From positions 256,001-320,000 of the forward strand of contig CAVQBA010000001.1 in the NCBI GenBank assembly GCA_963710605.1: DNA of 64,000 nt, given 5' to 3'. Positions 1 through 64,000 of this stretch are shown piece after piece. A program made the translations under genes and the position numbers. Position 1 is the first letter of the stretch, and each line of letters opens with the position of its first letter. Origin of the DNA: an uncultured cyanobacterium. GTDB lineage: Bacteria; Cyanobacteriota; Cyanobacteriia; Cyanobacteriales; Cyanobacteriaceae. The notes beneath the pieces were generated by a model that saw only the letters and a program-made list of their open reading frames with translations, did no database searches and was not told where the DNA came from.

Positions 1-529
1 AGTCAAATCAGCATTGTTTCTAATGTCGGGTGCATTACCTACTCGTAATTTGAAGCAATTACAACACAAACAAATACCTAATCAGCTTTGGATAGGTTTA
101 ACTATAGCCAGTTTATCGATTGCTGGAATGCCTTTTTTGGCAGGTTTTGTAACTAAGACATTAACCTTAAAAGGGTTAACTTCATGGCAGTTGTTGGTAA
201 TGAATATTGCCGCCGTGGGTACAGCTATTTCTTTTGCGAAGTTTATTTTCCTTCCTCATTCATCAGAGGAAAAAGCAAGTCAAGATAATGGTTTTTGGTT
301 AGCTGTCATACTGTTATTAACTGGTTTAATTCTTAGTAATTTTATTTATCTTGAGGCTTATAGTCTTTCTAAAATTGCCAAGTCTTTAGTTACTATCGGT
401 ATTGGTTGGACTATTTATTTATTAGTTATTAAAAAAACTGTTGTTTATTTACCACGTAATTTAGAACAACTAGATAATTTAATCGGTGTTATGAGTTTAA
501 CTTTAGTCGGTTTATTCTGGCTAGTATAG
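1..529 (+). CDS. Mrp/Mnh Na+/H+ antiporter subunit D-like, 3' part (runs off window start)
   Basis: Hydrophobic ORF with SIAGMPFLAGFVTK motif of the NuoL/M/N-MrpA/D family; first of a co-oriented mrp cluster. Confidence 0.8.
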   Translation, partial: VKSALFLMSGALPTRNLKQLQHKQIPNQLWIGLTIASLSIAGMPFLAGFVTKTLTLKGLTSWQLLVMNIAAVGTAISFAKFIFLPHSSEEKASQDNGFWLAVILLLTGLILSNFIYLEAYSLSKIAKSLVTIGIGWTIYLLVIKKTVVYLPRNLEQLDNLIGVMSLTLVGLFWLV

Positions 530-583
530 CAATTAGCAATTAGCAATTAGCAATTATCAATTATCAATTATCAATTATCAATT
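527..583. repeat. Heptamer short tandem repeats (CAATTAG then CAATTAT), cyanobacterial STRR-like
   Basis: Directly visible; similar heptamer runs at 13461-13493 (ACAGATA), 30621-30652 (TTATTAA), 53188-53214 (GATAATT), 59578-59633 (TTAACTC). Confidence 0.9.
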
Positions 584-955
584 ATGATTTTACATTTAAT
601 ATTTCGTTTATCAATTTGGTTTTTATTAACGAGTGATTTTTCTCCTGCTAATATTATGATTGGAGTAGCGATCGCTTTTATTTTACCTAAGACTAAAATT
701 AGCGTCAATAGCATTCATGAATGGTTCAAAATATTACCAAAGATTTTGATGACTTTACCTCAAGCTTATATCGAAGCGATCGAAATTATTCTCTTTCCTC
801 ATCGGCGAGAAAGTTTAACTCTTGAAAAAGGTTCAACAAAACGATCGTCTATTTTAATCTTTTTAGATATTTTTATCATTACATTTACGCCAAAAACGAT
901 CGTTTTAAAATATCAAGAAGAAGGTTGGTACGAAGTACACAAAATTAATAGGTAA
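584..955 (+). CDS. mnhE: Na+/H+ antiporter subunit E
   Basis: ITFTPKTIV resembles the MnhE ITLTPGT motif; operon position. Confidence 0.75.
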   Translation: MILHLIFRLSIWFLLTSDFSPANIMIGVAIAFILPKTKISVNSIHEWFKILPKILMTLPQAYIEAIEIILFPHRRESLTLEKGSTKRSSILIFLDIFIITFTPKTIVLKYQEEGWYEVHKINR

Positions 956-962
956 AATAACT

Positions 963-1241
963 ATGAATTTAATTTTAATTGTGATGATTTTGACTATTTT
1001 AATTCCCATCTATCAAACTTGGCAAGATAGAAATGTTTGGCAAAAAATGTTGGCTGTCAGCAGTATTTCTAGTAAAGCATCAGTAATTATTTTGGTTATT
1101 TCAGTATTAAGAGATGATTGGATGATGGGTGTTGTCGGAGTAATTATCTTAACTATCGGAAATGCGGGTTTGATGTTACTTGCTCATTTACTCAAACAAA
1201 TTGGTGATAATCATAAGCAAATGGTGGTTGATAACGAATGA
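963..1241 (+). CDS. Na+/H+ antiporter subunit F-like small membrane protein
   Basis: 92 aa, about 3 TM segments, between E and G. Confidence 0.6.
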   Translation: MNLILIVMILTILIPIYQTWQDRNVWQKMLAVSSISSKASVIILVISVLRDDWMMGVVGVIILTIGNAGLMLLAHLLKQIGDNHKQMVVDNE

Positions 1242-1367
1242 TTAATAATTATTTATTTATGAGTAAATAATGATTACCACAATACTATAATTATTTATTG
1301 AATAACATTTAAAAAAAATTTTTAACTATTGATACCTTTAACAATTTAAGATTAACAAATAAAAAAA

Positions 1368-1652
1368 ATGATTGACTTTTTAACCTACTTTTGCTTAATA
1401 TCAGGATTAATATTTTGGTTGTGGGGAACACCAGTTTTATTACAAAAACGATCGATTTTTTATAAACTTCATGCCCTTTCGGTTTCTGATACACTAGGTT
1501 CAATTTTAATTGTGATTGGCTTAGGTTTAAAAATACCAAGTGAATTACCTCTATTGATTTTAGCGATTATCTCCCTAGCAATTTGGAATACAATGTTAGG
1601 TTATGTATTAGCTTATGGTGCAATTAATCAGGAGGAAAAACTGGATGGATGA
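1368..1652 (+). CDS. mnhG: Na+/H+ antiporter subunit G
   Basis: YKLHALSVSDTLG matches the MnhG RLHAxxxxDTLG motif. Confidence 0.8.
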   Translation: MIDFLTYFCLISGLIFWLWGTPVLLQKRSIFYKLHALSVSDTLGSILIVIGLGLKIPSELPLLILAIISLAIWNTMLGYVLAYGAINQEEKLDG

Positions 1653-2178
1653 TCTTTATATTTATCTTATAGTTGCTTTATTACCCTTGTCTTCATTAAT
1701 GCTAATGCTGGAAGTTAATCCTTATAATGCTTTAATTGTCAGGGGTATTTTAGGGGCGGTTGCCGTTTTAACCTATGTAGTTTTAGGAGCGGCAGATGTT
1801 GCTTTAACTGAAGCTTTGATGGGAACGATGTTAGCGGTTAGTCTTTATGTTATCGCAGTCCGAAGTTCTTTAGTTATGCGTTTGGGTGTAGTTAAATCGA
1901 TATGTCATAATGACGATGATTTTAATCTTTTAATTAATAATTTACGTCAAGCAATTAGCCAGATATATCTACGTTTAGAAATTGTAACTTACGAAGATCA
2001 AGAAACTTTAGAAACAGCTTTAAATAAAAAAGAAATACACGGAATTTGCTTAGCAAATAATTCTCAATCTGAGCAAAATATTCCTTATCAAATTAAAGTA
2101 AGAGTAGCAAGATTATGTCAAGTAATTGAAGAAAATGTTAACAAAAAAAATTTTATTATTAACTTAATTAATTATTAA
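1645..2178 (+). CDS. DUF4040 / MnhB-related subunit
   Basis: LGAADVALTEALMG motif; ATG at 1645 overlapping the mnhG end preferred over 1615. Confidence 0.75.
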   Translation: MDDLYIYLIVALLPLSSLMLMLEVNPYNALIVRGILGAVAVLTYVVLGAADVALTEALMGTMLAVSLYVIAVRSSLVMRLGVVKSICHNDDDFNLLINNLRQAISQIYLRLEIVTYEDQETLETALNKKEIHGICLANNSQSEQNIPYQIKVRVARLCQVIEENVNKKNFIINLINY

Positions 2179-2187
2179 ATATTAAAT

Positions 2188-2850
2188 ATGAAAATATTAT
2201 ATCTATTAGCAGGAATAACGATGTTTGTCAAGATACTAGTTATTCCTAATTCTATTTTTGAATCAGAAGAAATATCGATTGTGGAAATGATAGTTGAAGA
2301 AAGTGGTGTGCCTAATGCGGTAAGTGCAATTATTTTTCGTAACCGTTTGTTTGACACAATTTTTGAGGTGATCGTATTTACTATTGCTACTTTAGGAATT
2401 AGTTTTTTGCTTTCTAATGAGCAACCTGCACAAGCAGTTTATCAATTTAGTGATCAAACATCGATCGTCTTAGCTCGTTTTGGGGCGACTTTAGCGGCGA
2501 TTGTAGCGATCGAATTAGCTATTAGAGGGCATTTAAGCCCCGGTGGTGGTTTTGCCGCAGGAGTGGCAGGAGGTACAGCTATTGGCTTGATTGCTATTAC
2601 CTCGTCATCAGAAGCAATGCAAACAGTCTATCAACGTTGGCGTGCGGCAATAGTCGAAAAAGTATCCGTAATTGTCTTTATTATTTTATCTGTCGTTTCT
2701 TTAGCAGGTTTAGAATTATCTCACGGTAATTTCGGACAATTATTTAGTGGTGGTATGATTCCTATCCTGAATATTATCGTAGCTCTTAAAGTAGCTTTAG
2801 GTTCTTGGGCGATACTATTATTATTTATTCGTTATCGAGGTTTGTTATAA
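2188..2850 (+). CDS. mnhB: Na+/H+ antiporter subunit B
   Basis: NAVSAII..R.FDTIFE and GHLSPGGGFAAG motifs. Confidence 0.85.
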   Translation: MKILYLLAGITMFVKILVIPNSIFESEEISIVEMIVEESGVPNAVSAIIFRNRLFDTIFEVIVFTIATLGISFLLSNEQPAQAVYQFSDQTSIVLARFGATLAAIVAIELAIRGHLSPGGGFAAGVAGGTAIGLIAITSSSEAMQTVYQRWRAAIVEKVSVIVFIILSVVSLAGLELSHGNFGQLFSGGMIPILNIIVALKVALGSWAILLLFIRYRGLL

Positions 2851-3361
2851 ATTTGGCAAATGTCTAATTATGTTGGGTTGATTTTTGCCTGCGTGCTTAC
2901 TTACTTACCTGCATCGTTTGTAACTGATGACTAATAATCATCATAACCTAGATAAATCGATCGATTTATTTATTTGGCTACAAGACAAAAATACTTAAAA
3001 GAAGAGTCAATTTATTCACAAAACCAGATAACTATAAATTTAAGGAACAAAACTGACTGCTTTATCGTCTTTAGGTTTCTGGCAATTGTCAACAATTAAA
3101 TCGATCGATTCTCAGAATATACTTTGTAAATAATGATTGATCAATCGGCTTTAAATCTTTAAATAATTCAATCAATCTCAACTTAAGCAACGAAAAACCT
3201 TTATTGATTAGGCAAAAGATTAAAATCATGTCTAATTATTAAGTGTTTTCGACCATTAGTAAAGTGCTAACTGAGAAAATAATTAATACATTACTGAATT
3301 AAAACAAAATTGATAAAATACAAAAACAAAGAGAATAATTTGAATAACTAAAATATAACCC

Positions 3362-5113
3362 ATGGCATCATCAATATCTCTAAATCAAATTGTTAAGCAT
3401 CTGAATTTGCCACTTTTGTTATCTATCGGCATTCATGGAGTATTCTTTATGACTATTCTTCCTGATTGGAATACTAACAATAAACTAAGTAGTAGTGATG
3501 GTTTACAAAATACACCTGTAATCGAATTCAACGAATTAGAAAAAACTAGATTACCACAACCAAAACAACCACCAGCTACTTTTGATTGGAATATTGTTAA
3601 TACTTTGCCATCGCAAAATGATAACTCCATTGCTTTAAATATTCCTAATCTTCCTAATCTTCCTCCTCCTCCTCCTCTCAATCAATTACCATTACCTCAA
3701 ATTAATAATGGTGGTATAGTCAATATACCTTCAATGCCACCACCACCAATCAATTTTTCACCTAACAACCCAACACCAACGACTAATCCGTTACCATTAC
3801 CTCAACCACAAATATATACTTCTAATTATTCTTCACAATTACCACCGCCGCCAAATTTTGATGGTGAAGATATTAATCAGCCAACAATTTTAGATAGTGT
3901 ACCGACTATCAGCGATTCTGATTTACCTACCTATAATACACAACCACGTCCTAGAATATCATTATCTCCTGAAGAAGAAGCTAAGATTAGGGCTGAAATT
4001 TTTGCTGATTCTAAAATTCAAATTGCCGCTAATCCACGAGATGTGATTAATGGTAAAATTACCACTCCCAATGACAATAATAACAATAATAACAATAATC
4101 CCAATCTAAATAATTCTAACAATCAAAGTGCGATCGTTCAACCGTTACCTCAAAATTACGAATCTCTGGCTAGTAAACTAGAAAAAAAACCTGAGAATAC
4201 TACTAACGATGAAGCGAGAAAAAACTATGTCGCATGGGCGGCAAAAGTCAAAAACGTCAAATCACAACAAGTTACCTTACAAGGTATATACCCTAAAGAC
4301 GCTTGCGTTCGCAAATTAGAAGGCACTACAACCTATGGAGTTACTGTTAACCCCAGTGGTAGTGTAGTTAGTAGTAATTTGATTAAAAGTTCGGGTTATA
4401 GCTTATTCAATAATCAAGCATTAAGACAAATTCAGGGGCGTAAATTTGCTAACAATACAGGTGGCAATCAACCATATCATGTTTATGTTAACTTTAACTA
4501 TAATCAAAATATTTGTCCTTCCCTTTCAATTAATAACCTAGGTAATATACCAGCGGCAAATCCTCCTAAAACAACTCCTAATACTAATACTAATCAACCT
4601 CAGCAGACAGAAACTAAACCCCAAACTACTGTTACACCTGTTACACCTGTTACACCAAAAACTAATCAACCTCAACAGCAGACAGAAACTAAACCTCAAA
4701 CTACTGTTATACCTGTTACACCAAAAACTACACCAAAAACTAATCAACCTCAACAACAGACAGAAACTAAACCCAAAACTACTGTTACACCCGTTACACC
4801 AAAACCTACACCAAAAACTAATCAACCTCAACAACAGACAGAAACTAAACCTCAAACGACTGTTATACCTGTTACACCAAAACCTACACCAAATCAAACG
4901 ACAACTAAACCTCAACCTAAACAAACAGTTGTGCCTGTCAAACCTCAAAATAAAACACCGACTAAACCACAACCTATTCCTGAAACTAAGTTACCGAATA
5001 CATCTGAGAATAAAGCGAATCAGTTAGTGATACCTAAAACAAATCCGCCTAAAACTGAATCTAAATCTATTACTCCTAACTCCTCAGAAAATCAAAATAA
5101 ATTAACTCCTTAA
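3362..5113 (+). CDS. TonB family energy transducer with long Pro/Thr/Gln C-terminal tail
   Basis: N-terminal TM with S-x3-H (SIGIH), Pro-rich spacer, TonB_C motif YPKDA...G...V...KSSGY..FNNQAL. Confidence 0.75.
   Translation: MASSISLNQIVKHLNLPLLLSIGIHGVFFMTILPDWNTNNKLSSSDGLQNTPVIEFNELEKTRLPQPKQPPATFDWNIVNTLPSQNDNSIALNIPNLPNLPPPPPLNQLPLPQINNGGIVNIPSMPPPPINFSPNNPTPTTNPLPLPQPQIYTSNYSSQLPPPPNFDGEDINQPTILDSVPTISDSDLPTYNTQPRPRISLSPEEEAKIRAEIFADSKIQIAANPRDVINGKITTPNDNNNNNNNNPNLNNSNNQSAIVQPLPQNYESLASKLEKKPENTTNDEARKNYVAWAAKVKNVKSQQVTLQGIYPKDACVRKLEGTTTYGVTVNPSGSVVSSNLIKSSGYSLFNNQALRQIQGRKFANNTGGNQPYHVYVNFNYNQNICPSLSINNLGNIPAANPPKTTPNTNTNQPQQTETKPQTTVTPVTPVTPKTNQPQQQTETKPQTTVIPVTPKTTPKTNQPQQQTETKPKTTVTPVTPKPTPKTNQPQQQTETKPQTTVIPVTPKPTPNQTTTKPQPKQTVVPVKPQNKTPTKPQPIPETKLPNTSENKANQLVIPKTNPPKTESKSITPNSSENQNKLTP
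4590..4890 (+). repeat. Four intragenic tandem repeats (~69-78 bp; TNQPQQQTETKPQTTV(T/I)PVTPK)
   Basis: Visible in DNA (actaatcaacctcaacaacagacagaaactaaacc) and protein. Confidence 0.9.
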
Positions 5114-5377
5114 AAAGATTGATAATTTTTAAAATACTGATAATCAAGTCAAATAAATAAAGCCTGTGTTGCAAATAACATTAAATAGATAATCTGGTGT
5201 GTTGTTTGTTGTAAATCAAATAAAAAGACAAGGCGTGCCTTGTCTCTACTGTCAAAAAAAATTATCAATTGTGTGTATAGCCGTTAACTTCTCTAATGTG
5301 TGAGGAATAAGATTCGCTCTTGTTAATTTAGCTAAAAGGTTGCTATATTTAAGACAAATTAAAATCTCAATTTAGAA

Positions 5378-6482
5378 TTATCGATCGTTATTAACTGTTT
5401 TTGTTGCTACCCAATATTTACTAAAAGCATGAACTTCTTCTTTGATATCAGTAAAACCTGCTTTATTTAAACGTAAACTAAGAATCATCTTTGATATAGT
5501 CAGTATAAAATGGTTCATGAAACATCAGAGGAAAATTTTTCATCATTGATTCTAAATCAGCCGAATCAGATAACTGGATTGAGTCAGCAATGACAACTAC
5601 TCCTCCGGGCTGTAAAACTCTAAAAAATTCGTCAATCACTTTTTGTCTGACTGCGTTAGGCAATTCGTGAAATAAAAATACGTTAGTAACTGCATCAAAA
5701 TAATTGTCAGCATAAGGTAAATTTTCGGCATTACCTTCTAGTAATTGGGGGATTGCTTCTGGTATCTGAGTTAGAAGTTGATTTGCTTTACGTAAATACG
5801 CCACCGATAAATCTACACCATATAAAGACGCATTAGCTATCGTGCTTCTAATAAATTTTAATGTTCTACCTGTACCACAAGCAACATCCAAAATTTTAGG
5901 CTCATCAATAGATAGATTCAGATTAGGATTATTACTTAAACCTTGTTTAAGAGGCTTAAGAATACGACGACGCATTGCATCAGCAACTCCGTTAAACAAA
6001 ATATCAACTTGTAAGTCATAAACATCAGCCGAATGCTCACTTAGATAACCATCGCTTTGATAATGAAAGTTACGACGATAGTATTGAGGATATTTTTCTA
6101 AGTTGACATTTGCGGGAAATTCTTGAGCATTTTGTTTTTGCATTCTCGTCCATGTTTGAGGAGAATCTAACCATATTTTAAGATAGCTGGGCAAAAACTC
6201 AAGTAAGTTATCCTCAAATAATAAGCTAATCGGATATACTCCATCATGGGCATCTTGCCAGTCTTGATTAATTAAATAATCAAATCGACTTTGCAACCTA
6301 GTTAATGCTTCAGGTGATATATCTTCAAATTGGATATTAGCAGGAAAAAAAGCTTTTCTTATTTCGGTAGCTAGGTTTTTGTGTGCTAGACTTAATGCCG
6401 CTTTAGCAGTTTGCCCTGTTTGGTAAAGATTTTTTAAGAGAGTATCAGGTAAAAATTGCTCTGGTTGTAAATTTGATTGCAT
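5378..6482 (-). CDS. Class I SAM-dependent methyltransferase (frameshift near 5483; extended C-terminus ends at 5378)
   Basis: LDVACGTG motif; removing one T after ...IKDD gives LSLRLNKAGFTDIKEEVHAFSKYWVATKTVNNDR*. Confidence 0.8.
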
Positions 6483-6706
6483 GGAATACGATCGATTTTA
6501 TTTGAGTAAAAATGAATTATTATTAACTATTGTAATAAATCTTTACGCTGTTTTTAATTGAATCAAGACTATTTCTCAAAAAAATACGATCGAAGTTAGA
6601 ATAATTTCAATCAATAACTAATCATTTGCTTTCCAAGCACTATTGTTTTATTTACAACTAAATAATATCCATAATGATACTATAGTTAAAATGACATTTT
6701 ATTCAA

Positions 6707-6967
6707 ATGCCAAAAATTAATAAACTTATTGCTAATTTTAGGAATAATCCAGAAAATGTTAAGTTTACAGATTTAGTTAAGGTTTGTAACTATTATTTTG
6801 GCGAACCAAGACAACAAAAAACGAGTCATTGTGTTTACAAGACTCCTTGGCTGGGTAATCCTAGAGTAAACATTCAAAATAAAAATGGGAAAGCAAAAGT
6901 TTATCAAGTTAAGCAGGTTTTAGCCGCTATTATTAAACTGGAAGAGGATATCAATAATGAAGATTAA
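6707..6967 (+). CDS. HicA-like toxin
   Basis: 86 aa basic protein, RQQKTSHCVYK...NIQ..NGKAKVYQVKQ typical of HicA variants; overlaps downstream gene. Confidence 0.75.
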   Translation: MPKINKLIANFRNNPENVKFTDLVKVCNYYFGEPRQQKTSHCVYKTPWLGNPRVNIQNKNGKAKVYQVKQVLAAIIKLEEDINNED

Positions 6968-7184
6968 TCATGAGCATTATACTTATCGAATTATTTGGTC
7001 TCCCGAAGATCAAGAATTTGTCGGTTTGTGTGTTGAGTTTCCTAGTTTATCCTATCTAGATGACGATCGTTTTAGAGCCTTTGAAAAAATTACCAGTTTA
7101 GTTCAAGAGGTAATTGCTGATATGGAAGCTAATGGGGAACAAATACCAGAACCTATATCATTAAGACGCTACAATACAATTTAG
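6957..7184 (+). CDS. HicB-like antitoxin (short, no C-terminal RHH)
   Basis: YTYRIIWSPEDQEFVGLCVEFPSLS...GEQIPEP. Confidence 0.75.
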   Translation: MKINHEHYTYRIIWSPEDQEFVGLCVEFPSLSYLDDDRFRAFEKITSLVQEVIADMEANGEQIPEPISLRRYNTI

Positions 7185-7508
7185 TTGATATTTTTTCAAT
7201 ACCTCCACTAATTCTTTTATGATCTATTTTTCAAATCTATGTGTATAAATCCGTTGTTACTTCGTTATATTCAATGGTGGTTTGACCGATTAAATCTTTA
7301 TCTGTAATTTTATTTTTCTGTTAGAATAGGTTGTACATTGGAAACGTTTCGGGTTCGACAATCCCATCAATAGCTATCGGCAATTTTACAGGTTATTCGC
7401 AACAATTGTGTGAATATTTTGGATTTACACTCGTTGATGATATATTTGATTTTCAGGAATCAGAAAAAAATCCTGAAAATTCTAATTAGTTATTTTTATT
7501 TGTACTTA

Positions 7509-7581
<73 letters not shown>

Positions 7582-7902
7582 ATGTCTTAATGACACTTAC
7601 CTAGTATAGCTAACTTTTCTAGGCTTGGCAAGGTCAATAATAATGAAGAATGAAAAATTAGCTCTATGATTAAGTTTAAGCCTTAAATTAGTTCAATAAT
7701 TTTTTTTTTGCGTCTTAAAATATGAGCCTTAAGACCTAACTTTTTTTTGGTCAAGTACAAGAAATAATGATAATTGCTTCAACCTTAAGTTACAACTCAT
7801 CAAAATTATCAGCATCATCAAAAAGAGAAATATAGTTAATAGCAGATAGTTTCAATATTTAGCTACTAACTATGCAGAATGCTTTTTCTCTTATCAATTG
7901 AA

Positions 7903-8118
7903 TTAACCTTCGACGTTTAAAAAAGGTAATAAAGCTACTAAACGAGCTCTTTTAACAGCAGTAGTTAATGCTCTTTGTTGACGAGCGGTTAAACCTGTAA
8001 TTCTACGAGGAAGCATTTTTCCTCTTTCAGTTACAAATTTGTGTAACAATTCTACGTCTTTATAGTCAATAACTTGACTCGTAGAGAGGGGGGATTGTCT
8101 TTTACGGAAATAAGCCAT
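7903..8118 (-). CDS. rpsR: 30S ribosomal protein S18
   Basis: [23 protein letters not shown]. Confidence 0.97.
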
Positions 8119-8186
8119 GATTTATTTTACAATTATGATTTGTTACTGTGAAGATCAAAAAAATTTCTGGGAAGAAATTAATCTAA

Positions 8187-8381
8187 CTATTTAATTTCTT
8201 TATGGACTGTATGCTTATTACAATGGGTACAGAATTTTTTGAGTTCTAATCTATTGGTGGTATTACGTCTATTTTTCATGGTGGTGTAACGAGATACACC
8301 TTTAGAACGTTTATCTAGGTTAGTACGGCATTCTGTACACTCTAAAGTAATAATTAAACGGACACCTTTTTTACTGGCCAT
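8187..8381 (-). CDS. rpmG: 50S ribosomal protein L33
   Basis: LECTEC...[28 protein letters not shown]. Confidence 0.97.
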
Positions 8382-8940
8382 TGTTTTAGTTTAAGTTACT
8401 ATAAAGCTAATTTTATACACAATCTACTATTATCTAACAAAAACTATAGTTTTGACAAGTCTTATTATTAAAGTTCGATCGATTTATACTTCCAAATTTT
8501 ACTCTAAAGCCTTATCTTTTAACATAGAACAGATCATAAGAGAATTAAATATTTACATTCTTCATTTTTAACTAATTATCAATTACATAAAAAAATAGTT
8601 GTTTAATTGATTAATGAAAGTTGCAAAAAATCAAAGTAATCTCAAATATTTGTGGAGAAAAAATAAAAAAAATATTAAGATTAGATAGCCAAGTTAAGGA
8701 AAAAATTTCGCTAGGGATAATAAAGGGTTTACAATATATGAATAAATTTGCATTATCAAAAATTGTCGCTCTATATAACTAAATAGTTAAGCTTAAGTAA
8801 CGCATTTATTTGTAAATCGTCGTTTATTATTCTCAAAATAATTGATTGTCGTTTATAAATGCAATAGTGAAAACATTTAACTAAATATAGAAACACTTGT
8901 GTAATTGATAAGCTCAATCGTCTTACCTAAAACTCTTTAG

Positions 8941-10545
8941 ATGAATAATTGTAATCAACCTATTACTAAAAAAACTTTTTCTCTAACTACCCCTTTATAT
9001 TATGTAAATGGTTTACCTCATATTGGTAGTGCTTATACCACGATGATAGCTGATGCGATCGCCCGTTGGTATCGGTTATCAAATTTTGAGGTAATGTTTG
9101 TTACGGGTACAGATGAACATGGGCAAAAAATTCAACGTACTGCCGAAGCTAATAATGTCGCTCCTCAACTTCATTGTGATACCATCGTCGAGAGTTTTCA
9201 ACTTCTGTGGCAAAAACTAGATATACAATACGATAGTTTTACTCGCACCACCGCTGATAAACACTCGATAATTGTGAAAGAATTTTTTGCAAGAGTATCA
9301 CAACAAGAAGATATTTATTTAGCACAACAACAAGGTTGGTATTGTGTCGGTTGTGAAGAATTTAAAGAAGAAAGAGAATTATTAGAAAACAAACATTGCC
9401 CCATTCATACTAATCAAGCAGTAGAATGGCGAGATGAGCAAAACTATTTCTTCCGTCTTTCTCGCTATCAACAACAACTAGAAGATTTATACGAATCTAA
9501 CCCCGAATTTATTCAACCCCAAAGCAGACGAAATGAGGTTATTAACTTCGTTAAACAAGGATTACAAGACTTTTCTATCTCTCGAATTAATGTATCTTGG
9601 GGTTTTCCTATTCCTGATGATTCTGCTCATACCATCTATGTTTGGTTTGATGCACTCTTAGGTTATGTCACAGCTTTGTTAGACGAAGATGATGAAGTTA
9701 ATTTGGAAAATGCACTCAAAAAATGGTATCCCTTTAATCTTCATTTAATTGGTAAAGATATACTCCGCTTTCATGCTGTTTATTGGCCAGCTATGTTAAT
9801 GTCAGCACAATTACCTTTGCCTAAGCAAGTTTTCGGGCATGGTTTTCTCACTAAAGATGGGCGTAAAATGGGTAAGAGTTTGGGTAATACACTTGATCCT
9901 TTTGAGTTGGTTGATAAATATGGCTCGGATGCTATCCGTTATTATTTCCTCAAAGAAATTGAAGTAGGAGAAGATGGCGACTTTAACGAAACTCGTTTTA
10001 TTAATACCGTTAATGCCGATTTAGCGAACGATTTAGGTAATTTACTTAATCGCTCTAGAGGGATGTTGAAAAAATACTGTCAAAACACTTTACCTGCCAT
10101 TACAGGTGCCGATATTGCTGATGATAATCCAGTTAAACAAATAGGGGTGGTTTTACCTGAACGAATTAAACAAGCTTATAGTAGTTATCGTTTTCAAGAT
10201 TTATTCAATAATGTATTCGCTTTAATTGGTCAATGTAATAAATATATTGATGATAGTAAACCTTGGACTTTGTTCAAAAATGAAGAGCAATTTGAGGTGG
10301 AAAAAATTCTTTATGTTGTACTTGAATCAGTAAGATTTGCCGGTTTTAGTTTAGCACCAATTGTTCCTAATATTAGTAATAAAATTTATCATCAATTAGG
10401 GTATGAGTTTGATTTTAATGACCAAAAATTAGGAGAGAAACTATCACTTTCTTCTGAACATTGGCAATGGGGGAAATTAACGATTAATTCTGATTTACCT
10501 AAAGCTGAGCCAGTTTTTGCCAGATTAGAACTACCTGAAAATTAA
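8941..10545 (+). CDS. metG: Methionine--tRNA ligase
   Basis: TTPLYYVN..PHIGSAY, GTDEHG, YVWFDAL, KMGKS motifs. Confidence 0.96.
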   Translation: MNNCNQPITKKTFSLTTPLYYVNGLPHIGSAYTTMIADAIARWYRLSNFEVMFVTGTDEHGQKIQRTAEANNVAPQLHCDTIVESFQLLWQKLDIQYDSFTRTTADKHSIIVKEFFARVSQQEDIYLAQQQGWYCVGCEEFKEERELLENKHCPIHTNQAVEWRDEQNYFFRLSRYQQQLEDLYESNPEFIQPQSRRNEVINFVKQGLQDFSISRINVSWGFPIPDDSAHTIYVWFDALLGYVTALLDEDDEVNLENALKKWYPFNLHLIGKDILRFHAVYWPAMLMSAQLPLPKQVFGHGFLTKDGRKMGKSLGNTLDPFELVDKYGSDAIRYYFLKEIEVGEDGDFNETRFINTVNADLANDLGNLLNRSRGMLKKYCQNTLPAITGADIADDNPVKQIGVVLPERIKQAYSSYRFQDLFNNVFALIGQCNKYIDDSKPWTLFKNEEQFEVEKILYVVLESVRFAGFSLAPIVPNISNKIYHQLGYEFDFNDQKLGEKLSLSSEHWQWGKLTINSDLPKAEPVFARLELPEN

Positions 10546-10851
10546 TAGCTGTAAAGTTTTTTTCTAATTAGTTGAATATACAGCTTTAATTATATTTGTA
10601 ATAAATTAGTTAAATATAGCTTTTAAGTTATAAACCTTTTATCGTTTAAAGAAAAAGAATAAAAATAAAAAAGTGAAAATAAGACATATTTTTGCTAAAC
10701 TATAATTAAATTATAAAAATAATTAGTAGTATTTTTAACTACTAATTGAATCTAAAGATTAAGTTATTATCAAGATAATTTAATCAAATATAACTTTTAA
10801 TAAAAACTTTTTCCAAAACTAATTTTAAATAAAATATAAAAGGATAAATAA

Positions 10852-11457
10852 ATGTGGGATAATTTTGATAGCGATCCCGTTTTCCCCCCTGAGCAAGTGC
10901 TAGAAAATAGGGGTAGGGTAGCTATATTCATTGATGGTTCAAATTTGTTTTATGCGGCATTACAGTTAGGTGTAGAAATTGATTATACCAAGCTACTTTA
11001 TCGTTTGACCGCAGGTGCTAAATTATTAAGAGCCTTTTTTTACACAGGTGTCGATCGTACTAATGAAAAACAACAAGGTTTTTTACTTTGGATGCGTCGT
11101 AACGGTTATAGAGTAATTGCTAAAGATTTAGTGCAGTTACCTGATGGTTCTAAAAAAGCGAATTTAGACGTTGAAATTGCGGTAGATTTAATGGCTTTAG
11201 TCGCTCATTATGACACTGCGGTGTTAGTAAGTGGTGATGGTGATTTAGCTTATGCCGTTGATGCGGTGAGTTATCGTGGAGCGAGGATTGAAGTAGTTAG
11301 TTTACGATCGATGACTAGTGATAGTTTAATTAATGTAGCCGATCGTTATATTGATCTAGAACAAATCAGAGAAGACATCCAAAAAACACGCAAATCTAAC
11401 CTTACTTATGATAGTTTTTCTCCTTATCATTTAATTGAAAATAGAGATGCGGAATAA
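10852..11457 (+). CDS. NYN domain protein (LabA/LalA-like)
   Basis: AIFIDGSNL...KANLDVEIAVD...LVSGDGD. Confidence 0.85.
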   Translation: MWDNFDSDPVFPPEQVLENRGRVAIFIDGSNLFYAALQLGVEIDYTKLLYRLTAGAKLLRAFFYTGVDRTNEKQQGFLLWMRRNGYRVIAKDLVQLPDGSKKANLDVEIAVDLMALVAHYDTAVLVSGDGDLAYAVDAVSYRGARIEVVSLRSMTSDSLINVADRYIDLEQIREDIQKTRKSNLTYDSFSPYHLIENRDAE

Positions 11458-11598
11458 TTTTATTTTAATAAATATTAATTATCAATTATTAATTATTAAC
11501 TATTAATAATTGATAATAAAAAGGTTAAATCTAGATAAAGATAAATAATAAATTTATAATCTTGATCAAAATGATTAATGGGCAAATAAATTCCAATT

Positions 11599-13402
11599 TT
11601 AGAAGTTAGAATGATTATTTAAAGCCGTAGTCATTTTATCAATCACCTCTGCCACCGCAATCGCTCCTAAATCACCATTGGCACGAGTGCGGATACTTAA
11701 AGTATTAGCTTCTACCTCATTTGCTCCAACTACAGCCATAATGGGAATTTTTTGTTTTTCGGCGTTACGTATCATTTTACCCAAACGCTCGCCACTAGTA
11801 TCCACTTCAGCACGAATACCCAAAGATAACATCTTCTGACAAACTTCTTTGGCATAACCGATAAATTCATCATTAACTGCAATCAAACGTATTTGGATAG
11901 GGGCTAACCATAGAGGAAAGTCTCCGGCATATTCTTCAATTAAAATACCAATCAGACGTTCTAAAGAGCCAAAAGGTGCACGGTGAATCATAATCGGACG
12001 TTGACGGCTACCATCGGTGGCGGTATATTCCAGATCAAAACGATCGGGTAAATTATAATCAACTTGTACTGTACCTAATTGCCATTCTCTTTCTAACGCA
12101 TCTTGAAAGATAAAATCTAATTTAGCGACCATAAAAAGCCGCTTCACCTGGTGCTTCAAAATGTTCCATATCCAGATGTTGTACTGCTTTACGAATCGCA
12201 TTTTGAGCTTTATCCCAGACTTCATCACTACCAATATATTTATCAGAATTTGGATCTCGGAAACTCAAACGAGCTTTAAAATTAGAAAGCTGTAAACTTT
12301 TGAATACAGATAAAATTAAATCAACCACATCAAAAAATTCCGACTCTAATTGTTCAGGTGTGACAAATAGATGGGAATCATCAACAGTAAAACCACGGAC
12401 TCTAGTTAAGCCTCCTAACTCCCCTGACTGTTCGTAACGATAGACAGTACCAAACTCGGCTAAACGCATTGGTAAGTCACGATAAGACCGTAATTCGCTT
12501 TTATAAATTTGAGTATGAAAAGGGCAATTCATCGGTTTTAAGACAAATCCCATTTCTTTTTCGGCATCTTCGGTGCTTTCTGCCATCATCGGGAACATAT
12601 CTTCTTTATAGTTTTGCCAATGTCCTGAGATTTTGAATAAATCGACTCGACCAATATGAGGGCTAACAACTGGTAGATAACCTCTTTTGATTTGTTCTTG
12701 TTGCAGGTAATTTTCTAACGTCGATCGAATAATTGTACCTTTAGGAGTCCATAATGGTAAACCCGGACCGACGGGATCTGAGAAAATAAATAAACCTAAC
12801 TCTTTACCTAATTTGCGGTGATCTCTTTTTTTGGCTTCTTCTTTTCGACGTTTATATTCAGCTAACTGCTCAGGTGTTTCCCATGCTGTACCATATACTC
12901 GTTGTAATTGCTGATTATTTGCATCTCCTCGCCAATATGCACCTGCGATACTTTCTAAATCGATCGCTTTAGGGTTAAGATCAGCAGTAGTTTCTAAATG
13001 AGGTCCGGCACATAAATCCCACCATTGATCCGCTAGATGATAAATTGTAATCGTATCATCAGTAATACCGTCTAAAATTTCTAATTTGTAGGGTTCGTTA
13101 ATCTCTTTAATTCTAGTTTGAGCTTCTTCTCGACTAACAACTTCTCTGACTACAGGTAGTTTTTTATTGATGATTTTAATCATCTGTTTTTTGATTGTCT
13201 TTAAGTCTTTTTCGGTCAAAGATTCGGGTAAATCAAAGTCGTAGTAAAAGCCATTTTCTGTCCAAGGACCGATCGTTACTTGAGCATTAGGATATAATTT
13301 TTGTACCGCCATTGCCATCACGTGAGAAGCTGTATGACGAATTTTTTGTAAGGATTCTGATTCGCTGGTAGATGGTAATTTAATCGTTTCTAAACTAGAC
13401 AT
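11599..13402 (-). CDS. thrS: Threonine--tRNA ligase, split by a single-base frameshift near 12126
   Basis: IRHTASH, LKPMNCP, GLTRVRGF; FYG(P)KLDF restored by removing one base; HRAPFGSLER in second ORF. Confidence 0.95.
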
Positions 13403-13799
13403 AAATATTCGCTCTTTTTGTACTATCTTTTTCTGCTCATAAATTTAGATCTTAACCTAAAACAGATAACAGATAACAGATAACAGATAACAGTGAACGC
13501 CCGTACAGTGAAAAGAAGACAGTGTATAGCTAAGAGCTGATAGCAAGTAAGCAAGTGAGCTGAATAAATATTTTAATTAAATTACTTAGAACTTATAACA
13601 ATTTGATCTTAAAGTTTAATTTTTATTTTGTTAATCAAAAATAACTTTTCAATAATCTCCGAATACGTTACCCTAAATATTGAAGGTCAGACAAAGTTCT
13701 GTAATTTTGATCACAATAATTTAATACCTATGGTGATAAAGTGTCGGTAACTTCAAAAAACCTTTTTGTCAAAATACAAAGAATTGACTTTTACCCTGA

Positions 13800-14863
13800 A
13801 TGTTAACTCTGATATTAACAGTTGCAATCGTTCTCCTTGGTTCTGCTTTTTGTTCTCTAACCGAAACGGTATTGTTGTCAGTACCCGAAATCAAGGTTAA
13901 GCAATGGGTTCAAGCAAAAAAGAAAGGCTCAAATACCTTGTTACAGATTAAGAAAAAAATGAGTCGCCCGATCGCCACAATTGTAATTTTAATAATATAT
14001 TTAACATTGTTGGCAGTGTTGTTATCGGTACATTAACAACTCAAGTTTTGGGTAGCAAGTGGTTAGGAGCATTTTCAGCATTATTTACTTTTCTAATTAT
14101 TATTTTCGCTGAAATTATTCCTAAAACTTTAGGGCAAAAAAACGCTGATTTTTTATCTTTACTATTGGCTGTACCTGTCAAGACATTATCTTTTCTCTTC
14201 ACACCGATCGTGTTAATGATGGAAATTTTAACTGAGCCTTTAACTAAAGGAAAAGTTTTACCTACTACCAACGAAATGGAAATTAAGTTTTTAACTAATA
14301 TTGGTAGTAATGAAGGCGTGATTGAAGCTGACGAAGCCGAAATGATCAATCGTGTTTTTCATCTTAATGATTTATGTGCGCTTGATATTATGACACCGAG
14401 AATTATTGTTACTTATCTCAAAGGAGATTTAACTTTAGGTGAGTGTCAAGATTTTATTATTAATTCTGAGCATAGTCGTATTTTGATTGTGGAAGAATCG
14501 ATCGATGAAGTTATCGGTATTGGTTTTAAAACTGAATTATTAATCGCCATCATTCAAGGTAAAGGTAACAGTAAATTAGCTGATTTAGCTCAAAACGTTA
14601 ATTTTGTCCCCGGTAGTGTAAGAGCAGATCATCTTTTAAAAAACTTCCAAGAATTAAGACAACATTTAGTCGTTGTTATTGATGAATATGGTGGTGTTTC
14701 CGGGGTTGTTTCTCTAGAAGATGTCTTAGAAGTATTGACAGGAGAAATCGTTGATGAAACCGATCGAGCAGTTAGTATGAGAGAGATTGCTAGAAAAAGA
14801 AGAGAGCGTCTTTTACGCTCTAAAGGTATCAATGATTCTTCTGGTTTTTATCGGGCATCGTGA
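13800..14863 (+). CDS. CNNM/HlyC-CorC family CBS-domain transporter, frameshifted near 13991
   Basis: DUF21-like N-terminus (SAFCSLTE), AEIIPK, VIDEYGG...SLEDVLE..TGEI; adding one A restores ILNNIFNIVGS. Confidence 0.85.
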
Positions 14864-15342
14864 TAGTTGATCTACGCTAAACCCATAACTTTCGGTTGAA
14901 TAATAATAATTCAAACATACTTACCATAGATAAATAACGATCGATTATTATCAAGATTTAGACGTGTCATTTCTACTAATTAACGAGCCAGACAAATCTT
15001 TATAATCAATAAAGTGCGAAAGTTCATGATAATGAACGAATTTTATTAGCCTTGCACGATAGTTCAAGGCGGATTAATTACTCAAAAAGAAAAGCCCCCC
15101 TTACGAAAAGGCAGGGCTGTTTCATTCAAAGGAAGAAGAAAATAGCTAGAAGCAAAAAATAAATAGCTTCTAGCTATTACTACATACTCGATCGAGCGAT
15201 TTAGATACATGATCTTTTTACTTTTAGAAAAAAACAGCTACATTTATTGCTATTTCTGGCGTTGTAGAAATCACAAAAAATAAAAAAGAAAAGCCCCCCT
15301 TACGAAAAGGGGGGTTGGGGGGATCGATTACTCAGACGTTAC

Positions 15343-17281
15343 TTATTCTTTGGTTTCAGAAAATTCAGCGTCAATTACATCATCACCATCATCAGAGGTC
15401 TGTACCTGTTGCACCAGCGTCGGCGGTGGGATCGACACCTGGACCACCTGCGGCATTAGGATCGACTCCCTCTGCACCTGCTTGTTGATACATACTAGTA
15501 CCGATCGCATAAAGAACTTGTTGTAATTCAGGCATTACAGTTTGAATTTTAGCATCATCTTCTTGAGCTACTGCTTCTTTCAAATCTTTGATAAGTACTT
15601 CTGCTTTAGTTTTGTCTTCAGCAGGTGCTTTATCACCTAACTCATTGAGTTGTTTTTCAGCTTGATAGACTAAAGAATCAGCTTGGTTTTTACGCTCAAT
15701 TTGTTCACGACGCTCTTTATCACTAGAAGCATTACTTTCAGCTTCTTTGACCATACGATCGACTTCATCATCAGGTAAAGTAGAAGCACCTGTGATACTA
15801 ATTGATTGTTCTTTACCAGTACCTTTATCTTTCGCTGTTACATTTAAAATACCGTTAGCATCAATATCGAATGTTACTTCAATTTGAGGTACACCACGAG
15901 GTGCAGGAGGAATACCATCTAAACGGAAAGTTCCCAAACTTTTATTGTCTTTGGAGAATTCACGCTCACCTTGAAGTACATGAATTTCTACATTACTTTG
16001 ACCATCAACCGCAGTAGAGAAGGTTTCTGAACCTTTACTAGGAATAGTCGTGTTACGAGCGATGATTTTGGTCATTACACCACCGAGGGTTTCTACACCA
16101 AGAGAAAGAGGTGTTACATCTAATAATAGAATGTCTTTAACTTCACCCGCTAATACACCACCTTGAATCGCCGCACCAACTGCAACTACTTCATCAGGGT
16201 TAACTGTTTGGTTTGGTTGTTTACCTAATACTTTCTCAACAACGTCTTTAACCGCAGGAATACGAGTACTACCACCAACTAAGACGACTTCATCTATATC
16301 ACTAGCATTAAGCTTAGAATCTTTAAGAGCATTTTTAACAGGAATGGCACATCGATCGATTAAATCGGCACATAACTCTTCAAATTTAGCTCTAGTTAAA
16401 GTTAACTCTAAGTGTTTTGGTCCATCTTGAGTTGCAGTGATAAAAGGTAAGTTAATATCTGCTTGACTTACACTAGAAAGCTCAATTTTAGCTTTTTCAG
16501 CGGCTTCAGTTAAACGTTGTAAAGCTTGTTTGTCTTTACGTAAATCAATACCTTCATTTGCTTCAAAATCCTTAGCTAGATAATCAACGATCTTTTTATC
16601 GAAATCGTCACCACCTAAGTGAGTATCACCAGAAGTTGCTAATACTTCAAATACACCATCACCAACATCTAAGACTGATACGTCAAATGTACCACCACCT
16701 AAGTCAAAAACTAAGATAGTTTCGTTGCTTTTTTTATCTAAACCATAAGCCAAAGAAGCGGCAGTAGGCTCGTTGATGATTCTTTTTACTTCGATACCGG
16801 CAATTTTACCTGCATCTTTTGTTGCTTGACGTTGAGAGTCATTGAAATAGGCAGGAACAGTAATTACAGCTTCGGTTACAGTTTCTCCTAAATATTTACT
16901 TGCGTCTTCGACTAATTTACGTAATACCTGAGCCGAAATTTCTTCAGGTGCAAATTGCTTACCTTGAGCTGGACAATCTAATTTAACATTTCCGTTACTA
17001 TCTCTAAGTACTCCGTAAGCTACTTCTGTAGTTTCGTTGGTTACTTCATCGAATTTGTTACCAATAAAACGTTTGACAGAATAAAAAGTATTTGTAGGGT
17101 TCATAACCCCTTGTCTTTTAGCGATTTGTCCGACGAGACGATCGCCATTTTTAGCATAAGCTACTACCGAAGGAGTAGTTCTAAAACCTTCAGCATTAGC
17201 AATAACAACAGGTTTACCACCTTCCATTACTGCTACACAAGAGTTAGTTGTACCTAAATCTATACCTACTACTTTTCCCAT
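15343..17281 (-). CDS. dnaK: Chaperone DnaK (frameshift near 15400; probable true tail ...[16 protein letters not shown])
   Basis: [17 protein letters not shown], full Hsp70; conserved acidic tail lies in the adjacent frame. Confidence 0.96.
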
Positions 17282-17602
17282 ATTATAAAATTACTCCTGA
17301 TTAATATATATTCAATTTCTATATTGAACAAATTTAAGTAAAAAGCAAAAATGATTTTTAACCGTTTCTTTTACTTAAATATTTGTTTGTTTCGTGCTTT
17401 CTTCCTATATAGTGAATTAAAAAGACTTGTTTAAGGTAGTGTAGTTTTCCGTACCTCAGCTCTAATGAAGATACTGACACAATATGATCAGGATTGAGCA
17501 GCCGTATTTTGAAGCTTAATTAAACAAATATATTGACAAACGTTGTGAACTACTCTATTATGGTTTACTTGTGTATAAAACAATAAATAAACAAAATTTT
17601 GG

Positions 17603-17795
17603 CGACAGCCGAAGACAGCAGGGGCAATATCTAAGCTTAATGATCCTGCCGAGGTTGATGCGATAAGTCAATTAAAGAATTTGCAACTTTAAGAATAACT
17701 TTCTTTGTTCTGCTTCTTTAAAGAAACTACTATAGTAATAAATTATTATAATCATCAACCCAAAAGCCCTACTAAAAATTAAGCTAGGGTTTTTT
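17603..17795 (+). promoter_or_regulatory. L10 ribosomal protein leader
   Basis: CCGAAGACAGCAGG...CCTGCCGAGG core upstream of rplJ; TTGACA at 17534 upstream; boundaries approximate. Confidence 0.7.
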
Positions 17796-17888
17796 CATTG
17801 TGAGTTTTTAGTAAGTAACACTTATATACACAGTGAAACTGTGAGTCTTAAAAACTGGCAACAGAAAAACAATTAAACACCCAAGGAG

Positions 17889-18443
17889 GTGAGAATCATA
17901 TCTAAAACCTTTGAGAGTAAAAAACAAGAAGTAGCCGAAATAAAAGAGTTACTAGACAAATCCCGTTTGATGGTAGTCATCGATTATCAAGGGTTGACAG
18001 TTGCCGAAATTACTAATTTAAGAGGTCTTTTACGAGAAGAAGGTAGTGGTATTTGTAAAATTACCAAAAATACCTTAATGGGTAAAGCCGTCGAAGGTAA
18101 TGAAGATTGGCAATCGGTTGATTCATTGTTAAAAGGTTCATCCGCTTTTATCTTAGCTGACGAAGAAAATATAGGTGGTGCGGTGCGTGCCTATAAAAAA
18201 TTCGTTAAAGAGAAAAAGAAATCTGAACTACGTGGTGGAGTCATGGAAGGAGAAATCCTTTCCGCCGATCAAGTAAAAGCTTTAGCTGACTTACCAACAA
18301 AAGAAGAACTTATCGGTCAAATCGCTGGTTCGATCAACGCTGTGACTACCAAAGTTGCTCGTGTTATTAATGAAGTACCTTCATCTTTAGCTCGTGTTGT
18401 TGAAGCTGTTAAAGCTAAGCAAGAAGAAGACGAAGCCGCTTAG
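17889..18443 (+). CDS. rplJ: 50S ribosomal protein L10 (start uncertain)
   Basis: DYQGLTVAEITNLR, KNTL, LADLPTKEEL. Confidence 0.95.
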   Translation: MRIISKTFESKKQEVAEIKELLDKSRLMVVIDYQGLTVAEITNLRGLLREEGSGICKITKNTLMGKAVEGNEDWQSVDSLLKGSSAFILADEENIGGAVRAYKKFVKEKKKSELRGGVMEGEILSADQVKALADLPTKEELIGQIAGSINAVTTKVARVINEVPSSLARVVEAVKAKQEEDEAA

Positions 18444-18518
18444 GTATTTAATCGTTTCGTTAATTTATTTACATTTCATTTTTCGCAAATCAATTAATCA
18501 AGGAGATTATATTTAATC

Positions 18519-18905
18519 ATGTCTGAAAAAGTAACAAATATTGTTGAAGAATTAAAAACTCTTAGTTTATTAGAAGCTTCTGATTTAGTTAAACAAATTG
18601 AAGAAACTTTTGGTGTTAGTGCCGCCGCACCTGCTGGTGGAATGATGATGCAGGCTCCAGGTGGCGGTGGTGCCACTGAAGAGGCTGAAGAGCAAACTGA
18701 ATTTGATGTTGTTTTAGAAAGCTTTGGTGACAAAAAAATGGCTGTACTTAAAGTCGTTCGTACTATCACTGGTTTAGGTTTGAAAGAAGCTAAAGAATTA
18801 GTTGAATCTGCTCCTAAAGCAATTAAAGAAGCTGTTTCTAAAGAAGATGCTGAAGAAGTTAAAAAGCAATTAGAAGAAGCAGGCGGTAGTGTTACTGTTA
18901 AATAG
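18519..18905 (+). CDS. rplL: 50S ribosomal protein L7/L12
   Basis: [10 protein letters not shown]...[10 protein letters not shown]...[15 protein letters not shown]. Confidence 0.97.
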
Positions 18906-19061
18906 TCTTTTGATTTAACCTCACCCCCAACCCCTCTTTTCAAGGAGAGGGGAGCTGTTTCATCATCGTTCGTAAAAAATAATCAGAAGCAAAAAATAGC
19001 TAGAAGCTATTATTCCTAGACGATCGAGCTATTTGATTATATTTTTCTTTTTTTAATTAGT

Positions 19062-20282
19062 TTAATGATTAACTGGTTGTAATTTGGTTTGTAATAAACG
19101 CAAGATAACGATCGCAATTACAATACTACTAGCTAAAACTAACCAAGAAATATCGGCAGTTGCTTTATCTTGATCTAATACCCAACCCCCTACAGTTGGA
19201 CCGATAAAATAACCGATCGCCCAACATTGAGAATTAATCGCAAAGTAGATTCCTCTTGATGACTCAGGGGCTAAATCAACTACTAAAGCAGATGCTGTAG
19301 GATTATAAGTTACCATAGCGATCGCTCCAAATAAAACGCTAATTACTCCTAAAATAAAAGCTCCCTGACTTACATTCCCCGTAAACCAAATTAAAACAAA
19401 GCTAATACCCCACAAAATAGAAGCTAAGGTCAAACCTTGAATATTGCTAATTGAATTTAGTACTCTCACCATCGGTAATTGAAATAATACAGCTAAGGCA
19501 ATGTGAAGCGTAAATAAGCCACTAATATTGTTAATCGAAAATTGATTGTTAGCGGTGAAATTCGTCAGATATAAAGGTAAGATACTTTGAATTACCGCCA
19601 TATAAGTGGTAAAAATGACATTGACGACAAAGAAAATCCATAATTTTTGATCTTTGAATGCAATCGCCCAACCTTCTTTAACTGTAGGAGTATCTATATT
19701 GCGAGGAACTTTTTTTTCTTTAATTGCCCAATATATGACAGCATAAAAGACGACAAAAGACAAGCCATCAATGATAAATAATAAACGATAATTATTAGTC
19801 TGAGCAATCAACCAACCACCGATGGCAACACCTAAACCTAAACCAACATTATCTGCTAAGCGACTAATAGCAAAAGCTGAGTTTCTTTGTTTGTCGTTAG
19901 TTAAGTCAGCAACTGCCGCTTCTGCCGCTGGCCAATATAAACCGATTCCTAAACCCATCAAAAGGTTACCGAGCAATAAAAAAGTAAAATCATTAGCGGT
20001 AATTAAAAATATATCAGCGATCGCCGAAATTACTGCTGAAATTAGTAACACTTTTTTTCGCCCCCACTTGGGAGAATCACTCCAACTTCCTCCCCAAAAG
20101 CGTCCTAATATACCGGCAATAGGAGAACTACCTAAGGCTATTCCTACCATCGTTGGGGAAAAATTCAATTCATTAACAAAAAAAATCGGGGCATAAAATA
20201 AAGTAAAACCTGTCCCAAATTGTAATAACAATCTGCCACCTGCTAAAATCCACACTTGAGGATTAAAATCAAAATTTTTCAT
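19062..20282 (-). CDS. MFS transporter
   Basis: ~12 TM segments, GGSWSD..WGRK motif A-like, RGIYFAI. Confidence 0.85.
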   Translation of the reverse strand: MKNFDFNPQVWILAGGRLLLQFGTGFTLFYAPIFFVNELNFSPTMVGIALGSSPIAGILGRFWGGSWSDSPKWGRKKVLLISAVISAIADIFLITANDFTFLLLGNLLMGLGIGLYWPAAEAAVADLTNDKQRNSAFAISRLADNVGLGLGVAIGGWLIAQTNNYRLLFIIDGLSFVVFYAVIYWAIKEKKVPRNIDTPTVKEGWAIAFKDQKLWIFFVVNVIFTTYMAVIQSILPLYLTNFTANNQFSINNISGLFTLHIALAVLFQLPMVRVLNSISNIQGLTLASILWGISFVLIWFTGNVSQGAFILGVISVLFGAIAMVTYNPTASALVVDLAPESSRGIYFAINSQCWAIGYFIGPTVGGWVLDQDKATADISWLVLASSIVIAIVILRLLQTKLQPVNH

Positions 20283-20478
20283 GTTGTAAATATTTGAATC
20301 GTTTTTTTGACAGAATTTTTACTTAATATTATTCATGGCTAAGAGTAATAATGGAGAATTTAGCTATAGAACTTTCGGTCGTTGGGTTTCGCTATTATTT
20401 TATGTATCGTCTATATTTTAAGATTTTCACTGCTTAACCCAACCTACAATCTGCATCGATCGCATTGATAATAGTCGA

Positions 20479-21015
20479 TTAAATTTGCTTAGTTTGCCAA
20501 TCGGCAATGAAAGTACCATCTGGGAGAGTCAAGTTGCAGTATCCCGCTCCCACAGCTTCGAGCTCAAACCCAATAGTTCCAGTGAGATCGACACCATCCA
20601 TACAGAAATCCCCTTCAGTTCCAGTCAAGTTAGCGTTTCGCAAATTAGTGGATTTTATGTAAACGTCACTCAGATCGGCGTTTCTCAAACTAGCCCCTTC
20701 CATATTGCAGTTAACAATTCGGCTTTCAAATATTCTGATTCGATCCAAGTTGGCTCTTTTAAGGTCACAATTGATAAAACCTTCAATCCAAGAGTCTTGG
20801 AGATTGGCTTCCATGAGAATGGTATCACAAAGATTAGTACGTTCCATGTAAGACCTACTCAAATTAGTTCTACTCAGGTTAGTAGTTTCGAGATTAGCAA
20901 AACTCAAATCAATTTCACTGAGATTTAATTCACTGAGATCGAGTCCTCGCCAATCAACATTTCTGAAGTCTCTTTCTCCAGCATCGTATCTTCTAAGCAA
21001 TTCTTCTCTATCCAT
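20479..21015 (-). CDS. Pentapeptide repeat protein
   Basis: MDREELLRRYDAGERDF N-cap followed by A(N/D)Lxx repeats; ATG at 21015 preferred. Confidence 0.9.
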   Translation of the reverse strand: MDREELLRRYDAGERDFRNVDWRGLDLSELNLSEIDLSFANLETTNLSRTNLSRSYMERTNLCDTILMEANLQDSWIEGFINCDLKRANLDRIRIFESRIVNCNMEGASLRNADLSDVYIKSTNLRNANLTGTEGDFCMDGVDLTGTIGFELEAVGAGYCNLTLPDGTFIADWQTKQI

Positions 21016-21030
21016 AATTCTAGTTTGCAA

Positions 21031-21250
21031 ACACTAAATCAATTAAATAATAGCGTAAACCATATCTGGAAAACACTTCTACCTCAAACTAACACCTATA
21101 TCATCTACGAAATAGAAGATTTACCAACAAGATAACTAGCACAAGCGACTATTATAAGCAAACGGTAAAATAGATTACTAACCTAACCCTGAATTTGTTA
21201 CTAAAGATACTTTCAATTATATAGTGGAAGATAACAACGATAATATTTTA
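21031..21250 (+). pseudogene. Decayed fragments of a large Ig-like/cadherin-like surface protein
   Basis: Manual translation: YEIEDLPTR*LAQATI and NGKIDY*PNPEFVTKDTFNYIVEDN, with in-frame stops. Confidence 0.5.
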
Positions 21251-21283
21251 AATCTTATAACTATTAATTATTAACTATTTGAA

Positions 21284-22344
21284 ATGGCACAATTAACTTT
21301 AGAAAATTTACGCAAACAATTTACGCCACAGGTTATACCTGTTAAAGACATTAGTCTAACGGTAAATGATGGCGACTTTATCACTCTTTTGGACCTTCAG
21401 GTTGCGGGAAATCGACCTTATTAAGGTTAATAGCAGGTTTAGATGCTCCCACTCAAGGTAAAGTAGTTTTAGGGCAAAATGACATCACTAATGTTCCTCC
21501 TGGCGATCGTAATATGGCGATGGTATTTCAAAGTTATGCTCTTTATCCGCATATGACAGTGGCAGAAAATATCGCTTCGGCGTTGAAAATACGTAAAGTA
21601 TCTTCAGAGGAAATTAAAAATAGAGTTAATGTAGTCAGTCAAAATTTGGGATTAACCGATTTACTCGATCGAAAACCGAAAAACCTCTCAGGGGGGCAAA
21701 GACAAAGGGTAGCTTTAGCTAGAGCGTTAGTTAGAAATCCTGAAGTGTTTTTATTAGATGAACCTTTAAGTAATCTTGATGCACTACTTAGAGAAAAAGT
21801 TAGAGAGGAATTAAAACAGTTATTTGGTAATCAAAATAAACCTGTAATCTATGTAACTCACGATCAAACCGAGGCGATGACTTTATCGACTAAAGTTGTA
21901 GTTTTGTTAGATGGTAATATCCAACAAATAGATAAACCTGCTCGTATTTATACTCATCCGGCTAACCGATTTGTAGCTGGTTTTGTCGGTAGCCCACAAA
22001 TGAATCTATTTACTTTGAAGTGTGAAAATTCGGCGGTAAGATTAGGTGACACAATTATACCTTTACCTACTACGGGTATAACCTCAGATACGATCGATTT
22101 AGGTATTCGCCCCGAAGATGTAACGATCGCCCAGCCAACTGATAAACTAACTTTAACAGGAGAAGTATTATTAACAGAGAATTTTGGTAGAGAATTACTC
22201 GCTAGTATCAAAATACATAATTCTCGTCACACAATTAGAGCGTTACTCCATCCTGAATCAAGTTGGCAAAAAGAAAATATTACTTTAGGTTTAAATCCTC
22301 AACGTCTCCATTGGTTTGATACTAATACAGGTAGCAGAATTTGA
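21284..22344 (+). CDS. MalK-like sugar ABC transporter ATP-binding protein, frameshifted near 21388
   Basis: ATG at 21284; Walker A GPSGCGKST in the shifted frame; LSGGQRQR, LLDEPLSNLD. Confidence 0.9.
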
Positions 22345-22534
22345 GCTTAATTTATTAAACGGATTTTGTTAGCGTAATGGAGATTCATTGCAAGGCGGAT
22401 TAAGGGGATAAAGGGGATAACGGGCAGAATGATATTCTGCCCCTACGTGGCGTTTTGATTATGGTTTGAATTTTTAAAATTACAACTGATAAATTCACGA
22501 TTACATTAAGCTAAAATAAAATTCGTAATTATAA

Positions 22535-23620
22535 TTAATCAACTAAATCAGGAAAAACTTCTTGCACGGCAGGATGTATTAAACGATGATACTGAACATT
22601 CAAACCTTGGGCTAAATTAGCATCTTGTTTTAATGCACCGATATTTTGATTGGCTAATTTGATGACGTAAGGCAAAGTACTATTATTTAACGCTTCAGTT
22701 GCGGTACGAGGTACAGCACCTGGTAAATTCGGTATGCCTAAATGAAGTACACCTTCTTTAACATAACAAGGTTCACTATGAGAAGTAGTATGTAAAGTTT
22801 CTATACAACCACCTTGATCGACAGCGACATCCATAATTACCGAGCCATCCGACATTTGTTTGACTAATTCTTGAGAAACTAGAATCGGTGCTTTTCTACC
22901 TGTAATCAAGACTGCCCCAATTAATAAATCGGCTTGAGGTACAGTCTTAGCAATATGAGGCGAACTACTATATAACAATTCTACCCTCGAACCAAATAGG
23001 TTTTCTAGATAAGCAAGTCGATCGAGGTTTACATCTAAAATTGTTACTTTAGCACCAATTCCCACAGCCATTTTAGCCGCTTCTGTACCGACGATTCCAC
23101 CACCTAAAATGACCACATTTGCTTGAGCGACTCCCGGCATTCCTCCGAGTAAAATACCTTTACCACCTTGTTGTTTTTCTAAATATCTCGCCCCGATTTG
23201 AACCGATAATTTACCGGCAATGATACTCATAGGTGTAAGTAACGGAAGTCTGCCATCTATTAATTGTACTGTTTCGTAAGCGATCGCTGTTACGCCACTT
23301 TTTAATAAAAATTCGGTTAATTTTCGATCTGCGGCTAAGTGAAGATAAGTAAATAAAATTTGACCTTGATGAATATATTGATATTCTGTACTCAAAGGCT
23401 CTTTGACTTTAACAATTAATTCATTATCCCATGCACCTTCGGTATCGACTATTTTTGCTCCTGCTTTGAGATAGTCTTCATTAGTAAAACCTGAACCATT
23501 ACCACCATTTTCTTCAATAAATACTTGATGATTTTGCTCAGTTAATACTTTGACGCTAGAAGGAGTTAGCCCTACTCTAAATTCACGATCTTTTATTTCT
23601 TTGGGTACACCGATTCTCAT
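22535..23620 (-). CDS. ald: Alanine dehydrogenase
   Basis: MRIGVPKEIK..E.RV, KVKEP, DVAVDQGGC, NLPGAVPRT. Confidence 0.95.
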   Translation of the reverse strand: MRIGVPKEIKDREFRVGLTPSSVKVLTEQNHQVFIEENGGNGSGFTNEDYLKAGAKIVDTEGAWDNELIVKVKEPLSTEYQYIHQGQILFTYLHLAADRKLTEFLLKSGVTAIAYETVQLIDGRLPLLTPMSIIAGKLSVQIGARYLEKQQGGKGILLGGMPGVAQANVVILGGGIVGTEAAKMAVGIGAKVTILDVNLDRLAYLENLFGSRVELLYSSSPHIAKTVPQADLLIGAVLITGRKAPILVSQELVKQMSDGSVIMDVAVDQGGCIETLHTTSHSEPCYVKEGVLHLGIPNLPGAVPRTATEALNNSTLPYVIKLANQNIGALKQDANLAQGLNVQYHRLIHPAVQEVFPDLVD

Positions 23621-23928
23621 GGCAAAATTCTCTTAGAAAAACCTTACCTTCATCATAAATTATAAAAGACCAAATAATTTGCTCGATTCGATCGTGATTT
23701 ATTTTGTCTAAGTCGTATTGTTACTTTCGTGAATTTATTAACTCTATATTTGAGGAGAGGGGCTGTTAGGTGATTTCACTCATAAGTAATGAGTCACGAG
23801 CGATTACTATAAGTTTTTTTATTATCCACTCTCTCCCTTGAGGAGAGGGGCTGGGGTGAGGTAGGAGCAAACTTTCTAATTTTAGGTTTTAACGGTGACT
23901 TGGGGGTGAGGTAGGAGTAAAGATGAGT

Positions 23929-25578
<1,650 letters not shown>

Positions 25579-25712
25579 TTAAAAATTTTTTTACTGCCCT
25601 TAATTTATCAGTAATTGACACTGTAATTAATAAAAAGAATTAATTTTTCTATTTTAACGTTGCTGAGTAATACTTTTTTCGATCGACCTATCTACAGTGT
25701 AAATATTATCAA

Positions 25713-26063
25713 TTATTCAACCGTCACTTTTCCATCTTTAATAGCGATTAATGCTCCTTTTTCCAATTCTGTTGGATACTGTTGTAAAGTGCCTAAAACT
25801 AAATCAGCTAGTTTAAGTGAAAATACATCTTGAAGATTACCTTGTATCACACCTGGAATATTTGCTCTATCCATTACTAGCAATACACCAAATTCTAAAT
25901 TATGAGTAAAAACAATATAACCATTAGTTGCCGCCCAATTCATGATTGTAAAGTCATCAGCAGAAGGATTACCCACAGTTGACCAATGTAAGGCTTCGTA
26001 ACCTGCTTTTTGGAATATATGCACCCATTGAGGTGGTAAATTCATATCAACGATAATTTTCAT
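25713..26063 (-). CDS. DUF5615 PIN-like toxin (VapC45-type)
   Basis: MKIIVDMNLPP...A.D..I...A...GYIVFTH..EFG. Confidence 0.8.
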   Translation of the reverse strand: MKIIVDMNLPPQWVHIFQKAGYEALHWSTVGNPSADDFTIMNWAATNGYIVFTHNLEFGVLLVMDRANIPGVIQGNLQDVFSLKLADLVLGTLQQYPTELEKGALIAIKDGKVTVE

Positions 26064-26086
26064 AATTTTTTTATGCAGGGTATTTA

Positions 26087-26293
26087 TTATTTGTCTGTGT
26101 ATAGTGAGGCATAAGTCAATGCTTGGTAAATATCTTCTATTTCTAGATAAGGATAAGCATTTAGTATTTTTTTGAACGAATGTCGAGAAGCCATTAAACC
26201 TAAAATTGTGCTGATTGTCACTCGCATTCCTCTTATACAGGGTTTACCCCCCATTACGTCTGGATTTATCGTAATTCTGTCTAAATTATTCAT
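26087..26293 (-). CDS. DUF433 antitoxin (VapB45-type)
   Basis: RITINPDVMGGKPCIRGMRVT. Confidence 0.9.
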   Translation of the reverse strand: MNNLDRITINPDVMGGKPCIRGMRVTISTILGLMASRHSFKKILNAYPYLEIEDIYQALTYASLYTDK

Positions 26294-26646
26294 TTTTTAT
26301 TTTTTTGGGCAGATTTAGCTAATTTATCGTCTATAACGAAGGGCAAGGGGAAAAGGGCAAAGGGCAAAGGTAAAATGCTCATATGGTAAAAAAAATGAGC
26401 GTTTTTATACCATGTCCTAACCAACTCGTTCTCTGCTATATTTGATTCAATTCTAATCTGTTACTTTTTTAAATATACTAATTACTGTTAATTATTGATA
26501 TATGTCTTGAGGTATATATTTGTCAATCATTAATAATTGATATTTACAGCTCTAAGCTTTTTAATTCTCAATTTATACTGAGCGTTAGTCGAAGTATTCT
26601 CTTACTGAGCAATTCTCAATTATTTTTATTCCCTATTCCCTATTCC

Positions 26647-28350
26647 CTATTCCCTAATTGTGTTACGGGATTTGGCGATACGATAACTTAAGAGTATGAC
26701 GGGGAGAATACCAACAATAATAATGGCTAAAGCGGGTGCGGAGGCTTCGGTTAATCTTTCATCGGAGGCGTATTGATATACTCTAACGGCTAGGGTATCA
26801 AAGTTAAATGGACGCATAACCAGTGTTGCGGGTAATTCTTTCATCACATCCACAAAAACTAACATGACTGCGGTAAAAATGCCACTCGACATTAATGGTA
26901 AATGTACTTTAAATAAGGTGGCTAATGTTCCATTTCCTAAACTACGAGAAGCATCGTCTAAATTTGGTTTTATTTTATTTAAACTAGATTCGATCGTATT
27001 AAATGAAACTGTTAAAAATCTGACCAAATAAGCATAGATTAATCCAATAATCGTACCACTAAATAATAATCCTGTTGAGATTTGAAAATTATTATTCATA
27101 AATTTATCTAACCAGTTATCAAATCTACCTAAAGGAATCAAAATCCCCACAGCAATTACCGCTCCCGGTATTGCATAACCAATAGAGGCTACACGAACAG
27201 ATATTTTAATTATAGTAGCGGGTAAAATTCTGTAAGCATAAGCCATAATTAAAGCAATAAAAATAGCAACAAAAGCACTAACAAAAGCTAAGATCAAACT
27301 ATTTTTAGCTAAGATTAAAAAGTTTTCATTTAAGGTTATTTGATAATTTTTGATAGTTAAATCGATTAAATAAATAACAGGTACAACAAAACCTAAAAAA
27401 ACAGGTAAAAAACAACTAATTGTAGCGATCGTATTTTGCCACCAATTTAATTTATAACGCTCTAAATTTTGACGAGCGTTACCACTTTGATAATATTTAG
27501 CGTATTGGCGAGATAACTTTTCCATCACCAACAAAATTACCACGAATACCATTAAAAAAGAAGCTAGTTGAGCGGCGGCAATTCTTTCACCCATCCCAAA
27601 CCAAGTTCGATATATTCCAGTGGTGAAGGTATTAACTCCAAAATATTGGACTGTACCAAAATCATTGAGAGTTTCCATTAAAGCTAAGGCTAAACCCGCA
27701 ACAATCGAAGGGCGTGCTAAGGGTAAAGCTACTTTCAAAAAACTTTGCCAAGGATTGTAACCAAGAGAGCGACTTGCTTCTAAGGTAGAAACAGATTGTT
27801 CTAAAAAGGCAACTCTAGCCAGTAAATAAACATAAGGATAAAGTACTAAGACTAACATGACGATCGCTCCTGTAAGGTTATGAATCACAGGAAACCAATA
27901 ATCATCGATCGTTTGCCAACCGAAAATAGCCCTTAACGTAGTTTGAATAGGACCAAAATAGTCAAGCAAATTATTATAACTATAAGCCAAAATATAAGCA
28001 GGTGCGGCTAAAGGCATCAATAATAGCCATTCCCAAAAGTTCGCCAACCAAAAATCACACATGGTAATTATCCATGCACAACCAACACCAATAATTAAAA
28101 CACCGACACCAACTCCTAACATTAACCATAAGGAGTTAAAAATATAATCAGTTAATACTGTTTCTCTTAGATGTTGCCAAATTTCTTGATTATCAGCAAA
28201 AATACTACTCATCACCGTAAAAATAGGTACTGCAACGACTAAGGCAATCAAGAGTACGAAAAAATACCAGAAGTAAGTCGAGATGCGATTAAATAGTGAA
28301 GGAGAAAAAACCGTTCGAGAAAATCGGTGAAGAGAAAATATTTTGCTCAT
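26647..28350 (-). CDS. futB: Fe(III) ABC transporter permease
   Basis: Two EAA loops (LEASRSLG, DDASRSLG), METLNDFGTV, VDVMKELPATL. Confidence 0.85.
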   Translation of the reverse strand: MSKIFSLHRFSRTVFSPSLFNRISTYFWYFFVLLIALVVAVPIFTVMSSIFADNQEIWQHLRETVLTDYIFNSLWLMLGVGVGVLIIGVGCAWIITMCDFWLANFWEWLLLMPLAAPAYILAYSYNNLLDYFGPIQTTLRAIFGWQTIDDYWFPVIHNLTGAIVMLVLVLYPYVYLLARVAFLEQSVSTLEASRSLGYNPWQSFLKVALPLARPSIVAGLALALMETLNDFGTVQYFGVNTFTTGIYRTWFGMGERIAAAQLASFLMVFVVILLVMEKLSRQYAKYYQSGNARQNLERYKLNWWQNTIATISCFLPVFLGFVVPVIYLIDLTIKNYQITLNENFLILAKNSLILAFVSAFVAIFIALIMAYAYRILPATIIKISVRVASIGYAIPGAVIAVGILIPLGRFDNWLDKFMNNNFQISTGLLFSGTIIGLIYAYLVRFLTVSFNTIESSLNKIKPNLDDASRSLGNGTLATLFKVHLPLMSSGIFTAVMLVFVDVMKELPATLVMRPFNFDTLAVRVYQYASDERLTEASAPALAIIIVGILPVILLSYRIAKSRNTIRE

Positions 28351-28482
28351 ACAAAAATGACGAATTGGCAATTATTTTTACATTTAAATAACAAATTGAG
28401 AAATTAGAGTTATTTTTGATTTTTTCAACAAAAAAAGTAATCTTATTAGCTAATAATTTGCGGTTAATAAAATAATTACTCT

Positions 28483-28752
28483 TTACTCACCCACAACTAA
28501 ATTCCATTGATGTAACTCATACTCAACACATTGATTATAAACTAAAGGATCTTGAGAAACGATCGATTTAGCTTCTGAGAGTGAATCAGCTTGAAAAATT
28601 AGCATTCCGCCACCGTATTCTGCCCAATATCCACTTTTTGCTTGATATCCTTTTTGGGCTAATTCTTTGACGTAATCAATATGTGCCGAGACATATCGAT
28701 CGAAAATTTCTTTATTGACAATTCCTTTTTCAATTTTGACAAACCAAGCCAT
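28483..28752 (-). CDS. YciI family protein
   Basis: H..YV..L...SGYW...GGGMLIF.A.S..EA......DP; ATG at 28752 preferred (upstream is a tandem repeat). Confidence 0.8.
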   Translation of the reverse strand: MAWFVKIEKGIVNKEIFDRYVSAHIDYVKELAQKGYQAKSGYWAEYGGGMLIFQADSLSEAKSIVSQDPLVYNQCVEYELHQWNLVVGE

Positions 28753-29180
28753 GACAGATAATGAATAATGAATAATGAATAATGCTATTATCAATTATCA
28801 ATGATTTGAAGCAATCTCAAATATATTTTTTTTAGCTCTAAGCTTTAAGTAAGAATTACTATAATCATCTTTTTAACTAACAGCTTCAAAGTTAACGTGA
28901 TATTAACGTATATGGTTAGCCTTGAACTTAAGTTCAAGGCTTAGATAAAATCGTTCAATAAATTGAACTCAAATTATGTCCTATCGTCGTTTAAAAAAAG
29001 AATTGAGATAGTCTCAATAATTGTCAAAATGTGAACAGCACCAAGAAGTTGTCTCATTTTTATTTAAAATAACTATAACCTTCTCCTCTGGTTTTTTACT
29101 ATAACAAGGGTGCTTATATCTAACAAAAAATGGACGATCGATTATCAATCATCCATTATTAATTATTAATTATTAATTAC

Positions 29181-29717
29181 TTAATAAGCATCTTGTAATT
29201 CATAAAAATCAGGAGAAACATAATCTTTACGTAATGGCCAACCAATCCAATCTTCAGGCATCAAAATACGCTTCAAATTAGGGTGTCCTTCATAGATAAC
29301 GCCATACATATCATAACTTTCTCTTTCTTGCCAATCAGCGGCTTTCCAAATCCAGTACAGTGAAGGAACTTTAGGCTCTGCACGATCTAAATAGACTTTA
29401 ATTCTTACTTCTTCAGATTCAGTAACATCATCACTAACTTTAGTTAAATGATAAAAGCTAACTAACTGTTTACCAGCACCTAAATCATAAACACCTTGAC
29501 ATTGAAGATAATTAAAACCATAAGCATTTAAAGCCGTTGCCACAGGAATCAAAAATTCTGCTTCAACTTTAATCAACTCTACACCTATGTGATCTGATTC
29601 TAAGGCTTCGTTGTCAAAACCATTTTCGGTTAACCATTGAGAAGTAGCACCAATTTCGACAATTTCGCCACCTTCTTGGTTTTCATTTTCGTTGTTGTTT
29701 TGATTTTCTTCTGCCAT
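29181..29717 (-). CDS. ndhJ: NDH-1 subunit J
   Basis: [37 protein letters not shown]. Confidence 0.96.
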
Positions 29718-29727
29718 AACTAATTAT

Positions 29728-30468
29728 TTAAGCCTCTTCTTTTGTTTTAGTTGCTTCTAGTGCCTCATTAATAGGCTCTCCTATACCGCCAGTCAACTCA
29801 GCAGGAGGATTATTTCTACCTTCTGCACGAATATATTTACCTGTCAAAATAGGTGCGACAGATTTCATACTGTGAGTTGTGGAATAATATCTGTGAGTTT
29901 GAACTTGAATATTACCTCTTTCTTGTATTGTTTCGTTAGCTACTTTTTTTCTCAATTTAACGATCGCATCAAAAATAGCTTCAGGGCGAGGAGGGCAACC
30001 AGGAATATATAAATCCACAGGGATTAATTTATCCACTCCACGTACAGCGGTAGTTGAGTCAGCACTAAACATTCCGCCTGTAATGGTACAAGCACCCATG
30101 GCGATCACATATTTAGGTTCTGGCATCTCTTCGTACAAACGAACTAAAGCAGGAGCCATCTTCATTGTGACTGTTCCCGCTACGATGATTAAATCAGCTT
30201 GACGTGGGCTAGAACGAGGTACTAAGCCAAAACGATCGAAATCGAAACGAGAGCCGATTAAAGCCGCAAATTCGATGAAACAACAAGCTGTACCATAAAG
30301 TAAGGGCCAAAGACTAGAAAGTCTCGCCCAGTTATGTAAATCATCAACAGTAGTGAGAATGATGTTTTCGGATAAATCTTGAGTTACCTGAGAGCGTGCC
30401 GCAGGATTCAAAATTCTTTCTCTGGTTTGATTTTCTAAAGTTGCTAAATCTTGATTAGGAACATTCAT
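29728..30468 (-). CDS. ndhK: NDH-1 subunit K
   Basis: [31 protein letters not shown]. Confidence 0.96.
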
Positions 30469-30655
30469 AATATTTTTGTTATATGCCGTTACTTCTATTC
30501 TAGAATAATGCTTCTCACAAGTTAAGGAAAATTGAATTAACCATCAAAGTTTAACAGCGAGAAGACAAAGTTTCCTTCTGTTGAATCTAAAAACCTGAGT
30601 TATTCAATTAGTTGGAAAATTATTATTAATTATTAATTATTAATTATTAATTAGA

Positions 30656-31018
30656 TTATGACCATTCTAAAGCACCTTTACGCCAAGCATAGACAAGAGC
30701 GATGACTAAAATAGCGATAAAAATTAATGCTTCAATAAAAGCAAACAAACCCAAACTACTAAAAGCTACTGCCCAAGGATAAAGAAATACTGTCTCTACA
30801 TCAAAGACAACAAAAACTAAAGCAAACATATAATAACGAATATTAAATTGAATCCAAGCACCACCAATTGGCTCCATACCTGACTCGTAAGTAGTACGTC
30901 TTTCGGCACCACCACCTTCTGGACGTAAAAGTTTAGAAGCTGTCAATGCTAAAATTGGCACAGAAGCACTTAAAAGTAAAAAACCTAAAAAATATTCGTA
31001 ACCATTAAGAACAAACAT
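30656..31018 (-). CDS. ndhC: NDH-1 subunit 3
   Basis: YESGMEP...[15 protein letters not shown]...WRKGALEWS. Confidence 0.96.
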
Positions 31019-31463
31019 ATGATGTTGATTGGACTCCGATTAATTAATCAATTGTGATAAATGATAACTAAAAAACTAGGTTAACTAAACCCCGATCGTG
31101 ATTTTAAGTTCAGTACTCGATCGATTTTAAAAATAAATTCAAGAATATAACCATTAAAATTAGTAAATATATTTAGCTAAAAATGATGGTATTTTCGACT
31201 GTAATTCAATTGTTGTTCACCAACATTTATCATCAACAGTTATAATATTTTTTAACCTTAAAAAACTGAGTCAAATCCTGATTGTGTTTAGTCAATACCG
31301 ATTTCGAGTTAATTTATCCAAATCTTGATTTAATTATAGAAGGTTTATGTTAGGATTAAGCACAGTTATTTTGGAATAAGTAGCTAAACCTTTATCTAAA
31401 AATTTATTTTAACTCCACTCTATCTTTGTCTAGCAATATATTAATTGATTAAATTTAAATACT

Positions 31464-33398
31464 GTGTCATCTACAACTATTAAAAGCAAAACCAATCAGC
31501 AAGTTCCCCGCAAACCTAATTTTTTAGCAGGGGTAGCTAAAGTTGCAACAGGTACTTTCTTAGGTTTAACATTATTAAGCACTTCAGCCGTCGCTGGCGG
31601 ATTAGTTGGTTTAGCCATCAGTTTCCGCAATTTACCCGATGTTAGGGTAATGAAAAGTTATCTTCCTTCACAAACTAGTCGTGTTTATGATATTAAAGGT
31701 AGATTACTCACAACATATCACTCGGAAGAAAATCGTACAGTTGTACCTTTAAATGAAATTTCGCCTCAACTTAAAAGAGCAGTTTTAGCGATCGAAGATA
31801 GTAATTTTTATACTCACAATGGTATCAACCCCACCAGTATTGCTAGGGCAGTAGTAGTAAATTATCAAAGTGGTGAAGTAGTAGAAGGTGCATCAACAAT
31901 TACGATGCAATTGGTTAAAAATATCTTTCTTTCTCATCAACGAACATTTAGCCGTAAATTGTCAGAAGCCGTTTTAGCGATGCGGGTAGAGCAAGTATTT
32001 TCTAAAAATCAAATTTTAGAATCTTATCTAAACAATATTTATTGGGGACATAACAACTACGGTGCAGAAACTGCCGCCCAAAGTTATTTCTACAAATCAG
32101 CGAAAGACTTAACCCTACCAGAAGCGGCAATGATGGCGGGTATTATTCAAGCACCAGAAGCTTTTAGCCCCTTTACTGACTATTCGATCGCTAAAAGAAG
32201 ACAAGCTTTAGTTTTAGACAGAATGGCAACAATTGGTTGGATTACACCCGAAGAAGCCGAAGAAGCAAAAAATGCTAAATTATTAGTTGGTAAACCCACT
32301 GCTTGGAAAAAAAGTCAACTTCCTTACGTTACAGATTCAGTTAAAGTTGAATTGATTAAACGTTTTGGTTCAGAAACAGTCCTAAAAGGCGGAATCAACG
32401 TCCAAACAACGATCGATTATCAAATGCAAAAAGATGCCGAAGAAATGGTCAGAAATGCCCATTACCGCTTACGTCGTCGTGGGGTAAGAGCCGATCAAGT
32501 CGCCTTAGTAGCGATCGATCCTCGAACACATTTTGTTAAAACAATTGTCGGGGGAATTAACTACGAAAAAAGTCAATTCAACCGTGTAATGCAATCACGT
32601 CGTCAACCCGGTTCAGCTTTTAAACCTTTTGTTTATTACACCGCTTTTGCCAGTGGTAAATACACCCCTTATAGTTCAATTCCTAACGTCTCTAGAGGAT
32701 ATAGAGAAGGCAATGGTTATTATCGCCCTGAAAACTACGGCGGTAGCTTTGGTGGTGGAAATGTTTCTATTGTTCAAGCTTTGAGTACTTCTTTAAATAT
32801 TCCTGCGGTTGTATTAGGGCAAAGAGTCGGTTTAGATAAAGTAATTGAAACCACGAGTGTTTTAGGAATTAAAAGCCCTTTAAGCCCCGTTGTTTCCTTA
32901 CCATTAGGACCTATCGGTGTCACCCCGATGGAAATGGCAACCGCTTATGCTACTTTTGCTAGTAATGGTTGGCAATCACCGACAACAATGATTGTTCAAG
33001 CAACTGATAGTATGGGGAATGTGATTTTAGATAATACTCCTAAACCCAAACTAGTCTTAAATGAATGGGCAACCGCATCTTTAAATAGCAGTTTAAGAAG
33101 AGTACTCGCTCCTGGTGGTACTGCTCCTAATGCTAGTATTGGTCGTCCTGCCGCAGGTAAAACAGGTACTACCTCCAATGAAAAAGATGTTTGGTTTGTG
33201 GGTTATGTACCACAACTTTCGGTTGCTGTTTGGATTGGTAACGATGATTTTCGTCGTACTTTAGGTAGAGGTGTCACAGGTGGTGGATTTGCCGCCCCAA
33301 TTTGGAAACAGTTTATGTATAAAGCTTTGAAAGATGAACCGATTCAACACTTTCCTTCTGCTTCTAGTTTTACTCGCCCTAAACCTGTGAAAAAATAG
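31464..33398 (+). CDS. Class A penicillin-binding protein (PBP1A family)
   Basis: AIEDSNF..H.G, GASTITMQL, SAFK, KTGT motifs. Confidence 0.92.
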   Translation: MSSTTIKSKTNQQVPRKPNFLAGVAKVATGTFLGLTLLSTSAVAGGLVGLAISFRNLPDVRVMKSYLPSQTSRVYDIKGRLLTTYHSEENRTVVPLNEISPQLKRAVLAIEDSNFYTHNGINPTSIARAVVVNYQSGEVVEGASTITMQLVKNIFLSHQRTFSRKLSEAVLAMRVEQVFSKNQILESYLNNIYWGHNNYGAETAAQSYFYKSAKDLTLPEAAMMAGIIQAPEAFSPFTDYSIAKRRQALVLDRMATIGWITPEEAEEAKNAKLLVGKPTAWKKSQLPYVTDSVKVELIKRFGSETVLKGGINVQTTIDYQMQKDAEEMVRNAHYRLRRRGVRADQVALVAIDPRTHFVKTIVGGINYEKSQFNRVMQSRRQPGSAFKPFVYYTAFASGKYTPYSSIPNVSRGYREGNGYYRPENYGGSFGGGNVSIVQALSTSLNIPAVVLGQRVGLDKVIETTSVLGIKSPLSPVVSLPLGPIGVTPMEMATAYATFASNGWQSPTTMIVQATDSMGNVILDNTPKPKLVLNEWATASLNSSLRRVLAPGGTAPNASIGRPAAGKTGTTSNEKDVWFVGYVPQLSVAVWIGNDDFRRTLGRGVTGGGFAAPIWKQFMYKALKDEPIQHFPSASSFTRPKPVKK

Positions 33399-33410
33399 AG
33401 TTGAAAAATT

Positions 33411-33806
33411 TTGAGCCAAACTAATTTAGATTTAGCCATTAAACAATTTAATCAAAGGGAATTTTATGCGTGCCATGATACTTTAGAAGAAATTTGGCTT
33501 GAATCGATCGAGCCTGACAAAACTTTTTATCAAGGTATCTTACAAGTTGCGGTGGGTTGTTATCATTTTGGTAATGGTAATTGGCGTGGGGCAGTAATTC
33601 TTTTAGGAGAAGGGATGCGTAAATTAATCTCTTATGAGCCTGATTATCTAGAGGTTGATGTAACTCAATTGACCGATCAAAGTAATGATTTACTGATTGC
33701 TTTACAAAAAATTGAACCTGAAACTGTTACTCAATTTTATCAGCAATTACTCGATCGACAATTAGAGAATAATCTTGATTTTCCTGTAATTCAAACCATT
33801 TCTTGA
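33411..33806 (+). CDS. DUF309 protein
   Basis: FN..EFYACHDTLEEIW...YQGILQVAV. Confidence 0.85.
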   Translation: MSQTNLDLAIKQFNQREFYACHDTLEEIWLESIEPDKTFYQGILQVAVGCYHFGNGNWRGAVILLGEGMRKLISYEPDYLEVDVTQLTDQSNDLLIALQKIEPETVTQFYQQLLDRQLENNLDFPVIQTIS

Positions 33807-33880
33807 TTTTTATCTTTTCTAACTAAATATCTTGCAAAATTAGTCAAAAATCGTTAGACTAGTTATGAATGTCAAAAAAT

Positions 33881-33954
33881 GGGTGCGTAGCTCAGATGGA
33901 TAGAGCAACTGCCTTCTAAGCAGTCGGTCACAGGTTCGAATCCTGTCGCACCCG
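33881..33954 (+). tRNA. trnR: tRNA-Arg(TCT)
   Basis: GGGTGCG acceptor pairs with CGCACCC; anticodon loop CTTCTAA; GGTTCGAATCC T-loop. Confidence 0.97.
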
Positions 33955-34019
33955 TATTACTCTACTAAAAAATATTCAAATTAGAGACAAGGTATGCCTT
34001 GTATCTACTGATTTTTTGT

Positions 34020-35435
34020 TTATTTGTTTAATCTTGCCGACATTAATGGTAATATTGCCTCGATACCTTCTGTTAAGGCACTTCCTACAATTTCACATCG
34101 ATCGTGGTAAATATCTTCAGTTATAGTAGAAACATCCTCAAACTCTGATAATTGAACTAAAAGTCGATCGATTTCGACGGTAAAAATATTACGTTGATAA
34201 AAATCTGTCATAATCATTTGATCAACATCCGCATAAATAGAAGCAAATTGCACCACTTGAGTTAGTCTAGTTAAAATTCCGCCACCATAACCATAAACAT
34301 CATTTTCAAATTCGGGAATATTTTCTATTGGTGGTAACTTATCCTTGTTTTGTTTCAATACAGCTAAAAAAGCCTGATAAAATATATCTGCCTCCTCAGG
34401 TGTAGTTGTCCAATATCCATCCTCATCATCTGTATTTCGTACATCCAATACTGAGACTAAAGGGCGTAAACTATTTTCTTGTTGAGCTATTTCTAGCCAG
34501 TTTTGATTATCATCAGCTTGAGTTAGGTATTTATTTAAAAATCCATGCCCAAAACCTGCATAGCTATGAGGTTCGATTATAATCGGTTGAGTTGCACTTA
34601 ACCGAGACAAAGCACCTCTAACCGCACCTGTAACTTTAAGACTAAAACAATGATTTTCTAAAATTTTATTTCTAATTTCCCAAGGCGGTAATTGATTATT
34701 TTGATAAATGAAGTCGCCTCGATAAGTTTGAGTATTTAACCAACAATCTACTTGTTTGTTTTGTAAATATTCGATCGTTGTTTCTTCGGTTGTCGGCAGA
34801 GGGCGATTACCATTACAGATAATTAGATTCCATAAAAATGCTGTACCCATCACAGGCGTATATTTTGGTGTCTTTGTTCGCCATAAATAAGCGATTAATT
34901 CTTTTACTCCCACATCCGATTGTCTTATTGCTGTATAAGGATGTGCTTGATAAATCGGTTTGTCTGTGACTATTTTGGGGTTAATAAGCTCTTTAACTAC
35001 ATCAGGAATACTTGTACCTGCATGAACCGCATCGATCGCAATTAAGGGGCTTTTTAGTGAGGGTAAAATAAGTTGTTGAGCTATTTGCTTTGGTTTAACA
35101 AAAGACAGACAAACACCTTCATTGTCATAAATATAAAGACTGTCTTGAATAAGAGTAAGATTGACTTTGCCTTCTTTTTCTAAATATGGTTTAGTGATAA
35201 GTGCGATCGCATCTTGGATTTGCCATGAATCGATCGTTTTTTCTTGAGCAGAATTAGTAATTTTTGTAGTTGGTTGAATACGATCGATATTACTCAAAAT
35301 AAATTCAGTAACTTGATCTATTTTCGTCAAACAATAAACTTTTTCACTTAATTTCCCTCCTGATAAAAGAGTAATTAATTCTTGAGTTGCAGGGGGAATT
35401 ACTGGTTTTTTTTGAATCAAAGAATCAATTAACAT
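34020..35435 (-). CDS. Divergent N-formylglutamate amidohydrolase-like (Zn hydrolase fold) protein with ~125 aa unknown N-terminal domain
   Basis: Ordered motifs AVHAGTSIP, SDVGV, CNGNR, EPHS, RPLVSVLD, NDVYGYGGGILTR, VEIDRLL parallel the HutG/FGase pattern (PHxG, DxxV, DxNR, DxHS, RPD, NxPYxGG, IEIxR). Confidence 0.6.
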   Translation of the reverse strand: MLIDSLIQKKPVIPPATQELITLLSGGKLSEKVYCLTKIDQVTEFILSNIDRIQPTTKITNSAQEKTIDSWQIQDAIALITKPYLEKEGKVNLTLIQDSLYIYDNEGVCLSFVKPKQIAQQLILPSLKSPLIAIDAVHAGTSIPDVVKELINPKIVTDKPIYQAHPYTAIRQSDVGVKELIAYLWRTKTPKYTPVMGTAFLWNLIICNGNRPLPTTEETTIEYLQNKQVDCWLNTQTYRGDFIYQNNQLPPWEIRNKILENHCFSLKVTGAVRGALSRLSATQPIIIEPHSYAGFGHGFLNKYLTQADDNQNWLEIAQQENSLRPLVSVLDVRNTDDEDGYWTTTPEEADIFYQAFLAVLKQNKDKLPPIENIPEFENDVYGYGGGILTRLTQVVQFASIYADVDQMIMTDFYQRNIFTVEIDRLLVQLSEFEDVSTITEDIYHDRCEIVGSALTEGIEAILPLMSARLNK

Positions 35436-35663
35436 TCTGATGGGATTGATAAACTAAATCGTCTTAATGTAAATTATTAAATCATAATCAAAGGCAAAAA
35501 GCAGATAAAAAAGTATCGAATACGGTTATGGCTATAAAAGAAGAAAAAAAATAGCTACTATTATCTAACAAATTCGATCGCTATTTTTTTTTAATGACTC
35601 AAATCTAACTATCTCGTTATATCCCTCTAAATCTCTCTCTCTATACTTTTAAGCATTTTTTGC

Positions 35664-35758
35664 TTGCTGATGGTAACGTTTTTCTCTATAATATTTCTAT
35701 CGGTCGCAAATGCGTGAAGGAATTATTTCTCTATCTAGCTTTGACGATCGATCGGTAG
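35664..35758 (+). promoter_or_regulatory. Second copy of the CRISPR leader/promoter (-35 TTGCTG, 17 bp, -10 TATAAT)
   Basis: Ungapped similarity to 47954-48041: TCTATAATATTTCTATCGGTCGCAAATG vs TCTACAATATTTCTATCGCTCGGAAATG (25/28), shared AATTATT and CTTTGACGATCGA at the same spacing. Confidence 0.85.
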
Positions 35759-35794
35759 CTCTACCTCTATGGTGGAAATCACTTAAATTGAAAC
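35759..35794 (+). CRISPR. Solitary diverged CRISPR repeat CTCTACCTCTATGGTGGAAATCACTTAAATTGAAAC
   Basis: 29/36 identical to the array repeat, same length, stem preserved, 3' AATTGAAAC intact. Confidence 0.9.
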
Positions 35795-35879
35795 GCTCGA
35801 CTCGTTTGACGAAGCCTTCTGTGCGAAGTTTGCTCAATATTATTTTCCGTTCGATCGTCCAAGTGCGATCTAGATAAAT

Positions 35880-36371
35880 ATGAAAACAGATCTTAATAGT
35901 TTGAATCGTCAACCTTTAATAATTGCAGGTATATTACTCGGCTTAGGACAAGCTGGCTTTTTTGATGGAATTGTTTTTCATCAACTACTGCAATGGCATC
36001 ATATGTTTACTAACGTTGAAACTAGTAACACTGTTTTAGGCTTAGAATTAAATACTTTAGGTGATGGTTTATTCCATTTAGTGGACTGGCTATTTACTTT
36101 GTCTGGCTTGATAGTATTGTGGTTAGCTATTAAAAGAAATGACGTAAATCTTTCTACTGCTGTTTTGATTGGTGCTTTTTGTATTGGTGCAGGAATGTTT
36201 AACATCACCGAAGGTATATTGAGTCATCATATTCTTCAAATTCATCATGTCAAACCAGGAGAGCATCAGCTTGCATGGGATTTAAGCTTTATTGGAGCGG
36301 GGATATTATCGGTGATTATTGGCGGGATAATTCTCAACCGCCCGACTAATCTTAATCTGCCAAACAAGTAA
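35880..36371 (+). CDS. DUF2243-like His-rich membrane protein
   Basis: About 4 TM segments; FFDGIVFHQLLQWHHM, DGLFH, EGILSHHILQIHHV. Confidence 0.8.
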   Translation: MKTDLNSLNRQPLIIAGILLGLGQAGFFDGIVFHQLLQWHHMFTNVETSNTVLGLELNTLGDGLFHLVDWLFTLSGLIVLWLAIKRNDVNLSTAVLIGAFCIGAGMFNITEGILSHHILQIHHVKPGEHQLAWDLSFIGAGILSVIIGGIILNRPTNLNLPNK

Positions 36372-36394
36372 CATAAATAGATATTCAAGCCCAA

Positions 36395-36905
36395 TAAATA
36401 GTTGTTACGATCTGCTTTGGTTTGACAAAAGACAAACAAACACCTTCTGTATCGTAAATATATAGTTATTTCAATAAAGAGGTGAGACACTAGTATTTAT
36501 AGCAGCCTTGCAATGAATTGACAAGGCTTAACAGAGTCCGTTTAATAAATTAAACTAAGATTTTTTAGAGTCAAAATTGTCTCATTGTTATTTTAAATGA
36601 CTATATATCGTGTCTTCGATCGGACTAAGATTTAGCTTACCTTCTTTTTCTAAATATGGTCTAGTCATAAGTGCGATCGCATCTTGGATTTGCCACGAAT
36701 CGATCGTTTTTTCTTGAGCAGAATTAGGAATTGTTGTTGTTGGTTGAATACGATCGATATTACTTAAAATAAATTCAGCTACTTGATCTATTTTCGTCAA
36801 ACAATAAACTTTTTCACTTAATTTTCCTCCTGATAAAAGAGTAATTAATTCTTGAGTTGCCGGGGGAATTACTGGTTTTTTTGGAATCAAAGAATCAATT
36901 AACAT
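36395..36905 (-). pseudogene. Diverged 5' copy of the 34020-35435 gene, interrupted by a MITE and truncated
   Basis: About 105/118 aa identical to the intact gene's N-terminus; homology resumes after the insertion (IYDTEGVCLSFVKPKQI at ~36410-36462). Confidence 0.85.
36463..36603. mobile_element. 141-bp MITE-like insertion with imperfect TIRs and TA target duplication
   Basis: Ends TAGTTATTTCAATAAAGAGGTGAGACA / TGTCTCATTGTTATTTTAAATGACTA; removing it plus one TA restores codons T-I-Y-I-Y. Confidence 0.75.
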
Positions 36906-38199
36906 TCTGGTGGGATTGAGGTGAATCGATCAATTATCTCTCTATTTAAAACAGCAAAACTATTTTCTTTCCTAAAAACTTCTTGATTTTCATTAAATAA
37001 ATACTCAATAATATTTTGAATATTTTTAACTAAATTATTAGCATCTTCTTCAGTTAAATCTGATTTTGATACACCTTCAAATTGATGAACTAATCCATTT
37101 CTTAACTGACAATATTCGTCCAAACTTTCTAAATCTTTAAGTACAGATTGTGGACAAGAAAAAGAATTATACCTAATTATTACTAACATTACAGGGCGAG
37201 TAAAATAATCTAGATTGAGATTTTGCTGTTTTACTGTTTGTCTTAATTTACCATCATCATAACCTTGACAAATATCGATGACTTGTGTTTTTAGTCGATT
37301 ATTCCAAGATTGGGTAAGTAAATTAGGAGCAACAAATTTTCTGACTAAATATTTTAAAACAAACTCTTGAAAACCAAAAATTAAAATAATAAATTGTGAA
37401 TATTCTTTAGTTTTTAGTCTTACTAAAATATGATAATAAAGTTCAACTAAAATAGATGTTTGATTTTTTTTTGCTAATTGATTAATTTCTTGTGTTAATC
37501 TTTCTCAAATGATTGCGAATTTTCAATTTGAGCTTGAGCATCTTCAAAATTGGAAGCTAAACGTGAACTTCCATACTCTAATAAAGAACTAATTTGATTG
37601 TCAGTTAAAGAACTAAGTCGTAAGGTTTCGATCGCACCATTGTAGTTATAATTATTGATCTGAGTTTGAATTATATTAAGATCAAATTCTCGTTTAAGGG
37701 TATCAACATTAGCTTGAAAAACCCGATTTTGCCCTTCCTTCATCGCCTTAGGATTCCTGACTTGCCAAATATTACTTTTAGGAAAATAACCCGCCGCTTG
37801 TAAAACGGCAAATGCACTTTTCATAGCTGGTGTTCCTGAAGAACTATTAAACTCTAAAATATCGTTATTATTTTGAATAGTAGGAAGATTTGTATTAATC
37901 TTTTTGATTTCTTCTATTACTAAAGATAAATTGATCGGATCTTCTGATAATCTATTATCAACAGGAAGTAAAAAAAATTGCTCTGAAGTAAAAGGCGAGT
38001 TTTCTAATAATTCTATTAACCATTCTTTAGTCTCTTTTGCTCCTTTTTCAGTATCTATAGTGTGGAGTAAAATTATTTTTTTGATCCTTTTTTTCTGACT
38101 TAATAAATGTCTAATTAAAGTAACGATCGAACCTTCTTCATTGGTATTATGAGAAACAGGATCTTGATTTCCGACAAAGGATAAAATAATACTAGGCAT
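36899..38199 (-). CDS. Csm6-like CARF-HEPN ribonuclease, frameshifted near 37502 (~433 aa when repaired)
   Basis: CARF motifs SFVGNQDP and NSSSGTPAM; adding one A reads through 37190-37495 without stops into the 96-aa ORF carrying HEPN RNGLVH. Confidence 0.8.
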
Positions 38200-38273
38200 A
38201 GTTAGTTAATAGTAGTAGTAGTAGGTTGGATTGAAAAATGAAACCCAACTTTAGAGTTAATAATTGTTAATTC

Positions 38274-40112
38274 TCAATTGTTTGGATTGTTTATCGCTTC
38301 CACTCCAAATAAATGTCTTTTACCCCTTATTCTGGCTAAATCTTGCACAAATCTTGCTCTCATGTGATTAGGATGATTGACCGCAACGCCCCCCATAAAA
38401 ACACAGACTATTTCTTGACATTCAGAATCGTTGATGGTGGGATGAGGAGTATTAACTCTTTTGATACTTACCCACGAGCAATGAGCTTCCCCACTTCCTG
38501 CAAGTCCACCAACGTCTTGTTTTCGCTTATAAGCAGGTTTATAAATCAAATTCATCCCTTCTCCACGGGTATCAACTACGTTATCAAAATCACCCCATGT
38601 GTTATCTTCCATATCGATCGGTTCAACATCTGGATAGGGTACAGCATAAATACTACAAGTTTGAGGGGAAAACACTTCTGCATTTAAACGATTATTGGCT
38701 TGAATATTGACTCTATCTGACCAAATTGTTCTAACTGCATTTAACCAATTGTTGTAGGTTGTTTGCCAGATTTCGGCTTTGTTAGCCGACAAACTAAATT
38801 GTCTTAAATTTATTTTGCCTTGCCTGTCTCTATCCTTTGGTTCTAAGATTAGATGACATCCTCTTGATGCTTCTCGACTACTAGAACGAGTTTCCATCAT
38901 AAAGATATGTAAAGGTCGTCGCCATCCTCTACCGACACCACCGACAGTTACCGCAAATTTGATAATTGGTAAAATAATTTTGTTAAGAATATCATGGGGT
39001 TGTTTGGGGGCAGTAATTTTTAATTGTCCTTGCCATTGATAAAAAGAAGGAGCATGCTCAGATTCTTCACCCCATGTATCACCTTGAGTCATTTCAATCC
39101 TGACACAACCTTTTTGGGCTTGATTTTTGTCACCTGCATCGATACTACCCATTAATTCCCCTAGGGTTTTTTCGGCATTTTCTTGAGTCATTACTCCTAA
39201 CAAAAACCGTAGTACCCACGATCGTAACCAGCCTCGCCAATGAGCAGGGCGTAAGACTATATTATTGGTAGTTACACCGCCACAACCTTGACTATAAAGA
39301 GTGAAATCAAAAACTTCTAATGCGTTATTAGGCTCTTGAGTAATAGTAATTCGACGATCGACCTCAATTGCTCCATAACCTGAAGCTGTACGACTACCAA
39401 CACCGTATAAAGCAAGTGCTTGTTGTAACCATGACCAAACTGTATCTAATTCCTCACTAGTTACTTTACCTGCCATACCTTTAATAGCGACTTTGAAGGG
39501 AATTTTATCTTGTCCATTTCCTAATGTATATGAAGATAAAGGAGTACTTTGTCCATCATGATAAACCTGAAATCCTTGTTGAGGATTGACGATATCTAAG
39601 GTTACTTTTTGGTGAGTGGTAGGATAAGCATCCAAAAATTGAATTTTCCCCGCACTGATTTTGTCATTTTCTTGCTTACCTAATAACTTTTCCATTTGGG
39701 TTTTAATCTCAGGACGTTTGTTTGCCCATGTCCTGACTAAGCCACGGATACTAGAAGCAGGGATATAACCATTGAGAGGTAAAGTTTTAAACCAGTCATT
39801 ATTTTCGCCCACATTTCTTTTGGCTTCAGGGCGAGATATTTTCTCTGGGCATGAGGAATTTTCTTTTTGTGTATTTGTTCTCTTCCATGCTTGCTGTACA
39901 CTTTGTTTCGTTTCTGTCTTTTTTGGCTTCCATGCCCCGTCTGGCTCTGAGGCTGGGATCATCGTTTCTATATCTGGATGAGGATATGAGCCTACTTTTG
40001 CCCTCCATTGAAGGGTAAATTCGCCTTGCTTAAATAAGTTGTCTTGATTACGTTCTTTTTGTTGTTGAGCTAAAAGTTCAATCAGTTTGATGGCTGTATT
40101 TGGTCTGGGCAT
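38274..40112 (-). CDS. Cmr6-Cmr1-like double RAMP fusion
   Basis: PASSIRG, FLDAYP, DIVNP, GVGSRTASGYG (Cmr6-like); WRGWLRSW, GGVGRGWRR (Cmr1-like). Confidence 0.8.
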   Translation of the reverse strand: MPRPNTAIKLIELLAQQQKERNQDNLFKQGEFTLQWRAKVGSYPHPDIETMIPASEPDGAWKPKKTETKQSVQQAWKRTNTQKENSSCPEKISRPEAKRNVGENNDWFKTLPLNGYIPASSIRGLVRTWANKRPEIKTQMEKLLGKQENDKISAGKIQFLDAYPTTHQKVTLDIVNPQQGFQVYHDGQSTPLSSYTLGNGQDKIPFKVAIKGMAGKVTSEELDTVWSWLQQALALYGVGSRTASGYGAIEVDRRITITQEPNNALEVFDFTLYSQGCGGVTTNNIVLRPAHWRGWLRSWVLRFLLGVMTQENAEKTLGELMGSIDAGDKNQAQKGCVRIEMTQGDTWGEESEHAPSFYQWQGQLKITAPKQPHDILNKIILPIIKFAVTVGGVGRGWRRPLHIFMMETRSSSREASRGCHLILEPKDRDRQGKINLRQFSLSANKAEIWQTTYNNWLNAVRTIWSDRVNIQANNRLNAEVFSPQTCSIYAVPYPDVEPIDMEDNTWGDFDNVVDTRGEGMNLIYKPAYKRKQDVGGLAGSGEAHCSWVSIKRVNTPHPTINDSECQEIVCVFMGGVAVNHPNHMRARFVQDLARIRGKRHLFGVEAINNPNN

Positions 40113-40164
40113 GGTGGTTTGTCGTTAGGAGAATAATCGAAATAGTTTTAGTTAATCTAAATTA

Positions 40165-40704
40165 TTAATCTGATTGTTTGTACGCTCTACCCCAAAAGTT
40201 CCAGTAAGAAGATATTGCTAAGGCTTTTCGCCACATTCTCATATATTCGGTGGAATTGTTTTGTGCCATTTGTTGAACTTTTTTCATTAACTCATCAGCT
40301 TTGATGTCTTTGTTGTTATCGATTAGTTGTCCTAAAAGCGATCGCCATACAGGTATTGTTCTTTGTCGGACATCTCCTCCTTGATCATTAGTTTGATTGA
40401 TATAACCCACCGCAGAAAGTAAACCAAATACCCTTAAATGCGTGGATAATCTTAAAATAGCAGTTAATTCTTTTTCTTCCATCAGAGGATTATCGCCTAA
40501 ATAATTTTGAATATGTTCGTAAGCAGTTAAACTCATTTGTTCAGGTTGCACCATGTTGGTTTTAATTGATGATGGAGGTGATACGGTTGCGTTGGTGGAT
40601 GACTTATTTGGTGCTTTTGGTTGGTTTTTTTGATTTGATGAACTTGAATTGTTTTGTTTTTGTTTTTGTTTTTGTTTTTGTGGATGTCTATTGTTTTTAG
40701 CCAT
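40165..40704 (-). CDS. cmr5: Cmr5/Cas11 small subunit with low-complexity N-terminus
   Basis: Position between cmr4 and cmr6; helical domain RLSTHLRVFGLLSAVGY; ATG at 40704 preferred. Confidence 0.65.
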   Translation of the reverse strand: MAKNNRHPQKQKQKQKQNNSSSSNQKNQPKAPNKSSTNATVSPPSSIKTNMVQPEQMSLTAYEHIQNYLGDNPLMEEKELTAILRLSTHLRVFGLLSAVGYINQTNDQGGDVRQRTIPVWRSLLGQLIDNNKDIKADELMKKVQQMAQNNSTEYMRMWRKALAISSYWNFWGRAYKQSD

Positions 40705-40808
40705 TATCTTGTCTTTATTTGAGCTAATGAATACTTTTAAATTTTTAGTAGGGCGATGCACACCCCACCACCATGATTCAAACTATAATCTCTTGAACGA
40801 GTTGTTGA

Positions 40809-41708
40809 TCAAGTAGATTGAGCTGTTGCTTGTGAAACGGATGAACTAGCTAAAGGAGACTTGTTATCCGCAACCCAACTTTGTACCCAACCTCGCCCAA
40901 CACTGGCTTGCCCACCAACTTGAATCAATCCTTCTACTACTTCGATCAATTGATTATGGTCATCCTCAGTGATAGGATTACTTTGATTGAGACTATACCC
41001 CCACGGATAATAAAAAATAGTGTCTCTAGGTATGCAGACATCCGTCCAAAAAACCTCCGCACTTCCTGCTTCCTCTCCTATGTCTTGAATTTTGTTTCTG
41101 ATTTGTGTCCACAAGGAATGCTCCATCAAAATTTGAAAATCAGCATCGGGTAAAACCAAATGACTTTGCTCCCAAGCACTTTTAACTGAATCACCTAAAG
41201 AAGGACACCAATTACTTGCTAAGGAAATAACTGCTTTTTGCTGTGCTGACAAACTAGAGATAGGAGTGACATTAATTTTGGCATCGGCTACCGTATAAGT
41301 ATCACCAGTTGTCCCCACGGCACAGTTAGGCAAAGCAACAGCAGGTAAACCTGCAATCAAAGCATGATCTCGGATTAAACTATGACAACTAACCCAAGTA
41401 AAAACATCGCTATTATTACGAGACATTGTCGGCATCGGTACCCATAATAAACGACCATCTCCAAACCAAACTTGATGTACTCCCATTTGTCCATCACCGT
41501 CGAGTTTTCGCCCAAATAATCGCTCAGCTAGATCAAAATCGATCGATTCTAGTTCATTTCTAAGATTACCTCTTAAAGTAGAACCAGGGATATAAGGAAA
41601 ATTGGTATGGGCTTCTCTCGCAATTTCTAAAATATTACCCAAATCACCTTCTCCACCGCAATGTACAGGAGAAAGACTGTATAAATAACCAACACGAAAA
41701 TCTGACAT
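40809..41708 (-). CDS. cmr4: Type III-B RAMP Cmr4
   Basis: SPVHCGG..D...IAREAHTNFPYIPGSTLRG; QVGGQASVGRG. Confidence 0.92.
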   Translation of the reverse strand: MSDFRVGYLYSLSPVHCGGEGDLGNILEIAREAHTNFPYIPGSTLRGNLRNELESIDFDLAERLFGRKLDGDGQMGVHQVWFGDGRLLWVPMPTMSRNNSDVFTWVSCHSLIRDHALIAGLPAVALPNCAVGTTGDTYTVADAKINVTPISSLSAQQKAVISLASNWCPSLGDSVKSAWEQSHLVLPDADFQILMEHSLWTQIRNKIQDIGEEAGSAEVFWTDVCIPRDTIFYYPWGYSLNQSNPITEDDHNQLIEVVEGLIQVGGQASVGRGWVQSWVADNKSPLASSSVSQATAQST

Positions 41709-41712
41709 AGTT

Positions 41713-42882
<1,170 letters not shown>

Positions 42883-42984
42883 TTAAGTGTATTTATTCCC
42901 CTCATTGATAGGAGGGGTTAGGGGAGGTTGGTTTTAAGTGTATTTATTCCCCTCATTGATAGGAGGGGTTAGGGGAGGTTGGTT
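42883..42984. repeat. Exact 51-bp tandem duplication with CCCCTC...GAGGGG hairpin
   Basis: TTAAGTGTATTTATTCCCCTCATTGATAGGAGGGGTTAGGGGAGGTTGGTT twice. Confidence 0.95.
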
Positions 42985-45900
42985 TTAACTATTAACTATT
43001 TTTATTTCTCGATTACGAATAACAAAAGCGGCTAATCTTAACCAATTACTAGTTTCCTCAGTAAAGTTTTCTGAAGGACTTTTGTTCCACATTGACTCAA
43101 CAAAATCAGCTAGTTTTACTTGAAATTCACTCAGTTTTGTTTTCTCCAAATTAGTTCTTCTTTCACTAAATGCTCTTATCCAAGGTAAAATTGCTTGTTT
43201 AGTGGGAATAGGATAATTTTTTAAATATTCTGATGTTACTTCAAAAATACTACTAGTTAAATCAAGGCTAATTAGTTGTCGCCAAGTGTCGAGAGTCTCA
43301 AATTTAGCGGTAGCTTTAAGGATATTACCGCTACCATAAATAACTCTGACTTGTAAAGCATCTTTTTGATATAATTCGTTATTATCGTTATATTCGTGTT
43401 GTTTGGCTTGCTCTTCGGCTTCCCATAAGTTTTCAAGTGCGATCGCCATTGGTACAGAATGATGAGCTATGGTGATGCCAAAACTAATACTTGCATTACC
43501 ACCCATAGTAAAAAGAGGACGAGCAGAAAGAGATTCTGGTAAGGGTTTGTGATTACCCCATTGCCAATAATCACCTTTATTCACAAACTCGTTTTGAGGA
43601 TCTTTTTTACCTTGAAAACATTGGCGTAAATCCCACAACCAACTATCCCATTCCCACAGATTGGTATAAGCGAGAACATCATCGCCACCACCATAAATTA
43701 GTCTTCCTGCATATCTTTCTTGGGTTAGATAGGGTACAAGTCGATTAGAAAAATCAAGTAAAGCACGGCTTAACGCACTATGAGTAGAGGGGCCCATTCT
43801 TTTAGTGGCGGTTAAAAATTCGCTCATGGATTGACGTAAGTTTTCTGGCATTTGAGCAATTTTAGCTTTTAACTGTTCAGGAATATAGTCGTTATAGGCT
43901 TTGAGTTTATTGCCTCGTAACCATTCCCCCATCCCATCACCATCACCTGCGGCTAAAATGTACCAATCAGTGGGATTATTACCAACTTGATAATGTTTGG
44001 TTATTTCAAGCCGTAGTTTAACTAATTCATTTTTTTTCGCTGTTAATATTTGTTGGCTTGAATTATCAGGAGTAGAAGGATTAAACTCGTCAATTAACCA
44101 ACCTGCATTTAACAAACGAGGATTTAACCATTTTGGTTGATGTTTGGCTATCCACGGAATACCCCAAGGTAAATTAGCGGGTGATTCTTGATTCTGATTT
44201 GCCCAAGGAAATTGATTGACTATACTTTGACAAGCTTGATGATAATAATCGATCGCTTCTTGGTCTTCATTTTCAGCTAAACTTCTTAAGTAACCTGCTA
44301 CACCCGAACTTAAATCTGGATAAAGAATTGGTACTTTAGTATTTTCCAAGTTATCATTAGGATAAAGTTCAGCTAACAAAATTTGGTGTAAAACACGTTT
44401 GAGTATTTCACTAGGATTGAGTTGTTCAATGCCATCAAATAAACCTAAAGTTTCTGTCCAAAATTGACGTGTCTCTCCTTCTGTAACCCATTCTGTTTGA
44501 TTCTGAGCCATTACGGGGTGAGCTACTGAACCAATTCCTGAGATAGTCGATTGAGGTGCAAAACAAGTTGGTATTTTCCAGTTACGAGCATTTTTTACTG
44601 CATTTAAACTATAACGTAACTGATCAAATGTACTTGCCCACCATGAACCAACATTAAGATTAGATTTTTGATTGCTATTTTGTTGTTGACAAAAGACAAA
44701 AACTGCTTCTAAAAATTGTTGTTCTGAATTTAAAAATAATCCAGGTTGAGGATTAGCGTAATTGTTTTGTTGTTGAATCCATTGATTATATTCTGTTGCT
44801 TCTAGATTAGAGACAGTTGCTGATTTTTGAGGTTGAAAAGATACACTTAATTGTTCGATATCAGGATTACCCATCGGGATAGAAACCCAATAACTTTGCC
44901 ATTGTGCTTTTAACCAACTATTCCATACAGGTAAATTAATCTCTTGCCATTGCTTACCTTGATGTCTGTTTTGAATAAAAGTTAAGACTACATCACCTAA
45001 TTTTTGCCATTCTTTTTTAAGGGTATTATCAGCATATTCCATCGCCGCTTTGACTGGATTGTTTTTGATGGTATTTTCATCTTTACCATTATTGGGTAAT
45101 ATCATAACTAAAACATTGGGAAATCCTGCGGTTAAAATTGATTCGGTGGCTGGTTTTTTAATCCATTGAGCAAAATCAGGATATTTTTGTAATAACCAAT
45201 GATCGATTAATGGTTGTTCATACAGACAAGGATACAATAAGGTATCAGCACCATATTTAAAAGCGATCGCCCAGGCTACTTTTGCACTAAGATAATGCAA
45301 TAACCACGAACCCGCCCAAAAATCACGCATCTTCCGACTAGCTTTAATTAATTCTTGTACTGGGCTAAAACTAAAGGTAGTTAGATAAGGGCGAGATTGT
45401 TCAAATTCTTCAGTTTCTGTTTGGGGATATTGGTTTTCATCATTATAATAACCTGCTAATCCACCTGCGATAGCGGAAGTCATCGTCACCTGACTCCAAA
45501 TAGAAGCATCTGGTAATTTAGTTTCTGCGGGTAACAGATGAATATTAGCTTCTTGCCCCGCAATGATTTCGGGATAACACCGCCATAACCACCAATGAAC
45601 TTTTTGGGGATTTTGCCAATCTTTAATTTGATTTAAGGCATTTCTTTGGATATTTTCTAAAAATTGCGGTTGTGTATTGTCGATTAATTTATCATGCCAA
45701 TTATCACAAATAACTTGTTGTGGCTTCCCTGAGAGTAGATGATGGACGGCTATTCCTGCGTCATTATATTTGACTTCACTATATTCATTCGGTAATTTAT
45801 CTATAGTAGTACGATCGCTTGCCGAAGCAATTGATTCAGATAAACCAATTCTTGTTAGCCATTCTTGATTAAAATTATGCGGTTGAGTTTGAGTATTTTG

Positions 45901-46038
45901 AGTAGGAGATACCCAATCAGTCATACAAGCGAGTATTTTCCAAAGTTCAGATGTTTGACCATTACTACTAGATGAATTTTTAAGTAATGGTTGATGAAGC
46001 AATCCCCAAATTTTAGCTTGCCAGTAAGCTTTTGTCAC
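42985..46038 (-). CDS. cas10: Type III-B Cas10/Cmr2
   Basis: FSPVQELIKASRKMRDFWAGSWLL, AGDGDGMG, YGGGDDV palm motif; HD position reads HQ. Confidence 0.95.
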   Translation of the reverse strand: MTKAYWQAKIWGLLHQPLLKNSSSSNGQTSELWKILACMTDWVSPTQNTQTQPHNFNQEWLTRIGLSESIASASDRTTIDKLPNEYSEVKYNDAGIAVHHLLSGKPQQVICDNWHDKLIDNTQPQFLENIQRNALNQIKDWQNPQKVHWWLWRCYPEIIAGQEANIHLLPAETKLPDASIWSQVTMTSAIAGGLAGYYNDENQYPQTETEEFEQSRPYLTTFSFSPVQELIKASRKMRDFWAGSWLLHYLSAKVAWAIAFKYGADTLLYPCLYEQPLIDHWLLQKYPDFAQWIKKPATESILTAGFPNVLVMILPNNGKDENTIKNNPVKAAMEYADNTLKKEWQKLGDVVLTFIQNRHQGKQWQEINLPVWNSWLKAQWQSYWVSIPMGNPDIEQLSVSFQPQKSATVSNLEATEYNQWIQQQNNYANPQPGLFLNSEQQFLEAVFVFCQQQNSNQKSNLNVGSWWASTFDQLRYSLNAVKNARNWKIPTCFAPQSTISGIGSVAHPVMAQNQTEWVTEGETRQFWTETLGLFDGIEQLNPSEILKRVLHQILLAELYPNDNLENTKVPILYPDLSSGVAGYLRSLAENEDQEAIDYYHQACQSIVNQFPWANQNQESPANLPWGIPWIAKHQPKWLNPRLLNAGWLIDEFNPSTPDNSSQQILTAKKNELVKLRLEITKHYQVGNNPTDWYILAAGDGDGMGEWLRGNKLKAYNDYIPEQLKAKIAQMPENLRQSMSEFLTATKRMGPSTHSALSRALLDFSNRLVPYLTQERYAGRLIYGGGDDVLAYTNLWEWDSWLWDLRQCFQGKKDPQNEFVNKGDYWQWGNHKPLPESLSARPLFTMGGNASISFGITIAHHSVPMAIALENLWEAEEQAKQHEYNDNNELYQKDALQVRVIYGSGNILKATAKFETLDTWRQLISLDLTSSIFEVTSEYLKNYPIPTKQAILPWIRAFSERRTNLEKTKLSEFQVKLADFVESMWNKSPSENFTEETSNWLRLAAFVIRNREIKIVNS

Positions 46039-46269
46039 AATTTATTTTGATTGATAATTTCTAATAATTTAATTTAACCAATTATTTCGTTGTCTGTCAC
46101 GAAAAAGAAAATATTATCTTTTTTTTCTTTGGTTGGTTTAAGCATAGATTATATCTAAGTTATTTTACTCTTCTGATTAACTTTATAAATATTATCTTTT
46201 TAAAGAATATCGCAATAATAATTAGCAATAATAACAACATATTTATCTTCCATCACCGAATTACTATAA

Positions 46270-46566
46270 ATGAATATCTCTTCGCAAGGAACATTAATCA
46301 AGAATATTTCGATTGCTTTTTTTAATGGTTTAATCACCTTAATCTTATTACTAATCGCCCCTTTAGGACTTGCTACCGTAATTTTTAATACCCTAGCTAT
46401 TACAATATCTAGTTTTGCAGTAGCAACTTTATTTGACAAAATTACTGAGTGGTTAATTACCTCAGCCCGATTAAAAACTTTAGATAAATCTTTATCTAAT
46501 CATCCAATACCTGATAATTTGTTACCGAATCCTGACAAAAACAAGATTGACAGAATAGATAGATAA
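46270..46566 (+). CDS. csx18: Csx18-like small membrane protein
   Basis: NGLITLILLLIAPLGLA, 2 TM segments, directly upstream of cas1 as in cyanobacterial III-B variant loci. Confidence 0.7.
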   Translation: MNISSQGTLIKNISIAFFNGLITLILLLIAPLGLATVIFNTLAITISSFAVATLFDKITEWLITSARLKTLDKSLSNHPIPDNLLPNPDKNKIDRIDR

Positions 46567-46576
46567 AACAACAATA

Positions 46577-47569
46577 ATGCAAACTTTATACGTTTCTACA
46601 CAAGGGTGTTATTTATGTCTAGAAAAAGAATTAATCGTCATCAAAAAACAAGGTGAAATCTTAAATAAAGCCCAATTACCATTACTCGAACAGATTTTAA
46701 TTTTTGGTCAATCTCATTTAACTACCCAAGCTATTCGGGCTTGTTTGTTTTTTAATATTCCCATTGTTTATCTTTCTCGCATGGGTTATTGTTATGGACG
46801 TACGATCGCAATCGATCGAGGTTATCGTCAGTTAGCTCGTTATCAACAACAAGTTACTTTAGTTGATAAATTAATTGTTGCCCGTCAGATTGTTACGGGA
46901 AAATTAAACAATTGTAAAATAATTTTACAAAGACAACAAAGAAAAAAGTCACATTTAGAATTAAATAAAGCAATTCAAAGTTTAGATCATCTTAAAAAAC
47001 AAGTTGCTAATGCCGAACAAATCGATCGTTTGATGGGTTACGAAGGTGCAGGGGCGGCAATTTATTTTCCTGCTTTCGGAAAATGTATTAGTAACACTGA
47101 TTTTTTATTTTATCATCGCTCTCGTCGCCCTCCTACTAACGAAATTAACGCCCTACTTAGTTTTGGTTATCAAATATTATGGAATCACTTATTTGCTTTG
47201 ATTGAAATACAAGGGTTAGATCCGTATTATGGTTGTTTACACCAAGATTCAACAGGTCATGCAGTTTTAGCTTCTGATTTGATTGAAGAATTTAGGGCAA
47301 GTATTGTTGATTCTCTGGTTTTATATTTAGTTAATAAAAAAATCATCAAAGCCGAAACAGATTTTGTTTTTCGTGATGGTGGTTGTTTTCTCAGTGACTT
47401 AGGTAGAAGAAAATACCTTCGTGCTTTTTTAACTAGGATGGAAGAAACAGTAACTAATGATAAGCAAGAAAAGTTACCTCGCTGGGAATTGTTGATGCAA
47501 CAGGTAAGAAAAATCAAACAATTTTTTTATCATCCCATCAATGGTTATCAACCTTATTTGCTTAAGTAA
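46577..47569 (+). CDS. cas1: CRISPR integrase Cas1
   Basis: LMGYEGAGA..YF, RRPP...NALLSFGY, GCLH, DLIEEFR. Confidence 0.96.
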   Translation: MQTLYVSTQGCYLCLEKELIVIKKQGEILNKAQLPLLEQILIFGQSHLTTQAIRACLFFNIPIVYLSRMGYCYGRTIAIDRGYRQLARYQQQVTLVDKLIVARQIVTGKLNNCKIILQRQQRKKSHLELNKAIQSLDHLKKQVANAEQIDRLMGYEGAGAAIYFPAFGKCISNTDFLFYHRSRRPPTNEINALLSFGYQILWNHLFALIEIQGLDPYYGCLHQDSTGHAVLASDLIEEFRASIVDSLVLYLVNKKIIKAETDFVFRDGGCFLSDLGRRKYLRAFLTRMEETVTNDKQEKLPRWELLMQQVRKIKQFFYHPINGYQPYLLK

Positions 47570-47571
47570 CT

Positions 47572-47856
47572 TTGATTTTGTTTTATTTAATTTGTTACGA
47601 CATACCTGATGATAAAAGGAGGAAAAAAATCGCCGCTCTTCTTGAAGGTTATGGGGAGAGGGTTCAATATAGTGTTTTTGAGTGTAATTTAAAAACCAAA
47701 CAATATCGAGTGTTACAAATCAGACTGCGAAAAATATTCAATCCAGAAAAAGATAATCTCAGATTTTATCCTATTTCTACTCATACTTTTGCTCAAATAG
47801 AAGTTTGGGGAGTCGCTGTTGAGGTTACTTCTCCTGCTGATTCGATTATTATTTGA
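47572..47856 (+). CDS. cas2: CRISPR protein Cas2
   Basis: YLICYDIPDDKRR...YGERVQYSVFEC. Confidence 0.96.
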   Translation: MILFYLICYDIPDDKRRKKIAALLEGYGERVQYSVFECNLKTKQYRVLQIRLRKIFNPEKDNLRFYPISTHTFAQIEVWGVAVEVTSPADSIII

Positions 47857-48044
47857 ATATATTGTGATGACTATCATTGAATAATCTCTTAAACCTACCA
47901 ATATCGTTTTAACCCTCGCTCTCCCTATCAATGGGGTTTTTAGCTATTTTTACTTGCCTATTTTCATCTTTGCTTCTACAATATTTCTATCGCTCGGAAA
48001 TGGCTTCTGCAATTATTGCTAGATATAACTTTGACGATCGAACC
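47857..48044 (+). promoter_or_regulatory. CRISPR leader with putative promoter (-35 TTGCCT 47954, 17 bp, -10 TACAAT 47977)
   Basis: AT-rich stretch between cas2 and first repeat; elements conserved with the copy at 35664-35758. Confidence 0.8.
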
Positions 48045-50683
48045 CTCTGCCTTCGTGGTGGAAACTACTTGAATTGAAACAGTTGAATCTAAAAGTCTTT
48101 ACTTGTTAGACTAGATCTCTGCCTTCGTGGTGGAAACTACTTGAATTGAAACCTTTCAATAATATGTTCGAACTAATTTCTAATAAACTCTGCCTTCGTG
48201 GTGGAAACTACTTGAATTGAAACTTCTCGAACTAGCAATCCATCAGCTCTGCCTTCGTGGTGGAAACTACTTGAATTGAAACAAAAAAAGCAGTCTATGT
48301 GCTTAAACTCTGCCTTCGTGGTGGAAACTACTTGAATTGAAACGTTGAGTATAGATCTACTAAACTATAATTGTATAATCATATCGCCGAGGGGAGAATC
48401 TCTGCCTTCGTGGTGGAAACTACTTGAATTGAAACTTCCTTTCCCTGTAAAAGGAGCAGTCTGCTTCACTGAATGTGCTCTGCCTTCGTGGTGGAAACTA
48501 CTTGAATTGAAACACGTTTAAATACCCAATAATACCAGTGCAGTTAAACGCCTCTGCCTTCGTGGTGGAAACTACTTGAATTGAAACTTTGTTTCACTCA
48601 GTTTTACTCGTAGGTGTCCTTCCTCCTGCTCTGCCTTCGTGGTGGAAACTACTTGAATTGAAACTCAACGGTATAAGTCCATTCTTTAGATATCTGATTT
48701 TCTCTGCCTTCGTGGTGGAAACTACTTGAATTGAAACTTCAGCTAGATTAGTTACTTCAGTAGCATCTGTACTAACTCTGCCTTCGTGGTGGAAACTACT
48801 TGAATTGAAACGCTAAGCCACTAAACTCTTAACATAAAACCAACTTAACTCTCTGCCTTCGTGGTGGAAACTACTTGAATTGAAACTGTTCGCTTATAGA
48901 ATGTCTCTTCCATATATATTGGCTCTGCCTTCGTGGTGGAAACTACTTGAATTGAAACACAACATGACTGCTAGTGGGTGCTCTACTAAATCATGTCTTA
49001 CTCTGCCTTCGTGGTGGAAACTACTTGAATTGAAACATGTCGGGGACAATGCCCAACTAAGAGCTGTTAAACTCTGCCTTCGTGGTGGAAACTACTTGAA
49101 TTGAAACTAAGGCTTCTAAAGATATAGCTATAGATTGGTTTATTTCCCTCTGCCTTCGTGGTGGAAACTACTTGAATTGAAACAACAGTTAATTGTTCTA
49201 CTAAAGACTCTTTAATAGTCTCTGCCTTCGTGGTGGAAACTACTTGAATTGAAACAATCCGAGTTGACCGAACAGGAAATTCACTGCCCACATACTCTGC
49301 CTTCGTGGTGGAAACTACTTGAATTGAAACAGCTTCCCAATTACCATTTCAAAATCTTTTCTGACTCTGCCTTCGTGGTGGAAACTACTTGAATTGAAAC
49401 AAAAGAATTTTATCCTCTCCTAAATTAGAGGTCAATTTCTCTGCCTTCGTGGTGGAAACTACTTGAATTGAAACGAGAATGCAATTGTTGTCAAGAGCAT
49501 CCCGACAATGCTCTGCCTTCGTGGTGGAAACTACTTGAATTGAAACCAAAGAAGTATTTTACATACAATCTAGAGACTTCTCTCTGCCTTCGTGGTGGAA
49601 ACTACTTGAATTGAAACCTTAGGCATTTCTAAATGTTGGATGCCTATAGCTAAAACTCTGCCTTCGTGGTGGAAACTACTTGAATTGAAACATAAAAGTA
49701 TTTTCTTTAAATGTGCATTCATTAAATGCTCTGCCTTCGTGGTGGAAACTACTTGAATTGAAACTGGTATAGCTTTGGGGTTGACGGCGGTAGCTTTATC
49801 CTCTGCCTTCGTGGTGGAAACTACTTGAATTGAAACTTATTTTGGCGAGAGAATTCCTCCTCAATTAGCTTGAACCTCTGCCTTCGTGGTGGAAACTACT
49901 TGAATTGAAACCTATTTGGTCTGTATTCATGTTCGTTGTACTAACGATGACCGTCTCTGCCTTCGTGGTGGAAACTACTTGAATTGAAACCGCACTGTAA
50001 GGTATAGGACCTGTTTTAGAATTTTGCTCTGCCTTCGTGGTGGAAACTACTTGAATTGAAACGTGACAATCTCTGGATTAAAGGCATAAATCCCTCCTAC
50101 TCTGCCTTCGTGGTGGAAACTACTTGAATTGAAACATGGCAAATCTGATTGCTTTGTGTCGTACATCTTTCTCTGCCTTCGTGGTGGAAACTACTTGAAT
50201 TGAAACCTAGTGCTAGTGTCAGTAATATTGCGATAAGACCTCTGCCTTCGTGGTGGAAACTACTTGAATTGAAACCTAAATAACTTATCGGAAGTCGTGC
50301 CGTAAATAATTCTCTGCCTTCGTGGTGGAAACTACTTGAATTGAAACATTGTTTTGTAGTCGTTTGAAAAAAGTTCGTTAATCTCTGCCTTCGTGGTGGA
50401 AACTACTTGAATTGAAACTAGTTTGTTTACCTGATTCTTCAGAGCTTTTTACTCTGCCTTCGTGGTGGAAACTACTTGAATTGAAACTCATTTGCTTCGG
50501 TCGCACGCTTCCTTAAATCATCTCTGCCTTCGTGGTGGAAACTACTTGAATTGAAACCAACTACAAGAGGTAGTCTCTGCCTTCGTGGTGGAAACTACTT
50601 GAATTGAAACGTCAAAACAATTACTTTTCCCCCGTACATTTTAGTAGCTCTGCCTTCGTGGTGGAAACTACTTGAATTGAAAC
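48045..50683 (+). CRISPR. CRISPR array: 37 copies of the 36-nt repeat CTCTGCCTTCGTGGTGGAAACTACTTGAATTGAAAC, 36 spacers (mostly 33-43 nt)
   Basis: Counted by hand; orientation from leader position and 3' ATTGAAAC. Confidence 0.98.
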
Positions 50684-50838
50684 GTTTGGATATTGAATGA
50701 ACCCAACGGGGGTTCAATGCTGAGCCTCTACTGGCTTTCACCTTAGCTGTACTAACTACTTTACCGCTACTAAAAGTTGAGATTGAGGGTATTGAGTATT
50801 TTCGATCGTATTCAAGCAAAAACCAGCGAATATAGCAA

Positions 50839-52077
50839 TCAATCGATCGATATATCATAATGCCCACAAGAGTTTTTAATTTCTTGTATATGTTCATTTC
50901 TTAAAGACAAAGGATAGATAACCTCAACACTACCGCCGTATCTTTGTAACCAAAAACGAAATTCTTTTAACGATCGTGAAGGCAAGTTAATAGAATAATC
51001 AAGATAAATTAGCTTACCATATTCATTTTTGATTTGTTTGATTGTTTGTTTGGGATGTCTTAATTCACCTTCTAGAATAAAATCGCATACAGGAGGATAA
51101 AATCTAACTTTAATTTTTTCTAACTTTAATTTTTTGTCTAACTCTTGTTTTTGAGCTTCTAAGTTACCTAAATTTAATCCCCAACCGTTACTTAATAATT
51201 TATTAGCTTTTTTAAGACTTTCTTGTTGAGCTTTTGTGTCTCTACCAACGGCAGAAATGACTCGATAATAATTAGCAAAACGACTAATTCTACCGATAAT
51301 CAGTTGGTTGTTTTGGCTATTTTCGTAAAGTAAATACCAAGAAATATTATAGTAAATTAATTGTAGGGGTATGACTTGCTCTAAACCAATTTTTGGCTTT
51401 TTTGGTTGTTGGTTATAAAGATCAGATTTTCTTGATATTTGAATAGTTTGACCAAGTGCGATCGCTTCTTCTAATTGAGGAATATAATGAAATAAAGTCT
51501 GACGATTCTGACTCTTATTCATCATCTGTAGAGGGTCAGTATATTCGATCGCTTGATTAAGATTACGACGAATAGGGTAGCTAAAATCACTCTGAGATTC
51601 AAACTCCAAACCACGAATCCGTTGAGTCAAAATGGTATAACATTCCCTAGCAAAAGTATCACCTTGATATATTGCCATGGATTCTAGTGCATCAAAAGCT
51701 ATTTTTAATTGTTGCTTATCCATCACACCTGTACCCAGATAATAACCCCAACGATACATTCTCGGTTCTAGAATACCAAAACCTTTGAGTATTTCTAAAT
51801 CTTTTCTTAATGTAGCAGTGGCAGGAAGAGGAAAATCAGCAACTAATTCATTCTCACCAGTTAAAAAATTATTATGTTGGCTTGATATTGATTTAGCTAT
51901 CACCACTATTCGCTGTCGTAACAAATCTAAGGCATTATGATGAATTTGGTTTTTTTGATTTTCTGTGTTTTCAAGGCAACCAATACCCGGATAATTAACC
52001 ATTGTCGTAATCAGTAACATCAATCTTTGAAATGATTTCAAATCACTATAACAATGTATCTGAGGTTTTTTAGCCAT
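50839..52077 (-). CDS. WYL domain transcriptional regulator-like protein
   Basis: TLRKDL HTH-like segment, PLQLIYYNISWYLL, WCX-like FWLQRYGGSVEVIYPLSLR. Confidence 0.85.
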   Translation of the reverse strand: MAKKPQIHCYSDLKSFQRLMLLITTMVNYPGIGCLENTENQKNQIHHNALDLLRQRIVVIAKSISSQHNNFLTGENELVADFPLPATATLRKDLEILKGFGILEPRMYRWGYYLGTGVMDKQQLKIAFDALESMAIYQGDTFARECYTILTQRIRGLEFESQSDFSYPIRRNLNQAIEYTDPLQMMNKSQNRQTLFHYIPQLEEAIALGQTIQISRKSDLYNQQPKKPKIGLEQVIPLQLIYYNISWYLLYENSQNNQLIIGRISRFANYYRVISAVGRDTKAQQESLKKANKLLSNGWGLNLGNLEAQKQELDKKLKLEKIKVRFYPPVCDFILEGELRHPKQTIKQIKNEYGKLIYLDYSINLPSRSLKEFRFWLQRYGGSVEVIYPLSLRNEHIQEIKNSCGHYDISID

Positions 52078-52303
52078 GATTGATTATTACCGAAATACTA
52101 TTTATACAACTAAATTAGCTAATTAAGACAGCTAAATCAACTTCAGTATCCCCCCTTAGTCCCCCCTTAGAAAAGGGGATTACCTAAGATGCCGAAGGCA
52201 GAGAGAGGGGTAAACGAGGGGTTAGGGGTGGTTAAACGTCTTAAGCCGCTGATTCGATCGCTATAAAACTGGTAATCGCTATATTTATCCTAAAATACAA
52301 AAT

Positions 52304-52324
52304 GGTGAGCAATGCTCACCCTAC
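52304..52324. repeat. GTAG-type REP-like palindrome (representative copy)
   Basis: GGTGAGCAATGCTCACC-CTAC; related hairpin+CTAC units at 5226-5249, 22422-22446, 33983-34008, 58863-58887, 59557-59577, 61499-61519. Confidence 0.7.
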
Positions 52325-52343
52325 AAGTTTTATCGATCGATTT

Positions 52344-53180
52344 TTAATCTTTAAACTCTTTGGGTAAAGGGGTAAGTTTTCCCGTCAATTGCCAATTGTT
52401 ATCAATCGCCATCTGTTTCAAATTATCAATTCTTTTTTCAGTCAAAGGATGAGTCGAAAAATATTCTGGTGTATGTTTACCATAACCTTCGGCATTAATT
52501 TTGGTGAAAAAACCCAAACTATCAGCACCATGTCCGTAATATGCAATTATAGTTGACATTGCTTGATAATCAGCGTTTTGTTCTTGTTTACGACTATAAT
52601 TCAAATGAGTTAAACTCCCAGTTGTCGAAACAATATCCGCTCCCTGAGAATTACCACCTACACCCAAAATGGTCGAAATAAATACCAAAAATATAGTCGA
52701 TCGACCATATACTTTAAAGGCATCACGAGCAGAAATATGAGCTAATTCGTGGGCTAAAACAAAAGCCAATTCGTTTTCTGATTCCACCGCATCTAGTAAA
52801 CCCGTCGTCACAAAAATATGTCCACCAGGAGTAACAAAAGCATTAATTTGCTCTATCTCTAATAAATGTACAGTAAGAGGTATTTGTGACTCTGGAGAGT
52901 TAGCCTGAGATAAAGAAGTGACAAGTTGAGTTAGATATGGCAAACGTGGATCATTTTTTATCGTTTTTTGGACAAAGTCTGAAGGTAACAAATGCTTACC
53001 TATTTTAACTTCTAATTCTAGACTAATACGAGTAGTAATTTGATCAGAAACTAATCCCAAAGCTAAGTAACCAAAGATGCTTACCCCCACAACTGTACCT
53101 AATAAATAAGCAAAATTTACTAGTGGATGCACGGGTGTAACGTTAACTTCTTCTTCAATCTCTTTGGGAATATATTTCAT
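52344..53180 (-). CDS. M48 family metallopeptidase
   Basis: NAFVTPGG, VLAHELAH, YSRKQEQNAD, STHP. Confidence 0.9.
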   Translation of the reverse strand: MKYIPKEIEEEVNVTPVHPLVNFAYLLGTVVGVSIFGYLALGLVSDQITTRISLELEVKIGKHLLPSDFVQKTIKNDPRLPYLTQLVTSLSQANSPESQIPLTVHLLEIEQINAFVTPGGHIFVTTGLLDAVESENELAFVLAHELAHISARDAFKVYGRSTIFLVFISTILGVGGNSQGADIVSTTGSLTHLNYSRKQEQNADYQAMSTIIAYYGHGADSLGFFTKINAEGYGKHTPEYFSTHPLTEKRIDNLKQMAIDNNWQLTGKLTPLPKEFKD

Positions 53181-53596
53181 TATTTTTGATAATTGATAAT
53201 TGATAATTGATAATTATTTTATTCTTTTTTATGGTTAGGTAAACCTTTTTTAAATTATTACTAACTTACAATTAACGATAACAATTTATCAATTAATTAT
53301 AGACTTTGTTATAAATAAATCGATCGTAGTCGTAAATAATATTAATTATGTACTTCACTTCTTTTTTTTATCGATTAAATAATACCAAATTCAAAAAAGA
53401 AAAAGACAGATAAATCCCCCTAAATCCCCCTTTGTAAGGGGGACTTGCAAAAAAGCAACTGTAGCAAGTTTAATTTGAATTGGTATAACCATTGAATTAA
53501 GGGTGCAAACCTTGCGACAACAAAATAAAACTGTTTATCGAAAAAAAGTTCCCCTCTTTACCGAAGGAGGGGTTAGGGGTGGTTTTAGCTTTTTTA

Positions 53597-54316
53597 TTAC
53601 TTACTCCCAAAACAATAATCTCGATATCCATTCATATATTCCATCGCCTCAGATACAGCCAAAGGATTAAGGTTACGTCTATTTTCAGGAAATCTTTGTA
53701 ATACCTCGGTAGGGGATAAATATACAGCACACCAAGAATAATTAAACTCTAATTGTGCTTCAACTAAAGACTTAATAAAATGAACGGTAAAATCATTAGG
53801 TAAAGCAAAAGCCGCTTGAGACAAATATTCTAAAGGTGATGTTTTCAACATCGATTCTGGGCTATTAAGTGTTAATGCTGATAAAGATAAATAGTTATCC
53901 ATCGCCAAGATATAACCATAGACAAATTTTTCTTCGGCAGTTAAATCTTTTACTTTCAAATCCTGAATACTTTGAAAACGTTTTTTCTTCATCAATGCTT
54001 GCAAAAACAATTCACCGTTATTTTGCCCATCATAATTCCAACTTAAACCATTAATCACGGCGGCTTTTTTATCAAGTGATGCACTGCTTAATAAAAAATC
54101 TGTCACTGTTTTATCCATCGTTTTAGTTTGTTTAACTTGATTGACAATCGATAAATTTTCGTAGCCAGAGGTTAAATCGGTAGATGTCAACGGGCTATCT
54201 GCTTTAACTGGGTTAGCAGTTAGTGATACCCAAACGACTATTACTGAGGTGATAGTCTTTAATTTTGTCCACGATTGCGCAGCGCCGGCTTCAGCCGATC
54301 GTTTAATTATGTTCAT
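53597..54316 (-). CDS. Hypothetical exported protein
   Basis: Signal-peptide-like segment ending PVKA-DSPLTST. Confidence 0.65.
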   Translation of the reverse strand: MNIIKRSAEAGAAQSWTKLKTITSVIVVWVSLTANPVKADSPLTSTDLTSGYENLSIVNQVKQTKTMDKTVTDFLLSSASLDKKAAVINGLSWNYDGQNNGELFLQALMKKKRFQSIQDLKVKDLTAEEKFVYGYILAMDNYLSLSALTLNSPESMLKTSPLEYLSQAAFALPNDFTVHFIKSLVEAQLEFNYSWCAVYLSPTEVLQRFPENRRNLNPLAVSEAMEYMNGYRDYCFGSK

Positions 54317-54639
54317 CTTTTGTTAATCTAATATGATAAATAAAGTTGTCTGTAATCGATTGTATCCATTAGGGAAAATATCTTTTAAGCTATATGTAAT
54401 TAAAAAAATAACTCTAATTTTTCTGCTAACTCTACTAGTTACAAAGACTAAAATAAATGAGTAAACTGTTTCTGCCCGTAATCTTTTTTAATATTTGCTT
54501 TGTGTCTTAACTTTTGTTAGAGATATAAATTTTAAGCAAATCGACAAGGTATTATTTTGCTCGATAAAATCTTAATCATTAGTTAAAATTACTTTCTAAT
54601 CAAGGATAACTAAATTTAAAAATTTAATAATATTAAAGA

Positions 54640-55761
54640 ATGAAACCACAACAACAATTAATTGATTTACAAACTCTTGCAAGTGGTGATGTTTTACAAT
54701 TACAAACTTATCAATTTAAAGGAAAAACTGGTAATAAAAAAGTTTATATTCAAGCTAATTTACATGGTGCAGAAATAGTAGGTAATGCTGTAATTTATGA
54801 ATTAATTCAGTTTTTATCACAGCTAAAACCAGAAGATATTGCAGGTGAAATATTACTTGTTCCTTTTTGTAATCCTCTTGGTGTTAATCAAAGAAGTTTG
54901 TTTTTTTCTACAGGCAGATACAATCCATATGATGGTAATAATTGGAATCGTATTTTTTGGGATTATGTAGATGAGAAACCTGATTTTGATACTTTTGTTA
55001 GTCAGAATATTAATTTAAGTAAGTCGGTAATTCAAGATAACTATCGTCAACAAATAATTAGTAAATTCAAACAAAAAATTAAACAGCAAACAGCGAGAGG
55101 ATTATCTTTTTCTCAGCATTATCGTAACCAATTACATTTATTGTCTTTATCTGCTGATTATGTAATTGATATTCATAGTTCAAGTATAGAAGCGATCGAT
55201 TATCTTTATTGTTTTGAGCAACGCCAAAAAAGTGCTGATTATTTTTTATTAGACTATGCTATTTTAATGAATAAATATGATGGTTATGCTTTTGATGAAG
55301 CCTTTTTAAACCCTTGGTTAGTATTAGAAAAAAAGTTTGCTAAACAAAGAAGAAATATTGTTTTTGATCTTGAATCATGGACATTAGAATTAGGTAGCGG
55401 AATGCGTGTAAATGAAAATTCTGTTACTAAAGGGGTTAAGGGAATTGTTAATTATTTAGCCTCTAAAAATGTAATTAATCAAGTAGTCAAATTACCAACA
55501 AAAACAACTACTTTTATTCCTAAAAATACAGTTAAAAGTTATTATGCAAGCACAGGTGGAATTATCCGCAATCGTCTAGGTGCAGGCACAAAAGTCAAAC
55601 ATGGGGATATTCTGTGTCAAATATTGAGTTTTGGGAAAAACAACTCTCAACCTGAGGTAATTGAAATCGAATCGATCAATCGGGGTATAATTTATGATGT
55701 ATCCATTAACGATACAGTCAATCAAGGTGAATATATCCTAGGAATCTTTCCTTATGTCTAA
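54640..55761 (+). CDS. Succinylglutamate desuccinylase/aspartoacylase family (M14-like)
   Basis: ANLHGAE, NPLG, NWNR, IDIHS, TLELG. Confidence 0.85.
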   Translation: MKPQQQLIDLQTLASGDVLQLQTYQFKGKTGNKKVYIQANLHGAEIVGNAVIYELIQFLSQLKPEDIAGEILLVPFCNPLGVNQRSLFFSTGRYNPYDGNNWNRIFWDYVDEKPDFDTFVSQNINLSKSVIQDNYRQQIISKFKQKIKQQTARGLSFSQHYRNQLHLLSLSADYVIDIHSSSIEAIDYLYCFEQRQKSADYFLLDYAILMNKYDGYAFDEAFLNPWLVLEKKFAKQRRNIVFDLESWTLELGSGMRVNENSVTKGVKGIVNYLASKNVINQVVKLPTKTTTFIPKNTVKSYYASTGGIIRNRLGAGTKVKHGDILCQILSFGKNNSQPEVIEIESINRGIIYDVSINDTVNQGEYILGIFPYV

Positions 55762-56695
55762 TTCGATTACCTCTTCTTTTTCCGCAATCCCTGAAACTCC
55801 TCCTAATTTTAAATCTGGTTTCGTTGCCATTATTGGTCGTCCTAATGTCGGCAAATCAACGATAATGAACGAATTAATCGGGCAAAAAATAGCGATAACC
55901 TCCCCCGTCGCCCAAACCACTCGTAACCGTTTGAGGGGGATTTTAACCACACCACAGGCACAAATAATCTTTGTCGATACCCCCGGTATTCATAAACCTC
56001 ATCATGAGTTAGGTAGAGTTTTAGTCCAAAATGCAACTTCAGCTATTAATAACGTTGATGTTGTTTTGTTTGTGGTTGATTCTTCGTCTGATGCAGGTGG
56101 AGGCGATCGATTTATCATAGATTTACTTAAAAAGAGTAAAACTCCTGTAATTTTAGGTTTAAACAAAATTGATTTACAAGGAGAAAATCGAGAAGAATTA
56201 TTTGAAAGTTACGATGATGTCTGCCCTGAAAATTGGGAAGTAGCTAAATTTTCGGCACTAACAGGAAAAGGGTTAGATTATCTACAACAAAAATTAATTG
56301 AAAAACTAGAACCAGGTCCTTATTATTATCCACCCGAATTAGTCACAGATCAACCAGAAAGATTTATTATTGGTGAATTAATTAGAGAGCAAATATTATT
56401 ACTAACCAGAGAAGAGATACCCCATTCAGTTGCCGTCACGATCGAAAAAATAGAAGAAGGAAAACAAAAGACCAAAATTTTTGCGGCGATTAATGTCGAA
56501 AGAAATTCGCAAAAGGGTATAGTTATCGGGCAAAAAGGTCAAATGTTAAAACAAATTGGTACTGCTTCTCGTAAGCAAATGCAGAAATTATTAAGCGGTA
56601 AAGTTTATCTAGAATTATTCGTCAAAGTAGAACCAAAATGGCGACAATCAAGATTAAGATTAGCTGAATTTGGTTATAAAAAAATGGATGATTGA
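55754..56695 (+). CDS. era: GTPase Era
   Basis: GRPNVGKST, QTTR, DTPG, NKID, KH domain VIGQKG. Confidence 0.96.
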   Translation: MSNSITSSFSAIPETPPNFKSGFVAIIGRPNVGKSTIMNELIGQKIAITSPVAQTTRNRLRGILTTPQAQIIFVDTPGIHKPHHELGRVLVQNATSAINNVDVVLFVVDSSSDAGGGDRFIIDLLKKSKTPVILGLNKIDLQGENREELFESYDDVCPENWEVAKFSALTGKGLDYLQQKLIEKLEPGPYYYPPELVTDQPERFIIGELIREQILLLTREEIPHSVAVTIEKIEEGKQKTKIFAAINVERNSQKGIVIGQKGQMLKQIGTASRKQMQKLLSGKVYLELFVKVEPKWRQSRLRLAEFGYKKMDD

Positions 56696-56791
56696 TATAA
56701 ATAGATCGATTAATCTAAAGTAAAATCCAATTATAGCCAATGCGATCGACTGTTATCATACTGTATAAATAATAATTTTATACTTTAGTAA

Positions 56792-57133
56792 ATGGCAAAA
56801 CTTTCCCCAGAAATTAGTAACACTTTATCGTCAATTAAACAAACTTTATTGGAGGTAATAGATGAATCGACTGCAACCGAATTTATTTTATTTGAGACTA
56901 GAGGAGAAAGCGATGAGACAATTCCCTTTTTAGATGAAATGAAAAATGTTTCTATTCAAGCTAGAGAGAGATATTTTCAGCTTTCTAATTTAGAAGTAGG
57001 AATCGCTGAATCTCAACCCATAGCAACTAATGCTATTATCAACTTATTAACAAAAGCAATAGAGCAAAATCAGATGCGTATTCCGGCTTGGCAACGCAGT
57101 ATTCAAGAAGTAAAATTAGAGTGGCAATTATGA
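56792..57133 (+). CDS. Hypothetical protein
   Basis: 113-aa ORF with ATG start, helical character. Confidence 0.7.
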   Translation: MAKLSPEISNTLSSIKQTLLEVIDESTATEFILFETRGESDETIPFLDEMKNVSIQARERYFQLSNLEVGIAESQPIATNAIINLLTKAIEQNQMRIPAWQRSIQEVKLEWQL

Positions 57134-57321
57134 TGAGTAACTTACCTCCTATTCCTAATCAAGAAACAAGAAATTATTTATTAAATAATTTGCGTCGAAC
57201 TAATTTAGAGTTAGAAGAATTTGGACTAGAGTTAGATAAAATTATGGCAATCTTAGAACAAGAAAAACAACAAAATAAATTAAATAGAGTTAGACAAAAA
57301 TTGAATTTTTTAACTGAGTAA
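57130..57321 (+). CDS. Small hypothetical coiled-coil protein
   Basis: ATGA overlap with the upstream stop. Confidence 0.6.
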   Translation: MMSNLPPIPNQETRNYLLNNLRRTNLELEEFGLELDKIMAILEQEKQQNKLNRVRQKLNFLTE

Positions 57322-57459
57322 AATAGTTAAGAAGTACGATTGTCAGTTTTCATACTCTAGCGAAGTCTTTTAGTGCTTAATACAATTGAGAATAGTAAGT
57401 AGATACGAACAATTTACCACCTATTTTCGCTCGAGAAACTAGAAGTTGTTTATTAATTA

Positions 57460-58816
57460 TCAACGATCGATATTTGCTAAAAACTGTTTTAATTGAGGAA
57501 TAATATTACCAAAATGTAAGTGTAAATAAGAAGCATAAACATTATTAATTTGCCATCCTTGAGAAGATAATTGCGTTTGAGAATAATAATCTTTAATATT
57601 AATAATTGGGTTATTAGGAATATTAGAATTAAGAGCATGATGAAATTCATGTCCTCTTAAAACAAAATCTTTTTGTAGATATTTATTATTAATTAAAATA
57701 GTTGCTTGTCGGTAACCTAAAGTCAGTTTTTTACTCATAGTGGCTTGATTCGGTAATACCCCAACCATCTCCCATTCTCGCCCTTGAAAATCAACGATCG
57801 CTTCTGATAAATACATCATGCCACCGCATTCGGCGTAAGTAGTTAGTCCATTTCTAATAGCTCGATCGATTTCTAATTTCAATGATTTATTCTGAGCTAA
57901 TTGTTCAGCAAAAATTTCAGGAAAACCACCACCTAAATAAAGAGCGTTAATACCATCTGGTAAAACTCGATCGTTTAAAGGACTAAACTCAATTAATTCT
58001 ACTCCCAAATACTCCAAAATATCTAAATTATCTTGATAATAAAAATTAAAACTTTTATCTCTAGCTATGGCAATTGTAATGTTATAATTTTCTTTTTTTT
58101 CTATAAAATATTTTACAATTTTGGTAGTTGTTATAGTTTTTAAATAAGGTAATAATAGCTCCCAATTAAGACTATCTTTGGCTAATTGAGCTAATTGCTG
58201 AAAAATACGATCGTGTTGCTCAATTTCTTCAGTTGGCACTAATCCTAAATGTCTTGAAGGTAACTCAATATTTTGGTAGCGAAACCAAACGCCCATAACA
58301 GGAATAACACAGTCTTTTAACCCTGCTTTTAATAAAGATAAATGTTTTTGGCTACCTACTTTATTTAAAATTAAGTCCGACAATCTTGACTTGCCGATCG
58401 AAATTGAGATAACCTAAAACGATCGCACCTACAGAAATACTTAATTTACTACAATCAAGAATCAAGACAACAGGTAAATCAAGTAACTTAGCAATATAAG
58501 CCGTACTAGCATAATAAGGTGAAATATCGGTAGGTACACCATCAAACAAACCCATTACCCCTTCAATGATACTCAAGTCACTATCTTGACTATGATAATC
58601 AAAACACCATCTTACATAATCCTCTGAAGTTAAAATAGGATCTAGATTACGACACGATCGACTAGTAATAGTAGAATGAAACATAGGATCGATATAATCT
58701 GGTCCTACTTTAAAAGATTGCAAACAATGACCCTGACTTCTTAGATATGCCAATATAGCTAAAGTAATCGTTGTTTTACCGACACCACTTCTTTCTCCTG
58801 CGATAATTAGAGTCAT
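57460..58816 (-). CDS. cobB: Cobyrinate a,c-diamide synthase, frameshifted near 58375
   Basis: SGVGKTT, FKVGPDYIDP, IEGVMGLFDG; YAECGG, GHEFH, ASYLHLHF; removing one base restores GLILNKVGS. Confidence 0.9.
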
Positions 58817-58945
58817 AAATTAAACAACAAACTACACATAACAGAATATAACTTTATCGATCGGGTTGAATGATATTCAACCCCTACGTTAACTTTTGGG
58901 TAATACCAATTAATCATCTCTACTTGAAACTTAAGACTTAATTTG

Positions 58946-59467
58946 TTAGTCATATTCAACTAAACTCAAAATAGGAATATTGGGTAATTTTTCTTTACCT
59001 TGCAAACCCTTCAAATCGATAATAAAAGCACAAGCAACTAACTCACAACCAATTTTAGTAACCAAATCAGCCGTCGCTTTAGCTGTGCCACCTGTGGCAA
59101 TCAAATCATCGACAATCATCACCTTCGCCCCTTTAGGCATCGCGTCTTGATGAATCTCTAAAATATCTGTGCCATATTCCAAATCGTATTCTAAACTATA
59201 AACATCAGCAGGTAACTTACCCTTCTTCCTTACAGGCACAAAACCCGCATTAATTTGATAAGCTAATGCAGGAGCAAAAATGAAGCCCCTAGATTCAATC
59301 CCGACAATATATTCTGGTTGAGTTTCTAGCTGTTGAGTTTTTTTGGCTAAAGAATCGATAACAGCCTTTAAACCTTCTTTATCTTTAAGTAATGTTGTTA
59401 TATCTCGAAAAACAATTCCTTGTTGCGGAAAATCGGGTATATCCCGAATCAAACTTTTAAAATCCAT
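58946..59467 (-). CDS. apt: Adenine phosphoribosyltransferase
   Basis: [31 protein letters not shown]. Confidence 0.95.
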
Positions 59468-59633
59468 GATAGATAGTTGATAATTTATACAAGAAGAATA
59501 AGGAATAGAGAATAAAAAAAAACAACTAACTTTTAACTGTTTAAATGATCAGTTTAGGTGGGCATTGCCCACCCTACTCTTAACTCTTAACTCTTAACTC
59601 TTAACTCTTAACTCTTAACTTTTAACTTTTAAC

Positions 59634-60797
59634 TTATTTCCCCATTCCTAATTGTTGAGCTTTCTGATATACTTTTCCTTCTGTGAGTAATGAAGGTGCG
59701 ATCACTACTTCTACTTCTTGCATTTGTTTAATGTCTTTTGCACCTAATGTTCCCATACTAGTTTGTAAAGCACCTAATAGATTATGAGTACCGTCATCAA
59801 GTTTAGCAGGACCTGTTAAGATATCTTCGATCGTTCCTGTCGTACCTACATTAATTCTTGTACCACGAGGTAAAACAGGGCTAGGAGTCGCCATCCCCCA
59901 ATGAAAACCACGCCCAGGGGCTTCCTCCGCACGTGCAATAGGAGAACCAATCATTACCCCATCTGCACCACAAGCAATACATTTACAAATATCACCACCT
60001 GTAATAATTCCACCATCAGCAATAACAGGTACATAATTACCAGTCTGTTGTTGATAATCATCACGAGCGGCGGCACAATCAGCCACAGCAGTAGCTTGAG
60101 GTACACCGACACCCAAGACACCACGAGAAGTACAAGCCGCACCCGGACCTATTCCGACTAATACAGCCGCCGCCCCAGCCTTCATTAAATTGAGAGCGAC
60201 ATCATAAGTGACACAGTTACCCAAAACTACAGGCATGGGCATCTTGGCACAAAAATCAGCTAAATCTAAGGGCTCGATCGATTCAGGGGCTAAATAGTCA
60301 GTAGAAACAACCGTCGCTTGAATAAAAACCATATCAGCACCAGCCTCAGCAACGATCGAACCGTATTTCGTCGCACCCACAGGAGTTAAACTAACTGCCG
60401 CTATTCCACCTTTTTCTTTGACTTGACTGATTCTTTTTTTGATTAACTCAGGTTGTATCGGTTTGCTATATAATTCTTGCATCAAACCAACAAATTCAGA
60501 CTTCCCGATTGAGCTAATACGATCTAAAATAGGATTAGGATCTTCGTAACGAGTTTGAATCCCCTCTAAATTAATAACTCCCATCGAACCTAATTCAGAG
60601 AGTAAAACAGCCATATTAACATCAACAACACCATCCATTGCACTGGCAATAATCGGAATCTTTCTTTCTATACCACCGATAGCCATGGTTGTATCTGCTA
60701 AACTAGGGTCTAAAGTACGTATTCCGGGAACTAATGCTATTTCATCTATACCATAAGCCCTACGAGATTTTTTCCCACGTCCAATTATAATTTCCAC
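59634..60797 (-). CDS. guaB: GuaB3-family IMP dehydrogenase
   Basis: [23 protein letters not shown]; no CBS domains. Confidence 0.88.
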
Positions 60798-61032
60798 TTT
60801 ATTTCTACTATTAAGTTATTTGCTTAGATTATCAAATTTTCAACGATCGTGGCAATTTGAGCAATATCTAACTGAAAATATAATTGATAACTAGTATTTT
60901 TGCGATTAAATTTTAATGTCTTAGTCTAAATTTAAATGACGATAAATACGAAAAAGATATTTCTAAAATCTAGTGATTTGATTTGTACAATAGAATTAGG
61001 TTGTTTTTGCTCAGTAAAAGTGAAGGATTTTT

Positions 61033-61452
61033 ATGTTAGGTAAGTTTCAAACAAGTGAGTTACGGATTGAAGTTAAAGCTACAGAATTAGTAATACGTGA
61101 TGGTTTATTGAATTGTTCGCAACTCAAGCAGTGGTTTTCTCCTTTACAACTAAAGGGTGATTTTTCGAGTGAATTAACTTCTGGAGATGTTTTTATTTCT
61201 TCTGCGGGTTTGCTAGAGGTGGAAAATAAGGTCGAAATTATTAACAGTAATTGTTTTAATCTTCTTTTAAGTAAAGGTATTGACGGTTATCAGCAATGGT
61301 GTTGGGGTGATGGTTGGGTACAATCTCGTTTGGAGGGTGTTTCTGTTTTACCTCTTAGTTTAGGTCATAGTTTCAATTTGTTACGTTTGAGAAATTGGCT
61401 TAATAATCACGAATCATTAAAAACTACTACTAAAATAATTGAGATTGAATAG
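61033..61452 (+). CDS. Hypothetical cyanobacterial protein
   Basis: 139-aa ORF; GIDGYQQWCWGDGWVQSRLEG. Confidence 0.65.
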   Translation: MLGKFQTSELRIEVKATELVIRDGLLNCSQLKQWFSPLQLKGDFSSELTSGDVFISSAGLLEVENKVEIINSNCFNLLLSKGIDGYQQWCWGDGWVQSRLEGVSVLPLSLGHSFNLLRLRNWLNNHESLKTTTKIIEIE

Positions 61453-61542
61453 TTTTTATTTAATTGGTAAACAGATTCGATCGTAATTTTGATTTGACGG
61501 TGGGTATTACCCACCCTACATCAGTAATTTAATTATCAATTA

Positions 61543-62211
61543 TCAATTATCAGATCGATATTCAAGAGTCCAATGACGAGGAGAAGACTGATAAACTTGT
61601 GCTTTGTGCCAACCTATTTGTTGGGTAATTGCCTTTACTTCGGCAATAGTTAAAGCCGCATGCAATGAATCTTGAAATAATTTTTTTTGTCGAGGGCTAT
61701 AATCTAGATTTGCTTGTTCAACAATTTGATTAATTTGCTCTACTGAATCTGGACGTAGTAAGTCTCTAATCAAGACGTTACCATCTTTTTTAACAACTCG
61801 ATCGATTTGTTTAAATAATAAATACGGATGTGGTATATGATGAACCAAACTATTTGTCATCACCAAATCAAAACTATGATCAGGGTAAGGCATTTTTTTG
61901 CCATCAATTAACTCTAAGCGAATTCGATCGGATTTATTTGCTTGCTCGATATTTTTTTGTCCGAGTTTTAGCATTGATTGAGCTAAATCAACACCCACTA
62001 TCTCATACTCTGGACACAATTGGCTCAGAAACAAGGGAATACGAGCCGTACCCGTACCAATATCTAATACTTGTGTCTGTACTTGATTAATCTTTAATTT
62101 GCTGGCTAGAAGGGCAAAATCATAATTTACATCGCTAAAATCCATTTGATCATATTCTTGGGCTTCAGACTCATCATCCATTACTTCGGGTTCTAAAATA
62201 CGTTCAATCAT
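61543..62211 (-). CDS. Class I SAM-dependent methyltransferase
   Basis: LDIGTGTA, SFDLV..NSLVHH. Confidence 0.85.
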   Translation of the reverse strand: MIERILEPEVMDDESEAQEYDQMDFSDVNYDFALLASKLKINQVQTQVLDIGTGTARIPLFLSQLCPEYEIVGVDLAQSMLKLGQKNIEQANKSDRIRLELIDGKKMPYPDHSFDLVMTNSLVHHIPHPYLLFKQIDRVVKKDGNVLIRDLLRPDSVEQINQIVEQANLDYSPRQKKLFQDSLHAALTIAEVKAITQQIGWHKAQVYQSSPRHWTLEYRSDN

Positions 62212-62273
62212 AAAAACAAAATAACAGTATTCTTTATTTTTAATTCTTACTTTTTAATATCTAACTTTTGAAA

Positions 62274-62717
62274 TTAATAGAGAAAATCAGTTAAAATTTC
62301 ATCAGGTTCATCATCAAGTTCATCATCCTCATCTACAGGTGCAAGAGAATGTGGTGGTAATTTCTGTGTATAGTCACGCACAGTAATTTGATGTTGAACA
62401 AAATCCATCAGTTTTTCCTGAATCAATAAACGATTTTCTAACTCTTCTAGTTTGCTTTCTTTCGCCTCTAAAACGGTTAATCGATCGTTTAGTTGTTGAT
62501 CATGATCATCACCATCAATTGTCTGATTAGCCTGAAAATGCTTCGGTTTTGGTGTTTGTTGAGTAACCTGAGAATTTAAAGTTTGCTTAATCATTTCGAT
62601 TAATAATTCCTCAAGTGACTGCCCTTGTTGTTTTGCTAAATCATTTAATTGCTCATGCCATTGACTAGGTATTTTTAAATTGAGATTAAGAGGTTGATAG
62701 ATGATTTTTTTAGTCAT
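62274..62717 (-). CDS. Hypothetical protein (RHH-like N-terminus, coiled coil, acidic tail)
   Basis: ATG at 62717; DEPDEILTDFL tail. Confidence 0.6.
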   Translation of the reverse strand: MTKKIIYQPLNLNLKIPSQWHEQLNDLAKQQGQSLEELLIEMIKQTLNSQVTQQTPKPKHFQANQTIDGDDHDQQLNDRLTVLEAKESKLEELENRLLIQEKLMDFVQHQITVRDYTQKLPPHSLAPVDEDDELDDEPDEILTDFLY

Positions 62718-63064
62718 TAGATGAATTAAAAATTCAAAAGTATAAATACTACTGTGTTTTGTGTCAGTAAGCAAAAATATATTTTAAACTATTATCCTTG
62801 ACGATCGCAAAAACCAAATAACTGAGAATAATTTGCTCAACTTCTTTCATTAACCAGAAACTGAAAACAAAGCTGAACATTCATTATTATTAATTGATAG
62901 ACACTCTTGAGTCGCAAAATTACAAAAAAAAAGGGAATAAATCCCTCAAAAACAATTAGATAAGTCACACATTTACGAAAACTAAAATCGCAAAATAAAA
63001 TTAGTGCTGTAATTAAGAATATAATTTTGTTTAGTAAACTGATAAATAAAAAATTAAATCTTAA

Positions 63065-64000
63065 TTAAACTTTATATTTTCCACCTTTAGCAGGGTCACT
63101 CCAGTCACAAGCATATCCTTTAGTCTCAGCTACATATTGATTCCAAGGTATAGGAGCGACAGGGGCATCAGTAGCAGAAACAATTTCAAATAAACCATCA
63201 TCTCTAACTTGACCAATACGTACTGTTTTAGAGATATGATGATTAGGATACATTTCTACTTGTCCTTCAGGAGCATCAAATTGTTGACCAATAGCGGCTT
63301 CTCTGACTGCTTCTAAATCGGTTGTGCCGGCCGCTTCTACGGCTTGTTTCCAAAGATAAACCATAATATAAGCCGCTTCCATCGGATCATTAGTTACTCT
63401 TTCTTCACCATATTCGGCTTTAAAAGCTTCGACAAATTTGTTATTTTCGGGAGTATCAACAGTTTGGAAATAATTCCAAGCGGCGTAATGATCTTTTAAA
63501 TATTCAACCCCAATTTGCTTAACTTCTTCTTCGGCTACACTTACAGACATTACAGGGTATTGATCAGGAGTTAACCCAGCCGCTTGAATTTGTTTGAAGA
63601 AAGCAACGTTACTATCTCCATTCAAACTGTTAAAAATAACGCCACCGTTTGGTAAAGCACTTTTAATTTTAGTAATAATAGGAGTAACTTCAGTATTACC
63701 TAATGGTAAATAATCTTCGCCGACGGTTGTACCACCATTTGCTTCTAGTTGAGCTTTAATAATATTATTAGCAGTACGAGGGAAAACATAGTCTGAACCA
63801 ACTAAGAAAAATTCTTTACCTTTGTTTTCTAATAACCAATCTACAGCCGGTTCAATTTGTTGATTTGGTGCCGCACCAGTATAAAAAATATTTTTAGAAC
63901 ATTCCTGACCTTCGTATTGTACAGGATACCAAAGCATATGATTTTTGGATTCAAATACTGGTAATACAGCTTTACGACTAGCTGATGTCCAACAACCAAA
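63065..64000 (-). CDS. urtA: Urea ABC transporter substrate-binding protein, 3' part (starts beyond window)
   Basis: [10 protein letters not shown] at window edge, [25 protein letters not shown]. Confidence 0.92.

Follow-up and report, generated by a model that had tools for sequence, protein, structure and literature searches.

Why should a sequence resembling a CRISPR leader, followed by a single repeat, stand in front of a membrane-protein gene at the edge of a type III CRISPR-Cas locus in a cyanobacterial chromosome? The window analysed here is the whole 64,000-nucleotide stretch of contig CAVQBA010000001.1 (positions 256,001 to 320,000) from an uncultured cyanobacterium. A preliminary description had suggested that the solitary unit could supply a fixed guide or decoy RNA for the Cmr complex or place the downstream mRNA under the crRNA-processing nuclease, and had named a collapsed second array as the alternative. 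We read the unit most readily as the stub of a second III-Bv array, left at a rearrangement junction, and consider it about evenly balanced whether this stub now lends its promoter to the DUF2243 gene copy behind it. The features of the region are collected in Table 1.

Table 1. Position and strand of the features around the solitary unit and the working array (coordinates of the window).
Feature	Position	Strand	Remarks
Copy A of direct duplication: 5' end of 471-aa ORF (34020-35435)	35066..35449	-	plus 14 nt matching csm6 3' end
Solo leader, full-length paralogue of array leader	35559..35758	+	alignment with array leader and relatives' leaders
Solitary repeat	35759..35794	+	29/36 to array repeat, stem-loop kept
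16-nt unique stub from repeat to DUF2243 duplication, possibly rest of first spacer	35795..35810	+	
566-bp segment, 94.7% identical to contig C4:1062217-1062781	35811..36376	+	69 nt of 5' UTR and DUF2243 gene
Copy A' of duplication, truncated 105-aa ORF abutting csm6	36396..36919	-	82-93% identity, MITE-like repeat inside
csm6 (CARF + HEPN)	36899..38199	-	one frameshift near 37477-37504
cmr6 (612 aa), cmr5, cmr4, cmr3, cas10/cmr2: III-Bv effector operon	38274..46038	-	
csx18, cas1, cas2	46270..47856	+	
Leader of functional array	47847..48044	+	TTGCCT / TACAAT
CRISPR array, 37 identical 36-nt repeats, 36 spacers	48045..50683	+	
CARF/WYL-type regulator gene adjoining array trailer	50839..52077	-	

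The system in the window is a subtype III-Bv system resembling CRISPR3 of Synechocystis, with no cas6 in the locus. Its gene order, array-cas2-cas1-csx18 divergent from cas10-cmr3-cmr4-cmr5-large cmr6, is that of CRISPR3 on Synechocystis pSYSA, its Cmr2 is 46% identical to the CRISPR3 protein over the full length, and its repeat agrees with the pSYSA repeat at 25/36 positions. As in other repeats of subtype III-Bv, the 36 nt form a stem-loop at nt 2-18 and leave the 3' half single-stranded. Pfam models of Cas6 matched nothing within the locus, and the sole genomic match (PF10040) lies at C1:176542-176871, about 80 kb before the window start. According to the accessible parts of two reports, Synechocystis sp. 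PCC 6803 CRISPR3 shares the gene order, the lack of cas6, the 36-nt repeat length, the 5' stem-loop and the single-stranded A/U-rich 3' half (PMC12464536, PMC8682795); the likeness concerns the parent system and not the solitary unit. The genome carries at least one further CRISPR-Cas system, and a second, distant Cas10 (37% identity) is encoded outside the window at C5:200491-203187. None of the 36 array spacers matched the genome outside the array. Most of these spacers measure 33-43 nt, the exceptions being 48224-48246 (23 nt), 48283-48307 (25 nt), 48344-48399 (56 nt) and 50558-50574 (17 nt). The gap between cmr3 and cas10 holds a perfect 51-bp tandem duplication (42883-42988, 2.1 copies). 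The csm6 gene aligned to Csm6 of C. aponinum in two reading frames, placing the frameshift as listed in Table 1; this marks either a pseudogene or a sequencing error.

We searched all seven contigs of the genome (3.93 Mb) for the array repeat on both strands, allowing up to 10 substitutions. The 37 perfect copies in the array and the solitary copy were the only ones found. The solitary copy differs from the array repeat by G5A, T9C, C10T, G11A, C21T, T22C and G27A. RNAfold gave both sequences the same 6-bp stem and 5-nt loop, with energies of -6.9 kcal/mol for the array repeat and -7.9 kcal/mol for the solitary one, which is slightly more stable because G5A swaps a G.U pair for A-U. This pair, position 5/15, co-varies among relatives as G.U, C-G or A-U. 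Direct comparison and folding thus bore out the match at 29/36 positions reported initially, as well as the placing of the changes: one in the stem, three in the loop, the other three in the unpaired 3' part. The accompanying view that these changes are non-random did not prove statistically secure. Three of the seven (positions 9, 22 and 27) are at sites invariant in the five functional repeats compared, namely those of the window array, three relatives and pSYSA. The earlier remark that no second repeat follows held up, as ungapped matching found none, even degenerate, in the 206 nt downstream, where no match exceeded 18/36 (background: mean 16.8, 95th percentile 19). Beyond the genome, a strict repeat pattern had no match in the genome-contig collection and the repeat pattern none in the metagenome-contig or viral-contig collections; a family-level pattern found only six stretches in the collection, from two genomes.

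The DNA in front of the solitary repeat is homologous to the leader of the working array, lies in the same orientation and directly abuts the repeat homologue. Identity between the two leaders was about 68-70% over the full length (70% over 205 bp by BLAST, E 1.5e-17; 149/218 positions in a multiple alignment), and the local alignment paired 35559-35794 with 47847-48080, beginning at the cas2 stop codon. The leader-like stretch had been put at about 95 bp; the homology stands, and the length was too short, as the full leader aligns. Both window leaders can be aligned with those of the most closely homologous systems, found in three relatives (Cyanobacterium aponinum PCC 10605, on a plasmid; Geminocystis sp. 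CENA526; an uncultured Cyanobacterium MAG), and the promoter has the same position in all of them. The window leaders resemble each other most, each agreeing with the relatives' leaders at only 112-126 of 217-219 positions. All promoter elements noted at the outset were found again in the solo leader: a -35 hexamer TTGCTG (35664-35669), a 17-bp spacer, a -10 hexamer TATAAT (35687-35692) and CTTTGACGATCGA. The -10 is perfect and the -35 hexamer fits the consensus at only 3/6 positions; a promoter scan did not list the site. With outgroups as reference, lineage-specific changes numbered 28 in the solo leader-repeat and 17 in its working counterpart (p = 0.135), indicating that the solo copy has not decayed markedly faster. 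An apparent long-range hairpin joining the end of the leader to the DUF2243 UTR was rejected as chance, since CGATCG is 25-fold over-represented in this genome. The motif has 8449 genomic copies, twelve of them in 35000-37000, and gives rise to such hairpins by chance.

Sequencing reads and related genomes were also compared. A search among RNA runs for 35450-36400 gave no match. In DNA run X1, which may be the source sample, an unbranched 160-nt contig spans 35688-35847, covering leader, single repeat and downstream sequence, with no difference from the assembly. Metagenome run X2 contains a near-identical version of the stretch, shorter by 2 nt at 35751 and by 1 nt each at 35757 and 35795, together with a paralogue of DUF2243 resembling that on contig C4; both were deduced from indel and depth tables, and the presence of a single repeat in the variant from depth bins. 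The X2 indels (-2 and -1 nt) indicate that the length of the leader-repeat junction varies between close relatives. Across 40 relatives there was no meaningful DNA match to the unit and one 22-nt CT-rich match. A genome of the same genus (67% complete) had no orthologous locus and no III-Bv system, only a 30%-identical Cmr6.

These data bear on two readings in which the unit would be, or would stand for, a normal array. The first holds that a multi-spacer array was collapsed to one repeat during assembly. Arrays can indeed be collapsed in assemblies, but the solitary repeat differs from the array repeat at seven positions, the main array was assembled with all 37 repeats, and the unbranched X1 contig across the single repeat argues against a collapse, though run X1 may be the source sample; we find an assembly artefact scarcely credible. 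The second holds that the unit is an empty but competent array, a leader and one repeat awaiting spacers. In type I-E adaptation a leader and one repeat suffice, and here both are of full length. The four extra nucleotides that had been described at the leader-repeat junction are however present in the alignment, and the last bases of the solo leader differ from those of four functional leaders of relatives and of the window's own leader. The seven changes in the solitary repeat also contrast with 37 identical array repeats, and the X2 variant, going by its depth bins, likewise has a single repeat. We regard an empty competent array as highly improbable.

The sequence behind the repeat records a rearrangement. 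The membrane-protein gene whose ATG had been placed 85 nt past the repeat is confirmed at 35880-36371: it encodes 163 aa with four hydrophobic segments, its ORF is intact, and it matches DUF2243 (PF10002, Pfam E 4e-49, 166.8 bits against a cut-off of 25). Homology with the C4 paralogue sets in at 35811, 16 nt past the solitary repeat and 69 nt short of the ATG. At the C4 locus the TATAAT boxes are situated upstream of this breakpoint, so the native promoter region was not copied along with DUF2243; a promoter inside the 69 nt shared with the C4 copy is possible. No terminator-like site was found between the solitary repeat and the ATG. The whole piece of 35450-36395, comprising solo leader, repeat and DUF2243, is flanked by a direct duplication of roughly 380 bp. 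In the full-length copy of the 471-aa ORF the start codon is preceded by 14 nt from the 3' end of csm6, indicating that this ORF once lay directly after csm6. A MITE-like element of about 100 bp (at about 36505-36605) is inserted in the truncated ORF copy; well over 100 copies of it, at 75-94% identity, are spread over all contigs of the genome.

Pairwise comparison gave dN/dS 0.18 and dS 0.13 for the two DUF2243 genes, and dN/dS 0.22 and dS 0.20 for the ORF pair of which one member is truncated; with so similar a value for a truncated ORF, the divergence may predate arrival at this site and these numbers say little about present constraint. They suggest that the DUF2243 and ORF copies evolved apart in related strains, as working genes, and were only later brought together at this site. 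DUF2243 was absent from the other 19 genomes of the family searched, and a scan of metagenome contigs for its 5' UTR found nothing. Rfam returned one chance miRNA match for the two DUF2243 loci. For the 471-aa ORF, the protein atlas and PADLOC gave no result, and its homologues in two relatives sit in unrelated contexts.

A remnant of a second array is thus the best-supported part of the earlier alternative, and its collapse is the part that failed, since the break lies 16 nt into the first spacer and does not join repeat to repeat. On the stub reading introduced above, a segmental rearrangement would have cut the second array inside its first spacer, 16 nt after the repeat, and would thereby have placed a promoter-less DUF2243 copy behind the leader-repeat stub. 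From the promoter elements and the lack of a terminator-like site we infer that the TTGCTG-17-TATAAT promoter of the leader, with a start near 35699, most likely now drives an mRNA through the lone repeat into DUF2243. The host RNase E would clip this mRNA inside the repeat as a by-product, and the lone repeat would not act as a guide.

What is known of CRISPR3 maturation makes such clipping conceivable. The available text of the Synechocystis sp. PCC 6803 reports attributes CRISPR3 maturation to RNase E and RNase J (PMC12464536, PMC8682795). RNase E is described there as recognising the stem-loop at nt 2-18 of the repeat, the remainder of which is single-stranded, and as cutting the A/U-rich part to leave handles of 13 and 14 nt (PMC12464536); the A-U clamp at the cut consists of A at -4/-3 and U at +2 (PMC8682795). 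As the window locus lacks cas6, processing by RNase E with 13/14-nt handles is to be expected here too, and by inference the handle would take up the final 13-14 nt of the repeat. An 8-9-nt handle, the premise on which the terminal handle had been called intact, is then probably wrong for subtype III-Bv. The last 9 nt of the solitary repeat are indeed unchanged, but the expected 13/14-nt handle contains G27A, and C21T/T22C lie just before the expected cut. The -4 A and the +2 U of the clamp are kept. With the 5' stem-loop and the A/U context behind it preserved, clipping of the lone repeat by RNase E is probable. Control of the downstream mRNA by the crRNA-processing nuclease is accordingly a plausible idea, given that the DUF2243 copy lacks its native promoter region, that no terminator-like site intervenes and that stem-loop and A/U context remain.

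If such a transcript were cut in the repeat and loaded into Cmr, it could serve as a fixed guide or as a competitor of crRNAs. In the genome, the sequence after the solitary repeat matched only the sense strand of the C4 paralogue, other matches being of at most 15 nt (E at least 0.22). Within 33800-52200, on either strand, the longest exact match to the 46 nt after the repeat was 10 nt, a length reached by 118 of 200 shuffles. BLAST of the solitary unit against plasmids and phages and a scan of viral contigs returned no match. The complementarity check proposed for this sequence thus turned up no target above chance in genome, phages or plasmids, and the guide or decoy role suggested for the unit is unsupported, with neither a second repeat, nor a complementary target, nor a viral copy. 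Points that speak for a regulatory or decoy crRNA-like RNA are the retained stem-loop and last 9 nt of the repeat, its own promoter, and the conservation of degenerate repeats in other III-Bv loci (3' half 17/20 against 49% for the UTR; see below). Set against these, the expected 13-nt handle is altered by G27A, no second repeat follows, no target above chance was seen in the locus, genome, phages, plasmids or viral contigs, and a type III example was not found in those parts of the literature that the search covered. We judge this role very unlikely.

The unit was also compared with known repeat-derived RNAs. CreA/CreR of type I systems, as portrayed in the accessible parts of PMC9458426 and of Shmakov et al. 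2023, resemble the window unit in being degenerate repeats derived from the resident array inside a CRISPR-cas locus. As a rule their spacer is bracketed by two repeat-like sequences and pairs in part with a promoter, and they work with a DNA-binding Cascade. The window unit, in contrast, has a single repeat and no complementarity above chance, and the effector of its locus is an RNA-targeting III-B complex. Neither the second, often degenerate repeat a spacer's length downstream nor the spacer complementary to the promoter of a cas or cargo gene that typify CreA/CreR was found. RNA anti-CRISPRs (Racrs) are likewise solitary repeat mimics, encoded in viral genomes according to the portion of PMC10651486 available, whereas the window repeat is chromosomal, lies inside a host cas locus and has no copy in the phage and viral collections searched.

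The same origin without any present function is the main rival reading: the unit would be an inert relic and the DUF2243 copy either silent or expressed from another promoter. The surroundings are scarred by the duplication, the MITE and the frameshifted csm6, three of the seven repeat changes are at family-invariant positions, the leader-repeat junction is not equally long in the window and in the X2 variant, and the intact DUF2243 paralogue elsewhere makes the window copy dispensable. In a systematic survey, repeat-like sequences were over-represented at the flanks of type III loci, and the accessible text regards them as degraded and non-functional (Shmakov et al. 2023, bioRxiv 10.1101/2023.03.03.530964). 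The window unit is like these standalone repeats, as there described, in lying outside an array at the flank of a type III cas operon and in having no detectable target. The standalone repeats also lack a conserved position in relatives; none of the relatives compared here had a locus orthologous to that of the window unit. It differs from the standalone repeats and mini-arrays of that account in having a complete leader with promoter and one repeat only, and in the intact gene without its own promoter region 85 nt downstream. An intact ORF, a perfect -10, the lack of a terminator and a leader decay that is not significantly faster speak against inertness, and we hold a relic without function to be rather unlikely. 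Several observations count against promoter donation by the stub: the weak -35 (3/6) and the missing promoter-scan entry, the changes at positions 9, 22 and 27, which are consistent with drift, and the verdict of Shmakov et al. on type III standalone repeats, as far as their accessible text conveys it.

Solitary repeats were then sought in other III-Bv-type loci. We compared 34 loci (pSYSA included) over 14-39 kb around cas10; 27 had a recognisable array, and the other seven, in which no repeat could be defined, were dropped. Repeat-like sequences with at most 10 mismatches lay outside the arrays in nine of these 27 other loci, two of them near-identical, and no solitary repeat was found in the 31 kb of pSYSA examined. 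The frequency fits the statement of Shmakov et al., in so far as their text was available; not all of these repeats look dead. Four genomes of one genus share an arrangement behind the array trailer: first a hydrophobic ORF of 51 aa, next a degenerate repeat and, about 107 nt beyond it, a membrane ORF of 91 aa. In the repeat before the 91-aa ORF, 17/20 positions of the 3' half are invariant across three species, compared with 49% in the UTR behind it and 73-77% in coding parts, and this repeat does not follow the repeat variant of the host array. The 91-aa ORF occurred in four of 401 genomes searched, all of that genus. The 51-aa and 91-aa ORFs are each preceded by a degenerate or truncated repeat (L074:5900-7400 (-), L070:4080-5650 (-), L081:12790-14900 (+)).

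A co-directional ORF of at least 50 aa starts within 110 nt at nine of 14 hand-grouped solitary-repeat sites, the figure for random non-coding positions being 36% (one-sided p = 0.03); leaving out the window gives 8/13 (p = 0.056), and the association of solitary repeats with ORF starts is thus weak. Only four of the nine downstream ORFs are membrane-like; the ORFs were called mechanically, except for a cold-shock gene (identified by Pfam) and the conserved pair. The cold-shock gene belongs to an elaborate arrangement beside the WYL regulator gene of another III-Bv locus (L066:13791-14973). There, a strong promoter, TTGACA-17-TACAAT, ends 4 nt before a degenerate repeat, behind which lie a 151-aa ORF and a further degenerate repeat. 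After a gap as long as a spacer comes an exact copy of the repeat's 3' half, which stands 10 nt before the ATG of the 70-aa cold-shock gene; another degenerate repeat comes 20 nt further on.

These cases allow a broader reading, in which III-Bv repeats matured by RNase E have repeatedly been co-opted as 5'-UTR modules of non-cas genes, with leader-repeat-DUF2243 as an example. Through the repeat the mRNA would be marked out for an RNase E cut, perhaps with capture of the handle-bearing 5' end by Cmr, and the genes behind such repeats would often encode small membrane proteins. We think this quite unlikely and keep it open on account of the repeats outside arrays in nine of 27 other loci, the conserved repeat before the 91-aa ORF and the framing of the cold-shock gene. 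Type III repeats as 5'-UTR elements of genes were not found in the literature searched; the supplementary tables of type III mini-arrays of Shmakov et al. may contain cases. Were co-option true, expression of such genes would be tied to the state of the CRISPR system, which would give type III systems their own counterpart of the CRISPR-regulated toxin or cargo modules. If the window repeat is processed on an mRNA, the unit would provide a simple natural test case for whether RNase E and Cmr act on transcripts that bear a repeat without being crRNAs; the cas6-less III-Bv systems of cyanobacteria raise this question.

Read as a relic, the unit records a shuffling of III-Bv modules (effector operon, adaptation genes and leader-array) that leaves leader-repeat stumps behind, and the stump shows how a gene landing behind it might be given a promoter. 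Extra leader-array copies are common in this leader family: Geminocystis sp. CENA526 has two large arrays and, on another contig, a third leader with a 2-spacer array. This third leader (contig 44, L037, 2003-2110 (-)) is 88% identical to the main leader and lies far from cas genes; it is followed by two intact repeats and one degenerate repeat, of a variant found in the array of another species. On the C. aponinum PCC 10605 plasmid, about 106 nt after cas2 (L028:13887-14000) resemble the upstream half of the leader at 58-60% and carry no repeat, the array with its full leader being placed after csm6 instead.
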